A stretch of 64,000 nucleotides of DNA from Gemmatimonas sp. (GTDB taxonomy: Bacteria > Gemmatimonadota > Gemmatimonadetes > Gemmatimonadales > Gemmatimonadaceae), in contig JANNVQ010000029.1 of assembly GCA_031414535.1 (NCBI GenBank), forward strand, positions 1-64,000. Direction: 5' to 3'. Of this stretch, positions 1-64,000 are shown piece after piece. The position numbers were made by a program, and so were the translations under genes. The number at the start of each line of letters is the position of its first letter. Position 1 is the stretch's first letter. The notes below the pieces were generated by a model, which did not search any database, was not told where the DNA came from, and saw only the letters and a program-made list of their open reading frames with translations.

Positions 1-1
1 C

Positions 2-1666
2 GCCAGCGGCACACGGTACGTGCGTCGGGTGGACCTTAGGCGAATGCACTTCGGGGAGTGGTCGTTTATGAACAACTACGCGACAAGTTCCTCGTCGTTG
101 CCGTTCTTCAATTCGGCATTTGTGCCCGGTCGCGTGCACAACAACCAAGGCTGGGTGACCATCACTCAAGCCAGCTACCGTGACTCCATCACCAGTGCCG
201 GAACGATTGGAGTCACCAACGCGTCGAACTTGCGCACCGGTGCTGGCCCTAATCAGCGGCGGATTCCTTGGCCGAACCCCGACACCCTGCTTACGACGTA
301 TCGGCTCGCGGCAGACACGTTTGACATCAGCTCGTCCCGCCCCGCACGCGTGGAATTTGTGTGGCTCGATCTAGACGCGGATACCGTAGCGGACCGTGAT
401 GAGGGGTTCATGCGCATCTTTGAGGCTGCTGGGAACGGCGATGATTCTTTCATCGACAGGATTGAAGCGCGCCCTCAGACGTTTTCCAGCGGGTCCAACG
501 ACTACGTCGATTGGGACGACCGAATCATTCAGAATCAGTGCGGGGCCTTCTACCGTCGAAACAGCGTCTGGCAGTTTATTCCCGTTGCGACGCACCGGAC
601 CACGTGGGCAGACTCGCTCATACGGTTCGGTGCCGGCGTCCCGGCCGCCCCGATACCGACGTCTGGCAACCTTCGCGATAACTCGTCTGCCGCAGTGCGC
701 GCCATCCTCTCGGCCCCAACCGCCCGATGCTTCCCGAGCGGGAGCCCGTACCTTGTGAACACCGAACGCTTCACGGACAACGGTGGGACCGTGGGAATTG
801 GCAGCTCCTTCACTCGTCCATTTGGCGTGCGAAACGTGGCCCATAGGTATGGAGGCCAGGACACGACGTTCTCAACCACTGCCCGGCAGTGTAATCTCGA
901 CAATAGCTATACGAATCAGTCTTGTAGCGGCGGCTCGATTTATACCGTTGGCAGTTGGCGTACCTTGTCGGCGGTGAGCGGGCGAGAGGCCCTGCGCCCG
1001 CTCGATCGGAACGGCCGCGGGGCCGTAGTGCACTTTGACAGCGACATCCGATTGGGTGGCGTCGTTGCTGGGCGGGTCAGCATTGCCGTGGACGGTGCGG
1101 TGAGCATCGTGGACCATCTCACATACGCTGGCGGTCCCAATACCCAGAGATCGGACTGCTCGCATCTTCTTGGGGTGATTGCGAGAAGCTTCATCCGTGT
1201 AGAGGAGAACTTGATTGCGCATCGCGCGCGCGTGGGAAGTGGAAGCGGCGCTTCTTCTAACTCCGTCGTCATGCTCGGGGGCGCCGACCACTTCCCACTG
1301 CACGGGGCCTTCCTCAGCATCTCCTACTACTTTGGAGTCGAGGGCAACGACTTTCGCCAGAGCAATTCGAACACGTCCAACTGCGAAGCGTCCAGCGTTT
1401 CTATGGGATGCATCAGGCACCTCGGATCTACAGCGTCATCTGAGACACGAACGTTCAGCACCAACGACGCCCAAGGCCGTGGCGGTCGCTACGTGCTCAC
1501 CCCAGATGCCTGCATGGAAACCTCCGGCTACCGCCCGCCGCTGTACCCGGGGTCGAACCGCTACAAAATCCTCCGCTCTGTTGACGTCCGCGCCACCCAC
1601 GCGATCAGCGATGCCGCCCGCACCGCATACTTCGCCTCCCTCCAGGGCACCAGCGACATCCCCTGA
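2..1666 (+). CDS. Large Cys-containing secreted protein, 5'-truncated; PilX/DUF4900-like pilus-associated protein (tentative)
   Basis: Frame is open from position 2 with no upstream stop. Ser/Gly/Asn-rich with several Cys; 'YVRRVDLRR..F' and 'GRVHNN' segments resemble PilX-like proteins. Confidence 0.5.
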   Translation, partial: ASGTRYVRRVDLRRMHFGEWSFMNNYATSSSSLPFFNSAFVPGRVHNNQGWVTITQASYRDSITSAGTIGVTNASNLRTGAGPNQRRIPWPNPDTLLTTYRLAADTFDISSSRPARVEFVWLDLDADTVADRDEGFMRIFEAAGNGDDSFIDRIEARPQTFSSGSNDYVDWDDRIIQNQCGAFYRRNSVWQFIPVATHRTTWADSLIRFGAGVPAAPIPTSGNLRDNSSAAVRAILSAPTARCFPSGSPYLVNTERFTDNGGTVGIGSSFTRPFGVRNVAHRYGGQDTTFSTTARQCNLDNSYTNQSCSGGSIYTVGSWRTLSAVSGREALRPLDRNGRGAVVHFDSDIRLGGVVAGRVSIAVDGAVSIVDHLTYAGGPNTQRSDCSHLLGVIARSFIRVEENLIAHRARVGSGSGASSNSVVMLGGADHFPLHGAFLSISYYFGVEGNDFRQSNSNTSNCEASSVSMGCIRHLGSTASSETRTFSTNDAQGRGGRYVLTPDACMETSGYRPPLYPGSNRYKILRSVDVRATHAISDAARTAYFASLQGTSDIP

Positions 1667-1699
1667 GGGGCGCAGCAGTCCGGTCATCCCCGCACCCAC

Positions 1700-1726
1700 G
1701 CAACCCTTTCCGGCCCCGCGTTGTCT
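1700..1726 (+). promoter_or_regulatory. Putative autoregulatory ECF promoter GCAACC-N17-GTCT
   Basis: AAC-containing -35 at 1700-1705 and GTCT at 1723-1726, 40 nt upstream of the likely GTG start of the ECF sigma. Confidence 0.45.
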
Positions 1727-1765
1727 CTGGTGCGTAACCGAAGTCCGGCTCGCGATTCCCACCTC

Positions 1766-2308
1766 GTGACAGACGCTCAACTCATTGCCGACATCCTTCG
1801 TGGCGACGCCATCGCAGAGCGCAAGCTCTACGACGCGCACGTGGACCGCATCTATCGGCTGGCGTGGCGCATGTCCGGGGACGAGACCCTGGCCCGCGAC
1901 TTCACGCAGGACACGTTCATCCGAGCCTTTGACCGGCTCGCCGACTTCCGCGGCGATTCCTCACTCGCCACCTGGCTGCACAGCATCGGGACGTCGGTGA
2001 TCCTGAATGGCCTGAAGAAAGTCAAACGCATCCACGGCCGCGAAATCGGTGGGGATGAACTGCCAGAAGTCACAATCACTAAGCGGGAAGCAGAGCCGGA
2101 TCTGAAGCTGCGGTTGCAGCGCGCAATTGACGGCCTGCCCGATGGATACCGCACGGTGTTCGTGATGCACGACGTGGAGGGCTACACGCACGAGGAGATC
2201 GCTAACGCGCTGGGTATCCAGCCAGGGACCTCCAAGGCACAGTTGCACCGGGCGCGAGCCCGTTTACGTGATGAACTGGCGGACTTCGCCGGGGAGTGGG
2301 CCGTATGA
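1766..2308 (+). CDS. ECF RNA polymerase sigma-70 factor
   Basis: Region 2 'ARDFTQDTFIRAF...FRGDSSLATWL' and region 4 'VFVMHDVEGYTHEEIA...GTSKAQLHRARARLR'. Likely start GTG 1766 (ORF track gives 1721). Confidence 0.93.
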   Translation: MTDAQLIADILRGDAIAERKLYDAHVDRIYRLAWRMSGDETLARDFTQDTFIRAFDRLADFRGDSSLATWLHSIGTSVILNGLKKVKRIHGREIGGDELPEVTITKREAEPDLKLRLQRAIDGLPDGYRTVFVMHDVEGYTHEEIANALGIQPGTSKAQLHRARARLRDELADFAGEWAV

Positions 2309-3096
2309 GTGACGAACAGTTCGAAGACTTCCTGACGCGCAATGTGCGCGACTACAACGCAGCGCCGGCCGAAACGCCGCGCGATGCGATGTGGGAGAAC
2401 ATTGCCGCCGCTCGTACGGCGCGGCGCATTGTGTCGCCGGTTGCGCCGGACATCCAACCAATCGGCCCGCAGCGGCCCACGCGGCGCCTGGCGCCCTGGA
2501 TTGGGATGGCCGCGACGCTGCTCCTCGGCGTCGGTATCGGTCGCGTGGCGTTCAATGGATCGTCCGACGTCCCGCAGATCGCGTCCGCTCCGAGCGTCCC
2601 CACTTCGAACACCCCCACTCCGAACACCCCCACTCCTGAGAATGCTGCGCCCCTGACCACGAGCGACGGGCCCGTCGCGACGGATGAGTTGCCGGCTGCC
2701 TCAACATCCTCACCCGCCGCGACGCGTGTTCGCTCGCGTTTGCCGGCGGCCACGCGCGCCGAGCCGAACTCTACGCCGATGTCGATTGCGTCGCGCGACC
2801 ACCTGCAGCGCGCAGAGGCGCTGGTCAGCGTCGTCGCCGCCACCCCTGCCGATGCCGTGATGGACTCCCTCACTGGAAAATGGGCGCGCGAGATGTTGAC
2901 CAACACGCGCCTGCTCCTTGATTCACCCGCCGGAGATGATCCCGTGCGGCGCCGCCTGCTCGAAGACCTAGAAACCGTCCTCGTTCAACTCGTCCAGCGC
3001 TCCGGCGCGGTCACGGAAGAGCGCGAAATCCTCGACCGCACCCTCAAACGCACGCAACTCCTGACTCGGCTGCGCACTGGCGCAGCTGGCATCTAA
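2305..3096 (+). CDS. Putative membrane anti-sigma factor
   Basis: ATGA overlap with the sigma gene; single TM 'WIGMAATLLLGVGIG'; Pro/Thr linker; helical C-terminal domain. Confidence 0.7.
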   Translation: MSDEQFEDFLTRNVRDYNAAPAETPRDAMWENIAAARTARRIVSPVAPDIQPIGPQRPTRRLAPWIGMAATLLLGVGIGRVAFNGSSDVPQIASAPSVPTSNTPTPNTPTPENAAPLTTSDGPVATDELPAASTSSPAATRVRSRLPAATRAEPNSTPMSIASRDHLQRAEALVSVVAATPADAVMDSLTGKWAREMLTNTRLLLDSPAGDDPVRRRLLEDLETVLVQLVQRSGAVTEEREILDRTLKRTQLLTRLRTGAAGI

Positions 3097-3108
3097 AGGC
3101 CAATCACT

Positions 3109-4692
3109 ATGAAGCTCCTGACTCTCTCTCTTCTTGCCGCCGTGAGCCTTGGTTCAGTGGCCGACGTCGCGGCCAGTCCTGATCCACGCTCGCCGATTCC
3201 CGCTGCGAGTTGGGCACCGGCCGATACCGCGGATTCGCTCTGGCGCGCAGGCCGCATTGCTGTGGCCGATGAAAACTGGCGCGAGGCCGCTCGGAACTTC
3301 GAACGCCTGACATCGCGCTATCCAGCCTCAGCGTACGCCGGTGATGCGATGTACTGGCAGGCATTTTCGCTACAGCGTGCCGGTGGCACGAGCGATGTGC
3401 GCCGTGCGGTGCGCGTACTCGAGGAACAGCGCAGCAAGTATCCACAGAGCGCGACGTTTACGTCGGGCGAAGCCAGTGCCTTGATGGCGCGGCTGAATGG
3501 ACGCTTGGCGCGTAGCGGAGACGCGGAAGCGGCGGCGAGCATTGCCGAGGTGGCGTCGGAAGCGGCGGAGGCGGCGGCTGAGGCGATGGCGGAGGCGATG
3601 CCTCAGGTGGCGGCGGAGCTGGAACGGATGGCGCCAGAAATTCGTGCCGAAATTGCGCGTGAGCTAGCTGCGGCGCGAGCGGAGATGGGCACCACGGAGC
3701 GCGGCCGCGCGCAGATGACGAGTGACGCAGCACGCATTCGCGCCGAGAGCGGGCGTGCGCGTGCTGGACGCGGCGGAGACGAAATTCCTGCCGGCTGCGA
3801 AGCTGTGGTAGATGATGAACGCATTGAAGCACTCAACGCGCTCATGCAGATGAACTCCGAGCAGGCGCTCCCAGTATTGCGCCGCGTCTTGGAGCGCCGA
3901 GACCGGTGCTCAGAGATTCTGCGTCGCAAGGCCGTGTTCATCGTCTCGCAGCGCCGTAGTGACGGCGCCGCCGAGTTGTTGCTCTGGGTGGTGCGCAATG
4001 ATCCTGACCACGCCACACGCAGTGAGGCGGTGTTCTGGCTCTCGCAGACGGACTCCGAGCGCGCCGTCGAAGTACTCGAGGAGATTCTTCTGAAGGATGC
4101 CCCAGACGAGGAACTGCAGAAGCGCGCCATCTTTGCGCTCTCGCAGACGCGCTCGCCGCGGGCGGCCACAATTTTGCGCGACTTCGTTCGTCGCCGTGAT
4201 GTGGAAGTCGAGCTGCGCGGCGAGGCCATTTTCTGGCTCGGTCAGAATAGTCGCGCGGAGAACTCACAGTTCTTGCGCGAGTTGTTCCCCACACTCGACA
4301 ACGACGAGCTGCGTGAGAAGGTGCTGTTTAGTGTGGCGCAGCGTCGCAGCGATGAGAATGCGCGTTGGCTGCTCGACGTGGCCAAGGATTCACGCCATTC
4401 GCCGGATGTGCGCAAGAACGCGCTCTTCTGGGCGAGTCAGAGTGGTGGCGCCTCAGTGGCCGACCTCGGTGCCATCTTCGACTCCAGCAAAGAAGATCGT
4501 GAGTTACGCGGCCAGGTGATCTTCGCGCTCTCGCAGCGCCGCAACGACTCCGCGGCAGTTGATAAGCTCCTCACTATCGCCCGCACCGAAGAAGACCGCG
4601 AACTGCGCCGTAACGCGTTGTTCTGGCTCGGTCAGAGCCGCGATCCTCGCGCGGCGGCGGCGTTGGAAGAGATCATCAATAAGCCAAGGTGA
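3109..4692 (+). CDS. Secreted TPR + HEAT-repeat protein
   Basis: Signal peptide; BamD-like TPR 'YPASAYAGDAMYWQAF'; repeated 'R..AIF(W/A)LSQ' HEAT units. Confidence 0.85.
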   Translation: MKLLTLSLLAAVSLGSVADVAASPDPRSPIPAASWAPADTADSLWRAGRIAVADENWREAARNFERLTSRYPASAYAGDAMYWQAFSLQRAGGTSDVRRAVRVLEEQRSKYPQSATFTSGEASALMARLNGRLARSGDAEAAASIAEVASEAAEAAAEAMAEAMPQVAAELERMAPEIRAEIARELAAARAEMGTTERGRAQMTSDAARIRAESGRARAGRGGDEIPAGCEAVVDDERIEALNALMQMNSEQALPVLRRVLERRDRCSEILRRKAVFIVSQRRSDGAAELLLWVVRNDPDHATRSEAVFWLSQTDSERAVEVLEEILLKDAPDEELQKRAIFALSQTRSPRAATILRDFVRRRDVEVELRGEAIFWLGQNSRAENSQFLRELFPTLDNDELREKVLFSVAQRRSDENARWLLDVAKDSRHSPDVRKNALFWASQSGGASVADLGAIFDSSKEDRELRGQVIFALSQRRNDSAAVDKLLTIARTEEDRELRRNALFWLGQSRDPRAAAALEEIINKPR

Positions 4693-4698
4693 GGGGCC

Positions 4699-4726
4699 GA
4701 CGGATGACGGATGTCGGAAGACGGAT
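4699..4726. repeat. GACGGA(T/A) heptamer tandem, 4 units
   Basis: GACGGAT GACGGAT GTCGGAA GACGGAT. Confidence 0.8.
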
Positions 4727-4736
4727 GGAGAGTAGG

Positions 4737-5495
4737 GTGCTGCGAATTGCGCGAGCACTGGTACTTGTGGCTTTCGTCCCACTCTTGGCTTCGACGCAGC
4801 AGACGCTCGAACAGCGCGTCGCGGCGGTTGGTACGGGCACGGTGCGGCTGAGCTACCCCGCGAAGGAAGGCGTCTGCGGGAACGGGCAAAGTGGTAACAT
4901 CAGTTATCGTCGCGATAGCCAGAGAGCCTCGGAGTGGGAGAACGAATGCGAGCCTGGTCCGGTACGCTTGGCGCTCGACGTGCAGAACCGCCGCGTGACT
5001 CGCGTGCGAGCTTACGTGGGCGGACGCTGGCGTGGAGAGGCAGATCGTGACCTCGGGGATGTGCCTGCAGCGGAGGCCAGCGCCTTCCTGATGCGCATCG
5101 CTACGACGGCAGACGAGCGCGCCGCGAAGGATGCGATCTTCCCTGCGCTCATGGCCGACGGGCCATCACCAGATCGTGAGTTGTTGGCATTGGCAAAGGA
5201 TGACACTCGTCCGCGCGAAGTGCGCACCAGCGCGACGTTCTGGGTTGCGCAGTCCGCCAGCGACCGCGTGACTGAAGGATTGCAGGAACTCACGAACGAC
5301 CCCGACCGACAAGTGCGCGAGAGCGCTGTGTTCGCACTCTCGCAGCGCCCCAACGATGAATCAGTGCCCGCGCTCATTCGCTTGGCCCGCACGCACCGCG
5401 ACCCGGGCATCAGGCGGAATGCGGTGTTCTGGCTGGGGCAGAAGCGCGATTCGAGAGCGCTTGCTTACTTCGAGGAAGTGCTCGTTCCGAGATAG
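4737..5495 (+). CDS. Secreted HEAT-repeat protein
   Basis: Signal peptide; HEAT units 'VRESAVFALSQ' and 'IRRNAVFWLGQ'. GGAG lies 6 nt before GTG 4737 (alternative start 4689). Confidence 0.8.
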   Translation: MLRIARALVLVAFVPLLASTQQTLEQRVAAVGTGTVRLSYPAKEGVCGNGQSGNISYRRDSQRASEWENECEPGPVRLALDVQNRRVTRVRAYVGGRWRGEADRDLGDVPAAEASAFLMRIATTADERAAKDAIFPALMADGPSPDRELLALAKDDTRPREVRTSATFWVAQSASDRVTEGLQELTNDPDRQVRESAVFALSQRPNDESVPALIRLARTHRDPGIRRNAVFWLGQKRDSRALAYFEEVLVPR

Positions 5496-5583
5496 GACGG
5501 AAGACGGATGACGGATGCAAAAAGCGGCCCGCACCAATCCATCGGTGCGGGCCGCTCTAGCTTCCGTCATCCGTCATCCGTCC
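5495..5583. terminator. Bidirectional terminator hairpin nested in inverted GACGGAT heptamer arms
   Basis: AGCGGCCCGCACC/GGTGCGGGCCGCT stem (5523-5556) between convergent genes, flanked by 3x heptamer and 3x reverse complement. Confidence 0.8.
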
Positions 5584-6191
5584 AGTCGCAACTGCGAACT
5601 GTCAGGCCCGCCGATAGAATGACACGCTCTGCATCTCGCCTCATACGCCTCCGCCGCCCCCACCATCACCACGGGCGAGTCATACGGCGCTGGCTTCCCG
5701 CCAATGAGCCGCTGATTGCGGCTCGCAGGCGCACCACAGAGCACGCAGATCGCATGCAGCTTGTCCACCACCTCGGCCACGCACATCAAGGGCGCCATCG
5801 GGCCAAAAGGCTCGCCACGGAAATCCGTGTCCGTGCCCGCGAGGATCACCCGACGCCCGCGTAGCGCGAGATCGCAAGAGAGCTTCACGATGCCCGCGTC
5901 GAGGAACTGCACCTCGTCAATGGCAATCACCTGAGCCAATGGATCGAGGCGCAGCATAATCTGCTGCGACGAATCCACGGGAATGGCTTCGATGGTACGG
6001 CCATCGTGCGAGCCCACGGCGTGCACACCGCCAGCGTAGCGATTGTCCAAGTGCGACTTGAACACCTGGACGCGCTTCTTCGCAATCATCGACCGGCGCA
6101 CGCGGCGAATGAGCTCTTCGCTCTTGCCGCTGAACATCACGCCGGCGATGACCTCAATCCAGCCGCCAGTCAGCTGGAGTGCGCCGCTCAC
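5574..6191 (-). CDS. tdk: Thymidine kinase
   Basis: '[11 protein letters not shown]' P-loop, 'IDEVQF', 'DFRGEPF', Zn Cys pairs CVLC/CRAC. Confidence 0.97.
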
Positions 6192-7786
6192 CGATCGCCT
6201 CGGGGCGGACGCCCGCCGCCGCTCCGCGGCTTGTCGTCACGCTTGAAGCCGCCCGTACGCGGACGATCATCGCGCTTGAATCCGCCACTGCGCGGCTTGT
6301 CGTCGCGCTTGAAGCCACCGGAGCGCGGCTTGTCGTCGCGGCTGAATCCGCCGGCACGCGGCTTGTCATCGCGTGAGAAGCCACCGCTGCGCGGCTTGTC
6401 GTCACGCTTGAAGCCGCCGCTGCGCGGACGGTCTTCCTTGCTGAACGAGCTGATGCACGGCTTGTCGTCACTGCTGGGGCGGTCTTCCTGATTGTACGTG
6501 CTACGCGGCTTGCGCTCACCGAAGCCACGCGGATTGTCGCCACCGCTGAAGCCGCGCGGTCCCTGGATCTTCTCGCCACGCGGCGGACGCGACTCACCGC
6601 GCTCGGCACGCTCGGCCATGTCCTTCTCCTTCTGTGCCTCCTTCATCTGCGCGCGTACGCGCTGTTCGGCGACAAGCACTTCCTCGGCGTGCTGCAGGCG
6701 CACGCGCTCAAGAATGCGCAGGGTGGCGGCGGCGATCTCCAAGCCATCGTACTCGCTCAGCAAGGGCTCGAGCGCGAGCACTTCACGGGCGGGGATGCCA
6801 TCGCCCAACTCGGCGCGCAACTCGGCGCGACGGCGCGATTCCACGGCCCGTGCGCGCGAGATGCTCGCGCGGTCGGCCATCGGACGCGGCGTGGCGTTGC
6901 CAGCCAAGAGGCGAAGCGCCTCGAGGTCGCGCGGGGTGCAGAGCGCGACAATTTGCGCGGGTTCGGCCTTCACGGCCGCAGCCCAAGCCGTGGCGGTGGG
7001 GACGCCGAGCGTGACGACGAGCGCGGTGCTCTGCTGCACTTCCTCAAGCGATACGGCGGCGAGACTGCCCTCTGGGTATCCGACGCCAGCTAACACGGCG
7101 CGGGCTTCTGCGGCAACGTGCTCGTTGCCGGCGAGGATGGTCGCCGAGGGCGCATCGAGTTCATCGAGCAACGCCGGCAGCGCATTCACCAGATTGCCAG
7201 ACACCGTGAGGTAGCGAACCATCGCTGCCACCGGAGTGCCATCGGCGGGCACCACGTCGTCCTGCACGCGGCGAGCCTTCGACATGTAGCGGGTAATTAG
7301 CGCATCAACGCCCTCCGTGGGCGCGAGGGCCGTGAGCAGGCGCGAGGCCTCCTTAGGCACTTCGGCGAGCACGGAGGCGAGAGAATCGGACTCGGCGTCC
7401 ATCTCATCGGCGGCCACGAGGCAGACGGTCTTCACGTCGCTGAGCTTGAGCGCAGCGGCGGAGAGCACGGCGGCAATCGTCTCGGGCGAACCGACCACGC
7501 AATCGGCCGGCGCGGCGCCTAGGAGGCGCTGCAGGCGGGCAAGCGAGGTGGCGGCGACGATACGTCGGTCCTTTGCGGCGGGCAGTGCGGCGAGAGCCCG
7601 GCTCAGCGAGACAGCAGCGCCAGCGTCGGGAACGAGAACCAGCAGACGGACCGCAGGGGACTCACCGCCGGCGCGCTCTAGCGCGGGGGCGAAATGAAGA
7701 GCAATGCGCGCCCAATCGGGCGGCATAAAATACGCCACATGGGCGGAGCGGACGGAGCCAGCCGTCTCGCGGGTTGATGCGGTCAC
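6188..7786 (-). CDS. Degenerate DEAD-box (DeaD-like) helicase-fold protein with RGG-like repeat tail
   Basis: Motif Ia/Ib/II remnants 'LLVLVPD', 'VVGSPE', 'LVAADEM'; no Walker A; C-terminal GGF(K/S)RDDKPRS repeats. Confidence 0.6.
6218..6440 (-). repeat. 33-bp coding tandem repeat, about 6 copies, encoding GGF(K/S)RDDKPR(S/A/T)
   Basis: Visible in both DNA and protein. Confidence 0.85.
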
Positions 7787-7842
7787 TGCGGTCCTCGATT
7801 GTCAATGGCGCCGACTGCGGCGCTGGGGTAATGTTCGCGAGC

Positions 7843-9048
7843 ATGGAACATAACACCCTTTCCTTCCGGCCGTCAGCGAATATCGCTGAGTTGCGCGAGT
7901 CCGCTACCATAGCCGTTTCGCAGCGTGCCAAGGCCCTAAAGGCCGAGGGGCGCGAGGTCATTGACCTCGGCGCTGGAGAGCCCGATTTCGACACGCCACA
8001 GCTCATCATTGACGCGGCCAAGAAGGCGCTCGATGAAGGGGCTACACGCTACACGGCAGTAGAAGGCATCCTTCCGCTCCGGCAGGCCATCGCGGCCGAT
8101 GCCAACAGGAGCTACAAGGGCGCCGATGGTATCACGGCGGCCGACGTGGTGGTGTCTTGCGGCAGCAAGCAATCGCTCTACAACGCCTGCGTGACCCTGT
8201 TTGGCCCTGGCGACGAGGTGCTGATTCCGACGCCGAGCTGGACGAGCTATTACGAGATGGTAGGCCTCGCGCGCGCGACGGCCATCGAAGTGCACGGCGA
8301 TCCTGGACGCGGTTTTAAGGTTGATGTCGAGCGCCTCGAGCGTCACGCCACGCCGCGCACGCGCGGCTTGATGCTCAACTCGCCGAGCAACCCGACGGGC
8401 TCGGTGTATTCGCCGGACGAGCTCCGCGCGATTCTTGATCTCGCCTCGGCGCGCGGGTGGTGGGTCATTAGCGACGAGATTTACCAGCGCATCGCGTACG
8501 ATGCACCGGCGGTGGGTGCGCTCGATGTGGCGAAGCGGCGCGACAATCTCATCGTCGTGAATGGCGTGGCGAAGGCTTGGGCGATGACCGGCTGGCGTGT
8601 GGGTTGGACGGTTTCGCCGACGGCCGTTGCCAAGGCGATGGGCGCCCTGCAATCGCACACCACGTCAAACACGGCCACGGTCGCGCAGTATGGCGCGCTG
8701 GCGGCGCTCACGATGGGCGAGCCGGTGGAAGCAACGGTGCGGGCGATGGTCGCCGAGTTCAAGGCGCGGCGCGATGCGGCGCTGCCTATCCTCAAGGCCT
8801 CGCGGAACCTCACCGTCTTGCAGCCGGACGGCGCCTTCTATTTCTACGTGAAGGTGCCGGGTGCGGGAACCATCCCCAATGCTGGCGATGTGTTCTGCCG
8901 CGAGCTGCTCGAGAAGTCTGGCGTCGCCATTGTTCCAGGCTCGGCGTTCCGCACGCCAGACTGGGTGCGCATCTCCTACGCCGCCGACAAGGCACAGGTG
9001 ATGGAAGCCTGTCGCCGCATCGCCGCGACCGCGGACGCGATGTCGTGA
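7843..9048 (+). CDS. PLP-dependent class I/II (aspartate-type) aminotransferase
   Basis: 'LGAGEPDF', 'NSPSNPTG', 'ISDEIY', 'GVAKAWAMTGWRVG'. Confidence 0.95.
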   Translation: MEHNTLSFRPSANIAELRESATIAVSQRAKALKAEGREVIDLGAGEPDFDTPQLIIDAAKKALDEGATRYTAVEGILPLRQAIAADANRSYKGADGITAADVVVSCGSKQSLYNACVTLFGPGDEVLIPTPSWTSYYEMVGLARATAIEVHGDPGRGFKVDVERLERHATPRTRGLMLNSPSNPTGSVYSPDELRAILDLASARGWWVISDEIYQRIAYDAPAVGALDVAKRRDNLIVVNGVAKAWAMTGWRVGWTVSPTAVAKAMGALQSHTTSNTATVAQYGALAALTMGEPVEATVRAMVAEFKARRDAALPILKASRNLTVLQPDGAFYFYVKVPGAGTIPNAGDVFCRELLEKSGVAIVPGSAFRTPDWVRISYAADKAQVMEACRRIAATADAMS

Positions 9049-9106
9049 TGCTGACGCGCACTCGAGTGCCCGCTACGCTCTCCCCAACCTGAACCGGGGA
9101 CAAGCA

Positions 9107-9607
9107 ATGGCACTCGAAGTGCGGCTGGAACAGCTGACGGAGTCGGAATTGCCATCGGTGGAGTACCGCTGGGACGCCGACACCGATATTCTCTGCGCAA
9201 TGCTCCGCCCTCAGGGCGTGAGCGAGGGCGTGAGTGGATCCATGGATATCGAAGGCGCCGACGGTGCTTGGCTCACGCTTGAGCTCACGGATGGACGCCT
9301 TGCGGCAATCGAAGTCGCCGTCTGGCCCGATGTGAAAAGTGTGGAAGCGCTCACTTTGCCGGACATTGCCGGCTTTGCCCGAGTGAAGGTGCCGTCGGAA
9401 GGAGGGGACCTTCTTGCCGCGATGGAAGTGGACACCCCGATTCGCGCCGTAGCCGACGCCCCCGAACGCACGATACACTTCCGTATCGGTCCCACGCGCG
9501 CTGTCCGCGCCGTGCGCGTGGCCCGCGACCTGCTCCTCGAGGTAGATGCAAAGCATCGCATCGCTGGCCTCTGGTTTCTCAACGTCCCGCCCTTTCCCGC
9601 CTCGTGA
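9107..9607 (+). CDS. Hypothetical protein
   Basis: Plausible acidic beta-rich ORF coupled (GTGA) to the next gene. Confidence 0.7.
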   Translation: MALEVRLEQLTESELPSVEYRWDADTDILCAMLRPQGVSEGVSGSMDIEGADGAWLTLELTDGRLAAIEVAVWPDVKSVEALTLPDIAGFARVKVPSEGGDLLAAMEVDTPIRAVADAPERTIHFRIGPTRAVRAVRVARDLLLEVDAKHRIAGLWFLNVPPFPAS

Positions 9608-9882
9608 TTACAACTATCGTCCTCATCCAAGCCGAGCCGAAGAGCATCCCGAAGACGGCCGCCGCCCTCGCTGGCATCGAGGGAGTTACCGACGTGTATT
9701 CGGTGTCAGGCGAGTGGGATTTGATCGCAATCGTGAAGGTCGCGGAGTACGCGCAGATCGCGGAGATTGTGACGGAGCGTTTCCCCGCGGTGCCAGGCTT
9801 GGTGAAGACCACCACGCTCACGGCGTTCCGGGCCTACTCCAAAGCCGATCTCGAACAGGCGTGGGACCTCGGCGTCGACTGA
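9604..9882 (+). CDS. Stand-alone Lrp/AsnC ligand-binding domain protein
   Basis: 'EGVTDVYSVSGEWDLIAIV...GLVKTTT'; no HTH. Confidence 0.9.
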   Translation: MITTIVLIQAEPKSIPKTAAALAGIEGVTDVYSVSGEWDLIAIVKVAEYAQIAEIVTERFPAVPGLVKTTTLTAFRAYSKADLEQAWDLGVD

Positions 9883-9883
9883 A

Positions 9884-10825
9884 TTAGCGCTGACGGTTCG
9901 TGCACCACTCCAAGCTCATCCGATAAGTCTCCACCCAGCGCGTCCCGTTGTGCTTGAGCACGATGAGCGACGGAATCTCGGCGTATTTCCACGCCTCAAT
10001 CACCAGTTCACTTTTGCCGTCGCCATCGAGGTCCAGATGGTTGAGTAGCCGGCGGAACTCCACCGTACGCGACTCGCCACTCTTGGCGTGCTGGTAGCTC
10101 GTGTTGAAAGTGCCCGCCGAATCTTCGGCGAGGAGCACAAGCACGGCGGTGTTACCCGCTCCGGGGCCCAAATCGCCAGCGTTGGGGTCGATGTAGCTCG
10201 CGAGCAGTGTGCGCCCGTTGGCGCCCACGCCGGTGCGCAGCCAACGCGCATGGTAGTCGAGTCCGCTCAAGTCCTCAGGGCCAATCTCAGCGGCTGTCGC
10301 GACGGCGCTCGCCAGCGTCTTCCCCTGAGTTTCCGGATCGGCGGGAAACGGCCGCGCGTCTTTCGGCTGCGCCACAGGGGCCGAGGTGGCAAGCAGTTCG
10401 ATTGTCTCCTCGAACGTGTTGTTGGCTCCGAAGCGTCCGAGTGCCTGTGGCACAACGGTCTTGCAGCCTCTGATTTCGTAGAGCGGCGACGAGTCAGCGG
10501 GCCACATGCCGCGCGCGATTTCGATGGGACCGAGGTCTTGGCCGTTTCGGTACAGACTCAGCGTCTTGCCAGCGGCGAAGTACATGGAGTCGAGTTCACG
10601 CCATCCGGCCTCGTCCAACACGAGCGGCTTCAAGCCCTCGGCCGTGATCTGCGCGATAGGTGCCAGTTTCGGCATATCACGCGGCCCGAAGACCGAGAAC
10701 AGGATGGTGGGTGACCCCGAAAGGTCGGTGGCAGCGGTGGAGGATTCCACGCGCGGCGTTTCCGCCTGCTTGTCGCAAGCAGCGGCGAGGACTAGGATGC
10801 TCGCGATGAACGCTGTACGGCGCAT
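9884..10825 (-). CDS. Hypothetical lipoprotein
   Basis: Lipobox 'LAAAC'; 'DLDGDGKSEL' Ca-binding-type motif. Confidence 0.75.
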   Translation of the reverse strand: MRRTAFIASILVLAAACDKQAETPRVESSTAATDLSGSPTILFSVFGPRDMPKLAPIAQITAEGLKPLVLDEAGWRELDSMYFAAGKTLSLYRNGQDLGPIEIARGMWPADSSPLYEIRGCKTVVPQALGRFGANNTFEETIELLATSAPVAQPKDARPFPADPETQGKTLASAVATAAEIGPEDLSGLDYHARWLRTGVGANGRTLLASYIDPNAGDLGPGAGNTAVLVLLAEDSAGTFNTSYQHAKSGESRTVEFRRLLNHLDLDGDGKSELVIEAWKYAEIPSLIVLKHNGTRWVETYRMSLEWCTNRQR

Positions 10826-10994
10826 AGTTTCAAGCTACGCCCCGCCCGGTGAGGGGGCAACGGCGCGAGGCATAGCCCGGGCCATCCGCGGCGGCGGACT
10901 TCGGCCCGGAGCGGCTGGAGCGACGCTGGAAGCGCAGCGCGAGGTTGAGGCTCCCCCGCGCCTAGAGGCCGCCACGGCCGTGGAGGGCTTGGAA

Positions 10995-11816
10995 ATGACG
11001 GCCCGCACTGTCCCGGGCGAACCCGTGGTGGGCATCGCGGCGTTCTTGGACGGGATCCAGCGCTCTCGCGTGCTGGTGCACCACGCGGGCGTTCCCCTAG
11101 TGCATGGGGCCGTGGCTGCAGCCATCCGAGTGCGCAGTGCGCGACGCCTCAGTGCCTGGTCCACTCCGCTGCGATCGCACGCCCTCTACCTGCCGGTCCC
11201 GTTGATGGACGCGACGCTCGTGGCCGCGCTGCGCGCCAACTGCGCGGTGGTGGACTCCTTGGCCGAGCACGATGCGGCACAGCCGCTCCCGCGTCACCCG
11301 AGCGATTTGGCGGCGCGCGCGCTGACGGCCGTGCAGCGGGAACGCGAGCGCAGTGAGCAAGCCTTGGCGTTGGATTGGACGGCCGAGCAATCTCAACCGT
11401 TGTTGATGGACGGCGGCATCGCGGGGCGCGAAGAAGTGGCCCGCTCTCGGAATGTGGTGGGGGCGGTGAAGTCGCATCGCACGCTGTACGTCGTGGGGGA
11501 TGCGATGGACGTGATTCTGCATTTGCGCGAAGGTGAGCGCAGCACGGCAATCGCCTTGAGCTCGCCGCGGCGCACGGCGGTTGCCACGTGGTATTTGCGC
11601 CTCCGCGATGCCGGTGCACGGGGTCCGTTCTTTGGCCTGCTGCGGGTAGAGGTCGCGCTCGAGCCGGGCGAGGACATCACCGCGCGTGCCGATCTCGTCT
11701 CGCGCTGGTTGCTTGCTGAACGCGCGCCAATCGCGCTTCCTGATGCGCGCTGGGATGTGATGGTGTACGGCATCCGCGAGTGCGAGCAGTACCTTACGGC
11801 CATCCTCAATGCCTGA
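10995..11816 (+). CDS. nurA: NurA-family nuclease
   Basis: 'FLDGIQRS', 'LLMDGGI', 'GAVKSH' and C-terminal 'IRECEQYL'; overlaps herA. GGAGGG lies before ATG 10995 (start uncertain). Confidence 0.75.
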   Translation: MTARTVPGEPVVGIAAFLDGIQRSRVLVHHAGVPLVHGAVAAAIRVRSARRLSAWSTPLRSHALYLPVPLMDATLVAALRANCAVVDSLAEHDAAQPLPRHPSDLAARALTAVQRERERSEQALALDWTAEQSQPLLMDGGIAGREEVARSRNVVGAVKSHRTLYVVGDAMDVILHLREGERSTAIALSSPRRTAVATWYLRLRDAGARGPFFGLLRVEVALEPGEDITARADLVSRWLLAERAPIALPDARWDVMVYGIRECEQYLTAILNA

Positions 11817-13785
11817 TACGTCAGCTCTTCCCATCCTCGGCCGCGTCGTCGCCACAGAGCGCAAGCCAAATACGCCACACGAGTTCCACTTCTGGACCGC
11901 GCTCGATGCCCCTGTAGGCATCGGCACGATTGTCCGCGTGGAAAGCGAACGACCGATAGCCGGGGTATTGCCCACCATCTACGGCGTGGTGACTGAAGGC
12001 TTTGGCTACACCGATCTGCAAACGCCCCTGCACGATGTGCTCGGCGCTGATGGTGTGCCCAGCGCCAGCGCCTTCGCACCCACGGAGCGCACGGAGATTC
12101 GTCTTTATACCGCGGCCGTGCTCAGGCATGTACCCGAAGAGCCGCTGCAGCCCGTACCAATGGGCACCGTGCATTTGGCGACCGAACTCGACGTGCAGGC
12201 CGCGTTGCGCATGGACAGCTATTTGGGTGGATCGAGCGCGCGTGGTATCCCCGTGGGGATGTACCGAGCCGGTGGCACGCAGGCGGCGGTGCATCTCGAC
12301 GCGGACTTCTTGCTCGGGCCAGAGGCGGCGCATCTCTCCATCAGCGGCGTGTCGGGTCTCGCCACGAAGACGAGCGCGGTAGAATGGCTGTTGAGCAGTA
12401 TCTTCGCGCATTTCCCTCCTGAGAAAGGCGGCGTCGCGGCGGTCTGCTTCAACGTGAAGGGGCCAGATCTTTGCTTCCTCGATCAACCGGCCTCATCGCT
12501 TTCCGACGAAGAGCGCGGGATGTACGAGGCGCTCGGTGTGCCCGCCAAGCCATTTGAAGACGTGCAGTACTTCGCGCCGTGGACGGCCAAGGGATACCAG
12601 CTTGCCACGCTGCGGTCCAACGAGGCGCTACAGGAAAACGTCCAGCCGCTGACTTGGGGACTGCGTGAGACGCTGGAGTACGCCGAGGTATTGCTCAACA
12701 AGGATGACGTGGATGCCAAGGCCGACGCGCTGATTGATTTCATCAAGGAGCGCGTGCTGAACCAGGTGTTCACGGACGAATTACTCGGTGCCGCTCACGA
12801 GGTGCGCACGTTCGGCGAGCTCGATCGCTGGTTCTTTGAAGTGATTCGCGGCATCGAGCAGCGCGACCGCGGCGACACTTGGCGCACGCACCACATCGCG
12901 ACCATCCGGAAGGTCCGCAACCGCCTCAGCAACATCTCGACGCGCTGCAAGGGCCTCGTCACTGACGACGGTACGGTGAGCGATTTGCCTTGGGGCAGCT
13001 TCAAGGACCGCGGGGTGTACGTGGTGGATGTGGCGAACCTCGAGGAAGACGCCCAAGACCTCGTGTTCGCGCGCGTGGTTTCACAGCTGCGCGAGCATCT
13101 CGAGAAGCGGCAGCTGGGCGTTTCACAGGTGGTGGTGTTCGTAGACGAGCTCAACAAGTACGCGCCCGCGGATGGGCCTGATACCTACGTGCGGAAGATG
13201 TTGCTCGATATCGCTGAGCGCGGACGGTACCTCGGGCTCGTGCTCTTTGGCGCGCAGCAATTCCGCTCGCAGGTGCATCGGCGCGTCGTGGGGAATAGCG
13301 GGACGTCTCTGTACGGGCGGATGGATCCCGATGAGCTCGCGACGCCGGGGTATCAGACCATGTCGCCGGCGACCAAGGCGCGGCTCGCCACGCTCGAGAA
13401 GGGCCAATTGATGGTGCGGCATCCGCATTTTGGGCAGCCCATCTTCGTGCGGTTTCCGCGGCCGGCGGTGCTGACGGGGCGGGAAGGGGTGGAGCGCTAT
13501 CCGCCGGCCGATGAGTTGGCGTTAGACGCGGCCGTGACCCGCGCGCTGCGCCAACTTGACCCCAGCGTCACCCTCGCCTGGGTCCAGGATTGTATCGCTC
13601 TCGCGGGCGACAGCGAGGATGACATCATTCGGGCGAGGAACCGCTGCATTCAGACGCGGCCGGACGATGTGAAGGCATTCTTCCGCGCCCAGCTCAAGAA
13701 GCGGGTGAGCTCGGAGTCCGTCACCAAGCGGGGCCCCACTCCCCTGCGCGCGGCTCCGCCGGACGACGACCCGTACGGCGGCTAA
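11809..13785 (+). CDS. herA: HerA-family ATPase/DNA translocase
   Basis: N-terminal HAS-barrel-like region, variant P-loop 'SGVSGLATKTS', Walker B 'VFVDELNKYAP', 'IAERGRYLG...GAQQ'. Confidence 0.85.
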   Translation: MPDTSALPILGRVVATERKPNTPHEFHFWTALDAPVGIGTIVRVESERPIAGVLPTIYGVVTEGFGYTDLQTPLHDVLGADGVPSASAFAPTERTEIRLYTAAVLRHVPEEPLQPVPMGTVHLATELDVQAALRMDSYLGGSSARGIPVGMYRAGGTQAAVHLDADFLLGPEAAHLSISGVSGLATKTSAVEWLLSSIFAHFPPEKGGVAAVCFNVKGPDLCFLDQPASSLSDEERGMYEALGVPAKPFEDVQYFAPWTAKGYQLATLRSNEALQENVQPLTWGLRETLEYAEVLLNKDDVDAKADALIDFIKERVLNQVFTDELLGAAHEVRTFGELDRWFFEVIRGIEQRDRGDTWRTHHIATIRKVRNRLSNISTRCKGLVTDDGTVSDLPWGSFKDRGVYVVDVANLEEDAQDLVFARVVSQLREHLEKRQLGVSQVVVFVDELNKYAPADGPDTYVRKMLLDIAERGRYLGLVLFGAQQFRSQVHRRVVGNSGTSLYGRMDPDELATPGYQTMSPATKARLATLEKGQLMVRHPHFGQPIFVRFPRPAVLTGREGVERYPPADELALDAAVTRALRQLDPSVTLAWVQDCIALAGDSEDDIIRARNRCIQTRPDDVKAFFRAQLKKRVSSESVTKRGPTPLRAAPPDDDPYGG

Positions 13786-13842
13786 TCCGAGAGCTGAACA
13801 CCGCTCCCGCCGCACCCGATGATGCATAGATTGCTCACTTAA

Positions 13843-15042
13843 GTGCGCCTCGTTCACCTCTCCGATCTCCACCTCGGGTTTCGCCAGTTCCAGCGCAGCA
13901 CGCCTGCTGGAATCAATCAGCGAGAAGCCGACGTTGCGGCGTCGTTCACGCGAGCCGTGGACCGCGTCATTGCGATCGCGCCAGAGGTGGTGCTCATCGG
14001 TGGCGACGTGTTTCACACCGTGCGTCCAACAAACACGGCCATCCTGCACGCGTTCAACCAGTTCTCGCGGTTGGTGCACGCGCTGCCCGATACCCGCGTC
14101 GTCATCGCGGCGGGCAATCACGATATGCCGCGCTCCACCGAGACGATTTGCATTCTGCGGTTGTTCGCTGCTCCCTTGGGCATACACGTCGCCGACCGTG
14201 AGGCGAGGCGCTTCACCTTCGATGATCTTGGCCTCGCGGTGCTGACGGTTCCGGACCTGCCGCCAGGCACGGCGGAGCTCACGCCCGATCCGGCGTACAA
14301 GTACAACGTCCTCCTCATGCACGGCGAAGTGCAGGGCATCCTGCCGCAAGCGGAGCGCGCAGAGCATCCGGACCGCGCCGCGATGCGCATTCCGCTCGCT
14401 GATGTGGCGAGGCCGGGCTGGGATTACGTGGCGCTCGGACACTACCACGTGTACACACGCGTGGCCGAGCACGTGTTCTACTCCGGCTCCTTGGACTACA
14501 CGAGCACGAATCCGTGGGGAGAGATCGCCGCGGAGAAGGCGGCTAAGTTGCCGGGCAAGGGAATGATTGAGCTGGACCTGGCGAGTGGAAAGCAGACCTT
14601 TCATCCGCTGCCGGTTACGCGGCCGTTTGTTGAGCTGCCGCCCATTGACGGACGCGGCATGAGCGCTGCGGATGTAGACGCCGCCATTCAAGTGACGGTC
14701 GCGAAGCTCACTGATGGCGTTAATGGCAAAGTGCTGCGGCTTATCGTGCACGAACTGCCGCGGCACATCGCGCGCGAGTTGGACCACAAGGCGCTGCGCG
14801 AGTTGCAGCGAAGGGCCCTGCACTTCCAGCTCGATGTGCGAAAGCCTGCGGTGGTGCGCCGCGACCAGAGCGGCGCGCCGGGGCGACGCGCCTCGCTGGC
14901 GGATACGCTCCGCGAGTCACTAAACGCCCGAAATCTCTCGAGCGACATTGAACGCGATGCCCTGGTTTCGCTCGGGCTGCGCTATCTCGAACAGGCTGAG
15001 CAAAGCGAGCCGGTGCCCGCGCTGCCTGGGAGCGACGCATGA
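13843..15042 (+). CDS. sbcD: Mre11/SbcD nuclease
   Basis: 'SDLHLG', 'GGDVFH', 'AGNHD', 'LGHYH'. Confidence 0.93.
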   Translation: MRLVHLSDLHLGFRQFQRSTPAGINQREADVAASFTRAVDRVIAIAPEVVLIGGDVFHTVRPTNTAILHAFNQFSRLVHALPDTRVVIAAGNHDMPRSTETICILRLFAAPLGIHVADREARRFTFDDLGLAVLTVPDLPPGTAELTPDPAYKYNVLLMHGEVQGILPQAERAEHPDRAAMRIPLADVARPGWDYVALGHYHVYTRVAEHVFYSGSLDYTSTNPWGEIAAEKAAKLPGKGMIELDLASGKQTFHPLPVTRPFVELPPIDGRGMSAADVDAAIQVTVAKLTDGVNGKVLRLIVHELPRHIARELDHKALRELQRRALHFQLDVRKPAVVRRDQSGAPGRRASLADTLRESLNARNLSSDIERDALVSLGLRYLEQAEQSEPVPALPGSDA

Positions 15043-17471
15043 GGCTGACCCGGCTCAAGTTGCTCAACTTCCGCCAGCACGCGGATACCACCATCGAGTT
15101 CGACTCTGGGCTCACGGGCATCATCGGGCCCAACGGCGCAGGTAAGTCCACCATCCTCGAGGCCATCGCTTGGGTGCTGTACGGCGGTACCATCCTGCGC
15201 GGTACCAATGACTCCATCCGCTTCCAACGCGCGGCGGCACGTGCGCCAGTGAAGGTGGAGCTCGACTTCGAACTCGGCGGGCACCGCTACCGGGTTGTGC
15301 GCGGCCTCTCGATGGCCGAGCTGTATTTGGATGGTGGTCCGGAGCCCGTCGCGAATTCGGTGACGGCGGTCGCGGAGTTTCTGCAGCGCCGCATCGGCAT
15401 GACGCGGGCCGAATTCTTCAATACCTACTTCACGGGCCAGAAAGATCTGGCGGTGATGCAGTCGCTCTCGGCCTCAGAGCGCGCGCAGTTCCTCTCGCGC
15501 GTGCTTGGCTATGAGAAGCTTCGTGTGGCGCAGGATCTCTGTGCGGTGCGTCGCAAGGAGATCTCCAGTGAGATTTCCGGCCTGCGCAGCGGCATGCCGG
15601 AGCGCGAGAGCATTCTCCGAGAGATGGCGCATGCTGCGGAGTCGCTGCGCGAGGCCGCGAAGTCCCAAGAGCGCGCCGAGCGTGCGGAAAATGAGACCGG
15701 GGTGGCCCTCGCGGATATCGCCCCGAAGTGGCTGGCGGCGCAGACGGGGCGTGAGGAGCGTGAACGCATCGAGCGCGAGCTCGCATCGATTGCGGGTGAG
15801 GACGCGGCGCTCGCGCGCGAGCTCGAGAAGGTGCTCCAGGAGATCGCTGAGGTGGTGCGTGCAAAGTCTGAGCTCGCGCCGATGCTTCCCGATTTGGATG
15901 CCTTGCAGAAGGTCGATGAAGATCTCGAATCCCAACGCGTGCTCGCCGTGAGCGACGGACGCCGCCGCGCGCTGGAGACCTCACGAACGAATCTCAGCAG
16001 CGATTGCACGGCGCTCGCACAGGACGTAGAGCGCCTGCAGGTTTCAGCCTCGCAGGTTAACGCCCTGCTTCCGGAACTCGTGCAGCGGCGCCAGGCCGTG
16101 GAGGATGCGCAGGGCAAGCTCGAGTTGCGCCGCACGGAGTGGGTGCGCGAGCGCGAGAGCGTAGAAGGCCGCCTTCGTACGCTGCGCGCCACGTACGCGG
16201 ACCTGCGGGATCAGCGAGACGTTCTCCTCAACGCCGGCGAAGCCGGCAATTGTCCCACGTGTACGCGTTTGCTCGGGGAGCACTTCCGCGCGGTGCTCGA
16301 GACCGTGGAGCGGCAATTGGAGACGGTGGAAGCGGATGGCTCGTACTTCCGCACGCGTCGCGAGCAGCTGGAGGCGATGCCCGCCGACATCGAGCATCTC
16401 GACGAACTCCGCAAAAAGCTGCAAGTGGACGTGAGCGGGTTCGAGCGTCGCCTGACCGAGGCGCAGCAGGACGCCAAGCGTCTGGCCAGCGAGGAGCGCG
16501 AGCTTGAGGCCAAGCGAGCCCGGCTCGCGACCGTGGCGGAAGAGTTGGCCTCGCTGCCAGCCGGGTACGAGAAGGCCGTGCACGAGGCCCTTGAGGCCGA
16601 GCGCGAGCGGTTGGTGGAACGCACGACGATTGCCAACCGTCTCTCAATGCGCATCGAGCGCGAACCCGCACTGCAGCGGGAACGCGAGAACATCATGCGG
16701 CAGCGCGATCTGCTCGCAGAGCGACGTACGGCGGCCGAAGCGCGCCGCGGCGGCCTCACTGTGCCGGATGGCGACTATGCGGAGTTGCGGCGCCTGCACG
16801 AAGGCGTGGCTGCCGCACACGCCGATGCGGGTCAGCTCGCGGCGGCCGCGCGCGCGGCGCGAGAAGTCGCTGCGGCGAACGCGGCTCGTGCGGCCGCGAA
16901 CAAGGCGTCATACGAAGCCTTGGAAGCCAAGGTCGCACTCCTCGAGAGCGACCGTCGCCTGCACGACGAACTGCATCGCGCGTATTCTGAATTGCGCAAT
17001 GAACTCAACTACCAGTTGCGGCCCGAAATCAGCGAGATTGCCTCGGAGCTGCTGAAAACAATCACAGACGCGCGCTACACTGAGCTCGAGCTCGACGACA
17101 AGTATCGCATTCAAGTGCTCGAGGACGGCGTGCCCAAGCCGGTCATCTCCGGCGGAGAGGAGGACGTAGCCAATCTGGTGCTCCGCCTTGCAATCTCCCA
17201 GATGATTGCCGACCGCGCGGGCCAAGCGTTTTCCTTGCTCATCCTCGACGAAGTCTTTGGTTCTTTGGATGACGTGCGGCGTCAGAACGTGGTCGCGCTC
17301 CTGCGTGGCTTGGAGGACCGCTTCGATCAGGTCATCGTCATCACGCACATTGATGCCGTGCGCGACGGCCTTGATCGCGTGATTCAGGTGAACGTGGACG
17401 AGGCGACGGGCGCGGCAAGGGTCGTGCAGTCGGACCTGGCAGTCGCCTTGATCGCCGAGGCGGCGGCATGA
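15039..17471 (+). CDS. sbcC: Rad50/SbcC SMC-like ATPase
   Basis: 'GPNGAGKST', coiled coils, central zinc hook CPTC, 'ISGGE', 'LILDEVFGSLD', 'VITH'. Confidence 0.95.
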   Translation: MRLTRLKLLNFRQHADTTIEFDSGLTGIIGPNGAGKSTILEAIAWVLYGGTILRGTNDSIRFQRAAARAPVKVELDFELGGHRYRVVRGLSMAELYLDGGPEPVANSVTAVAEFLQRRIGMTRAEFFNTYFTGQKDLAVMQSLSASERAQFLSRVLGYEKLRVAQDLCAVRRKEISSEISGLRSGMPERESILREMAHAAESLREAAKSQERAERAENETGVALADIAPKWLAAQTGREERERIERELASIAGEDAALARELEKVLQEIAEVVRAKSELAPMLPDLDALQKVDEDLESQRVLAVSDGRRRALETSRTNLSSDCTALAQDVERLQVSASQVNALLPELVQRRQAVEDAQGKLELRRTEWVRERESVEGRLRTLRATYADLRDQRDVLLNAGEAGNCPTCTRLLGEHFRAVLETVERQLETVEADGSYFRTRREQLEAMPADIEHLDELRKKLQVDVSGFERRLTEAQQDAKRLASEERELEAKRARLATVAEELASLPAGYEKAVHEALEAERERLVERTTIANRLSMRIEREPALQRERENIMRQRDLLAERRTAAEARRGGLTVPDGDYAELRRLHEGVAAAHADAGQLAAAARAAREVAAANAARAAANKASYEALEAKVALLESDRRLHDELHRAYSELRNELNYQLRPEISEIASELLKTITDARYTELELDDKYRIQVLEDGVPKPVISGGEEDVANLVLRLAISQMIADRAGQAFSLLILDEVFGSLDDVRRQNVVALLRGLEDRFDQVIVITHIDAVRDGLDRVIQVNVDEATGAARVVQSDLAVALIAEAAA

Positions 17472-18448
17472 GCACTGTTTCTCGTGGTCCCAATCGCGAC
17501 CCGGGTCGTATCGTTGGACCCTTTCCAATCAGGCTCGAGGACATTCCCGACCTCAACGTCATCTTCTCCGACGCATTCAGTGAGCGGTACCGGCGCGACG
17601 GGATGGCTGGCGTGCGTGTGCCACCCTTGAACCCTGCCATTTGGCGTTACGCCATCGAGGGTGCGGGCGAGGGGGCGATGCTGTGGCGAGACGCGCACAA
17701 TGAGATTGCGGCGTTCAACCTGGCGCACGTACTCGGGACGGAAGGCTGGATGGGCCCGCTGGCCGTACGCGAGGACCTGCAGTCACGCGGACTCGGCCGC
17801 ACGATCGTCGAGGCGGGCATCACGCATCTCAAGCGCAATGGCTGCACGACGATTGGCCTTGAGACGATGCCGCGCACGATGGATAACATCGGCTTCTACT
17901 CCACGCTCGGCTTCGTGACCGCGCCACTGACCATCACGGTGACGATGGAGCAGCTCTCGGTGCCTGGGCCGCCGCTCCTGAGCCACGCGGGGGGCGCCGA
18001 GCGTGAAGGGCATCTGGCGGAAATCGCCGCCCTCACCGCGCGAGTGCGGCCCGGGGCCAGCTATACGCGTGAGATTCAGCTCACGGTACGTCATGGACTC
18101 GGTGACGTGGTACTCATGCACGACGAGCAAGCTGTTTTGAAGGGATACGCGCTTTTTCACGACATCCCGCTCGTGGAAGGCCGCAGCCGGGAGGAACTCC
18201 GCGTGCTCAAGCTCGTCGTGGCCGATGCGCAAGATCTGCCGCCATTGATGCAACTCGTGCGAGCGCAGGTGCGACGCAGTGGCGCACTGCGGGCGGCGCT
18301 GCGCGTGCAGGGAGAGTATGCCGACGCATTACGAGTGTTGGTGGCCCACGGTGCGCGAGTGCGCTGGACCGATCTGCGAATGACGCTGGTTGGCTACACT
18401 GAGTCGCCAAGTATCGACGGCATCGCGATTTCCAACTGGGAAATCTGA
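17468..18448 (+). CDS. GNAT-family N-acetyltransferase
   Basis: 'LAVREDLQSRGLGRTI' acetyl-CoA motif, 'NIGFYSTLGF'; ATGA overlap with the sbcC stop. Confidence 0.85.
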   Translation: MSTVSRGPNRDPGRIVGPFPIRLEDIPDLNVIFSDAFSERYRRDGMAGVRVPPLNPAIWRYAIEGAGEGAMLWRDAHNEIAAFNLAHVLGTEGWMGPLAVREDLQSRGLGRTIVEAGITHLKRNGCTTIGLETMPRTMDNIGFYSTLGFVTAPLTITVTMEQLSVPGPPLLSHAGGAEREGHLAEIAALTARVRPGASYTREIQLTVRHGLGDVVLMHDEQAVLKGYALFHDIPLVEGRSREELRVLKLVVADAQDLPPLMQLVRAQVRRSGALRAALRVQGEYADALRVLVAHGARVRWTDLRMTLVGYTESPSIDGIAISNWEI

Positions 18449-18460
18449 AGCCTCCGCGAC

Positions 18461-18628
18461 TCAGCCCTTGGACTTCCGTGCGCGCTCTGCACGCTTCACG
18501 GCGCCAAGCACGATGAGCATCACGCCGAGGGAGAGGAACAGATGGATGATGCCGGGCGCTTCGAAGGCAAAAGTTCCTGCCGCCCAAAAAACGAGCATGA
18601 TGGCGCCGATAATTGATAGGAGATCCAT
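18461..18628 (-). CDS. Small two-TM membrane protein (lmo0937/DUF5670-like)
   Basis: 55 aa; 'W..G......GIIHLFL' pattern with basic tail. Confidence 0.6.
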   Translation of the reverse strand: MDLLSIIGAIMLVFWAAGTFAFEAPGIIHLFLSLGVMLIVLGAVKRAERARKSKG

Positions 18629-18862
18629 GCCAGAAGTTAACAGAGTCCAGTCCGGAGCGTTATTGACGGCGACTGCACCGACTCCTACATTCACCGAAGA
18701 ATCTGTTGGGACAGGGAGAATTATTTTTTGAGCCGATAAGTCCTCCGATGCGGATCCAACATCTCTGCCCACGACATGCCCGGACGCCGGGAAGTCGAAA
18801 GTAGGGTGAGGGCCTTAGCCTTCGACAGGGCTTCAAAAACCCCTCTCTGCTCCCTCTCTTTA

Positions 18863-18905
18863 GCCGACGCGCCGTCCGATTCCGGGCGGCGCGTCGGTGT
18901 TTTGT
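18863..18905 (+). terminator. Rho-independent terminator
   Basis: 16-bp stem GCCGACGCGCCGTCCG/CGGGCGGCGCGTCGGT followed by GTTTTGT. Confidence 0.75.
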
Positions 18906-18956
18906 AGTGTTGCGCCCCTCGCGGAACCCTGCCGAAAGTTGCAGGCTTAATGGACT

Positions 18957-19370
18957 ATGCCAGTCGTCACCGCTACCCGCCTCGTCAAATTCAATGCCGG
19001 CCACCGGGTCTACAACCCCGCGTGGTCCGACGAGAAGAACACCGCCACGTTCGGAAAGTGCAACAACCCGAACTTCCACGGCCACAATTACACCCTTGAG
19101 ATCACCGTTGAGGGCAGTGTAGATCCGGACACGGGCTACGTCATGGACTTGGGCGCGCTCAAGCTCATTGCCGAACGAGAACTTGTCCAGCATATCGATC
19201 ACAAGAACCTGAATCTCGACGTCCCCTTCATGGCGGGAACCATTCCCACCACGGAAAACCTTGTACTAGCGTGCTGGCGCATTCTCGCGCCCAAGGTCGC
19301 TCCGCAGCGACTCGTACGCCTCAAGCTTTGGGAGACGGATAATCATTATGTCGAATACGATGGCCGGTGA
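18957..19370 (+). CDS. 6-pyruvoyl-tetrahydropterin synthase family protein (PTPS-II type, CX5HGH)
   Basis: 'FNAGHR', '[12 protein letters not shown]', 'DHKNLN', 'PTTENL'. Confidence 0.92.
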
Positions 19371-19374
19371 CCGT

Positions 19375-20007
19375 ATGAAGTCAGCGGTGCGCAATGGCTC
19401 GGGGGCCGATGCCTTCGAGGCGGAGGCTGGCTCCGACGCCGTGCGGATGGTGGAGTTCGAGAATCTCGTGCGTCGTGAACTCGAGCTTATCGGGGAAGAT
19501 CCCAACCGCGAAGGTCTACAGAAGACGCCCGAACGCGTCGCCAAGGCCATGTCCTGGCTGACCCGTGGCTATGAGATGGATGTGGCGGAAGTCGTGGGTG
19601 ACGCCGTGTTTGAGGAAGCGCACGAAAGCATGGTGATGGTGCGAGATATTGAGCTGTACTCGATGTGCGAGCATCACATGCTGCCGTTCTTCGGCAAGGC
19701 GCACATCGCCTACATCCCGCGAGGCCGCATCGTGGGCCTGTCCAAGCTGCCGCGCATCGTGGAAGTGTTCTCGCGTCGCCTGCAGGTGCAGGAACGTCTC
19801 ACGGAGCAGATTGCGCAGGCCATCCAGGACGTGCTGCAGCCCGAGGGCGTGGGCGTCGTGATTGAGTGCGAACATCTGTGCATGATGATGCGCGGTGTGG
19901 AGAAGCAAAACTCGCGCACGATCACCTCGGCCCTCCGCGGCTCGTTTAAGAACGATCCGATGACCCGCGACGAGTTCTTGCGTCTCGCATACGGATCGCG
20001 CAGATGA
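19375..20007 (+). CDS. folE: GTP cyclohydrolase I
   Basis: '[11 protein letters not shown]', '[10 protein letters not shown]', 'GLSKLPR', 'HLCMMMRGV'. Start could be 19348, 19360 or 19375. Confidence 0.97.
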
Positions 20008-20732
20008 GCGGAACCCACGCCCCGCTCTCGGGGCGTACGGCGCTTGTCACCGGCGCTACGCGGGGAATTGGTGCGTCCGTCGCGCGCGCCCAGGCCCATG
20101 CCGGGGCGCGCGTTGCCTTGGTGGCCCGTTCAGAAGCAGAACTCAAGGCCATGGCGGAGGCGCTGCCGCACGCGGCGGTCGCCATCCCTGCCGACCTCTC
20201 AACGCCCGGCGCGGCCGTCGATGCGGCGTCGAGCGCTCAGGCGGCCTTCGGTGGCGCGCCGGACATCGTCGTGCTCTCTGCGGGAATCTTTCCGCTGGGG
20301 CCAATCGAGGCTACGAGCGAGGCTGAACTCGAGATGGCCTTCGCGCTGAACACACTGGCACCGATGCGGATTGTGCGGGAGCTACTGCCTGCGATGCGGA
20401 GCCGCGCCGCGGGGCACGTGGTTTTCTTAGGCTCGATTGCCGACCGTCACGTATTTCCTTCTAATGCGGTGTACGCGGCGACCAAGCATGCGCTGCGCGC
20501 CGCCGCCGAGGCCTTGAGGGCCGAATCGCGGGGGACCGGGGTGCGGACTTCGCTCGTGTCGCCAGCGGCGACGGACACGCCAATCTGGGACCCACACGAC
20601 CCAGACGGTTCCGTGCATCTGCCCAATCGCGACGAGATGCTGCGCGCTGAGGATGTGGCGGATGCGGTGCTGTGGGTGGTGACGCGGCCCGCTCATGTGA
20701 ACGTGGACGAGCTTCGTTTGTCACGAAGCTGA
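20004..20732 (+). CDS. SDR-family NAD(P)-dependent oxidoreductase
   Basis: 'TGATRGIG' and 'YAATK'; ATGA-coupled to folE. Confidence 0.92.
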
Positions 20733-20762
20733 GCGGCGGGTCACCACGGAGGTAGTCGGTCC

Positions 20763-21896
20763 TTAGCCCGCCCCCACGCCAGAGAGTATGTCGTCCTCGA
20801 ACTCGTCGGCCAGTGACTTGCACACCGCGTCGAGTGAACCAGTCACCGCGTGAATCGCGCGCTGGCGCTCTGCACTCGTAGGCGCACCGTTGGCGAGTAA
20901 TTTCAGGCTGTGGGCGTGGCGCGAATTGCCATCGAGATGACCGTCAGCAATCAGCTCCTCGAGTAGTCGCTGGAGGTGGCGGCGCGCCGGAAGGTGCGTG
21001 CCATCGTTGCCGATTACCAACTCCGCGTCCATCCCGTGCCGCGAGGCACGCCACTTGTTCTCGCGAATGCGCCAGGCCGGCGGGAAGCTGCGCCCTTGGC
21101 CCGCAGCCACACGGGCGCCGGCGCGTCTCGCCAGCCCTTGGGCGAGTGCTACAATCATTGCGGTCTCGCGGATGGTGGCGAGGCCGTCACAGATGCGAAT
21201 CTCAATCGTGCCGTAGCGCGGGCTGGGGCGAATGTCCCACCACAGGTCCTTCAGCGACGTAATGGCTTCTGCACGCTGCAAGACGGCGACTAGCTCGCAG
21301 AACTCATTCCAGTCGTGTACCAAGGTGGGTGTGCCGCCGGTGGGGAGGGCCTCGAACACGGTGATGCGCGAGGATGCCAGGCCCGTGGCATCGCCTTCCC
21401 AGAACGGCGAACTCGTAGAGGCGGCCAGTAGCAGCGCCAGATCGTGGAGCAGTTCGTTCTGGATAGAGATGGCCGTCTCGGGGTCGGACATACCGATGTG
21501 CACGTGAAGGCCGAAGATTTGCAAACGACGGGCAATCCACTGGTTCCGCGCGATGAGGCCGTGATAGCGGTCCGCGGGAAACAGCTTGCGCTCTTGGTAG
21601 CGCGCGGTGGGGTGCGTGCCCGAGGCGATGAAACGCACATCGAGTGACTTCGCAATCGGCATCAGCTTCGTGGCGGTGGCGCGAAGATCCTCCTCGGCGT
21701 GATCAGCGTCGCGGCAGATGCCCGTGCTGAGCTCAATCATGCTCTGGAAGATCTCGGGTTGGACCGTGGCTGGACCCGACCAGCGGTGCAGGAGCTGGGG
21801 AGCCTTGGGAGTCAGATCGTGAGTGTTGCGATCGACGATCTGTAGCTCCACCTCAACGCCGAGCGTGAATGGCTCGGACTTGGCGAATTCGAGCAT
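20763..21896 (-). CDS. ybdK: Glutamate--cysteine ligase 2 / carboxylate-amine ligase
   Basis: 'TLGVEVELQIVD', 'FGLHVHIG', 'SSPFW', 'WWDIRPSPRYGTIEIRICD'. Confidence 0.93.
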   Translation of the reverse strand: MLEFAKSEPFTLGVEVELQIVDRNTHDLTPKAPQLLHRWSGPATVQPEIFQSMIELSTGICRDADHAEEDLRATATKLMPIAKSLDVRFIASGTHPTARYQERKLFPADRYHGLIARNQWIARRLQIFGLHVHIGMSDPETAISIQNELLHDLALLLAASTSSPFWEGDATGLASSRITVFEALPTGGTPTLVHDWNEFCELVAVLQRAEAITSLKDLWWDIRPSPRYGTIEIRICDGLATIRETAMIVALAQGLARRAGARVAAGQGRSFPPAWRIRENKWRASRHGMDAELVIGNDGTHLPARRHLQRLLEELIADGHLDGNSRHAHSLKLLANGAPTSAERQRAIHAVTGSLDAVCKSLADEFEDDILSGVGAG

Positions 21897-21983
21897 GAGC
21901 TTGGGGGTGGGAGGGCGGCGCGCGCTGAGTGCGGCAACACCGACAGACTAGCTTCTACCCCTCAGGGTAATCAATGTTTCGCC

Positions 21984-22610
21984 ATGCGCCTAGAACTCGC
22001 CGAAAAATTAATCTGCCCCGCCGCGCACGAAGCGACTCCCCTCATCGTTGTCGCGCAGGAAACACGCGAGCGCGATCTGCGTGTTGCACAGTTGGGCTGC
22101 ATGTTGTGCCGCCGCGCAGGTGAAGTACGCGATGGAAGTGTACACCTCGGGCAGCGTGGCGCTCGGCCACACGAAGAGCCACCACATGCTGTGACGGCTG
22201 ATGCATTCCTACGGCTCGCGGCGCTACTCGGCCTCAATGAATCCAACGCACTCGTGTTGCTCGGCGCCAGCTACGCATTGTTCGCACCGCAGCTCATTGA
22301 GGCCCACGAGGCAATCGTGGCCGTGTACGATGCCACGGGCGCGAGCCCGTCAGACGTCGGACACATTCAGGTCGCTGAGGAGTGCGTACCGTTCAGCTCT
22401 GGGACATTCGCCGCTGCGGCGCTCGACGGATCGATGAGCGCCACCACAATAGCCGATGCGGTGCGCTGCGTGCGCGTCGGTGGTCGCATTGTCGGCGAGG
22501 CTGCGGTGAGCACGCCGCGCGGGGTGCGCGAGTTGGCGCGTGATGCGGAGGGCTGGGTTGGTGAAGTCGAGGCGGCGGCGAGCCCAGTCATACCGTTGCG
22601 GCGAGCCTAG
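21984..22610 (+). CDS. Hypothetical protein (Trm112-like N-terminus, degenerate methyltransferase-like C-terminus)
   Basis: 'LICPAAH...LGCMLC'; 'VPFSSGTF...VRVGGRI'. Confidence 0.55.
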   Translation: MRLELAEKLICPAAHEATPLIVVAQETRERDLRVAQLGCMLCRRAGEVRDGSVHLGQRGARPHEEPPHAVTADAFLRLAALLGLNESNALVLLGASYALFAPQLIEAHEAIVAVYDATGASPSDVGHIQVAEECVPFSSGTFAAAALDGSMSATTIADAVRCVRVGGRIVGEAAVSTPRGVRELARDAEGWVGEVEAAASPVIPLRRA

Positions 22611-23305
22611 CGGAGCTTGAACGCGGCGCCAACTTGCAGACGGAGTTCGTGCCGCGGCGGTGACTTGGTGTAGTTCTCGGGGCTGAACGGACCGTCGCTC
22701 GGATGCGGCATGAGCTTGGGCGCCCAATAGGCATCTTCCACGGAAAGTTGAATGCCGACGCGCTCCGTGGCCGAGTAGCGCGCCCGGAGTCCCATGAGGA
22801 CGCCGAACGCGGTGCTCCGAGTTGGCGCGTTGTAGAACACTTGGTTCTCATCGTACGCGTCGCCCGACATGAAGAACAACGTGGGCGCCAGCAATGCACT
22901 CACCGCAATGCGATCGCGATCCACGAAACGGAGCGACGGTCCCATCCAAAACGAGGTCACGGCACCGCTGTAGGTGCTCGTGAGCAAGAAGGGTCCCGTG
23001 GGATCTCCGGTCCCTGTGGTTGAGATGCTGCGCTCGATGCCATGGTGCAAGAATCCGACTTCGCCAAACCAGTGGCTGCGGATGGCGAACGTGGCGGCGG
23101 CGCCGAGGGCCATGCCTGCATCGCGGCTCCCGCGCTGGCGGGTGTAGTTCGACGGCGGGAGTGGCGTCGAAATCACACGGTCGAACTCTTCAGCCGGGCT
23201 TCGCACGCTGCCACCGAGCAGCACGAACTCGGCGCGTTGGGCCATCAGTGGAGTCGCCGCGATGATACCCAACGCGGCGGAAACCACGACGGCACGCAAA
23301 CTCAT
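22607..23305 (-). CDS. Outer-membrane beta-barrel protein
   Basis: Signal peptide, alternating beta pattern, C-terminal 'QVGAAFKL'. Confidence 0.65.
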   Translation of the reverse strand: MSLRAVVVSAALGIIAATPLMAQRAEFVLLGGSVRSPAEEFDRVISTPLPPSNYTRQRGSRDAGMALGAAATFAIRSHWFGEVGFLHHGIERSISTTGTGDPTGPFLLTSTYSGAVTSFWMGPSLRFVDRDRIAVSALLAPTLFFMSGDAYDENQVFYNAPTRSTAFGVLMGLRARYSATERVGIQLSVEDAYWAPKLMPHPSDGPFSPENYTKSPPRHELRLQVGAAFKLR

Positions 23306-25119
23306 TCACCGCCCTCGTACAGGCTGTCAATGAGAGGCTTGTACTGCGTATCAATCACCTTTCGCTTCACGCTGAGCTTGGGCGTCAGTTCGCCGCGCTC
23401 GATGGTGAAGTCGTGCTCGAGCAGTCCGACCTTCTTCGGCGTCTCGAAGCTCGCGAGCCCAACCAGTGTGCTGCGCACTTCCTTGTCCATCTTCGCTTGG
23501 ATGGTCGGCATTGCCAGCAGTTGCTTACGGTCGGTCCAAATGATGTTCTTGAGCCCTGCCCACTTCTCGAGATTGTCCCAGTTGGGCACGATGAGCACCG
23601 CGGGAAACTTCCGCTTGTCGCCAATCATCACGGCCTGCGAGACATACTTGTTGGCCTTGATGCGATTCTCGATCGGCTGCGGCGCGATGTTCTTGCCGCC
23701 CGCGGTCACGATGATGTCTTTTTTGCGGTCGGTGATGCGCAGGAAGCCGTCTTCGAGTACGCCCACGTCGCCGGTGTGGAACCAGCCGTCGGCATCAATG
23801 CACTCGGCGGTGGCGTCGGGCCGGTTGTAGTAGCCCTTCATCACGTGGGGGCCACGGGTGAGAATCTCGCCGTCCGCGGCGATCTGCACTTCTACGCCCG
23901 CCACAGGCTTGCCCACCGAGCCAATACGGAAGGCATCGTCGGAATTCACGGCAATCACCGGTGAGGTTTCGGTGAGGCCGTAGCCCTCGAGGATCTTCAG
24001 GCCGGCGGCATAGAAGAACTTGTTGATGCTCGGGTTGAGCGGTGCGCCACCGGACACGAAGTACCGCAGACGACCGCCGGTACGCTCAATCAGTTTACTG
24101 AATACCAACTTGGTGGCGATGCCGTACTTCCACGCGAGGAAGCCGCCAGGCTCGCGGCCGGCCAGCTTCTCGTCGGCCCACTTGTCGGCGACGGCGACGG
24201 CCCACTTGAAGATGGTGGCCTTGACCGCGCCACCGCTAACGGCGTTTTCGAGCACGCGCGCGTACATCTTCTCGAACAGGCGCGGCACCGACATGCAGAA
24301 GTGCGGCTTCACCTCGGAGAGGTTGAGCGGCACGGTATCGATGCTCTCTGCGTACGCGATGCTTACGCCGCAGCAGAAGAACAAGTAATCGCCCATGCGC
24401 TCGAAGATGTGCGAGAGCGGGAGGAAGCTCAGGGCCACCTCGCCCGGACGCACGGGCACCTTCACTTCAGATGCCTTCACATTGGAGTAGATGTTGTCGT
24501 GCGTGAGCATCACACCCTTGGGCAGGCCCGTCGTGCCCGAGGTGTAGATCAAGGTGGCCAGGTCATCGGGCTGCACGGTGAGCGCGGCGGCCTTGAAAGC
24601 GGACGCTTTCTCCGCGCTATCGAGCGCTGCACCCTTCGCTTCCAACTCTGCGAAGGTCATGTCGGCGCCATCGGGCTTGGCATCCACGAAGGAGATCACG
24701 TAGCGCACCGTCTTCAGCTCGCCGCGCACCTGCTTCACCTTCGCCGCCTGCTCAGGCGTGGAGACGAAGAGCGCTGCGGCCCCCGAGTCGTTGAGCGGAT
24801 GTACGATCTGCTCGGCGGGCAGGGTGGGGTACACGGGCACGTCCGTCATGCCGCTGCAGAGGCAGGCCCAGTCGGAGAGCGCCCACTCCGGCCGATTCTC
24901 GGACATGATGCCCACGCGGTCGCCGCGCTTCACGCCGATGGCTTCGAGTCCCAGCGCCATGTGCCGCACCCGCCGCAGGACGTCCTTGTGGGAGATGGAC
25001 TGGTAGCGGCCGTCCTTCTTGACCTGGTAGGCCGCTGGCAAGTCGTGCGTCTCGACGGCGTTGAAGAAGATCTGCGTGAGCGTGCCCGGATTGAGTCGCG
25101 GGCCTCCAGATGCATGCAT
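23302..25119 (-). CDS. Long-chain fatty acid--CoA ligase
   Basis: 'YTSGTTGLPKG', 'EGYGLTE', 'FHTGD', 'ITDRKKD'. Confidence 0.95.
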   Translation of the reverse strand: MHASGGPRLNPGTLTQIFFNAVETHDLPAAYQVKKDGRYQSISHKDVLRRVRHMALGLEAIGVKRGDRVGIMSENRPEWALSDWACLCSGMTDVPVYPTLPAEQIVHPLNDSGAAALFVSTPEQAAKVKQVRGELKTVRYVISFVDAKPDGADMTFAELEAKGAALDSAEKASAFKAAALTVQPDDLATLIYTSGTTGLPKGVMLTHDNIYSNVKASEVKVPVRPGEVALSFLPLSHIFERMGDYLFFCCGVSIAYAESIDTVPLNLSEVKPHFCMSVPRLFEKMYARVLENAVSGGAVKATIFKWAVAVADKWADEKLAGREPGGFLAWKYGIATKLVFSKLIERTGGRLRYFVSGGAPLNPSINKFFYAAGLKILEGYGLTETSPVIAVNSDDAFRIGSVGKPVAGVEVQIAADGEILTRGPHVMKGYYNRPDATAECIDADGWFHTGDVGVLEDGFLRITDRKKDIIVTAGGKNIAPQPIENRIKANKYVSQAVMIGDKRKFPAVLIVPNWDNLEKWAGLKNIIWTDRKQLLAMPTIQAKMDKEVRSTLVGLASFETPKKVGLLEHDFTIERGELTPKLSVKRKVIDTQYKPLIDSLYEGGE

Positions 25120-25141
25120 CAGACGAGTCTCAGGTGGGAGT

Positions 25142-25933
25142 TCAGATGGTGGGGGGCGAGATCGTCACGACGTAGCGGACTGGACTGCCCGGAACGTGTG
25201 CCCCTCGTGATTTGATCTCAGCGACGACGATAAAACTGTCTACTTGGACCGGCAGCAGGTTGGCGTAAATGCGCAGACGGCGCGTGGACGTGCCATCCGT
25301 CTTGGTGGTGTCGGTAAGAGAATGCCGCGTCCCAGCTGCGGCCCAGAGGGCGACTTTCGTGGTGTCCGTCACCGCAAGAGTGTCACCGTTATGGACAATT
25401 CGCCACCGCACGCGCCAGCCTGCCACGTTGGGGCTCGTCGCCCCCGCGGTGTCGCGGCTCTGGAGCGTCAGGGCGAGCGCCGCACTCACGTTGCTCGCGG
25501 CGTCTGGAATGCGGTACGTGAACGCGATGTTCCTCGTGGGCGCCGCGACGCTGTCCGGCCTGCGAGTGACTTGCACCGTGCGCTGCTGCGACTGCAGTCC
25601 ATTGATGGACGCCACGAGCCGGACCACGCCATCGCGACGTGTGGCCGTGAGGTATCCGTTGGCATCAATTGCGACGCCGGTGTCGAGCGCGAAATAGCTC
25701 ACCGCCGCACCCGGCACCTCCTCTCCGCGGCCATTGTACACGGTCGCCAGGAGCGGAGTCGCCACGCCATTCCCATCGCGCAGGGTGTCGCCCGTGACGA
25801 GGGCAGGGAAGGCAATGCCCGTGAAGTCGATGGCGGCCACGTCGTTGGGACCAGTGACCGCATCGCTGCAGGCAAGGAACCCCGCCAGCGCAATGAGGAG
25901 CGGGGCGGCGAGCCGTCCCCGAGGCGCCGTCAT
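25142..25933 (-). CDS. Ig-like lipoprotein
   Basis: Lipobox 'FLAC' after ATG 25933 (ATGA overlap with the ParA stop); beta-rich. Confidence 0.7.
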   Translation of the reverse strand: MTAPRGRLAAPLLIALAGFLACSDAVTGPNDVAAIDFTGIAFPALVTGDTLRDGNGVATPLLATVYNGRGEEVPGAAVSYFALDTGVAIDANGYLTATRRDGVVRLVASINGLQSQQRTVQVTRRPDSVAAPTRNIAFTYRIPDAASNVSAALALTLQSRDTAGATSPNVAGWRVRWRIVHNGDTLAVTDTTKVALWAAAGTRHSLTDTTKTDGTSTRRLRIYANLLPVQVDSFIVVAEIKSRGAHVPGSPVRYVVTISPPTI

Positions 25934-26700
25934 TCTGCCGCGCGCTCCGCGAGCTTGGTCGCGAGGTTCACATAAGCCTGCGATGCCGGATCCGCTGGGG
26001 ATCGCACCACGGCTGGCTGACCTGCGGCAAAGGCCTCGGACAGCGCAAAGGAGCGCGGAATGACGATGTCGAGCATCAGATGCGGTGGGACCTTTTCGCG
26101 GATGTACTGCACCGTGCTCTCGCAAGCGGGATTCCCCGCCTCGTACATCGTGAGCAGGATGCCATCAAAGACCAAGGACTCGTGGGTGGTCACGATATCC
26201 TGTATACCCCGGAGAATCTGTGGAGTCGTCTGCAGCGCGAGCGGCTCCGCCTGAAGTGGAACCAGCACCCGGTCGGCGGACGCCAGCGTCCGACGCGTCA
26301 CGGGGCCGAGGCCCGGCGGCGTATCCACCACGACGATATCGCAGCGTTCCTTGGCGGCCGCGAGCATACGCGGCAGCAGGTCGCTACTGGCAATCTGCTC
26401 CTGATAGTTCGTGTGGTCCGCGAGGTCGGTCACGCTGCCGGCCAGCATCACGCGCATCCACGGAAGCGTCGTGGGCAGCAAGACCTCACGGAGCGAGCGC
26501 TCGCCACTGAGGTAATCGGCAAATCCGTACGTGGGGTGATCCTTGCGCAGGCCGGCGCCAAAGCGCACCGAGCCCTGCGGATCCACATCCACGAGGAGCG
26601 TCTTCATCCCGCGCCGCGCGAAGGCAGCGGCGAGGTTCACGGCAGTCGTCGTTTTACCGACGCCGCCCTTCTGGCTAACAATCGCGAGGACCTTGCCCAA
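25930..26700 (-). CDS. ParA/Soj-family ATPase (orphan)
   Basis: 'QKGGVGKTTT', 'DVDPQG', 'VDTPPG'. Confidence 0.92.
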   Translation of the reverse strand: MGKVLAIVSQKGGVGKTTTAVNLAAAFARRGMKTLLVDVDPQGSVRFGAGLRKDHPTYGFADYLSGERSLREVLLPTTLPWMRVMLAGSVTDLADHTNYQEQIASSDLLPRMLAAAKERCDIVVVDTPPGLGPVTRRTLASADRVLVPLQAEPLALQTTPQILRGIQDIVTTHESLVFDGILLTMYEAGNPACESTVQYIREKVPPHLMLDIVIPRSFALSEAFAAGQPAVVRSPADPASQAYVNLATKLAERAAE

Positions 26701-26702
26701 AC

Positions 26703-27155
26703 TTAAAGACCGGTCGAAGGTGAGGAGCTGTCCGTGGCGACAAGCTGGTCGAGCGTGGCCTGTGCGTGCGCGACCCAGCGTTCGGCATCGGGGCCGGAGG
26801 GCGCGTGCGCAAGAAAGGCCTTGAGATGCTTCACGGCGAACTGCGATTCGCCGCGCTTGATGAGCAAAAACGCGAGTCCATAGTGCGCGCCGGAGAGTGT
26901 GGAATCAATCTCCAACGCCTTGCGGTAAGCGCGGATGGCTTCTTCCACGCGGCCAATCTTTGACAGGGCGATGGCGAGGTTTTGCAGAACCTTCAGATCG
27001 TCCGGATGCTCGCGCAGAGCGAGGCGGTAGGAGGTCACCGCCGCGTCGTAATCACCCTGACGCTCCAGAATCAGCGCCTCGTTCAGATAGTCGAGGCGCT
27101 GCCGATTTTGGACGGTCTCGGAGCGGCCGCCAAAGAGGCGGTCCCAAAGGGACAT
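26703..27155 (-). CDS. Tetratricopeptide-repeat protein
   Basis: TPR units, e.g. 'NLAIALSKIGRVEEAIRAYRKAL'. Confidence 0.9.
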   Translation of the reverse strand: MSLWDRLFGGRSETVQNRQRLDYLNEALILERQGDYDAAVTSYRLALREHPDDLKVLQNLAIALSKIGRVEEAIRAYRKALEIDSTLSGAHYGLAFLLIKRGESQFAVKHLKAFLAHAPSGPDAERWVAHAQATLDQLVATDSSSPSTGL

Positions 27156-27201
27156 AGGGCTGAGGCTGGGGACGTGCGGAAGCTATAGATGAGGCGCTGG
27201 G

Positions 27202-27274
27202 GACGGAAGACTTTGGGGACGGATGACGGATGACGGATGCAAGGCGCTAAGCATCCGTCATCCGTCTTCCGTCC
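27202..27274. repeat. Palindromic GACGGAT heptamer element
   Basis: GACGGAA..3xGACGGAT GC-N10-GC ATCCGTC ATCCGTC TTCCGTC. Confidence 0.85.
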
Positions 27275-27301
27275 AAGCCCCCCCAGCATAGCTTCAATCA
27301 T

Positions 27302-27814
27302 ATGCCATACCGAAAGAAGGCTCCCCAAGAAGTCTTCACCGTCGACTGGCCGCTCTTCGGCGAACTTTCGCGCGCCCTCGCGCTGAAGGTGTCCAAGGAC
27401 TTTACCCCCGATCTCGTGGTGGGCATCGCGACGGCGGGCGTCGTCCCAGGCGCCGTGGTGGCCGCGATGCTGGACCGGCCCTTCCATTCGATGATTGTTT
27501 CGCGGCGCTACCACTCCGCCACCGTCCGCGAGACGCCAGCGGTGCTCTCGGCAGCTCCTGCGGATGCCATCGGCAAGCGCGCGCTCATCGTGGACGAGAC
27601 CTGCAATGGCGGCGACACTATGCGGCTCGCGATTGCCGCGCTTGTCAACGCCGGCGTGAAGGAAGTGCGCACGGCCGTGAGCTTCAAGACGGGCCCGTAC
27701 ATGCCCGACTACTACGCGCTCGAGACCGAGGCGCGCATCGTGCTGCCCTGGGATCGTGAACAGATTGTGGACGGGCAGTTGGTGCCGAATCAGAAGTACC
27801 AAGGGCTTCTCTAG
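27302..27814 (+). CDS. Type I phosphoribosyltransferase
   Basis: PRPP loop 'LIVDETCNGGDT'; 'IVLPWD'. Confidence 0.88.
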   Translation: MPYRKKAPQEVFTVDWPLFGELSRALALKVSKDFTPDLVVGIATAGVVPGAVVAAMLDRPFHSMIVSRRYHSATVRETPAVLSAAPADAIGKRALIVDETCNGGDTMRLAIAALVNAGVKEVRTAVSFKTGPYMPDYYALETEARIVLPWDREQIVDGQLVPNQKYQGLL

Positions 27815-27870
27815 CGCTCTGCACCACGCTCGACTGGAACCGCTCGGACGCTACTTCGCTTCATAGGCCT

Positions 27871-28896
27871 ATGCGCATAAGGTTTTCACGCCACTCTGCT
27901 TCGCGTCTCGCTGCGCTCACGTTGTTCGCGGCCACTTCGCTCTCCTGCCGGGCGATTAGCCAACGCGCCACACCAGACACTGGCCTCAGCTCGGCGTATA
28001 CCGTCGCGCTCGGCTTCGATTCAGTCGGCCTTCGGGTTGTGCTTCCCCTGCAGAATGGCGAGGCGGCCGCGGCTCCGGCGTGGTTCGTGCTCCTCGAGAC
28101 TTCCGACGCTGAAGACGCGCGCCGACGCGGCATTCTTCATGTGCCGCGCCTAGGCGAGCTGCGCGGGTCCGCCGCCGTGCAGCGCGGGCGTTTCGAAGGC
28201 AACCGTCTCGTCGTGGAGTCGGGTGTCGACTTCTCCCCAGAGCGCCGTGTGGTCGTTGGGGCGGATGCGTTTCCCCCGACCAGCGCCGCGCCCGGCGCCA
28301 TCGGCCACGACGGGTACTCTCCGTATGTTGAGTTCCCCGACGGCATCGTACGCAACGTGCCGCTCATCGCCGACGCCGCGAGCCACGCGGATCGGGTGAT
28401 GCTCATCAATCGGGTGCAGGGTTGGGTGAGCATGCGCGTGACGCGCGGTTATGCCTCGGGTCGCACAGTCTGGTACGTCTCCACCGACGTCAGCGATCCC
28501 ATGGTCGCCGCAATCGAGGGCGCGACATTCGCACCGGCTCTCGCGAAGGCGGCGGCGGGAGCGGGCTCGGCGGACCTCGTCGCATTCGTGAACGGGCCAC
28601 GCGCCGCAGAAGATGCTGCCGAGCGCCATGGCATGCAGTCGGCGATGGCCGGCGAAGGCGATCCACTCAACATCCTTGCTGCCTTGCCCAACGAACCCTT
28701 GTACGCGCCGCTCTGGAACCTGCAGATGGCGATGTGGACGCCTCGTGCCGTCACCGATCGGCAGCGCGAACGCCTGCTGGGTTTCAATGAGGTGCGTGCT
28801 CGCATCGCGAACGGCCTCGCGGCGGGGATGGGAGCGGACGGCGCCCTCACGAACACGGGTGCGCTGGTGAACTGTCCTGTGGTGGCCTGGCGCTAA
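27871..28896 (+). CDS. Hypothetical secreted protein/lipoprotein
   Basis: Signal 'LSC'; 'WYVSTDVSD', 'YAPLW', C-terminal 'VNCPVV'. Confidence 0.65.
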   Translation: MRIRFSRHSASRLAALTLFAATSLSCRAISQRATPDTGLSSAYTVALGFDSVGLRVVLPLQNGEAAAAPAWFVLLETSDAEDARRRGILHVPRLGELRGSAAVQRGRFEGNRLVVESGVDFSPERRVVVGADAFPPTSAAPGAIGHDGYSPYVEFPDGIVRNVPLIADAASHADRVMLINRVQGWVSMRVTRGYASGRTVWYVSTDVSDPMVAAIEGATFAPALAKAAAGAGSADLVAFVNGPRAAEDAAERHGMQSAMAGEGDPLNILAALPNEPLYAPLWNLQMAMWTPRAVTDRQRERLLGFNEVRARIANGLAAGMGADGALTNTGALVNCPVVAWR

Positions 28897-28921
28897 GCGC
28901 CGGGTCCTACGCGAGCGCGCC

Positions 28922-29272
28922 CTACACGCGCGCGCCGAGTCCTTCGAGACTTCCTGCGAGCGCCGATCGCACCCGGTCGGGCGCCACGCCACGATGCGAT
29001 GCGTGCCAGAGCACCTTCCCATCCTCGATGATGAGGATCTGGGGAGACTCGTGGCGCACGCCGAGCCTCGCCTCGATGGCCTGCGAAAACGCGCGATTCG
29101 TGAAGACGTCCACGAGCTGAAGCTCGACGTCCTCCTCCTGGGAGAATTTGCCAAGTACGTGCTCGCTCCAACCGCAGAGTGAGCAGGTGGGTGAGTGCTT
29201 GTAGAGCACGGTCCGGCCGGGCTGGGCGATGAGATCGTCGACCGAGCTAAGGCGCAGTGGTACGATTGCCAT
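28922..29272 (-). CDS. YtxJ/BrxC-like thioredoxin-fold protein (DUF2847)
   Basis: 'YKHSPTCSLC', 'LGVRHESPQ', 'WHASH'. Confidence 0.85.
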   Translation of the reverse strand: MAIVPLRLSSVDDLIAQPGRTVLYKHSPTCSLCGWSEHVLGKFSQEEDVELQLVDVFTNRAFSQAIEARLGVRHESPQILIIEDGKVLWHASHRGVAPDRVRSALAGSLEGLGARV

Positions 29273-29284
29273 GTGCAAATTCTC

Positions 29285-30745
29285 CTATTGCCGCGCCCGA
29301 GGGCGAATATTTAGTGACCAGTCATACTCAGTGTCGACCCAACGAAACTCGCCGCTCCGCAGGAGTGCTTGTGCGGCCGGGTCGCTGACGTAGGGAGCCC
29401 AAAAACGCCCGACGCCGGCCAAGGTGTTCCCAAAGTCCTCACGGTACCATGTAAATATCGGCGAGCCGTAGACCGTTCGTGCCGCTACATCCACGCGGTT
29501 CTTGCCACGCGATGACAGAAAGCGCCGCGCCTGATCGTCGAGCTGCGCGCTGAGCCGCTCCGCCACGAACGCCTCATTGCGTAGCGGCGGGCAACCCAAC
29601 GCGGCACAAACTAACGCGACGTGAATGCGGGAATCCGAAAACTCCTTACGGATGATGACGTGCTCCACATCATCGAGCGTCAGCGTGCGCCCGTCCACGC
29701 GAACGATTGGCTCCGCCCAAGGGCTTCGGAACGTGACGCCAAACCGCTTGTTGATGTTGCGGATGGACCTCCGTTCGTTGCGGCTGTTGATGAGCTCGAT
29801 GGTGTACGCGTTGTACACATTGATCCAGAAAGCGAGCCGCTCATCATTCGGGAGCCGGCTGGGCGTCACGCGACCCAACGCTTGCAGGTAGGCCGGGAAG
29901 CGTGGATCGCGCTTGAACGCGTCGTAGTCCACGAGCCCATCGGTTACGTAGGCGGAGAGCATCGCCGACCACGGTCCGTGATCTACCGACTGTGCGTCCG
30001 CAGTACGCGTCGGCAGCACAACAGTCGCGGCGAGCGCGGCAATCCACCCCATCCGCTTGGCGAGCGTCGGTACGAACGACAGAGCAATCAACAGCGCTGC
30101 CGCAATCGCCACCTGCGTGAATGCCGCCGCGCGCGCGCCGTCCACACCAGCGAGGAGCGAATCGGCGAAGTACGTGTAGATAGCGGTGCCGGGCACGATG
30201 CCGAGGGCGGTGGACGCGATATACGTGGATGGCCGAACACCCGCGAGGCCCGCGCCGAAGTTGAGCGCATTGAACGGCACAATGGGAATCAAGCGTAGCC
30301 GAAGCAGGGGCAGGAAGGCCTTCGAGCCCGACAAAGAATCGAGCGCCGAGGCTCGCTTGCCGAGCAGTTGGCGCAAGGTCTCGCCACCGAGTGTGCGCGC
30401 CAAAAAGAACGCGCCGGTGGCCCCGAGCGTGGCGCCAAGCCAGTTCAACCCTGTTCCGGCAGCCGCGCCGAAGATTGCGCCGCCAGCGAGTGTGAGTGGC
30501 GTTCCCGGTAACCCGAGCGATGCGACGATGGCGTAGGTGAGCACGAATGCCGGGGCCGCCCATGGTAACTCTCGGGCGGCTCGCACGGCTTCGCCCAGCT
30601 TTGTGGGGTCTGCATAGGCCAGGAGACCGAGGCGGTCGGCGAGCAGGTAGGCACCGGCGATTACCGCCACGAGAATCGCGAGGCGTATAAGGCCTCGATT
30701 GCGGGGTGTCGCTTGAGTGGTGCTGGTTGTCTCGGTGGCGGACAT
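29285..30745 (-). CDS. VTT/TVP38 (DedA-like) membrane domain fused to DUF547
   Basis: 'LPGTPLTLAGG', 'LRLIPIVPFNALNF', 'GIVPGT'; then 'LAFWINVYNA', 'RIHVALVCAALGCPPL', 'YDWSLN'. Confidence 0.9.
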   Translation of the reverse strand: MSATETTSTTQATPRNRGLIRLAILVAVIAGAYLLADRLGLLAYADPTKLGEAVRAARELPWAAPAFVLTYAIVASLGLPGTPLTLAGGAIFGAAAGTGLNWLGATLGATGAFFLARTLGGETLRQLLGKRASALDSLSGSKAFLPLLRLRLIPIVPFNALNFGAGLAGVRPSTYIASTALGIVPGTAIYTYFADSLLAGVDGARAAAFTQVAIAAALLIALSFVPTLAKRMGWIAALAATVVLPTRTADAQSVDHGPWSAMLSAYVTDGLVDYDAFKRDPRFPAYLQALGRVTPSRLPNDERLAFWINVYNAYTIELINSRNERRSIRNINKRFGVTFRSPWAEPIVRVDGRTLTLDDVEHVIIRKEFSDSRIHVALVCAALGCPPLRNEAFVAERLSAQLDDQARRFLSSRGKNRVDVAARTVYGSPIFTWYREDFGNTLAGVGRFWAPYVSDPAAQALLRSGEFRWVDTEYDWSLNIRPRARQ

Positions 30746-30764
30746 GAGGTCGCGTCGGGGTCGA

Positions 30765-30790
30765 GTGAACTCTTTACAATGCCTGTGTCT
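30765..30790 (+). promoter_or_regulatory. ECF-type promoter GTGAACT-N13-GTGTCT (for the disulfide reductase)
   Basis: Same spacing as the sites at 33665 and 37323. Confidence 0.6.
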
Positions 30791-30812
30791 TGGAACTTGG
30801 TACACGCTGATA

Positions 30813-30838
30813 AGACTTGAGGCGGCCGAAAGATTCCA
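30813..30838 (-). promoter_or_regulatory. ECF-type promoter TGGAATC-N13-AAGTCT (for VTT-DUF547/ytxJ-like)
   Basis: Minus-strand match with identical spacing. Confidence 0.6.
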
Positions 30839-30870
30839 ACTCGGACGCAATTCCTTTCAATTACTTGCCA

Positions 30871-32304
30871 ATGCAGAGCATACCGGTTTACGACATCCTC
30901 GCCATCGGCGGTGGCACAGCCGGACTCGTCACGGCCGCTGGCGGCGCTGGCCTCGGCGCGCGCGTGGCGCTCGTGGAGCGGCATCGGATGGGTGGTGAGT
31001 GTCTGTGGAACGGCTGCGTTCCAAGCAAAGCCTTGATTGCCGCCGCGAAAGCCGCCCACCACGCGCGGTCCGCGCGTCGATTCGGCGTCGAGGTGGGTGA
31101 CGTGACCGTGCATCTGGAGGAAGCGCTCAACCACGTACGCCGCGTGCAAGACCGCATTGCCCCACACGATTCGCCTGAGCGATTTCGCGGACTCGGCGTG
31201 GATGTGCACGAGGGGCAGGCGCGCATCGTGGCGCCGGGCGAGGTCGAGGTGAACGGCAGGCGTCTGCGTGCCCGCCACATCGTGATCGCTACCGGGACTC
31301 GGCCGGCGGTACCGCCAATTCCCGGTCTCGCCGACGCGCCCTACCTCACGAACGAGAGCGTGTTTGACATCGCGGCGCTGCCGCGCACGCTCCTTGTGAT
31401 TGGCGGCGGGCCCATCGGTACGGAACTGGCGCAGGCGTTCGCGCGCCTCGGTAGCACGGTGCATGTCATTGAGGCGTTGCCGGACTTCTTTGCGCGCGAG
31501 GATCGCGAACTCGCCGCACTGTTGAAGGGCCAGTTGGAGGCCGAGGGCATTCGGTTCCACTTGGGCGCCAAGGCTACCGCCGTGCGCCACGTGGGCGGCG
31601 TCACGAGCGTGGACTTGCAGCGTGCCGACGGGACGACCGAATTACTTTCCGGCGACGCGCTTCTCGTGGCGGTAGGCCGTGCTCCGAACCTCGAGAATCT
31701 CGGGCTCGAAGCCGTTGGTGTCGCTACCGATCGCGGCGGAGTCATCACGGATGGGTACCTCCGCACCAATGTCCCGGGCATCTGGGCCGTCGGCGATATT
31801 GTGAGTGGTAGTCTCAAGTTCACGCACGCTGCCGACCATATGGCGCGCGGCTTGTTGCGCAACGCGTTGTTCCCGGGCAAGAGCCGTCTCGACTACTCGG
31901 CCCTGCCGTGGGTGACCTACACCGACCCTGAGCTCGCCCGCGTGGGGCTCACCGACACTGAGGCGCGTTCGCAGTACGGCGCTGGTGTCGGGGTGTGGCG
32001 GCGCGACGTGGGTGCGGTGGACCGAGTGATTGCCGATGCCGCGCCGGGCGGAATGGTGAAGATCGTGACTGACGCCAAGGGACGCGTGGTTGGCGGCCAC
32101 ATTCTTGGCCCGCACGCGGGCGATATGATTGGCGAACTCACCATCGCGCTGAAGTACAAGATGACTGTCGCGCAGATGGGCGCGGTGATTCACCCGTATC
32201 CAACGACCGCGGAGGCGGTGAAGCAAGCGGCAGAGATGCGGGTCAAGTCTACGTTCAGTGGCTGGAAGAAGTCGCTCGTGCGCTGGTTGGTGCGGCGGGT
32301 CTGA
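30871..32304 (+). CDS. Flavin pyridine-nucleotide disulfide oxidoreductase (dihydrolipoamide dehydrogenase/MerA-like family)
   Basis: 'IGGGTAG', 'GGECLWNGCVPSK', 'IGGGPIGTE', 'IHPYPTTAE'. Confidence 0.92.
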   Translation: MQSIPVYDILAIGGGTAGLVTAAGGAGLGARVALVERHRMGGECLWNGCVPSKALIAAAKAAHHARSARRFGVEVGDVTVHLEEALNHVRRVQDRIAPHDSPERFRGLGVDVHEGQARIVAPGEVEVNGRRLRARHIVIATGTRPAVPPIPGLADAPYLTNESVFDIAALPRTLLVIGGGPIGTELAQAFARLGSTVHVIEALPDFFAREDRELAALLKGQLEAEGIRFHLGAKATAVRHVGGVTSVDLQRADGTTELLSGDALLVAVGRAPNLENLGLEAVGVATDRGGVITDGYLRTNVPGIWAVGDIVSGSLKFTHAADHMARGLLRNALFPGKSRLDYSALPWVTYTDPELARVGLTDTEARSQYGAGVGVWRRDVGAVDRVIADAAPGGMVKIVTDAKGRVVGGHILGPHAGDMIGELTIALKYKMTVAQMGAVIHPYPTTAEAVKQAAEMRVKSTFSGWKKSLVRWLVRRV

Positions 32305-33658
32305 GGAGTGATACGAGAATGCCGGTGATGAAAATCAGCGGAATGCCGTACATCGCCCACGGCCAAGTGTAGCCGCCAGCCTCACCGACCACGACGAAGC
32401 ACCCCACGCCCCATATCACGCCCACCACCACACTGGCCCAAGCACCGGCCGCGGTGGCACGCGGCCAGTGGAACCCGGCGAGCAGTGCAAACGCGAGTGC
32501 CGCCACGGGGATGTTCGCGAGGATGAGTCGGTCGAGAATGTCGTCAACAAGAAAACTTCCGCCGAGCCAGCTCAGCAGCGCGAAGCCCGAGACGAGCGCG
32601 CGCTGAGCGCGGAGGCCGAGTCCGCGCTCGCCGATGAGATCGGCCGCCGCCATCGTACCCATCGCGCTCCAGACACCCGCAAGCGTCGTAAACGCCGCGC
32701 CGAGGAGCACGGCGAACCCCGCGCCTCGCAGACCAATCGGAAGCCAGCGGCGCAGCATCTCGGGAACGGCGAGCTGTGGGTCACTCAATTGCGGCAGCTC
32801 CACACGAAGCGCGGCGGCAGCCAGCACGATCATTGCATACAGGAGGAAAACCAATCCCGCGCTCCACGCCACCGCCCGGAACGCCGTCTGGTCGTCCTTG
32901 GCCGCAAAAATCTTCTGCCCGTACCACGGTGCCGCGATGTACGTGAAGCAGGTGAGCACCATCAATGTGACCACGAACCTTGTGGGCAACGCCGGGTGCG
33001 TCCACTGCGCAATGGGCGATACGCTGAATTGATCGGTGGGGAACACCGTCGCCAGTCCCTCAAGGCCGCCAACGCGCGTCCAGCCCACGGCGAGCAGCAC
33101 GGGGAAGAGCAGGGCCGCCGCCACAAATCCCGCGATGTCCGCGCGCACTACTGAGCGCAATCCGCCGGGCAGCACCGCGGCGAGGACCACCGCGGTGAGC
33201 ACTGCGCTGAGTGCCGGCGCCGGCCACGAGGGCAGAAACGGCTGAAACAAGAGCGTCATCGACTTCACGTACGTGGACGTGAAGCCGACCATCGCGAGCA
33301 GGAGCAGCACCGAGGCGCTGCGGCCGAGTGCCGGGGAGTAGCGGCGCGTGAACAGCTCGGCGACCGACAGTCGGTCAAAGCGCTTCCAAGCTCGAGCGAC
33401 AGTGAGCGTGTAGAACGCGAGTCCAACAAGGAATACGGCCGGAAGCGCCACCGCCATTGGCCCCGCCGCGTAGCCCGCCGCGGCAAACGCCAGCAGTGTG
33501 CTGGTGTTGAACTCGGTCATAACCAGCGTTGCAACCAACGGGAACAGCGTGAGGTCGCGCGAGGCCACTACGAAGTCCGAAGCGCTGGCCCGCTGGCGCG
33601 CGCCGGCAACAACAAAGAGAGCGACAACAGCCGCGAAGCCAGCCAGATCGATAATCAT
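32255..33658 (-). CDS. Sodium:solute symporter family transporter
   Basis: About 13 TMs; 'FVVASRDL', 'GGLRSVVRAD', 'QKIFAAKD'. Confidence 0.88.
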   Translation of the reverse strand: MIIDLAGFAAVVALFVVAGARQRASASDFVVASRDLTLFPLVATLVMTEFNTSTLLAFAAAGYAAGPMAVALPAVFLVGLAFYTLTVARAWKRFDRLSVAELFTRRYSPALGRSASVLLLLAMVGFTSTYVKSMTLLFQPFLPSWPAPALSAVLTAVVLAAVLPGGLRSVVRADIAGFVAAALLFPVLLAVGWTRVGGLEGLATVFPTDQFSVSPIAQWTHPALPTRFVVTLMVLTCFTYIAAPWYGQKIFAAKDDQTAFRAVAWSAGLVFLLYAMIVLAAAALRVELPQLSDPQLAVPEMLRRWLPIGLRGAGFAVLLGAAFTTLAGVWSAMGTMAAADLIGERGLGLRAQRALVSGFALLSWLGGSFLVDDILDRLILANIPVAALAFALLAGFHWPRATAAGAWASVVVGVIWGVGCFVVVGEAGGYTWPWAMYGIPLIFITGILVSLLRPAAPTSARATSSSH

Positions 33659-33664
33659 CAGCTT

Positions 33665-33690
33665 GGGAACTCTAATAGGGGGGGAGGTCT
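33665..33690 (+). promoter_or_regulatory. ECF-type promoter GGGAACT-N13-AGGTCT (for the TonB receptor)
   Basis: Both boxes identical to those at 37323-37348. Confidence 0.72.
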
Positions 33691-33723
33691 TGCCACCTAG
33701 GCGCAATCCGCCGCGCAGCCTTA

Positions 33724-33749
33724 TTACGTAGCTCTACCGTGCAGTTCCA
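33724..33749 (-). promoter_or_regulatory. ECF-type promoter TGGAACT-N13-ACGTAA (for the symporter)
   Basis: -35 matches; -10 is a variant at the same spacing. Confidence 0.5.
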
Positions 33750-33772
33750 CCACCAGCAAAGACCTGAACGCG

Positions 33773-36709
33773 ATGATTTGTTCTCTTTTCCGCTCGGCGA
33801 TTCTGCCGCTGACTCTCACCCTCGTGCTTCCGGCCGCCCTGGCTTCGCAGTCGGTGCCCAACGTTTCTGGCACCGTGCGCGCCCAGCGCGGCTCGCCGGT
33901 GGCCGATGCCACCGTGGCCGATGCCACCGTGGCCGATTCCGGCGGCGTCTCCGTGCGTACAGATAGCCAAGGCCGATTCGGCATCGCCGTGGGTGCTGGC
34001 GGAGCGCTTCTGCGCATCACCGCACCAGGCTTTGTCCCGGCCACCCTGCGCGTGGAGCCACTCGCCGAGGGCACCCGTCGTGAACTTGCGGTTGTGCTAG
34101 TGCCGCTGCCCTCACTTGAGGTGCGCCGGATTGTCGCGGCGCAGGCGCGCCCGCTGCTCGACACCGAAACCGCGACCACCGGTGGATCAATTGAGCGAGC
34201 AGAGATCGAGGCGCTCCCCACCGACGCGCGCGACCCAATCGCATTGCTCTACAACATTCCTGGTGTCACGCCGGCGACGGGGTTCTTTGGTGATGCCCCG
34301 CGGCTGTCGTTTAACGGTGGCAATGCGCTGTACTCGCAGTACCTACTCGATGGGTTGGACAACAACGAGGGATTTCTCGGTGGCCCTCGTGTTGATCTTC
34401 CGCTCGGCGCCATTGCACGCATTGATGCCTTGGTGAACACCTATGGGACTCGCTATGGTCGCAGTCCCGACGGCGTGGTGGATGTAACATCCGCCACCGG
34501 TAGTGATCGCTGGACCGGCGACCTCTTTGTGTATGATCGTCCCGGGCGCCCCTTTGACGCTCGCACGGCCACTCCATTCGGTGGCGCGAGTGAGGCCATC
34601 GCGCGGCGCCAGGAGGGATTCCAGCGAACGCAGCTAGGCGGCTCGCTGCGCGGTGCGCTGCATCCGGGGCGCACGTTCTTCGCCAGCGCGCTCGAACTCA
34701 CGCGAGAGGACGAGGATCGCATTGGCTCTACAGCGCTCGCTCAGTTCCTCGGCACTGAAACGCGCAGCACGTGGAAGGGATTCGCGCGCCTGGACCACGG
34801 GTGGAGCCCGACGCAAACGACGACGCTCCGAGTGGCGGCGAGCAATGTGGACCGTGCCGGCAACGGCAGCGGCGTCGTAACGCCTGAAGCTGACATCAGC
34901 ACGCGGCGCGTGGGTTCCCTCACGGCGCTGACGCATCGTTCGGCACTTCGTGGCCAACGAGCCATCAACACGGCGAGCGTCCAGTTCGGAACCTTTCATT
35001 GGTACTTTCCGCCTACTGAGAGCGACTTCTCACGCCCGCAGGTGACTGTGCTCACGCCGGGGCTCGCCACGCAGGCCGTGGTTGGCTCCAGCAACTTCAT
35101 TTTTGATGAGCGCGAGAATCAGCTCCAGCTGCGCGACGTGTTTGAGACAGCACTGGGCAAAGCACACACGCTACGAATTGGCGCAGACATCGTCGCCTCA
35201 CGCTTCGAGCTTGCGGCCGCGAGCAGCAATCCCAATGGCTCGTACGTCGTGATCAACAACGGTGATATTCCCGTCCCCACGGGACGGCCGCTGTCAATCG
35301 ACGATATCCCGGCAAGCGTCGAAGTCCAGAGCTACACGATTGATGCGAGACCACAGCAGGTGAACCTCTCGCAGACGCTCTACGGCGCATTTGTCGAGGA
35401 CACCTGGCGGCCAACGCCATCGCTTACGGTAATTGTCGGTCTGCGCTGGGACTACGATGACATCACGTCGCGGGGTGAGAGCGACCCAGACCTCGACAAC
35501 ATTCAGCCCCGCGTCTCGTTTAATTGGGTGCGCACGCCGCGCGATGTGCTGCGTGGCGGCGTGGGTCGTTACGCCGGCAAGTTTCCGTACGCCATCTTCT
35601 CCGATGCCATTCAGCTCGGCGCGTCTGGCAATGCAGTCGTGACGTACAGTGGCGCATCGGCACCGGCCTTTGATGCTGGCCCAAGGGCGGGAAGTGTTCC
35701 GCCAGGCGACATCACCTCGGTGCCGCGCGAGATCTTCCGCACGTTCGCACTCGGGCTCGAGCAGCCCATCAGCTGGCAGGGTACGCTCGGCTACCAGCGG
35801 CAGGTTGGCGCGCGCTGGGGGGTGTCCGCCGACGTGGTACTCAGCCGGACGCGCAATTTGCCCTGGCTCGCGGATTTGAATCCGATTTCGCGGCGACTCA
35901 CGGCCGCTGATTCCACGCCGCAGGTCTGCGCGAGCGCCACGAGCTGTCCGGGCGACTCCTTCCGCGCGGACGATCCAACGGCGTCGGGCTATCGCCGGCT
36001 CTCCACCGCGCAATCTGGCGGTACCGCTGAGTATGCCGCGCTCTACGTGGCCGCGCGCCACGATGTCAGTGACCGTTGGCAGCTCGATGCCAACTGGGTC
36101 TGGTCGCGCGCGCAGAACGATACCGAAGACATCAACTTCTCCGCCACGCAGGGCAACTGCTTCTCGACGGATCGTCGCGATGCCGTCACGGGTGACGCCT
36201 GCACGAGCGATGAATGGGGCGACGCTAACAACGACCGCCGGCATCGTCTCACCCTGCGCAGCGTCGCGCGGTTTTCACGGGGCCTCAACTGGAGTGTGAT
36301 TGCAGACGCGCAGACGGGCGTGCCGGTCAATCGCCTTGCCGGGACCGCCGATGCGAGCGGCACGGCGCGCTTCGATCTCCTCGGTAGCGGCCCCGTGCGT
36401 GGCAACTCGTTCATCGGGAACGCCGATCGTTTCTTTGGCGTGGCACGCAACGACGAGCGTCTGCCGGGCTCGCTCACCATCTCGATGTCGCTCGCGCAGC
36501 GCTTCGCGTTGCGCGGTGGTGCGCTGGAGGCGCGGGCAGACGTGTTCAATCTGCTCAATACCCTCGTATGGGGCGGATACGCCAACGGCATCGGCGGCGG
36601 AGGGAGTCGCCTGCAATACGGCCGGCCGGGCGATCCGACCTTCCTCTTTGCCGCTGCGCCAGCGCGGCAGTTTCAATTTTCGGCGCGCTACATCTTTGGC
36701 GGCGAGTAG
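33773..36709 (+). CDS. TonB-dependent receptor (Oar-like, N-terminal carboxypeptidase-regulatory-like domain)
   Basis: Signal peptide, plug 'YLLDGLDNN', 'GLRWDYD', 'DVFNLLN', C-terminal 'QFSARYIF'. Confidence 0.92.
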   Translation: MICSLFRSAILPLTLTLVLPAALASQSVPNVSGTVRAQRGSPVADATVADATVADSGGVSVRTDSQGRFGIAVGAGGALLRITAPGFVPATLRVEPLAEGTRRELAVVLVPLPSLEVRRIVAAQARPLLDTETATTGGSIERAEIEALPTDARDPIALLYNIPGVTPATGFFGDAPRLSFNGGNALYSQYLLDGLDNNEGFLGGPRVDLPLGAIARIDALVNTYGTRYGRSPDGVVDVTSATGSDRWTGDLFVYDRPGRPFDARTATPFGGASEAIARRQEGFQRTQLGGSLRGALHPGRTFFASALELTREDEDRIGSTALAQFLGTETRSTWKGFARLDHGWSPTQTTTLRVAASNVDRAGNGSGVVTPEADISTRRVGSLTALTHRSALRGQRAINTASVQFGTFHWYFPPTESDFSRPQVTVLTPGLATQAVVGSSNFIFDERENQLQLRDVFETALGKAHTLRIGADIVASRFELAAASSNPNGSYVVINNGDIPVPTGRPLSIDDIPASVEVQSYTIDARPQQVNLSQTLYGAFVEDTWRPTPSLTVIVGLRWDYDDITSRGESDPDLDNIQPRVSFNWVRTPRDVLRGGVGRYAGKFPYAIFSDAIQLGASGNAVVTYSGASAPAFDAGPRAGSVPPGDITSVPREIFRTFALGLEQPISWQGTLGYQRQVGARWGVSADVVLSRTRNLPWLADLNPISRRLTAADSTPQVCASATSCPGDSFRADDPTASGYRRLSTAQSGGTAEYAALYVAARHDVSDRWQLDANWVWSRAQNDTEDINFSATQGNCFSTDRRDAVTGDACTSDEWGDANNDRRHRLTLRSVARFSRGLNWSVIADAQTGVPVNRLAGTADASGTARFDLLGSGPVRGNSFIGNADRFFGVARNDERLPGSLTISMSLAQRFALRGGALEARADVFNLLNTLVWGGYANGIGGGGSRLQYGRPGDPTFLFAAAPARQFQFSARYIFGGE

Positions 36710-36718
36710 ATTCTCGCG

Positions 36719-37318
36719 ATGATTGATGAGCCCTTCCGAGCCTGGCTCGCGCGTGCCGCGAGCGCGCCCGTTCGCGGTATGCACGCCGCCGGCATCACGC
36801 CGAACGCCGTCACGGTCGCCGCGTTCGTACTGAGCGTTGCGGCCGTGCTGCCGATTGCGCGCGGAGAGTTCGCGCTCGGTATCGCATTCTGGCTCGCCGG
36901 GCGCCTGCTCGACGGCTACGATGGATTGCTGGCGAGAGTGTCGGGTCGCACTTCGCTCTTTGGCGGTTTCCTCGACATCTCGCTGGACATGTTGGCGTAC
37001 GCTGCGATGGCCGTTGCCTTCGCGTGGCAAATGCCCGCCAACCACGTGCTTTGGATGTTTGTGCTGGTGGGCTACATCGGCGTCATCACCACAACCCTTG
37101 CGTTATCGTCCCTGTTGGAGCGCGCCGACCGCCACCTCGGTGGCAACCGCTCGTTGCAGTTTACCCCCGGACTGGCTGAGGGGGGGGAGACAACGATTGC
37201 GTATGTCCTTGTTGCGTTGATGCCCGCCTGGACGCGCTGGGTGCTGACCGCGTGGATCCTGCTGTTGACCGTGACCGTGCTCGTGCGGATCCGCGCTGCA
37301 TATCGGCTGCTGCTCTGA
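36719..37318 (+). CDS. CDP-alcohol phosphatidyltransferase family protein (YnjF-like)
   Basis: 'TPNAVT', 'LLDGYDGLLAR...GGFLDISLD', 'GLAEGGET'. Confidence 0.9.
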   Translation: MIDEPFRAWLARAASAPVRGMHAAGITPNAVTVAAFVLSVAAVLPIARGEFALGIAFWLAGRLLDGYDGLLARVSGRTSLFGGFLDISLDMLAYAAMAVAFAWQMPANHVLWMFVLVGYIGVITTTLALSSLLERADRHLGGNRSLQFTPGLAEGGETTIAYVLVALMPAWTRWVLTAWILLLTVTVLVRIRAAYRLLL

Positions 37319-37322
37319 TGCC

Positions 37323-37348
37323 GGGAACTATCCCGAACCCGAAGGTCT
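37323..37348 (+). promoter_or_regulatory. Autoregulatory ECF promoter GGGAACT-N13-AGGTCT
   Basis: Ends 9 nt before the sigma GTG start. Confidence 0.72.
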
Positions 37349-37357
37349 ACCGGAAGA

Positions 37358-37945
37358 GTGACGTTTCCATCATCCGCGACATCATCGTTCGAGGCGCTCA
37401 CCCTACCGCACCTTAAGGCGGTAGCGCGTTACGCGCATTCGCTGACGCGCGAGGTCGCGGCGGCCGAGGACTTGGTGCAGGACACCTACCTCATCGCGGC
37501 CCAGAGCTGGCACACCTTCATTGCAGGCTCTGAGTGTCGGGCCTGGCTCTTCACCATCTGCCGGCACCGCTTCCTCCGCTCGCAGAAGCGCGAGCAGCGT
37601 CAAGAGCCCGTCGATGATGCGACGCTCGAGACGCTTGCAACTGCGCGCGGGCACGAGGCAGCGCGCGCGGATGGGCTGTCGGGGGCGTTTGAGCGACAGG
37701 AAGTGCTCGACGCGGTACAGGGCGCTATCGCTGCACTGCCCGAGGCGTATCGTGAGGTGGCCATCTTGGTGGATCTTCACGACAACAGTTACGAGTCCGC
37801 TGCTAGCATCCTTGGCGTCCCGGTGGGGACGGTACGATCCCGGCTCTTCCGCGCTCGTCGTTTGCTGCAGGAGCAACTGCTCACCCATGCGCGCGACCTC
37901 GGACTTGGCCGCGTCTCCAGTGCCATCAAGGAGATGTCACGATGA
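37358..37945 (+). CDS. ECF RNA polymerase sigma factor
   Basis: 'AEDLVQDTY', 'RAWLFTI', 'GVPVGTVRSRLFRARR'. Confidence 0.94.
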   Translation: MTFPSSATSSFEALTLPHLKAVARYAHSLTREVAAAEDLVQDTYLIAAQSWHTFIAGSECRAWLFTICRHRFLRSQKREQRQEPVDDATLETLATARGHEAARADGLSGAFERQEVLDAVQGAIAALPEAYREVAILVDLHDNSYESAASILGVPVGTVRSRLFRARRLLQEQLLTHARDLGLGRVSSAIKEMSR

Positions 37946-38208
37946 ATACAGGCCATAACCACGACGTTGACTGCAATGCCCTTGTCGCGCAACTCTGGGA
38001 CTACCTCGATGGTGAGTTGTCCACGGAGCACGTCGGCGCTTTGGAAATGCATCTCATGGCGTGCTCGCAGTGCTCCGGCCACGTTGAGTTCGAGCGTACA
38101 GTACTCGCAGCAATTCGCCAGGCTCGTACCGACGCCATCGATGCGGAGCGATTGACGTCACGGGTGCGTGGTGCGCTCGCCGCTGCTGGATTGTCAGACC
38201 CCCGCTGA
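37942..38208 (+). CDS. Soluble zinc-binding (zf-HC2/ZAS) anti-sigma factor
   Basis: 'C....LWDYLDGEL' and HxxxCxxC 'HLMACSQC'; no TM. Confidence 0.9.
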   Translation: MNTGHNHDVDCNALVAQLWDYLDGELSTEHVGALEMHLMACSQCSGHVEFERTVLAAIRQARTDAIDAERLTSRVRGALAAAGLSDPR

Positions 38209-38234
38209 AGCCCACACCCGTGAGAACGCATTCC

Positions 38235-38771
38235 ATGCCGTCACCCACTTCGATTCACGCCCCAACGCTGCATTTGCTGCTTGCCGCAGCACTGGTCCTT
38301 GCGGCTGCGCTGCCCACCACAGCACGGGCTCAAGTCGCGGCGGACGTACAGCGCGCGCCGCAGACGCAGCTCGGTCTCGGCCGCGGTCCAATCAATACCG
38401 ATACATCCGGCATTGCGCTGAAGGGTTACGATCCCGTGGCCTACCAGACGGCGTCGCAGGCCATGCTTGGGCTCGACTCACTCACGGCCGTGCATGATGG
38501 GGTGACGTACCGGTTTGCGAGCGCGGCCAACCGCGCGCTCTTCATTCAAGATCCAACGCGCTACACGCCCGCGTACGGCGGCTATTGCGCGATGGGAGTC
38601 GTCGGCGGCCGCAAGTTCGACATCGATCCGATGGCGTTCACTATCGTGGGCGGCCGACTCTACATGAACAAGGATATGCGCACGAGGACGATGTGGATGC
38701 GCGACATTCCTGGCTTTATCGGGCGCGCCGACACGAACTGGCCTCGCGCGCTCAGCCAGATGGGCTTCTAA
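38235..38771 (+). CDS. Secreted YHS-domain protein
   Basis: 'GYDPVAY', 'YRFASAANRALF..DP.RY.PAYGGYCAMG'. Confidence 0.88.
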   Translation: MPSPTSIHAPTLHLLLAAALVLAAALPTTARAQVAADVQRAPQTQLGLGRGPINTDTSGIALKGYDPVAYQTASQAMLGLDSLTAVHDGVTYRFASAANRALFIQDPTRYTPAYGGYCAMGVVGGRKFDIDPMAFTIVGGRLYMNKDMRTRTMWMRDIPGFIGRADTNWPRALSQMGF

Positions 38772-38800
38772 CGGGCAGGGAACTTTGCCCTGCACTCGGG

Positions 38801-39460
38801 CTAGATGAACGTGGCGAGATCCGAGAGTGGCTTCTTGGTGATTACGGGTACTCGGGCCTCTGCGGCCGGGTACCCAACCACCAGCAGGAGGAAGGGCTTC
38901 TCGGACTCTGGGCGCCCAAGGATGCGATTCAGGAATCCCATTGGGCTCGGCGTGTGCGTGAGCGTCGCGAGCCCCGCGTGATGGAGCGCCGCAATGAGGA
39001 AGCCTGTGGCAATGCCCACCGACTCAGGCACATAGTAGTTGGCCCTGCGGGACCCATCGGGCATTGGGCGCCAACGTTGCGCGAAGATGGCGATGAGCCA
39101 AGGCGCGGTCTCGAGAAATGGCTTCTCCGCATCGGTGCCCAGCGGTGCGAGGTCTTCGAGCCAATCGGCAGTGGCGCGCTCAGCGTAGAACTCGCGCTCC
39201 TCCTGCTCTGCCGCCACGCGAATCTCGCGTTTGACCGTCTGGTCGGACACGCACACAAAGTGCCACGGCTGGAGGTTTGCGCCATTGGGAGCGCTGCCGC
39301 CAGCTAGGAGGCAGGTCTCGATAAGGGCCCGGGGTACTGGCTCAGGGGAGAAATCCCGTACCGAACGGCGTCGGCGGAGATCGGCGGCAAACGCTTCGGC
39401 CCGCGCCTGCATCTCATCGGCGGGGAATCGGCGATACTGGTCGAGTGGTAGCGTGTCCAC
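38801..39460 (-). CDS. Nitroreductase family protein, iodotyrosine deiodinase-like
   Basis: 'RRSVRDF', '[12 protein letters not shown]', 'AEQEEREFY', '[11 protein letters not shown]', 'THTPSPM'. Confidence 0.85.
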
Positions 39461-39473
39461 GGGCGCCCAGCGG

Positions 39474-40031
39474 CTACGCGAGTACCTTCAGAGCGTCCTG
39501 ATAGCCTACGCCCTCCGTCAGGCGTTGATACACATGCGCAATGACCGCAGGGCTCGCGAGGAGGAAGCGGCATCGCGTAGCGCCGTTGGAACGGCACTCC
39601 ACTTCCATGCAGCCCAGCTGACCATCCGCCACCCGACCAAACACATCCGCGAGCATCCCGGCCGTGTAGTAGCAGCTCGGGTACGGCATAGCCGCCGCGG
39701 GATCCGACTCGGCCCAGTCCGGTGCGTCAAAAGCGACTGCGGCATCACCCAGTGGCTCGAGCGTGACGCTGCCCCAACCCGTCTCAGAAAAGAAGCGCGC
39801 GGCGGCCTGCTGGAACTGCGCGTAGGGGAGGGACTCCGGCGTGGCCATTCCATTGGCGGCACACCAGGCGCGCATTCCGGCGAGCACGCTCTCGCCGCCG
39901 GCGTAGCCCGCCTCCTGCAGGACGGTGGCGAATCCATCGCCCAAGTCGCGCACGAGCGAGGCGCGCAGCGTCGTAAGCGACGCGCGCGGAATGGCGGAGA
40001 GCGTAGTGGCGCCGAGCGTGAACGGAGTCAT
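39474..40031 (-). CDS. V4R-domain protein
   Basis: 'GWG', 'SCYYTAGML', '[14 protein letters not shown]'. Confidence 0.8.
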
Positions 40032-40050
40032 AGTCAGCTCTTAAGAAGGT

Positions 40051-42111
40051 TCAGCGGCCCAGCAGGCGCAAGAGTTCGGCCTCGTCAATCACCTTTACGC
40101 CGAGCTCCTTGGCCTTTTCCAGCTTACTCCCGGCCTCTTCTCCGGCCACCACGAGGTCGGTGGCTTTCGACACCGAGCTGGTGACTTTGCCACCTGCGTT
40201 CTCAATCATTTCTGAGGCCTCGGAGCGCGAGTGCTTTGGGAAGGTACCGGTAAGGACGATTTTCATGCCCTTAAAGACACCGTCGGCGTCGGCGGATCGG
40301 GGCTCGTCCATCCGGAGGCCAGCGGACTGCAGACGACCCATCAGGTCCCGCACGGCGGGCGCGTCGAACCACTCGCGCACGGAGGCGGCCATGGTGTGGC
40401 CTACCCCGTGCAGGGCCTCAATCTGTTCGAGGCTTGCCGCAGAGAGTGCGTCCATACTGCCGAAGCTGCGCGCGAGCAACTTGGCGCTTTCCGCGCCCAC
40501 GTGTCGGATGCCAAGTGCATTCAAGAGGCGAGAGAGCGGTTGCTGCTTGGATGCGTTGATGGCTTCTACGAGCGCGGTGGCGCTCTTTGATTGGAAGCCC
40601 TGCACGCCGCTCGCATCGTCGCCCTTCTTTGGCACAAGCTGTTCGGCGCGAATCGAGTAGATGTCGGCCGCGTCATTCACCAATCCAGCGGCAATCAATT
40701 GCTCCAGTCGCTGATGACTCAGCCCGCGAATATCCATCCCTGCACGCGATACGAAGTGCGCCAGCGCCTCGAGGCGTCGCCCACTACACGCGAGATTGGG
40801 ACAGTAGCTGGCAACTTCCTCCTCGTCACGCACGGCTGCTGTTCCGCAGATGGGGCAGTGCGTGGGCACGCTCACCACGCGCTCGCTGCCATCGCGGCGC
40901 TCGGGGACTGGACCAAGAATCTGTGGAATCACTTCGCCCGCGCGCTTCACCTGCACGGTGTCGCCAATGCGCAGATCCTTCTCGGCTACCAACTCAAAGT
41001 TGTGCAACGTGGCATAGGTGATGGTCGCACCACCGACTTCCACGGGCGAGAGCACGGCGCGCGGCGTCAGCGCACCGGTGCGACCCACTTGCACCTCGAT
41101 GTCGAGCAGCCTCGTCTCGGCGATATCCGGCGCGAATTTCCGCGCCACGGCCCAGCGCGGCACACGGCCGCCGATGACACCAAGTTCCGTCTGTAACGTG
41201 AGGCGATTCACTTTTACCACGCCGCCGTCAATCGCGAATGGCAGATTGGGACGAATGGTGGACTCCAGCTCGCGTGCCCAGACGTTCACGTCCTCGAGCG
41301 TGGCGCAGGGCCGACGATGCGGCGGGGTCGGGATTCCCCACGACGCCAGGGTCTCGAGCAGTTCCCACTGGGTGGTAAAGGGCAGCGAGGGATTACCGGG
41401 CACGGCGAAGGCGTAGCCGAGGAATCGCAGAGGTTTTTTGGCAGTCTCGCGCGGATCTTTCTGCCTTAAAGCACCCGCAGCAGAATTGCGCGGGTTGGCG
41501 AACACGGGTTCACCCGCCGCCGCGCGCTCGCGATTCATGCGCTCGAAGCCATCGAACTCCATGTACACTTCGCCACGAATTTCAATGGTCTCGGGCCAGT
41601 TGCTGCCTTTGAGTTGACGCGGAACGTCAGCAACGGTGCGCAAGTTTGCCGTGACGTCCTCGCCGACTGAGCCGTTGCCGCGTGTGGCGCCAATCGTGAG
41701 CGTGCCATTCACGTAGGTGAGCGAAACCGCGGCGCCATCAATCTTGAGTTCGCAGCAGTAGCCGTCCTTGTCCACGGCATCGCCAACGATCTTCCGCAGG
41801 CGTTGATCCCACTCGGCGAGTTCTGTTTCATCGAAGGCGTTGTCCAGCGAGGCCATCGGCACCAGATGATTGTGCTTGGCCAAGTGGCTCTCGCCCACAT
41901 CGGCGCCCACACGTGCAGTGGGTGAGTCTGCCTCACGCAGTTCAGGATGGTCGCGCTCGAGCGCCTGCAGCTCACGAAACAGCTGGTCATACTCCGCATC
42001 GCTGAGCGACGGGCGGTCCTGCACGTAGTACTCCTGCTCGGCACGAACAAGCAGCGCGCGCAGCTCAGCCGCGCGCGCTGCCGGTGCCGGAGATGCTCCT
42101 CCCCGGGTCAG
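40051..42111 (-). CDS. ligA: NAD-dependent DNA ligase
   Basis: 'ELKIDG', 'FANPRN', 'VGRTG', Zn finger, HhH, BRCT. Conserved N-terminus extends upstream of GTG 42024; CTG start at 42111 is inferred. Confidence 0.96.
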   Translation of the reverse strand: MTRGGASPAPAARAAELRALLVRAEQEYYVQDRPSLSDAEYDQLFRELQALERDHPELREADSPTARVGADVGESHLAKHNHLVPMASLDNAFDETELAEWDQRLRKIVGDAVDKDGYCCELKIDGAAVSLTYVNGTLTIGATRGNGSVGEDVTANLRTVADVPRQLKGSNWPETIEIRGEVYMEFDGFERMNRERAAAGEPVFANPRNSAAGALRQKDPRETAKKPLRFLGYAFAVPGNPSLPFTTQWELLETLASWGIPTPPHRRPCATLEDVNVWARELESTIRPNLPFAIDGGVVKVNRLTLQTELGVIGGRVPRWAVARKFAPDIAETRLLDIEVQVGRTGALTPRAVLSPVEVGGATITYATLHNFELVAEKDLRIGDTVQVKRAGEVIPQILGPVPERRDGSERVVSVPTHCPICGTAAVRDEEEVASYCPNLACSGRRLEALAHFVSRAGMDIRGLSHQRLEQLIAAGLVNDAADIYSIRAEQLVPKKGDDASGVQGFQSKSATALVEAINASKQQPLSRLLNALGIRHVGAESAKLLARSFGSMDALSAASLEQIEALHGVGHTMAASVREWFDAPAVRDLMGRLQSAGLRMDEPRSADADGVFKGMKIVLTGTFPKHSRSEASEMIENAGGKVTSSVSKATDLVVAGEEAGSKLEKAKELGVKVIDEAELLRLLGR

Positions 42112-42632
42112 TTCGCCTCGCCTTCAGCGCCAGCTTCGGCCTCGGCGAGACCACCGTCGCGCAAAAAGGCCTCAACGTGGAACATGCCCGCTTCGCCAGC
42201 GCGCTTCACCATGCGCACGAGCGTATCGGCCGAGGTGACTTCCTCACGCTGCTCGTTCACGAACCAATCAAGGCCGTTCTTCATGATGTGGTTCTTTTCC
42301 TTGACTGCGAGGTCCACGATGTCGTTGATCTGATTCGTGACTTTAATCTCGGACTCGAGCGCCAGCTGCACGGCCGCGAGCGAGCTCTTGAAGCCCGTCT
42401 TGGGCGCCGGCACGGCCGGAATCTTAAGATCGCCGCCGCCATCGAGGATGAGGCGCACGAACTTCATGGCGTGATCGCGCTCTTCGCCAGCCTGGGTGAA
42501 GTAGTGCTTGGCCAGCATCGGCAGACCTTCAGCGTCAAAGTACGCCGCAATCACCACGTACTGGTTGCTCGCCTGCAACTCGTTGCCCACCTGAGTGTTG
42601 AGCGCGGCGTTTAGTGGCTTCGAAATCATCAT
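42108..42632 (-). CDS. Ferritin
   Basis: 'QVGNELQASNQY', 'EERDHAMK', 'WFVNEQREE'. Confidence 0.92.
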   Translation of the reverse strand: MMISKPLNAALNTQVGNELQASNQYVVIAAYFDAEGLPMLAKHYFTQAGEERDHAMKFVRLILDGGGDLKIPAVPAPKTGFKSSLAAVQLALESEIKVTNQINDIVDLAVKEKNHIMKNGLDWFVNEQREEVTSADTLVRMVKRAGEAGMFHVEAFLRDGGLAEAEAGAEGEAN

Positions 42633-42713
42633 GTGTGTAGACTCCCGACCGTCTTTACGGTTCATTTAAGGACAGAGGGAAATCTAACGTCCGGGCCCAG
42701 CCCGAGGCACCGC

Positions 42714-44060
42714 ATGACCGTCGTCGAACTGATCGAACGCAAACGCAACGGCGGGCGCTTGAGCGCGGGGGAACTTCGCGCCTTGATGCAATCCTATGCG
42801 GACGGCACGATTCCGGACTACCAGATGTCCGCGTTCGCCATGGCCGTGTACTTCCGCGGCATGGACGACGAGGAAATTGAGGCGCTCACCACCGCGATGC
42901 TCGAGAGCGGACGCGTCCTAGAACTCTCGCACATCAAGATTCCCAAGGTGGACAAACATTCCACCGGCGGTGTGGGCGACAAGGTCTCAATCATTCTCGC
43001 CCCCCTCGTGGCCGCCTGCGGCGTCGCCGTCCCAATGATGTCGGGGCGCGGCTTGGGCCACACCGGCGGCACGCTCGACAAGCTGGAGAGTATTCCCGGC
43101 TTCCGGACGCGACTTTCCCTCGAGGAAACCGCGGCCCAGCTCGAAAAGCTCGGCGTGGCAATGATCGGCCAGACCAAGGAAATCGCTCCGGCCGATCGCA
43201 AGTTTTACGCGCTCCGTGATGCCACGGCAACAGTGGAAGCCATTCCGCTCATCGCGGCGAGCATCATGAGTAAGAAGCTCTCCGAGGGTTTGAATGGATT
43301 GGTGCTCGATGTGAAGACGGGCGCCGGCGCGTTCATGACCAAGCTCGAGGACTCCATCAGGCTCGCGCAGACGATGATCGCGCTCGGCCAGAGGCGCGGC
43401 TGCGAGACCATTGCCCTGCTCACGGATATGGACTCGCCACTGGGCGAAGCCTGCGGCAACGCGCTCGAAGTCGAGGAGAGCATCCACTGCCTGCGCGGCG
43501 AAGGGCCCAAGGATTTGCGCGAAGTCACGCTGGCGCAGGCCGCCGAAATGCTGCTTGTGGCCAAAGTGGTGCCAACGGTGCAGGAAGGTCGGATCCGCGC
43601 CGAAGCTGCGCTTTCCTCAGGTGCGGCCTTGGACAAGTTCCGAGCCATTGTGCAGGCGCAGGGCGGACATCCGGGCGTGGTGGACAACCCCGTCGCATTG
43701 CTCCCTCGCGCTCCCATACGTGAGCGGGTCGAGGCTGCTAGGGCTGGCGTGGTGCAGCGCGTGGAGCCCCGCGTGATTGGCCGCGCCATCATCGCACTTG
43801 GCGGTGGACGGACCAAGGTGGACGACGAGATAGACCCAGCGGTCGGCATTGTGCTGCATGTGCGTCCTGGGAGCCGCGTGGCACGTGGTCAGCCTATTGC
43901 CACCGTTCACGCCAGGGACGAGGCCGGCCGCGCCGCCGCAGAGGCAGCCCTGCGCGAGGCCATAACACTTGGCGATTCCGCGCCCACACCCCGCCCCCTC
44001 ATCTCGCATCGAATCACCGCGCGGGGGGTGGAGGAACTACCCGCGTTCGGTGCACATTAA
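42714..44060 (+). CDS. pdp: Thymidine/pyrimidine-nucleoside phosphorylase
   Basis: 'DKHSTGGVGDK', 'SGRGLGHTGGTLDKLE', 'SIMSKK'. Confidence 0.95.
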   Translation: MTVVELIERKRNGGRLSAGELRALMQSYADGTIPDYQMSAFAMAVYFRGMDDEEIEALTTAMLESGRVLELSHIKIPKVDKHSTGGVGDKVSIILAPLVAACGVAVPMMSGRGLGHTGGTLDKLESIPGFRTRLSLEETAAQLEKLGVAMIGQTKEIAPADRKFYALRDATATVEAIPLIAASIMSKKLSEGLNGLVLDVKTGAGAFMTKLEDSIRLAQTMIALGQRRGCETIALLTDMDSPLGEACGNALEVEESIHCLRGEGPKDLREVTLAQAAEMLLVAKVVPTVQEGRIRAEAALSSGAALDKFRAIVQAQGGHPGVVDNPVALLPRAPIRERVEAARAGVVQRVEPRVIGRAIIALGGGRTKVDDEIDPAVGIVLHVRPGSRVARGQPIATVHARDEAGRAAAEAALREAITLGDSAPTPRPLISHRITARGVEELPAFGAH

Positions 44061-44066
44061 AGGCCT

Positions 44067-44300
44067 ATGGAAAACTTCGAGAAGTTGGCCGCCCTCGGGG
44101 CGAAGGGAGTTGCCGGTGGCGCTATGGCCGCCTGGGCGGGTTTCGCGTACTTCACCCGCCCCGTGTCTTCCGGTGGCGTTGACCCCGTGACGCACATGGC
44201 AATCATGGCCTCGACCTTCGTGGTCTTTGGCATGATTGCGCTGACGCACTTCTGGTTTGGGATGCAGCTCGCGAAGGGCAAGGATTCGATCCGCGGCTGA
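44067..44300 (+). CDS. Small two-TM membrane protein
   Basis: 77 aa with two hydrophobic helices, directly after pdp. Confidence 0.65.
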   Translation: MENFEKLAALGAKGVAGGAMAAWAGFAYFTRPVSSGGVDPVTHMAIMASTFVVFGMIALTHFWFGMQLAKGKDSIRG

Positions 44301-44360
44301 CACCACGCCGCACTGAGCGACGTAGAGGGACGACGTTCCCTCTTCGACAACCAGCCCCCA

Positions 44361-47300
44361 GTGCCGATCCCTCGCCGCATGTTGACGAGAGTCCTGACAT
44401 TCGCGCTCGCGTTCTGCCTGCCAGCGTTCGCCCCCAAGGCGCAAGAAGTTGAGGTCGTCGGCACCCTGCATACCGTCTGGCGAGACCCGCTGCGACGCGG
44501 CGACGCGCCGGTGCGGATGTTCTCGGTCACCGATGATTCTGGGCGCGTCACGCCCGTCGTAGTGACGGAGTCACAGGCCGCGGCGTACGGTGGCTTAGAC
44601 GCCCTCAATCTCCGGCGCGTGCGGTTGGCGGTCGAACGCGGACGCGCGACGGCGCTGCAGGAAGTGCAGCCTCGCACAGCGAGGCTACAGGCGTTTCTCT
44701 CTGCGGATGGGCCGCGGCTCATGCGCTATGTAACGTTGCTCTGCAAGTTCCCCGACTTCGCCGACGTGACGCCCGGCACGCTCGCCGATGCGGAGCTGAA
44801 CTTTGGGCAAGTCTACCCGGGAGCCGGACACTACTGGAACGAAGTGTCAGACGGCCAGTTGTCGCTTCAGGGGAGCATCGTGCGCGGATGGTACATGATG
44901 ACCGAGCCGCGCTCGGCGAATGTGCCGGGCTCGTACGCCAATCTCGACGCTGTGGCGCGAGACTGCGCGGCCGCCGCCGACGCCGACGTGGATTTCTCCC
45001 AGTTCCAAGGCGTCAACTTCGTCTTCAACTACCCGGTCGACTGCTGTAGCTACGGGGGCAGTGGTTCGCTGTCACTGGACGGCGGTGTACGCAGCTATGC
45101 CATGACGTGGCTCTCGCCCGTCGCTTTCCAGGGGCTCGGCACCATCGCACACGAGATCGGGCATTCACTCGGGCTGAACCACTCCAGCGGATCGTACGGT
45201 TTGGTGTATGACTCGCGCTGGGACGTGATGAGCTCGCCCGACTGGGCACCCGTGCCCGGGACTGCCAAGTTCGTGGGCGCGCATGTGAATGCCTATGGCA
45301 AGCGTCAGCTCAACTTCATTCCGGCGGAACGCGATTTTCTCGCCACGCCGGGGACACACGAGATCCTGCTCGAACGGTCTGCCTTGCCGGGGTCGAACAA
45401 CAACTATCTGATTGCGCGAATTCCCGCGCCGCGCTTTGGCCCCATGCAGTACTACACGCTCGAGGCCCGCGGCATCGGCGGCTACGATGCGCCGCTCGTG
45501 GGTGCGGGCATCGTCGTGCATCGCGTCGGTGGCGGCGGCGCGACGTCCTCGAACGTGGTGGACCTCGACGGCGATTTCGATCCCAGTGACGAGGGGGCGC
45601 TTCTCACACCGGGCGAGGAGTTCCGAGACCCGCTGCACGGCATAACGGTGCGCGTGATCGAACGGGTAGGGGACGCCTTCCGTCTGCGGCTCGATGTCGC
45701 GGCCAACCCAATGGTCACGCTCGCTTCGCCGCAGCGCCTTTATCGGGTGACGGCGGGCTCGGACAGCGTCCTCGTGGACAGTGCGCTCGTGACGCCTATC
45801 GGCATGGGGGAGGAAGCGGGCTGGACCGCGGGCAAGCTGATGAGTGGCCCCTTGTCGGTCGCGACGACGTCCGGCACCGGCAGCGGTATGCTACGTTGGT
45901 CGCTGCGCACTACTGGGCTGGCTGAAGGAGTATACGATCAGGATATCCGCGTCGCAGCAAGCGGCAGCATATGGGCGGACATGCGTATCCGGCTCGTCGT
46001 GGAGTCAGCAACGGAGCCTATGCTCGCGGTCCTCGCGCCATCGCGCCGCGACTCGGTCATCGCCGGTGGCGCGCGCGAAGTCTTCAATCCCGTGACCGTC
46101 AGTGGCGATGGCAGCGATACCACCACGTGGATAGCGACTACATCGGCGCCGTGGATTACGATGGTCGAGGACACGGGCACGGGCAGCGGCATGCTGCGGT
46201 ACCGGCGCGAGACATCGGGACTCGCACCAGGGATGTACGTGGCGCAGTTGACGCTGAGCGCGCCCGGCACGACGCTCGCGCCGCTTACCCTCATTGATTC
46301 GCTTGAAGTATTGGAATCATTGGCCTGGCGAGTCGTTGAGCGCGGTCTTACGCGCGAGACGGTAATCCAAGGAGCATTGCCAAAGCTTGACTCCATGCGT
46401 GTCGAGCTGGATGGACGCCACGGTAACTCATCGCAGTGGTATGCCATCCAACGGGGTGGGCAGTACTACTTCGTCCCAGAGTTCCCCGGACCCGTGGGCA
46501 GCGGTTGGGTACGCTTTCGTCGCACGCCCGGCGACTTAGAGCCCGGTATCTATCCGGCAAGGATTCGCGTCCACCTTGGTTTTGACTCCTCACAGGAATT
46601 CTTCGTGGAGGACACGCTCGTGGTGACCGCCGCGCCCATCGGCATCACGCTCTCCTCGAACGTGACGCGAGACAGCGTGCGCGGCGTCACCTCCTTCAGC
46701 GATGATTCGGTGTTCGTGCAGCCCACGGGCCCAGGAAGTTCGTCGCGGGCCTGGCGCGCGATGAACGCGCGGGGGCTGCTCGCCTTTCCGCTGGCCGCGG
46801 GAGTCACCCCGAACCAACGCATGGGTCCGGCGTGGCTTCGCTTCATTCGCAACCTCGCGGACCGAACCCCCGGATGGCACGTAGACACCATCCAGTTCCT
46901 TGAGGTCAGTGGTTCGCAGGTGCTGGCCACATTAATCGATAGCCTGTACGTCGCTCCCGGGCCTATGCTCACGACACTCGCGACGTCAGCGGCCAGGCGG
47001 CGCAGTGAGTTGCGCGCCGGCAGCACGCGTGCGCTCGAGGACACAGTACTGGTGATTGCCAGCGGCGACGAGTCCGAACAAGTGCAGTGGACTGCTGCGA
47101 CTTCATCGCGATTCACGTCACTGATTACTCCATCTGGAAACGGCACTGCGGCCTTACGTTGGAGTCGTTCGGCCGCTGGGCTGGCCCCAGGATGGCACGT
47201 GGACACGATTCGTGTGTCGGCGGCGAGTGTGGGTGCCAGCACGATGATCGTGGACTCGCTGTGGGCGTATGCTGCGCTCGCGGTCTCAGGCGCCACGCAG

Positions 47301-47759
47301 CGTCCCGCGGCAATGATGGGCGCGCCCTTTGCCGACACGCTGCGCAGCAGCGGCGGACCGAGCGCGCCGCCTGTCTGGTCCATCGCTGACGGGGCATTGC
47401 CCGCAGGACTCACATTCAATGCAGCCTTGGCTCGCGTGCAGGGCATCGCCGAGACTAGCGGTAGCTTTAGCGTGACCGTGCGGGCCGTCGCAGGTGCAGA
47501 TACCGCACTGCGCGCATTGGAGTTTGTCGTCGTCGAACCGACGCTGATCGCCGGCGCGGTGGTGGAGCAGCTCCTCGGCGGGACCCCGCTCAGCGAAGAC
47601 CAGCGGCGATACTTAGACCTCCAAGGCAACCGCAATGGACGCCCAGACATTGGCGACGTGCGCGCCTGGCGTCGGCGCCAAGCCTTAACGCTCACCGCCG
47701 CACAACGCGCCGAGCTTGATAGCGTGATTGGCTCACCGACGCCGGAGAAGAAACCGTGA
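44361..47759 (+). CDS. Secreted zinc metallopeptidase (M6/M11-like) with repeated Ig/BACON-like domains and dockerin-like C-terminus
   Basis: 'HEIGHSLGLNH', Met-turn 'WDVMS', repeated 'GTG...LR...GL.PG.Y' modules, 'GALPAGLT'. Confidence 0.8.
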   Translation: MPIPRRMLTRVLTFALAFCLPAFAPKAQEVEVVGTLHTVWRDPLRRGDAPVRMFSVTDDSGRVTPVVVTESQAAAYGGLDALNLRRVRLAVERGRATALQEVQPRTARLQAFLSADGPRLMRYVTLLCKFPDFADVTPGTLADAELNFGQVYPGAGHYWNEVSDGQLSLQGSIVRGWYMMTEPRSANVPGSYANLDAVARDCAAAADADVDFSQFQGVNFVFNYPVDCCSYGGSGSLSLDGGVRSYAMTWLSPVAFQGLGTIAHEIGHSLGLNHSSGSYGLVYDSRWDVMSSPDWAPVPGTAKFVGAHVNAYGKRQLNFIPAERDFLATPGTHEILLERSALPGSNNNYLIARIPAPRFGPMQYYTLEARGIGGYDAPLVGAGIVVHRVGGGGATSSNVVDLDGDFDPSDEGALLTPGEEFRDPLHGITVRVIERVGDAFRLRLDVAANPMVTLASPQRLYRVTAGSDSVLVDSALVTPIGMGEEAGWTAGKLMSGPLSVATTSGTGSGMLRWSLRTTGLAEGVYDQDIRVAASGSIWADMRIRLVVESATEPMLAVLAPSRRDSVIAGGAREVFNPVTVSGDGSDTTTWIATTSAPWITMVEDTGTGSGMLRYRRETSGLAPGMYVAQLTLSAPGTTLAPLTLIDSLEVLESLAWRVVERGLTRETVIQGALPKLDSMRVELDGRHGNSSQWYAIQRGGQYYFVPEFPGPVGSGWVRFRRTPGDLEPGIYPARIRVHLGFDSSQEFFVEDTLVVTAAPIGITLSSNVTRDSVRGVTSFSDDSVFVQPTGPGSSSRAWRAMNARGLLAFPLAAGVTPNQRMGPAWLRFIRNLADRTPGWHVDTIQFLEVSGSQVLATLIDSLYVAPGPMLTTLATSAARRRSELRAGSTRALEDTVLVIASGDESEQVQWTAATSSRFTSLITPSGNGTAALRWSRSAAGLAPGWHVDTIRVSAASVGASTMIVDSLWAYAALAVSGATQRPAAMMGAPFADTLRSSGGPSAPPVWSIADGALPAGLTFNAALARVQGIAETSGSFSVTVRAVAGADTALRALEFVVVEPTLIAGAVVEQLLGGTPLSEDQRRYLDLQGNRNGRPDIGDVRAWRRRQALTLTAAQRAELDSVIGSPTPEKKP

Positions 47760-48172
47760 AGAGGATTCCGCTCCGCACACTGTGGCTCGCGCTCGTCGCA
47801 GCCCTGTTCTCAGGCTCCTGCGCCGACGGCCCCACCGCACCGAGGCCTGAGCCGGGATCGCTGATCGTCAGCTTTACGACCCCCAACGTCGATGACCGCG
47901 CGGCGATGTTCACGGTGGTGCTCCCTCCCGGAACGACCACGGGTAGCCCGGTACTCAGCGCGTCGGGTCTCGAGGTATTCCACCGTCGTGTGGCCGACAC
48001 CCTTCGCGTCGCAGTCTTCGGCGCCATCCCAAGCGGTGAGCTTCTGCGCATCGCTGTTCCAGATCTTCGGCAGGTTCCGCGTATGACTGTGAGCCTTCTC
48101 GAAGTGGCCGCGGAGAATGACGCACTGCGTGAGTCATTCTCTGGCTACACCATCAGAGTCTCACGGCCTTAG
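47756..48172 (+). CDS. Small beta-rich lipoprotein
   Basis: 'FSGSC' lipobox-like; GTGA overlap with the peptidase stop. Confidence 0.7.
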   Translation: MKRIPLRTLWLALVAALFSGSCADGPTAPRPEPGSLIVSFTTPNVDDRAAMFTVVLPPGTTTGSPVLSASGLEVFHRRVADTLRVAVFGAIPSGELLRIAVPDLRQVPRMTVSLLEVAAENDALRESFSGYTIRVSRP

Positions 48173-50517
48173 GCCGCGCGCAGGAGTTTGAGCGCCACCA
48201 GCGTTTCGTTGAGGGCTTGTTCGAGTCCTGTGAGCATCGGATAGAGCGCGAGGTCATCCGCCACCTGCGACGCTTCCTCGACGGACCTGGCGGCCTCTTC
48301 TACAGCCACGGCTCCGAGTTGCGCGGCCGATCCCCGGAGAGAGTGCGCAGAGCGTTCCATCGCGTCCCGGTCTCCTCGCCCCAGCGCATCACGCAAGGCT
48401 TGCATGCGGCCCGGGCCGGCTGCCACGAACGAGTCGGTGATGGCGTCCGCGGCGGCACCGGTTTTGTCGAGCCGCCGCAAGACTTCGAGCCGCGACTCCT
48501 CAATGAGCGTGGCGCGGACCAATCGGGGCATTCGCGTGAGCGTGCTCTCCTCAACGGCGGCCAACTGTTCCTGCTCCGGCAGCCAGCGCGCCAGTATTTC
48601 GCCTAAGGATTCCGGCGAGATGGGCTTCGGCAGTACATCATCCATCCCGCAATCGAGGGCCTTTCTTCGGTCCTCGGGGAAGGCACTCGCCGAGCAAGCA
48701 ATCACCGGCACGCGGGTGTTTGCTGGGGTATTCGCTCGCAGTCGACGTGTCGCCTCGTAGCCATCCAGCCCTGGCATGGATCCGTCCATCAACACGAGAT
48801 CCCAATGCGCCTCTGCAACCATGCGCAGGCATTCGTAACCATCCGACGCTAGTTCAACGAAGCAGCCTTCGCGTTCCAACATCAGCTTGCCCACCAACTG
48901 ATTCACGGGGTTATCGTCCACGAGTAGCACGCGGGCCCCGCGGAAGCGCCGAGTGGGTTTGACCGGCACCGAGGTCAAGGGAATTGCTTCTGCCAACACG
49001 CAGGGGATGGTCAAGGTAAACGTAGACCCTTCACCCGCGACGCTCGCGACCGAGATGTGTCCATCCATCAGATTGGAGATCTGCTGCGAGATGGCGAGGC
49101 CCAGCCCGGTTCCCTTTTGTCGGCGCGCTGAGGAGTCGTCCACTTGCTCGAAGTTGCGGAACAAGCGTTCCTGATCTTCCGGCGCGATGCCGATGCCAGT
49201 ATCGCGCACTGCAAACTTCAAACGCGCGTCTGGCGTGCCTGGGGCAATAATCTGCAAGTCGAGTGAGACGCTTCCGTGATCGGTGAACTTGATGGCATTG
49301 CCGACAAGATTGAGCAGGACTTGCCGCATCCGGCCGGCATCGGCCATCACGTAGGGCGGCACATCGTCAGCGATGGTGGCCGTGAGGCGGAGTCCCTTGC
49401 TGCGTGCTCCAACCTCCAAGATTGAGACCACACCGCGTACGATCTCGGAGATGGCCACCGGGGCAGGACTCAGACTCATCTTGCCGGCCTCGAGCTTGGA
49501 GAAGTCCAAGACATCGTTGACCACGGTGAGCAATGATTCTGCGGACGCGAGCAGTGTGGTAGCGAGCCGTCGCTGGTTGTCGTTGAGGGTTTCATCGAGC
49601 AAGAGTCGTGCGAGGCCAAGCACGCCGTTGAGTGGCGTGCGAATCTCGTGGCTCATGGTGGCCAAGAAGGTGCCTTTGCTCTTAGCCAGGTCTTCAGCCT
49701 GCTGCCGCGCCACCTCGCGACGCCGTGCGGCGATGCGTTCTGCCGTTACGTCGTGGCTCACCATCACGTATCCATCGAGCCCGCCGTCCACACCGTGCAG
49801 CGGCGCGATGGACCAGCGACACCACACCCTCGATCCGTCGCGTCGGCGCAGCCGCGAAACGCCAGCCACTTTGCCGCGACTGGCGGTCGCGAGCACGCGC
49901 TGAAAGCGCGCCCGCATCCCGCGGCCCTTCTTCAACTCCCAGAGCGGACGTCCCATAAGTGCAGCGACCGGCCAACCCGTCAGCGAGGCGTTCGCGCCGT
50001 TGAGGCGCTGGATATAGCCACGCGCATCGAGCAGAAGTACCGCGTGCTCCGTGATGCTCTCGAATACGGAGTTGAGTTCCTTCTCGGCGGACTGCAGGCG
50101 CGACATAGCCTCGCGCTTGTCGCTGACATCCTGTTCAATGGCAATAAATCGACCCATGCCCGCACGCTCACCGAGTATGTGCACCAGTGAGATTTCCATC
50201 CAGTACGGATTTCCGTTCTTGTGGTAGTTGACGATTTCTGTCTTCACAGGGACGCGCTCTGCGATTGCGTACCGCAGGATGGCGCGAGCGGCTTCGTCAG
50301 TGCTTGGCCCCTGCAGCGACGGGCCGGGGCGCTTGCCCCGCATTTCGTGGAGCGTGTAGCCGGAAATGCGTTCAAACGCGGCGTTTACATACAGCACGCG
50401 CTCGTCTTCGTCCGTGATGACGATACCCGCACTTGAGTACTTCGCCACCTGAGCGAGTAGCGCGTCATCAGGGGCAAGAAGAGACGCAAATTCGGATGCT
50501 TGAGCGTCTTCAGACAT
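48169..50517 (-). CDS. Cytoplasmic hybrid histidine kinase (PAS-PAS-HisKA-HATPase-REC-HPt)
   Basis: 'MSHEIRTPLNG', 'NLVGNAIKFT', 'GTGLGL', 'LMDGSMP', 'AHSLRG'. Confidence 0.95.
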   Translation of the reverse strand: MSEDAQASEFASLLAPDDALLAQVAKYSSAGIVITDEDERVLYVNAAFERISGYTLHEMRGKRPGPSLQGPSTDEAARAILRYAIAERVPVKTEIVNYHKNGNPYWMEISLVHILGERAGMGRFIAIEQDVSDKREAMSRLQSAEKELNSVFESITEHAVLLLDARGYIQRLNGANASLTGWPVAALMGRPLWELKKGRGMRARFQRVLATASRGKVAGVSRLRRRDGSRVWCRWSIAPLHGVDGGLDGYVMVSHDVTAERIAARRREVARQQAEDLAKSKGTFLATMSHEIRTPLNGVLGLARLLLDETLNDNQRRLATTLLASAESLLTVVNDVLDFSKLEAGKMSLSPAPVAISEIVRGVVSILEVGARSKGLRLTATIADDVPPYVMADAGRMRQVLLNLVGNAIKFTDHGSVSLDLQIIAPGTPDARLKFAVRDTGIGIAPEDQERLFRNFEQVDDSSARRQKGTGLGLAISQQISNLMDGHISVASVAGEGSTFTLTIPCVLAEAIPLTSVPVKPTRRFRGARVLLVDDNPVNQLVGKLMLEREGCFVELASDGYECLRMVAEAHWDLVLMDGSMPGLDGYEATRRLRANTPANTRVPVIACSASAFPEDRRKALDCGMDDVLPKPISPESLGEILARWLPEQEQLAAVEESTLTRMPRLVRATLIEESRLEVLRRLDKTGAAADAITDSFVAAGPGRMQALRDALGRGDRDAMERSAHSLRGSAAQLGAVAVEEAARSVEEASQVADDLALYPMLTGLEQALNETLVALKLLRAA

Positions 50518-50601
50518 GGGCACAATGCAGTCGGGGGTGTAGGGTCTTCCCCGGTAGTGTCGGTCGCTGGCCCAGCCGCTAAAGGGCGTATCCGTTGCCC
50601 G

Positions 50602-51690
50602 CTACCGATAGTGCGCTGCCACGCGGCCACCTAGCGAGCGCCAGGCTGGGTCGTCCGTGAGCGCCGCTACGTACCAGAAGGAGAGCACGGAATCGGTCCA
50701 TGCGATGCCCTTCTCCTCCCCGAGGAATTGTTCACCGCCGGGGAAGACTCGCGTGTTGCCAATGAGCGATATCGCACCATCGCGGCCAATTCGGGTCGCC
50801 TGCCACTCGGTGCCGCGGGCAATTGCGTCCCAGAGCCGCGTGCGCAATGCGTCGTCGGGGGGCAACGCGAGCCAAGTACCAATCGCGCGAAGGAGCGCCA
50901 CTGCCTGATAGCTGCTGTCGTGGCCACCACCCTCGGTGAAGACACCGTCGGTACGCTGGAGCGCGAGGGCTGCGTCGGTGAATCGCCGCGCGGCACTGAG
51001 CGCATCGTCCCGCCCCAACCAGCGTCCCACAGTGGCCAGCGCCTGCGCATCAAAAAGCAGGCGGTTCGGTGCCGCGGCGTCGGATGTCAGCAGCACCGCT
51101 TCGCGAGCGAGCATCCAGTCAAGCGACCGTGCGATTGCGGGCCGAAGCGAATCGACCACCATCCGCGCGGCAGCGAGCGAGCTTGCATTGCGCCAGGTCG
51201 CAGAGGCGTCGAGCAGCAGCAACATTCTTCCCACCTCGCTCAGGAAGAACGCATGCCCACTAGCGATGTCGCCGGCACTCGGTGGCGGGAACCCCGCAGC
51301 GAGACTCGGAGGCGGAACGACTGGGAATCCACCGTCCGCCTGCTGATACCCGTAGGCGTACCAGAGCGCCGCCACACCCTCCGCGAGCGCGCTGGCATCA
51401 GCTGCCACGATACCGTAGCTGACTGGCGCTGAAAGCCCGATCTGAAAGCGCACGGAGAAGTACGCCGGCTTGTTCCGCGAGAGTGCGCCGCTCGCATCTG
51501 GCTTGTTGGTTGCGGCGAGGCCCTGAAGCGCCGTGACGTCAAAGGTGGCCAGCGCCTCTGCGTCCGTGAGAGCGAGCGGACTTCGTGAGACAGTCAGCGG
51601 GGCGACGGGCGCCGCGGTTGTTTTCCCGGCGCCTTCGCAGCCTGCGAGCGCGGCAATTACTGAAGCGAGCACAATCCGTAGCATACTCAT
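50602..51690 (-). CDS. Hypothetical lipoprotein (helical, alpha/alpha-barrel-like)
   Basis: Lipobox 'LAGC'; 'QQADGGF' and 'QRTDGVFTEGGGHDSSYQ' repeats. Confidence 0.65.
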   Translation of the reverse strand: MSMLRIVLASVIAALAGCEGAGKTTAAPVAPLTVSRSPLALTDAEALATFDVTALQGLAATNKPDASGALSRNKPAYFSVRFQIGLSAPVSYGIVAADASALAEGVAALWYAYGYQQADGGFPVVPPPSLAAGFPPPSAGDIASGHAFFLSEVGRMLLLLDASATWRNASSLAAARMVVDSLRPAIARSLDWMLAREAVLLTSDAAAPNRLLFDAQALATVGRWLGRDDALSAARRFTDAALALQRTDGVFTEGGGHDSSYQAVALLRAIGTWLALPPDDALRTRLWDAIARGTEWQATRIGRDGAISLIGNTRVFPGGEQFLGEEKGIAWTDSVLSFWYVAALTDDPAWRSLGGRVAAHYR

Positions 51691-51727
51691 TCTACGACGG
51701 ATTGCGCTCACCCGTTAAGGCGTTCGC

Positions 51728-53770
<2,043 letters not shown>

Positions 53771-54124
53771 CTAACGAGCGTCTCGACCGGTCGGTTCGCG
53801 CAGCAGTTCCCAGCGGATTTTCTTCACGCCCGTATCGCCGGTTGCGTCGTTCAGTTTGGCCACCAAACTGCGCTCCATCATCGAGAGCTCCTGCATCCAG
53901 CCGTGCGTCTTGACGCCGATGACCATCGTGCCGTCCTCCGTGATCAGTCGCGCCTGAGTCACGCCCGCAATCTGCGTTCCCACGATGCGAGGCCAGAGCT
54001 CCAACACTTGGGCGCGTTGCACGTCTGCATCGAGGCCGCTCGCCTTCAAGGCCTCGGCCAGTGACTCCGCAATCGGACGCAGCGCGTTGCGCCCACTACG
54101 ATGCTTGCGGTCCTCGTAGCTCAT
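53771..54124 (-). CDS. DUF721/DciA family protein
   Basis: 'WPRIVG..IA..T', 'WMQEL'; located between recF and gyrB. Confidence 0.85.
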   Translation of the reverse strand: MSYEDRKHRSGRNALRPIAESLAEALKASGLDADVQRAQVLELWPRIVGTQIAGVTQARLITEDGTMVIGVKTHGWMQELSMMERSLVAKLNDATGDTGVKKIRWELLREPTGRDAR

Positions 54125-55236
54125 CGAGAGAAGCTCCCGCCTTTCACGCCCCAGCGCTCGAACCGCGTGAAGCGGGCAGGAATCTCGTCCTCGCGCGGCA
54201 CGCAGAGCACACACTGTCCAACGCCTTGTTCCTCGAGCAAGCCAAGGATGCTCGCGGTGCGACGGCGATCCAACTCCGCGAAGGGATCGTCGAGCAGGAG
54301 CATGGGCACGACGCCGGTCGCGTCGCTGTGCGTGTTGGCCTCGAGCATGCGCAGGACAATCGCTGCCGTGCGCTGTTGACCCGCCGAGCCCACTTGCCGC
54401 AGGTCGTGCTCACCAAGCAGCAGGACGAGGTCGTCGCGATGCGGCCCAGCCTGCGTGAGCCCGCGTCGGCAATCGTGCTCGCGCTGACGCTCCAACTGCG
54501 CCAGCAACTCCGCGCGCGGATCATCGGATACGGCGGCCGTGCCCTCATAGGTGAGTGCTGCCACCTGCGTCTCGCCGATTGCGAGGCACAGCGCCGTGAA
54601 GTCGGCGGCCCGCGCGGCCGTCCACGCGCGTCTCTCAAGCACCAACACCGCGCCATATTCGGCCAGTGCCGGTTCCCAGGCCGCAGCCGATGCAAGCCCA
54701 CTCTTGTTGGCACCGCGCTTCTGTGCTTCTCGCAGCGCCGCATTCCGACGCAAAAGCGCCGCGCGGTACTTCCTGAGAGCGCTTAAGTAAGACGGAGACG
54801 TGAGCGCGAGCGTGATATCGAGATAGCGTCTCCGCTCCGCTGGCGCGCCGGCAATCAAGTCCACGTCACGCGGCGAGAAGCTCACACTCGGCAGCGCATC
54901 CAAGCTGTCACTGAGCTTTTCGGGCTCGGCGCCGTCAAGCGTGACCTTCTTGCGGCCGCCGCGATCAACGCCGACTCCTGCGCGCTGCGCCGTGACATTC
55001 TCCAGTTCGGCGCTCAGGTGAAACGCTGGTGCGCCAAAGCGAATGAGCTCACGATCTCGCGCACCACGCAAGGAACGCAGCAAGCGGAAGTAAGCGATGA
55101 CCTCCACGGCGTTCGTCTTGCCTTGGCCATTCTCGCCGACGAGCGCGAGGCCTTCTGGCGGGAAGCTCAGCTCCGCCTGCGCGATGTTGCGAAAGTCGCG
55201 GACGGTCAGGGAGCGAAGCTGCGCAGCCTTACGCAC
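54121..55236 (-). CDS. recF: DNA replication/repair protein RecF
   Basis: 'DFRN', 'GENGQGKTN', 'GPHRDDL', 'SAGQQR', 'LLDDPFAELD'. Confidence 0.95.
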   Translation of the reverse strand: MRKAAQLRSLTVRDFRNIAQAELSFPPEGLALVGENGQGKTNAVEVIAYFRLLRSLRGARDRELIRFGAPAFHLSAELENVTAQRAGVGVDRGGRKKVTLDGAEPEKLSDSLDALPSVSFSPRDVDLIAGAPAERRRYLDITLALTSPSYLSALRKYRAALLRRNAALREAQKRGANKSGLASAAAWEPALAEYGAVLVLERRAWTAARAADFTALCLAIGETQVAALTYEGTAAVSDDPRAELLAQLERQREHDCRRGLTQAGPHRDDLVLLLGEHDLRQVGSAGQQRTAAIVLRMLEANTHSDATGVVPMLLLDDPFAELDRRRTASILGLLEEQGVGQCVLCVPREDEIPARFTRFERWGVKGGSFSR

Positions 55237-56020
55237 CCTTGAAGCTCGGCGCGCGTTTCTCGAGGAATGCTTGCGTCCCCTCGCGCATATCGGCGCTGCG
55301 GCCAAGTATGCCGAAGTGCGAACTCTCCAGCGCGAGCGCTTGATCGAGCGGCAGACCTGCGCCCTCGGCCACCACTTGGATGGCGTGCGCGAGCGCTAGG
55401 GGGCCATTCGCCGACATCTCCTTGGCCATCGAACGCGCCACATCCATCAGCGCCTCTACAGGATATACGGCGTTCACTAATCCGTAATTCAGCGCGGTGC
55501 TGGCGTCGATCATCCCAGCGGTGAGAATCATCTGCATGGCGCGGCCCGTGCCGATGAGCCGCGGCAGGCGCTGCGTGCCACCGTAGCCCGGAATGAGTCC
55601 CAGCTTTGCCTCTGGTAGGCCGAACTTGGCGCCCTCGCTGGCCACACGAATATGGCAGGCGAGGGCAAGTTCCAGTCCGCCACCGAGTGCAAATCCATTG
55701 ATGGCCGCAATAACCGGCTTGTTCAGCCGCTCAATCTTGCTGAACACCCGCGTGCCCGCCAGGCTCAGGGCTTCAAGGCCCGCCGGCGACTCCGCGCCTG
55801 CCGCGACCTCGGCGATGTCAGCTCCCGCCACGAAGGCTCGCCCGGCTCCGGTCAAGATGATCACGCGCACTGCAGCGGTTTGCGAGAGCTCTGTGAACGC
55901 TTTGTCCAACTCGGCGATCACCGTGGAGTTGAGCGCGTTCAGCTTGTCTGGACGGTTGACCGTGACGATGGCCAGTGCGTCTGAAATCTCGAGTGTCAGG
56001 AACGTGAATGGCGTGGTCAT
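55229..56020 (-). CDS. Enoyl-CoA hydratase/isomerase
   Basis: 'AFVAGADI', 'ALGGGLEL', 'GLPEAKLGLIPGYGGTQRL'. Confidence 0.94.
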   Translation of the reverse strand: MTTPFTFLTLEISDALAIVTVNRPDKLNALNSTVIAELDKAFTELSQTAAVRVIILTGAGRAFVAGADIAEVAAGAESPAGLEALSLAGTRVFSKIERLNKPVIAAINGFALGGGLELALACHIRVASEGAKFGLPEAKLGLIPGYGGTQRLPRLIGTGRAMQMILTAGMIDASTALNYGLVNAVYPVEALMDVARSMAKEMSANGPLALAHAIQVVAEGAGLPLDQALALESSHFGILGRSADMREGTQAFLEKRAPSFKGA

Positions 56021-56043
56021 ACGTACAATCTATACATTCGGGT

Positions 56044-57114
56044 GTGACCACGACTGCCATCAAGACCGTGCAGTGGGCGCCGGACGGGGCGCTCCGCATC
56101 ATTGACCAGCGCCTGCTCCCGGAGGAGTACCTGGAGCGCGATTTGCGCAGTGTGGCCGAGGTGGCGGACGCCATCCGCACGCTTGCGGTGCGTGGAGCGC
56201 CGGCGATCGGTGTGGCGGCGGCGATGGGCCTCGCGGCGGCCGTGGACGCCGAGCGTGCCGTGGGGCGTATCAAGGATGCGGCCAGTCTTCGGCGCTTTGT
56301 GCAGGAGGCTGCGAGCATCTTACGCGCCACGCGGCCCACCGCCGTCAATCTTGCCTGGGCGCTTGATCGGATGCTCCGCCTCCTCGACGCCGACACGCGA
56401 GACGATGCGGCGGCGCTCGCGGCGGCAGTGCGCGGCGAAGCCGAGTGCATTCGGGCGGAGGACGCGGCCATGTGCGACGCGATTGGGCAGAATGGTCGCG
56501 CGTTGCTCAAGGACGGCATGCGCGTGCTCACGCACTGCAACGCCGGCGCGCTGGCAACGGCGGGAATCGGTACAGCGTTGGCACCCGTGTACGCGGCACA
56601 GCGCGCGGGGTTGCGCATCGAGGTCTACGCCGACGAAACGCGACCGCTCTTGCAAGGCGCGAGGCTTACGGCCTGGGAGCTGTCCCGCGCGGGTGTGCCG
56701 GTCACTGTGATCACTGACGGCATGGCCGCGAGCCTGATGGCCGCGGGCAAGGTTGATATCGTGCTGGTCGGTGCAGATCGCATTGCCGCCAATGGCGATA
56801 CGGCCAACAAAATCGGCACTTACGCGCTAGCCGTGTTGGCCAAGCACCATCGCATTCCATTCGTAGTTGTGGCGCCCACGAGTACGGTTGATGCCCATAC
56901 GCTGACCGGCGATGCGATTCCAATTGAACAACGCGATGCGAGCGAAGTTACGCATGTGGCTGGAAAGCGCGTCGCGGCATCGGGTGCGATGGTGTTTAAC
57001 CCGGCCTTCGACGTGACGCCGGGCGCGCTCATCACGCACATTGTCACCGAAGAAGCCGTGTTGGTGCCACCGTTTCATTTTGACCACTCGCCCATCTCCT
57101 TGCCTCCGGCTTGA
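56044..57114 (+). CDS. mtnA: Methylthioribose-1-phosphate isomerase
   Basis: 'VRGAPAIG', 'RPTAVNL', 'THCNAG', 'ETRPLLQG', 'NPAFDVTP'. Confidence 0.95.
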   Translation: MTTTAIKTVQWAPDGALRIIDQRLLPEEYLERDLRSVAEVADAIRTLAVRGAPAIGVAAAMGLAAAVDAERAVGRIKDAASLRRFVQEAASILRATRPTAVNLAWALDRMLRLLDADTRDDAAALAAAVRGEAECIRAEDAAMCDAIGQNGRALLKDGMRVLTHCNAGALATAGIGTALAPVYAAQRAGLRIEVYADETRPLLQGARLTAWELSRAGVPVTVITDGMAASLMAAGKVDIVLVGADRIAANGDTANKIGTYALAVLAKHHRIPFVVVAPTSTVDAHTLTGDAIPIEQRDASEVTHVAGKRVAASGAMVFNPAFDVTPGALITHIVTEEAVLVPPFHFDHSPISLPPA

Positions 57115-57124
57115 GGGAGTTTCC

Positions 57125-58606
57125 GTGCGCCACGTTCTTGCGCTCGATCAAGGCACCACCGGTTCAACCGCACTCGTTATCGCCGAGGATGGGCGAGTGG
57201 TGGGCCGCGGCTATCGTGAAATCACGCAGCATTTTCCAGAGCCTGGCTGGGTAGAGCACGACGCCGAGGAGATTTTCGCGCGCACGATGGAAGCGGCGCG
57301 CGATGCTTTGGCGCTGGCGAACGTGAGGCCCGAGGCCGTGGGTATCACGAACCAGCGCGAGACTATCGTGCTCTGGGATCGGAAGACGGGCAAGCCGCTG
57401 GAACGGGCGATCGTGTGGCAAGACCGTCGTACTACGCGGCGCTGTGCGGCTTTGCGTGAGGCGGGGCAGGCACCGGCCATTTATGCCGCAACGGGACTCG
57501 TCACCGACCCATACTTTAGCGCCACCAAGCTCGAGTGGCTGCTCAAGGAGCGGGCGCGCGGAGTCTCTCCGGACAATCTTGCGGCCGGAACCATTGATAG
57601 CTGGCTAGTGTGGAAGCTCACCAACGGCGCGGTACACGCGACTGATCCAACTAATGCTTCGCGCACTATGCTCTTCGACATCGGAGCGAAGCAGTGGAGC
57701 GAGCAACTCTGCGCACTATTTGGAGTGCCGCTCGGGATTCTCCCGGAGGTGCGAGCGTCGTCGAGTGACTTCGGGGTCGCGGCCGCCGAACATTTCGGTA
57801 TGAGTTTGCCAATCCTCGGCGTCGCGGGTGATCAACAGTCGGCGCTGTTTGGCCAAGGCTGCTGGAGCGCCGGGCAAAGCAAGAACACCTATGGAACGGG
57901 TGCTTTCTTGCTCTTTCACACCGGCAATACGCGGCCAGTGGGTGGGCATGGGATGCTCACTACGCTCAGCTGCGATGCCGAGGGCAAGGCGGCCTACGCT
58001 CTTGAGGCAAGCATTTTTGTTGCGGGTGCCGCCGTGCAGTGGCTGCGCGACGGACTTGGTCTGGTGGCCCGTGCGGGTGAGACCGAAGCGATGGCGCGTT
58101 CGCTCGAGAGCAATGACGGCGTGTACTTCGTGCCAGCACTCACGGGGCTCGGTGCACCGCACTGGGAGCCAGAGGCGCGCGGGACCATCGTTGGCCTGAC
58201 GCGCGGTACATCGCGGGATCATCTTGTCCGCGCCGCACTTGAGGCGATGGCGTATGGAACGGCTGACGTGCTTGAGGCCATGCGCGGCGCGAGCGGCGCA
58301 CCGCTCGATGTGTTGCGTGTAGATGGTGGCGCGGCGCAGAACGATTGGTTGATGCAGTTTCAATCTGACGTGCTCGGCGTGCCAGTGGAGCGGCCTGATC
58401 TTGTGGAGACCACGGCACTTGGCGCGGCTGGACTGGCCGGCATCGCGGGTGGTGTGTGGCCGAATGCGCAGGCGTTTCACGCCTCGCGAAAGTTCTCGCG
58501 CTTTGAGCCCGCACCTGGTGCAAACGTGGCGAAAGCCGGACTCGGCGGTTGGCGTCGTGCGACGCGTGCAGCTGTCAGTTGGGCGCGGGATAAGGACAAC
58601 GGATGA
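57125..58606 (+). CDS. glpK: Glycerol kinase
   Basis: 'DQGTTGS', 'TNQRET', 'GDQQSALFG', 'KNTYGTG'. Confidence 0.96.
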   Translation: MRHVLALDQGTTGSTALVIAEDGRVVGRGYREITQHFPEPGWVEHDAEEIFARTMEAARDALALANVRPEAVGITNQRETIVLWDRKTGKPLERAIVWQDRRTTRRCAALREAGQAPAIYAATGLVTDPYFSATKLEWLLKERARGVSPDNLAAGTIDSWLVWKLTNGAVHATDPTNASRTMLFDIGAKQWSEQLCALFGVPLGILPEVRASSSDFGVAAAEHFGMSLPILGVAGDQQSALFGQGCWSAGQSKNTYGTGAFLLFHTGNTRPVGGHGMLTTLSCDAEGKAAYALEASIFVAGAAVQWLRDGLGLVARAGETEAMARSLESNDGVYFVPALTGLGAPHWEPEARGTIVGLTRGTSRDHLVRAALEAMAYGTADVLEAMRGASGAPLDVLRVDGGAAQNDWLMQFQSDVLGVPVERPDLVETTALGAAGLAGIAGGVWPNAQAFHASRKFSRFEPAPGANVAKAGLGGWRRATRAAVSWARDKDNG

Positions 58607-58932
58607 CGTTCCCAGTCGTGCTGCTATTGGGCTCATTCCAGTTTGGTGCGCCGCCGGAGCGGGCGCCGGAGGACCCGTGGCTGGGCCGAGACAAGCTCTA
58701 CCACTTTGTGGGATCTGCCGTGATTCAAGGCACTGGGCACGCATTGGGGCGCGCGGCGGGGCTGGATTACCGCGATGCGGCTTGGACCGCGGCGGGACTC
58801 ACGCTGTCTGTTGGGATTGGGAAGGAGCTCCACGACCGCGCGGACGGACGATTCTTCTCGTGGCGGGACCTCAGCGCTGACGTAGCTGGGGGCGGAGTCG
58901 CAGCCGTGACGGCGAGACAGCTCGACCGTTGA
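58603..58932 (+). CDS. YfiM/DUF2279-like small membrane protein
   Basis: 'DPWLGRDKLYHF', 'GKELHD', 'FSWRDL'. Confidence 0.75.
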   Translation: MTFPVVLLLGSFQFGAPPERAPEDPWLGRDKLYHFVGSAVIQGTGHALGRAAGLDYRDAAWTAAGLTLSVGIGKELHDRADGRFFSWRDLSADVAGGGVAAVTARQLDR

Positions 58933-59032
58933 CTGGTCGCGTCGCCGAGACACAGAACCTCGACGCAGTCCGCGGGGCCACCCAAACGGGTAGCCTGAGA
59001 TATATTTCACGCATTCTCGACCAGTGGAGTAT

Positions 59033-59515
59033 ATGATGCACCCCCGCACCAAGTTCCTCCTCGGAGGCGCTGTCGTACTCGGCGCCGCAGGCGTCCTGAT
59101 GGCCGGTGCCATTAAGGACACCGGCATTTATTTCCTGATGCCCGCCGAGCTCGAAGCCAAAGTCGCCCAAGATCCTTCGATTGTGGGAATCGGCGTGAAG
59201 GTTGGTGCCAAGGTTGTGCCGGGCACCGTACAACGCGATTCCTCCGGCCGCATGGTCTCCTTTGACATGACTGACGGGACGGCGACGTATCCGGTGGTGT
59301 ACCGCGGAATTATTCCCGACACGTTCTCGGATTCCGTTGAAGTGGTGGTCGAAGGCCGCCTCGATTCCAAGGGTGTCTTTCAGGCCACGACGCTGCTCGC
59401 CAAGTGCGCGTCGCGCTACGAGGCCACGCCTGAGAGCTACGAAGCCATGCGCGAAGCGATGAAGAACGGCGCTGCGATGCCGGCATCGCACGACAGCACA
59501 GCAAAACAGTACTAA
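59033..59515 (+). CDS. ccmE: Cytochrome c maturation heme chaperone CcmE (CxxxY type)
   Basis: 'YRGIIPDTF', 'VVVEG', 'LLAKCASRY'. Confidence 0.92.
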   Translation: MMHPRTKFLLGGAVVLGAAGVLMAGAIKDTGIYFLMPAELEAKVAQDPSIVGIGVKVGAKVVPGTVQRDSSGRMVSFDMTDGTATYPVVYRGIIPDTFSDSVEVVVEGRLDSKGVFQATTLLAKCASRYEATPESYEAMREAMKNGAAMPASHDSTAKQY

Positions 59516-59518
59516 GCC

Positions 59519-61540
59519 GTGGTCCTCGTCGGCGAGCTGTCGCTCTGGATTGCCCTATTGATGGGCGTGTGGGCCGTCACCTTGAGTTTTGCGGGTGGCT
59601 ATCTCAAGCGGGATGATTTGATCACCAGTGGCGAGCGCGGGCTCTACGCGACCACGGGTTTCGTGGTGCTGGCCTCGCTCGGACTGTGGACGGCCCTGCT
59701 CACCAGCGATTTCTCGGTGCGCTACGTGTCATCGTTCACGAGCGAGAACTTGCCGATTGTCTACAAGTTCTCGGCGTTCTGGGGTGGCCAGGCGGGCTCG
59801 ATGCTCTTCTGGTGTCTCGTACTCGCTGGGTACGCTGCGGCGGCCACGTTTACCAATCGCTCTAAGAATCGCGCGCTGATGCCTTGGGTTACGGGCACCA
59901 ATGCGGCGGTGTTGCTCTTCTTTGTTGCGGCGACGGCGCTGGCGTCCAATCCGTTCGAACGCCTTGAATGGATTCCGCCCGATGGCCGCGGACTCAACCC
60001 GCAGCTGCAGAATCCGGCGATGGCTATTCATCCGCCGCTCTTGTACTTGGGTTACGTGGCGACGGCCATTCCATTTGGATTCGCGACGGCGGCGCTGATT
60101 ACGCGTCGGCTCGACGCCGAGTGGCTGGGTGCGGTGCGCAAGTGGGCGCTCATCTCATGGGTCTTCCTGACGCTCGGCATCCTGCTCGGCATGTGGTGGG
60201 CGTATGTGGAGCTTGGCTGGGGCGGCTACTGGATGTGGGATCCCGTAGAGAACGCCTCGTTGCTGCCTTGGCTCACGGGCACTGCGTTCCTGCACAGCAT
60301 CATGATTCAGGAAAAGCGCGGCATGCTGCGCAAGTGGAACGTGGTGTTGGTTGTCGGCACCTTCCTGCTCAGCATCTTCGGCACGTTCATCACGCGTTCG
60401 GGCATCATTCAGTCGGTGCACTCGTTTGCGCAGAGCGACATCGGGATGTGGTTCGGCACCTTCCTCATCCTCGCATTCGTTGCGACGGCGTGGTTGGTCT
60501 CTGTCCGCTTGAAGGATCTTGAGTCAAAGGCCGAGCTGGAGGCGATGATTTCGCGCGAGGCGGCCTTCCTTTACAACAACCTCGTGCTCGTGGGCATCGC
60601 GTTCTCGGTGCTTTGGGGCACGCTGTTCCCGATTCTCTCCGAGGCCGTGCGCGGCTCGAAGATCACCGTGGGCGAGAGCTTCTTCAATGCGGTGAACGTG
60701 CCGCTCGGTTTGTTGTTGCTCGCGCTGACGGGCATCGGACCGCTCATCGCTTGGCGCCGGGCGTCGGTGCAGAACATCCAGCGTCAGTTTGCCGGCCCCG
60801 CGTTCTTCGGCGTGGTGATGGCAGCTGCGCTCTACATCCTTGGTGCGCGTGAGCTGTATCCGCTCATGGCTTGGGGGCTCGGCGCCTTCGTCGCCGGTAC
60901 CATCATCCAAGAGTTCTACAAGGGCATTGCGGCGCGCAACAAGATGCACGGCGAGAACATCGCCATCGCGTTCGTGAACCTCATCGCGCGTAATCGCCGG
61001 CGCTACGGCGGCTACATCGTGCACGCGGGTATCGTCATCCTGTTCTCGGCGTTTGCTGGCATGGCGTTCAAGCAGGAGCACGACGTCACGCTCGCCGATG
61101 GGGAGAGCTTCACCACAACGGATCCCTTCGGTCGCGAGTGGACCTTCACCAGCGACGGCATCTCGGCGTTCAAGGCACTTAACCGCGATGTGGTGGCCAT
61201 CTCCCTGATGTCCACGATGAATGGCGTCGCGCAGCCGGTGCTCACCAGCGAGAAGCGCCAGCACTTTGATTCGCGAGGGAATCCCACCTTCCAGCCGTCC
61301 ACGGAAGTTGGCATCCTCACGCAGGGTAAGCAGGATGTGTACTTAGTGCTCGCTGGCACGATTGGCGACCGCGCTGAAATCAGAATCAACTTCAATCCGC
61401 TCGTGGCCTGGGTGTGGAACGGTGGATTGTTGATGGCGCTTGGTGGTCTCATTGTGATGTGGCCGCAGAGCGAGCGGAAGCGTCAGGGGGGCTACGTGAC
61501 CGAATTGCAGCCGCAGCACAACGAGACGGCGGGCGTCTGA
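59519..61540 (+). CDS. ccmF: Cytochrome c heme lyase CcmF
   Basis: 'GLNPQLQ', 'IHPP', WWD domain 'WAYVELGWGGYWMWDPVEN', 'SVHSF'. Confidence 0.97.
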   Translation: MVLVGELSLWIALLMGVWAVTLSFAGGYLKRDDLITSGERGLYATTGFVVLASLGLWTALLTSDFSVRYVSSFTSENLPIVYKFSAFWGGQAGSMLFWCLVLAGYAAAATFTNRSKNRALMPWVTGTNAAVLLFFVAATALASNPFERLEWIPPDGRGLNPQLQNPAMAIHPPLLYLGYVATAIPFGFATAALITRRLDAEWLGAVRKWALISWVFLTLGILLGMWWAYVELGWGGYWMWDPVENASLLPWLTGTAFLHSIMIQEKRGMLRKWNVVLVVGTFLLSIFGTFITRSGIIQSVHSFAQSDIGMWFGTFLILAFVATAWLVSVRLKDLESKAELEAMISREAAFLYNNLVLVGIAFSVLWGTLFPILSEAVRGSKITVGESFFNAVNVPLGLLLLALTGIGPLIAWRRASVQNIQRQFAGPAFFGVVMAAALYILGARELYPLMAWGLGAFVAGTIIQEFYKGIAARNKMHGENIAIAFVNLIARNRRRYGGYIVHAGIVILFSAFAGMAFKQEHDVTLADGESFTTTDPFGREWTFTSDGISAFKALNRDVVAISLMSTMNGVAQPVLTSEKRQHFDSRGNPTFQPSTEVGILTQGKQDVYLVLAGTIGDRAEIRINFNPLVAWVWNGGLLMALGGLIVMWPQSERKRQGGYVTELQPQHNETAGV

Positions 61541-62115
61541 TGCTGACGCGTCGCGAGCTCTTTGTTGGTGCGGCTGGCCTCGGCGCGGTGCTCGCCTCGC
61601 GTTCACTTAGTGGGCAGCAGCCCGCGTTTACGCCGATGAATCAGGACGCGTACCGGCCGGTGCTGCGTGACCCCAAGCCAGGTGCCGCGCCATCAATGAC
61701 CCCACTCGAGCGCGATCAGCTCGAGCGTCAGCTCAAGTGTCAGTGCACCTGCATCCTTGATGTGTACACCTGCCGTACGACGGACTTTACCTGCGGCGTC
61801 TCACCCTCGATGCATCGCGATGTGCTGCGCCTCGTCGAGGGCGGCTATACCGCCCAAGAAATTAAGGACGCCTTCGTCGCCAACTACGGTGAAGTCGCAC
61901 TCACCGCTCCGGTGAAGCAGGGGTTCAATTGGGCGGGCTACTTCGCGCCCGCCATCGTGATGGCGACCGGCGGCGTCATTCTCACGATGATGCTCCGTCG
62001 TTGGTCCACGCGTGCCGCCGCCAACGCCATGGTGCGAACGGACATTCCGCGCCCCGTGGCTGCCACGGAAGACGAGATGGCCCGGCTCCAGCGCGCGCTC
62101 CGCGACGAGGAGTGA
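61540..62115 (+). CDS. ccmH: CcmH-like protein with twin-arginine signal
   Basis: 'TRRELF', 'LKCQCTC', 'FVANYGEVAL.AP', C-terminal TM. Confidence 0.75.
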   Translation: MLTRRELFVGAAGLGAVLASRSLSGQQPAFTPMNQDAYRPVLRDPKPGAAPSMTPLERDQLERQLKCQCTCILDVYTCRTTDFTCGVSPSMHRDVLRLVEGGYTAQEIKDAFVANYGEVALTAPVKQGFNWAGYFAPAIVMATGGVILTMMLRRWSTRAAANAMVRTDIPRPVAATEDEMARLQRALRDEE

Positions 62116-62116
62116 G

Positions 62117-62608
62117 ATGATTGCACTGCTGCTCGGCTCCGTACTCGCGGTGCTTGCGCTTGCCTACGTGCTATATCCGCTGATCAAGGGCAACAGCGCA
62201 GCGCCAGTCCTCGTGCTCGCGCCTGAGGCGGCCCCAGAGTCTTCGGCGCTCGACGCGCTGCGTGAGATTGAGTTCGACGAAGCCACGGGCAAGCTCTCGC
62301 CTGAGGATTACGCCACCCTGAAGGCGACGTACACGCCGCTGGCCTTGGCTGAGTTGCGGGCGCGCGAGCTGGGCGAGAAGGCGACGCCGGGCGGCGCGGC
62401 CACTGACGATGCGGCCGAGGCATTGATTGCGCGAGCCAAGCAGCAGGGCGGCAATTGTTCGTCCTGCGGACCGCGTCCAGAGAGCGATGCTTTGTTCTGC
62501 TCGGACTGCGGGCGGTTCTTGGGTGCGGTGTGCTTGAGTTGCGGCGCGCCGGCGGGGTCTGATACGGCGCGCTTTTGCGTGGAGTGCGGGGCGGCGCTGG
62601 CGGCCTAG
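62117..62608 (+). CDS. CcmI-like N-terminus fused to double zinc ribbon
   Basis: TM, 'LREIEFDEATGKLS..DY', four CxxC pairs. Confidence 0.75.
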   Translation: MIALLLGSVLAVLALAYVLYPLIKGNSAAPVLVLAPEAAPESSALDALREIEFDEATGKLSPEDYATLKATYTPLALAELRARELGEKATPGGAATDDAAEALIARAKQQGGNCSSCGPRPESDALFCSDCGRFLGAVCLSCGAPAGSDTARFCVECGAALAA

Positions 62609-63912
62609 CGCCGCACCGGATTCATCGCCAGCCAATCCAGCGCCAGCGCGGACATCGCACGCACGCCCACCGGCAGTGCCGATTCATCCGCAACAAAGAA
62701 CGGTGAGTGATTCCGCGGCCGCGACTCAAAGTCCGTGGTGAGCGGTGTCACGCCGAGGAAGATGAACAGGCCTGGCACTCGCTCCTGGAAGTAGGAGAAA
62801 TCCTCAGAAGCAGTCACCAGTGGCTCGATGCTGACGTGCTCTGCGCCCGCGGCGCGGCGCAAAGTGGGCACCATGGACTCTGTGAGCGGAATCTCGTTGC
62901 GCGTGACGGGATATCCGGAATCAATCTTCACGGTTGCCACGGCACCCGAGGCCTCGGCGATGTTGCTGGCCGTGCGCTCGATGCGACGGAAGATGTCCTC
63001 GCGCTGCTCACGCCCGAAAGTGCGAATGGTGCCGATCATCACCACGCTGTCGGGGATGATGTTGCTGCGCACGCCCGCGTTGAATTGGCCAATCGTGATG
63101 ATGGCGGGGTTCTCAGTGATGTTGACTTGCCGAGCGATGATGGTCTGCAACCCGGCCACGACTTGCGAACCCACCACGATGGGATCCACGCCGCCCCAGG
63201 GGTTGGCGCCATGCGTCTGCCGCCCACGCACGGTGATGGTCACGGTGTTACTCGCGGCCATTGTCGGGCCCGCGCGATACGTGATCTCGCCGGCGCGGCC
63301 GTTCCACACGTGCAGGCCAAAAATCGCCTCGACCTTGGGATTGTCGAGCGCACCTTCGCGAATCATCCGCTCTGCGCCGCCACCGCCATCGGGGTGACCC
63401 TCTTCAGCTGGCTGGAAGATGAAGACTACCGTACCCGGTAGCTGCGCCTTCATGCCGGCGAGTGCTTCTGCCGCGCCCATCAAGATTGACACGTGATTGT
63501 CGTGTCCGCAGGCATGCATGACGCCGACTTCCTGGCCGTTGTATTGCGCACGCACGCGCGACCGAAATGGAAGATCCACTTGTTCCGTCACGGGGAGTCC
63601 ATCCATATCGGCCCGCAGCGCGACGACGCGCCCCGGCCGCCCGCCGCGGAGGACGCCCACCACGCCATGTCCTCCCACGCCCGTGCGCACTTCCATCCCA
63701 AGCCCACGCAGGTGCTCGGCTACCAGCTGCGCCGTGCGCACCTCAAACCCGCTCAGCTCCGGATTAGCGTGGAGATCGCGACGCCAGGTGACCACCTTCG
63801 GCATCACACTCGTGACACGGCGATCGAGTTCGGCGCTGAGCGGAGACTGCGCCGCGAGCTGCAGCGGAGCGAGTGCGAGAATAGCAAGCAATACCGCGCG
63901 TGACGAACGCAT
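62605..63912 (-). CDS. M20D-family amidohydrolase (secreted)
   Basis: 'RRDLHANPEL', 'LRADMD', 'MHACGHD', 'FQPAEEG', 'SEDF'. Confidence 0.93.
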   Translation of the reverse strand: MRSSRAVLLAILALAPLQLAAQSPLSAELDRRVTSVMPKVVTWRRDLHANPELSGFEVRTAQLVAEHLRGLGMEVRTGVGGHGVVGVLRGGRPGRVVALRADMDGLPVTEQVDLPFRSRVRAQYNGQEVGVMHACGHDNHVSILMGAAEALAGMKAQLPGTVVFIFQPAEEGHPDGGGGAERMIREGALDNPKVEAIFGLHVWNGRAGEITYRAGPTMAASNTVTITVRGRQTHGANPWGGVDPIVVGSQVVAGLQTIIARQVNITENPAIITIGQFNAGVRSNIIPDSVVMIGTIRTFGREQREDIFRRIERTASNIAEASGAVATVKIDSGYPVTRNEIPLTESMVPTLRRAAGAEHVSIEPLVTASEDFSYFQERVPGLFIFLGVTPLTTDFESRPRNHSPFFVADESALPVGVRAMSALALDWLAMNPVRR

Positions 63913-64000
63913 CAGGTGGAGCCTCGGCCGAGATGGGATGAACTTGTAAGATGCGTGCTTAGAACCTGAGGCAGAAGGGCCGGGTACTGCATACATTCCG

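Follow-up and report, generated by a model that had tools for sequence, protein, structure and literature searches.

The locus under study occupies positions 28922..38771 of contig JANNVQ010000029.1 of Gemmatimonas sp., within the window of 64,000 nucleotides that was analysed, and belongs to a genome of 3.7 Mb in 58 contigs (G000 below), in which the motif searches covered both strands. The gene content determined with Pfam and NCBIfam is that described by a preceding sequence-only reading of this DNA:

28922..29272, minus strand (ATG at 29272): YtxJ/BrxC-like thioredoxin-fold protein, 116 aa (Pfam BrxC)
29285..30745, minus strand (ATG at 30745): DedA/VTT membrane domain fused to DUF547, 486 aa (Pfam)
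30871..32304, plus strand: class I pyridine-nucleotide disulfide oxidoreductase, 477 aa (Pfam Pyr_redox_2 and Pyr_redox_dim)
32255..33658, minus strand (ATG at 33658): divergent sodium:solute symporter family transporter, 467 aa (Pfam SSF, 44.3 bits)
33773..36709, plus strand: TonB-dependent outer-membrane receptor, 978 aa (Pfam OMP_b-brl_4, 178 bits)
36719..37318, plus strand: small CDP-alcohol phosphotransferase, 199 aa (Pfam CDP-OH_P_transf, 44.2 bits)
37358..37945, plus strand: ECF sigma factor, 195 aa (Pfam Sigma70_r2 and Sigma70_r4_2)
37942..38208, plus strand: soluble zinc-finger anti-sigma factor, 88 aa (Pfam zf-HC2, 38.9 bits)
38220..38771, plus strand: secreted YHS-domain (seleno)protein family member, Cys form GGYCAMG (NF041384, 129.1 bits; cutoff 70)

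The functions of the target genes are predictions from family membership only. The brxC gene lies 12 nt downstream of the VTT-DUF547 gene, a position after vtt that it also has in genome G005, and is probably co-transcribed with it. In the VTT-DUF547 protein (VTT_dom 81.5 bits, DUF547 89.6), the VTT relatives of which bear the JGI name YdjX (TVP38/TMEM64), the linker resembles a signal peptide (KRMGWIAALAATVVLPTRTADA/QS), and the DUF547 domain is therefore predicted, from this topology read in the sequence, to be periplasmic; its AF2 model has a pLDDT of 92.7, no solved structural relative of DUF547 was found, and the fusion was seen only in records labelled Gemmatimonadaceae. The reductase carries the redox motif C-LWNG-C, has NF004991 as its top NCBIfam match (511.6 bits, below the cutoff of 620) and Lpd, MerA and GR as PDB neighbours, each at about 1e-70. 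Its gene overlaps that of the symporter by 50 nt at their 3' ends, and the symporter matches TIGR00813 at the superfamily level only (50.4 bits). The receptor, with its carboxypeptidase-regulatory-like N-terminal domain, also matches CarboxypepD_reg, Plug and TonB_dep_Rec_b-barrel. The CDP-alcohol phosphotransferase gene starts 9 nt past the receptor gene, and its product has the complete catalytic motif D-G-x2-D-G-x2-A-R...G-x3-D-x3-D, a best PDB match to 6h53 (E 6.7e-7) and scores below the cutoff of every named family, the nearest being archaetidylinositol-phosphate synthase (67.2 bits, cutoff 180) and PIP synthase (50.9, cutoff 170). The YHS gene stands 11 nt past the anti-sigma gene, and a signal peptide of its product was read from the sequence.

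The sigma factor contains the sigma-2 and sigma-4 domains and no others, and its stop codon is overlapped by the start of the anti-sigma gene (ATGA). The best PDB match of the former is SigH of Mycobacterium tuberculosis (5zx2, E 5.9e-22), and that of the latter is RsrA (5frf, E 4.8e-4), with C11, H37 and C44 aligned. By these closest solved relatives, the regulator is a predicted SigH/RsrA-like pair, with both proteins below the cutoffs of the corresponding NCBIfam models (TIGR02947 SigH_actino, 97.7 vs. 251.55; RsrA model TIGR03988, 43.9 vs. 62.5). The earlier assignment of one ECF sigma factor with a soluble HxxxCxxC anti-sigma factor was borne out by the zf-HC2 match and by the conservation of C11, H37, C41 and C44 in 8/8 relatives.

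A bipartite site of the GGAAC-N16-GTCT type precedes five transcription units. The coordinates and the identical spacing claimed for all five, as well as the identity of both boxes between the sigma and receptor sites, were confirmed by direct reading of the sequence:

37323-37348, plus strand: predicted ECF promoter of the sigma gene, autoregulatory, GGGAACT-N13-AGGTCT
33665-33690, plus strand: predicted ECF promoter of the TonB receptor operon, GGGAACT-N13-AGGTCT, with the boxes of the sigma site
30765-30790, plus strand: predicted ECF promoter of the disulfide reductase gene, GTGAACT-N13-GTGTCT
30838-30813, minus strand: predicted ECF promoter of VTT-DUF547/brxC, weak, TGGAATC-N13-AAGTCT
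33749-33724, minus strand: predicted ECF promoter of the symporter gene, weak, TGGAACT-N13-ACGTAA

The form common to the five is [GT]GAA[CT]-N16-GT[CA][TA], the symporter site having GTAA where the others have GTCT, and all are correct in orientation and in distance to the start codon. From the end of the -10 box to the ATG there are 67 nt at the VTT-DUF547 site, 80 nt at the reductase site and 82 nt at the receptor site; the reductase and VTT-DUF547 genes are divergent, with twin overlapping predicted promoters. The sigma site lies within the 39 nt that separate the transferase gene from the sigma gene, and since its GTCT ends only 9 nt from the GTG start, the sigma mRNA is predicted to have little or no leader.

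Across the genome, the motif is found almost only in this block. The strict 13-base form has two matches in the 58 contigs, both here, and GAAC[TC]-N13-[AG]NGTCT has 21, three of them within this 7 kb. Across the whole genomes G000, G005, G008 and G015, the pattern GGAAC-N16-GTCTTG occurs ten times, eight of which fall in orthologous blocks, as compared with three matches for the reversed-pattern control. A weight matrix was derived from 20 sites in other genomes, with the own genome left out, and applied to 7,387,052 positions, of which the receptor site ranked 1 (24.0), the sigma site 2 (19.1) and the reductase site 10 (16.9). The VTT-DUF547 and symporter sites scored 6.7 and 7.0 bits and are inconspicuous genome-wide, because 1,328 positions reach at least 6.7 bits; within its own intergenic region, each outscores every other position of the same strand, and by chance 0.086 matches of at least 6.7 bits would be expected in the two divergent regions, which together comprise 478 positions. 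The motif is also carried by a DM13 lipoprotein gene unlinked to the block (contig C38) and by its G005 ortholog.

The conservation of the gene neighbourhood, the comparison of which had been proposed along with the regulon, was found for the target genes: TonB receptor-CDP-alcohol transferase, symporter, reductase and VTT-DUF547 remain syntenic in nine Gemmatimonadaceae genomes, which supports a functional link among the cluster genes. In the aligned regions ahead of the orthologous genes, the motif boxes are kept while the spacers have diverged. Thus, the sigma site GGAAC-N16-GTCT is kept in 4/4 genomes with differing spacers and 9-12 nt from GTCT to the start codon; the reductase site, as GAAC.CTTT-N11-GT[CA]TTG, in 5/5 aligned regions; the VTT-DUF547 site in 4/5 (GGAAC-N16-GT[CA]TTG at the same place in G005, G015 and contig C4 of G008), the fifth, beside a gene remnant, having decayed to GCAAC; and the receptor site in 5/6, being seen in G005, G015, L045 and L047, with GGAT as the -10 box in G008. 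Variants of the symporter site occur in five of six genomes, with [CT]GAAC-N16-GTAT in the intergenic region of G005 and G015, GAAAC-N16-GTCTTGC in that of L045 and L047, and CGAAC-N16-GGAT in G008. The VTT-DUF547 gene of G008 has been relocated to another contig with the motif retained, and the YHS gene has its own predicted GGAAC-N16-GTCTTG promoter in G005 and G008.

The motif follows the sigma factor among the genomes that bear the cluster. It is present in 6/6 of those with a sigma ortholog and stands ahead of the cluster genes in 0/3 of those lacking one (G041, G042 and G045, where the best sigma match is 41%, 49% and none, respectively); the compared genomes are close kin, and therefore this split does not represent six independent events. 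Among the 25 genomes of the same genus searched, the top three sigma matches besides G000 itself (G005, G008 and G015, 59-62% identity) are exactly the genomes holding VTT-DUF547. Accordingly, the common motif proposed ahead of five units, that of the sigma gene included, is upheld by the conserved footprints and by the matrix ranks of the receptor, sigma and reductase sites, and is less firm at the two weak sites, which the matrix scan of the genome did not single out.

The regulators resemble most the SigR-RsrA pair of Streptomyces coelicolor and the SigH-RshA pair of M. tuberculosis, of the ECF12 thiol-oxidative stress type, in the soluble zinc anti-sigma factor with its cysteines and histidine at the same positions, in the overlap of the sigma and anti-sigma genes, in the predicted autoregulated promoter and in the thiol-redox proteins among the targets. 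The consensus of SigR and SigH is GGAAT-N18-GTT, whereas the motif here is GGAAC-N16-GT(C/A)T; the target set here is small and consists mostly of envelope genes rather than thioredoxin genes, and the host is, as judged by BshC, a bacillithiol-synthesising member of the Gemmatimonadaceae, not a mycothiol-producing actinobacterium. BshC scores over its cutoff in G000, where no glutathione synthetase does. The active site of BrxC has one cysteine, and the YtxJ-like protein here (Pfam BrxC 76.9 bits vs. a cutoff of 24.2; TIGR04019 75.5, slightly below the cutoff of 77.25) differs from the Bacillus subtilis protein in its CxxC pair, T-C-S-L-C, while sharing with it the Pfam family and a genome with BshC. 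B. subtilis BrxC (YtxJ) is described as a monothiol bacilliredoxin in PMC8113031.

The proximity of an ECF sigma gene to the gene of a TonB receptor, a predicted target of the sigma factor, recalls FecI-FecR-FecA; cell-surface signalling of that type was rejected, as Pfam found no STN signalling domain in the receptor and the anti-sigma factor is a soluble zinc-finger protein, not a FecR-type transmembrane one. The divergent arrangement of the genes for a DedA domain (COG0398, YdjX/TVP38 type) and a class I disulfide reductase has a parallel in print, so that the claim of an undescribed assembly was narrowed by one pairing: in PMC10127716, pyridine-nucleotide disulfide oxidoreductase domains are reported to be the commonest fusion partners of DedA, of unknown function. 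The two are separate genes here, in contrast to those fusions, with DedA fused to DUF547 and under predicted ECF sigma control.

The likeness of the sites might be due to chance or to another DNA-binding protein, with the genes not co-regulated. In this sense may be taken the weakness of two sites in five and the loose pattern GGAAY-N14-18-GTCT, which in the window alone barely exceeds shuffled sequence (8 found vs. a mean of 3.0; 2/100 shuffles reached 8). Yet the strict motif is unique to the block, a matrix from foreign genomes places three sites at ranks 1, 2 and 10, boxes persist amid diverged spacers and even after the gene move in G008, all five sites are properly oriented and spaced from their start codons, and the fixed 16-nt spacing with an AAC -35 box fits the bipartite pattern of ECF promoters, so that this explanation is very improbable. 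A somewhat better, still quite unlikely, alternative accepts real ECF promoters whose main or additional driver is a paralogous sigma factor from this lineage-specific family, so that the adjacent one would not be the sole driver or not the main one. G000 encodes at least two such paralogs (C2:54032 and C10:22403, 50-51% identity), both with a gene for an RsrA-like zinc anti-sigma factor next to them downstream, and GGAACC-N16-CGTATA upstream of the C10 copy fits the same matrix (15.3 bits, rank 22), which makes cross-recognition possible. However, paralogs of 39-51% identity are found in 41/41 searched genomes and also in G041 and G042, where the cluster is motif-less; the cluster motif tracks the adjacent ortholog (at least 54% identity), and only one site in the genome matches better than the promoter of the sigma gene itself.

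Of the alternatives, the most probable, though itself unlikely, keeps the regulon and changes its signal from general thiol oxidation to a metal or metalloid, such as an arsenic or selenium species or other soft metal, that would bind or attack the Cys/His site of the anti-sigma factor, the targets importing and reducing the element and storing it as a conjugate with a lipid or sugar. The family of the YHS protein, NF041384, has selenocysteine members, the reductase is about equally close to MerA and to lipoamide dehydrogenase, and stand-alone DUF547 adjoins TIGR04283 and TIGR04282 genes, named by NCBI arsenosugar-biosynthesis transferases, in 14 of 78 DUF547 loci. DUF547, NF004991-type reductases and DedA recur beside such genes in other lineages, and in G028 an operon headed by a related sigma/anti-sigma pair further encodes a radical SAM enzyme and a phosphoesterase, as well as a symporter, a reductase of the present subfamily, a DedA-TIGR04283 transferase fusion and a TIGR04282 protein. 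On the other hand, in the G000 block the TonB receptor, CDP-alcohol transferase and symporter stand in the place of the transferases, and none of ArsS, TIGR04283 and TIGR04282 scores over its cutoff in this genome; the radical SAM protein of G028 itself reaches 51.8 bits vs. the ArsS cutoff of 300. The reductase, as read in its sequence, has neither the C-terminal Cys pair of MerA nor the NmerA domain, and scores 366 vs. the MerA cutoff of 454. The names of the TIGR04282 and TIGR04283 families are based on association, and the parts of the literature covered by the search yielded no experimental paper on either.

The reading favoured here, as reasonably probable, is a small SigH/SigR-like ECF regulon in which an RsrA-like zinc anti-sigma factor likely inhibits the sigma factor and oxidation or modification of its cysteines is predicted to cause release; the promoter motif common to five units beside the sigma/anti-sigma pair makes one small stress regulon likely, with a predicted response to thiol oxidation. 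Against this reading it counts that certain zinc anti-sigma factors do not sense redox state. The anti-sigma factor would hold the sigma factor inactive until its cysteines are oxidised or modified, and the freed sigma factor would guide RNA polymerase to the motif promoters, amplifying itself from its own promoter, which would give a nearly leaderless mRNA, and through transcription running on from the receptor operon. The induced thiol-redox set would consist of the NAD(P)H disulfide reductase, the CxxC YtxJ-like protein and the periplasmic Cys-type YHS protein. In the envelope set, the TonB receptor and the sodium-symporter-family transporter may import a solute, the CDP-alcohol phosphotransferase may equip a lipid with an alcohol head group, and the YdjX-type DedA domain may flip the lipid bearing this head group to the periplasmic DUF547 domain.

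The earlier interpretation as a whole is thus partly supported. Its single regulon agrees with the co-occurrence of motif and sigma ortholog and with the conservation of the sites, while the regulon falls short of being entirely self-contained, since the unlinked DM13 gene carries the motif. Because the cluster is found with neither sigma ortholog nor motif in three genomes, the sigma factor is an add-on regulator rather than an integral part of the module, and, such genomes being sisters of those with the regulator, the target cluster is older than its predicted regulation.

The genes of the block 28922..38771, as listed by the sequence-only reading, were matched by Pfam and NCBIfam as follows (scores in bits where so marked):

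28922-29272, minus strand: YtxJ/BrxC-like protein (Pfam BrxC 76.9, cutoff 24.2), with a CxxC site, not a monothiol one
29285-30745, minus strand: VTT/DedA domain fused to DUF547 (PF09335 81.5 bits, cutoff 33.9)
30871-32304, plus strand: class I disulfide oxidoreductase
32255-33658, minus strand: sodium:solute-symporter-family transporter
33773-36709, plus strand: TonB-dependent receptor (Pfam CarboxypepD_reg, Plug and barrel domains only)
36719-37318, plus strand: CDP-alcohol phosphotransferase
37358-37945, plus strand: ECF sigma factor of 195 residues (Pfam Sigma70_r2 at residues 18-81, Sigma70_r4_2 at 118-170)
37942-38208, plus strand: zf-HC2 anti-sigma factor of 88 residues, its start overlapping the sigma stop codon
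38220-38771, plus strand: YHS-domain (seleno)protein family member (NF041384 129.1 bits, cutoff 70)

The sigma gene, the receptor-transferase pair, the symporter, the reductase and the VTT-DUF547-brxC genes are well supported by computation, as five predicted units, as one ECF regulon, and a SigR/RsrA-like switch appears to have been recruited to an uncharacterised, conserved envelope and redox cluster in some of the Gemmatimonadaceae. The genome (3.7 Mb, 64% G+C) has its related records labelled as Gemmatimonadaceae MAGs. The convergent reductase and symporter genes overlap by 50 nt of their 3' coding ends (32255-32304). A DUF7482 gene (27871-28896, plus strand), lying between the phosphoribosyltransferase-like and the brxC-like genes, has no match in the loci of the related genomes G005 and G015 and was therefore kept out of the system; it resembles an insertion specific to this genome.

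The sigma factor carries no Pfam domain beyond Sigma70_r2 and Sigma70_r4_2, which fits ECF group IV, and scores 76.3 against the sigma70-ECF model TIGR02937 (cutoff 42.9). Its closest solved relative by PDB match is SigH of M. tuberculosis (5zx2, E 5.9e-22), and its score against NCBIfam TIGR02947 SigH_actino, 97.7 bits, is below the cutoff of 251.55. The order of sigma followed by anti-sigma is also found in G005, G008 and G015 and at L045 and L047, two loci of more distant Gemmatimonadaceae. Residues C11, H37, C41 and C44 of the anti-sigma factor, which make up an H-x3-C-x2-C motif and an upstream cysteine, are conserved in eight of eight relatives; the closest solved relative is RsrA of S. 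coelicolor (5frf, E 4.8e-4), with which C11, H37 and C44 align, C41 falling on a position shown as serine in the crystallised RsrA variant, and the score against the RsrA model TIGR03988 is below its cutoff (43.9 versus 62.5 bits). By these alignments and scores, the regulator is a relative of the SigR/RsrA system standing outside the actinobacterial equivalogs, and the RsrA-like residues make thiol oxidation a plausible signal.

Surface signalling of the FecI/FecR/FecA type is excluded as an alternative, since an STN domain is missing from the receptor, and the 88-residue zf-HC2 anti-sigma factor is soluble, with no hydrophobic segment. For the SigR/RsrA-like switch itself, cross-talk is possible with paralogous sigma/RsrA-like pairs, of which at least two more are encoded in the same genome:

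Contig C2, 54032-54568, minus strand: paralogous ECF sigma gene (50-51% identity) with an RsrA-like zinc anti-sigma gene next downstream
Contig C10, 22403-22945, plus strand: paralogous ECF sigma gene (50-51% identity) with an RsrA-like zinc anti-sigma gene next downstream and GGAACC-N16-CGTATA upstream

These two pairs seem to represent a lineage-specific expansion of SigH/RsrA-like pairs, and sigma paralogs of about 50% identity were present in all of the 41 genomes searched. The examined parts of the ECF reclassification paper place Gemmatimonadetes only under ECF19, ECF25s4, ECF41, ECF56 and ECF248 and mention neither DUF547 nor YHS.

A predicted ECF promoter with a GGAAC-like -35 box and a GTCT-like -10 box stands ahead of each unit, at the following sites, where the distance from the end of the -10 box to the start codon depends on the start codons chosen in this analysis:

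37323, plus strand: sigma promoter, GGGAACT-N13-AGGTCT, 9 nt to the start codon
33665, plus strand: TonB receptor promoter, GGGAACT-N13-AGGTCT, 82 nt
30765, plus strand: reductase promoter, GTGAACT-N13-GTGTCT, 80 nt
30838, minus strand: VTT-DUF547 promoter, TGGAATC-N13-AAGTCT, 67 nt
33749, minus strand: symporter promoter, TGGAACT-N13-ACGTAA, 65 nt

All five sites and their identical spacing, proposed from the sequence alone, could be read at these coordinates, with 16 nt between the GGAAC-like pentamer and the GTCT-like tetramer throughout, and every site is directed toward its nearest gene. ECF sigma factors usually autoregulate through a promoter that pairs an AAC-type -35 box with a short -10 box; here autoregulation is predicted, the motif preceding the sigma gene itself, at rank 2 in the genome and conserved in four of four genomes. 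In both divergent regions (30790-30813 and 33690-33724) the paired predicted promoters face each other, as they do in G005, so that the 5' ends of the predicted opposite transcripts would share about 10-20 nt. No sigma-70-type promoter was found in the block against 1.4 expected, a count that carries no information in this phylum. The sequencing runs listed as containing this DNA are two DNA metagenome runs of one study, with no RNA run among them.

The whole genome contains the strict 13-base motif twice, both times inside the block. With a weight matrix built from 20 sites, all from other genomes, and ranked by the informative columns only, the scan of 7,387,052 positions placed the receptor site at rank 1 (24.0 bits), the sigma site at rank 2 (19.1 bits) and the reductase site at rank 10 (16.9 bits). 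The VTT-DUF547 site scores 6.7 bits and the symporter site 7.0 bits, both weak in a genome where 1,328 positions reach at least 6.7. Each of these two is the top-scoring position on its own strand within its own intergenic region, and the chance expectation of a score of at least 6.7 in the 478 positions concerned is 0.086. Over four whole genomes (that of the window, G005, G008 and G015), GGAAC-N16-GTCTTG gave 10 matches, eight of them in orthologous blocks, versus three for the reversed-pattern control.

Among 25 genomes of the genus, VTT-DUF547 was found in these same four only, and, outside the window's genome, the three best sigma matches (59-62% identity) are those of G005, G008 and G015. 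The gene order, whose comparison among relatives the sequence-only reading had suggested, is kept in G005 and in G015 (locus split over contig ends) and mostly kept in G008, and in the aligned intergenic regions conserved boxes are separated by divergent spacers. The sigma promoter reads GGAAC[TC]-N15-GTCT in four of four genomes, and the start codon follows GTCT by 9-12 nt, from which a leaderless or nearly leaderless sigma mRNA is predicted; the reductase promoter reads GAAC.CTTT-N11-GT[CA]TTG in all five aligned regions, and the VTT-DUF547 promoter GGAA[CT]-N16-GT[CA]T in four of five, the fifth, in G008, having decayed to GCAAC beside a remnant of the VTT gene. In G005 and G008, the YHS genes too come with a motif copy of their own. 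In G008, a VTT-DUF547 remnant of 47 residues only adjoins the reductase gene (L033:8576-8716), and an intact VTT-DUF547 gene is located on another contig (L035:7931-11109), divergently oriented to a second anti-sigma-YHS pair, which lacks a sigma gene; the promoters of the relocated gene and of this divergent pair are both retained. The receptor and symporter promoters of G008 have GGAT as the -10 box, not GT(C/A)T.

At L045 and L047 the transferase stop codon is overlapped by the sigma start and the motif precedes the receptor gene, so that the receptor, transferase, sigma and anti-sigma genes would form one operon; a second reductase gene also has the motif upstream, and the symporter has it in the form GAAAC-N16-GTCTTGC. 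The cluster of receptor-transferase, symporter, reductase and VTT-DUF547 is present with no adjacent sigma gene at three other loci (L046, L048 and L068), where no motif site was found ahead of any cluster gene, the divergent intergenic regions of L046 and L048 being very short; the best sigma matches in the respective genomes are of 41%, 49% and none. The motif thus accompanies the sigma factor, in six genomes versus three; the genomes are kin and do not count as six independent events.

The regulon had been taken as self-contained, and the motif is indeed confined mostly to the block, but a strong copy, GGGAACT...GGGTCTCT, stands outside the window at 128665-128689 of contig C38 (minus strand), ahead of an unlinked gene for a DM13-domain lipoprotein ('electron transfer DM13', PF10517). 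This site is at rank 1 by the full matrix and at rank 14 by the reduced one. The DM13 ortholog is preceded by GGAAC-N16-GTCTTG in G005 and by GGAAC, N16 and GACT or GCCT in G015, G043 and G044, and was not found in G008. The DM13 lipoprotein gene is a likely sixth member of the regulon.

The predicted regulon includes a redox set. The YtxJ/BrxC-like protein scores 75.5 against TIGR04019 (cutoff 77.25), and bacillithiol is the likely low-molecular-weight thiol of the organism, since BshC is encoded above its cutoff (275 versus 265.8) and no glutathione synthetase was found above cutoff in the genome. The YHS protein is of the Cys form, with no in-frame TGA, and is predicted from its signal peptide to be periplasmic. 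The reductase stands equally close to lipoamide dehydrogenase, MerA and the glutathione reductases. Its assignment as MerA was rejected by the TIGR02053 score (366 versus a cutoff of 454.45), with no HMA/NmerA domain and no C-terminal Cys pair.

The DedA half of the fusion belongs to the YdjX/TVP38 type, the COG0398 branch of the DedA superfamily, by the JGI names of its relatives ('YdjX (TVP38/TMEM64 family)', 57-85% identity). The sequence-only reading knew of no description of the assembly. A published DedA survey names disulfide-reductase domains as the commonest DedA fusion partners, their function left open; the pairing of DedA with a reductase is on record there as frequent and unexplained (PMC10127716). 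A signal-peptide-like linker precedes DUF547, which is predicted to be periplasmic. Its AF2 model (29288-30040, minus strand; pLDDT 92.7, pTM 0.88) has no convincing PDB relative by Foldseek (best E 0.81), and a wide VIA-align comparison reached at best Z 5.3 over 94-103 residues, which is the noise level for helical proteins, so that no fold was assigned. Among the residues that do not vary across 35 sequences are AFWINVYN, an Arg, a His, D-F and W-x-L-N; a C-x4-C pair is frequent in these sequences and not invariant, and a thiol-redox domain was therefore dropped as the defining feature of DUF547. No functional study of DUF547 was among the full-text literature matches listed.

The nearest named families of the CDP-alcohol phosphotransferase are the inositol-phosphate-lipid synthases (PIP, AIP). 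However, its scores are far below the cutoffs (NF040950 67.2 versus 180; NF045883 50.9 versus 170) and a search of the genome, 98.4% complete, turned up no inositol-1-phosphate synthase (PF01658); for these reasons the inositol-lipid reading was not adopted. In the ESM Atlas, the protein falls in generic CDP-alcohol phosphatidyltransferase clusters only.

Another kind of neighbourhood holds TIGR04282 and TIGR04283, transferases named by NCBI for arsenosugar biosynthesis. One or both occur within the fetched flanks at 14 of 78 DUF547-centred loci, the 14 including four Gemmatimonadaceae VTT-DUF547 loci. A stand-alone DUF547 gene directly adjoins one or both at L091, L096, L097, L106, L107, L114 and other loci, and a radical SAM gene and a metallophosphoesterase gene are also in the DUF547 locus at L110 and L112. 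In G028, from another family of the same order, the locus L038:1-8710 (contig C132) holds a sigma gene truncated at the contig end and an anti-sigma gene of RsrA-like type, after which seven genes on one strand encode a radical SAM protein, a metallophosphoesterase, a symporter, an NrtS-like ORF, an NF004991 reductase (750.8 bits, cutoff 620), a DedA-TIGR04283 fusion and TIGR04282; GGAAC-N16-GAGTTAG lies there immediately past the anti-sigma gene. The genome under study was rejected as having an arsenosugar-type cluster, with ArsS (best 33.1 bits versus 300) and TIGR04283 (best 88.8 versus 182) absent above their cutoffs and no match to TIGR04282; the receptor, the CDP-alcohol transferase and the symporter stand here in place of the named transferases.

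We hypothesize that the conserved core consists of the reductase, DedA and DUF547, combined with alternative cytoplasmic enzymes for lipid head groups, and that a scheme of building, flipping and using a lipid-linked group may fit this core. The fuller reading, a redox-gated pathway of envelope-lipid decoration built on the reductase-DedA(YdjX)-DUF547 core, is in our judgement a long shot. By this pathway, the TonB receptor and the symporter would import a solute, from which an enzyme at the cytoplasmic face, here the CDP-alcohol phosphotransferase and in sister lineages the TIGR04282/TIGR04283 transferases, once fused to DedA, would make a lipid-linked head group; the DedA domain would flip this lipid, the periplasmic DUF547 domain would process or transfer it, and the RsrA-like thiol switch would turn on the entire pathway. 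If true, this would give the first function for DUF547, for the widespread DedA-reductase partnership and for the 'arsenosugar-associated' transferases, and would name a candidate for the enzyme making sugar-type, possibly arsenic-bearing, phospholipids.

The switches of ECF sigma and zinc anti-sigma factors are textbook matter, and it is routine to predict regulons from promoter conservation; what gives the case its value is the targets, as the regulon offers a regulatory handle on such uncharacterised families as the YdjX-type DedA with its partner disulfide reductase, DUF547 and the YHS (seleno)protein member, and it also takes in a TonB receptor and, coupled to it, an orphan CDP-alcohol phosphotransferase. 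Should the switch respond to thiols, as the RsrA-like residues suggest, diamide or oxidant stress would be the condition under which these genes respond. The sigma factor and its promoter may serve as an orthogonal pair, movable to a model host for expression of the module, and the sister genomes with and without the sigma factor provide a natural comparison. The regulon would be a testable entry to several orphan families.
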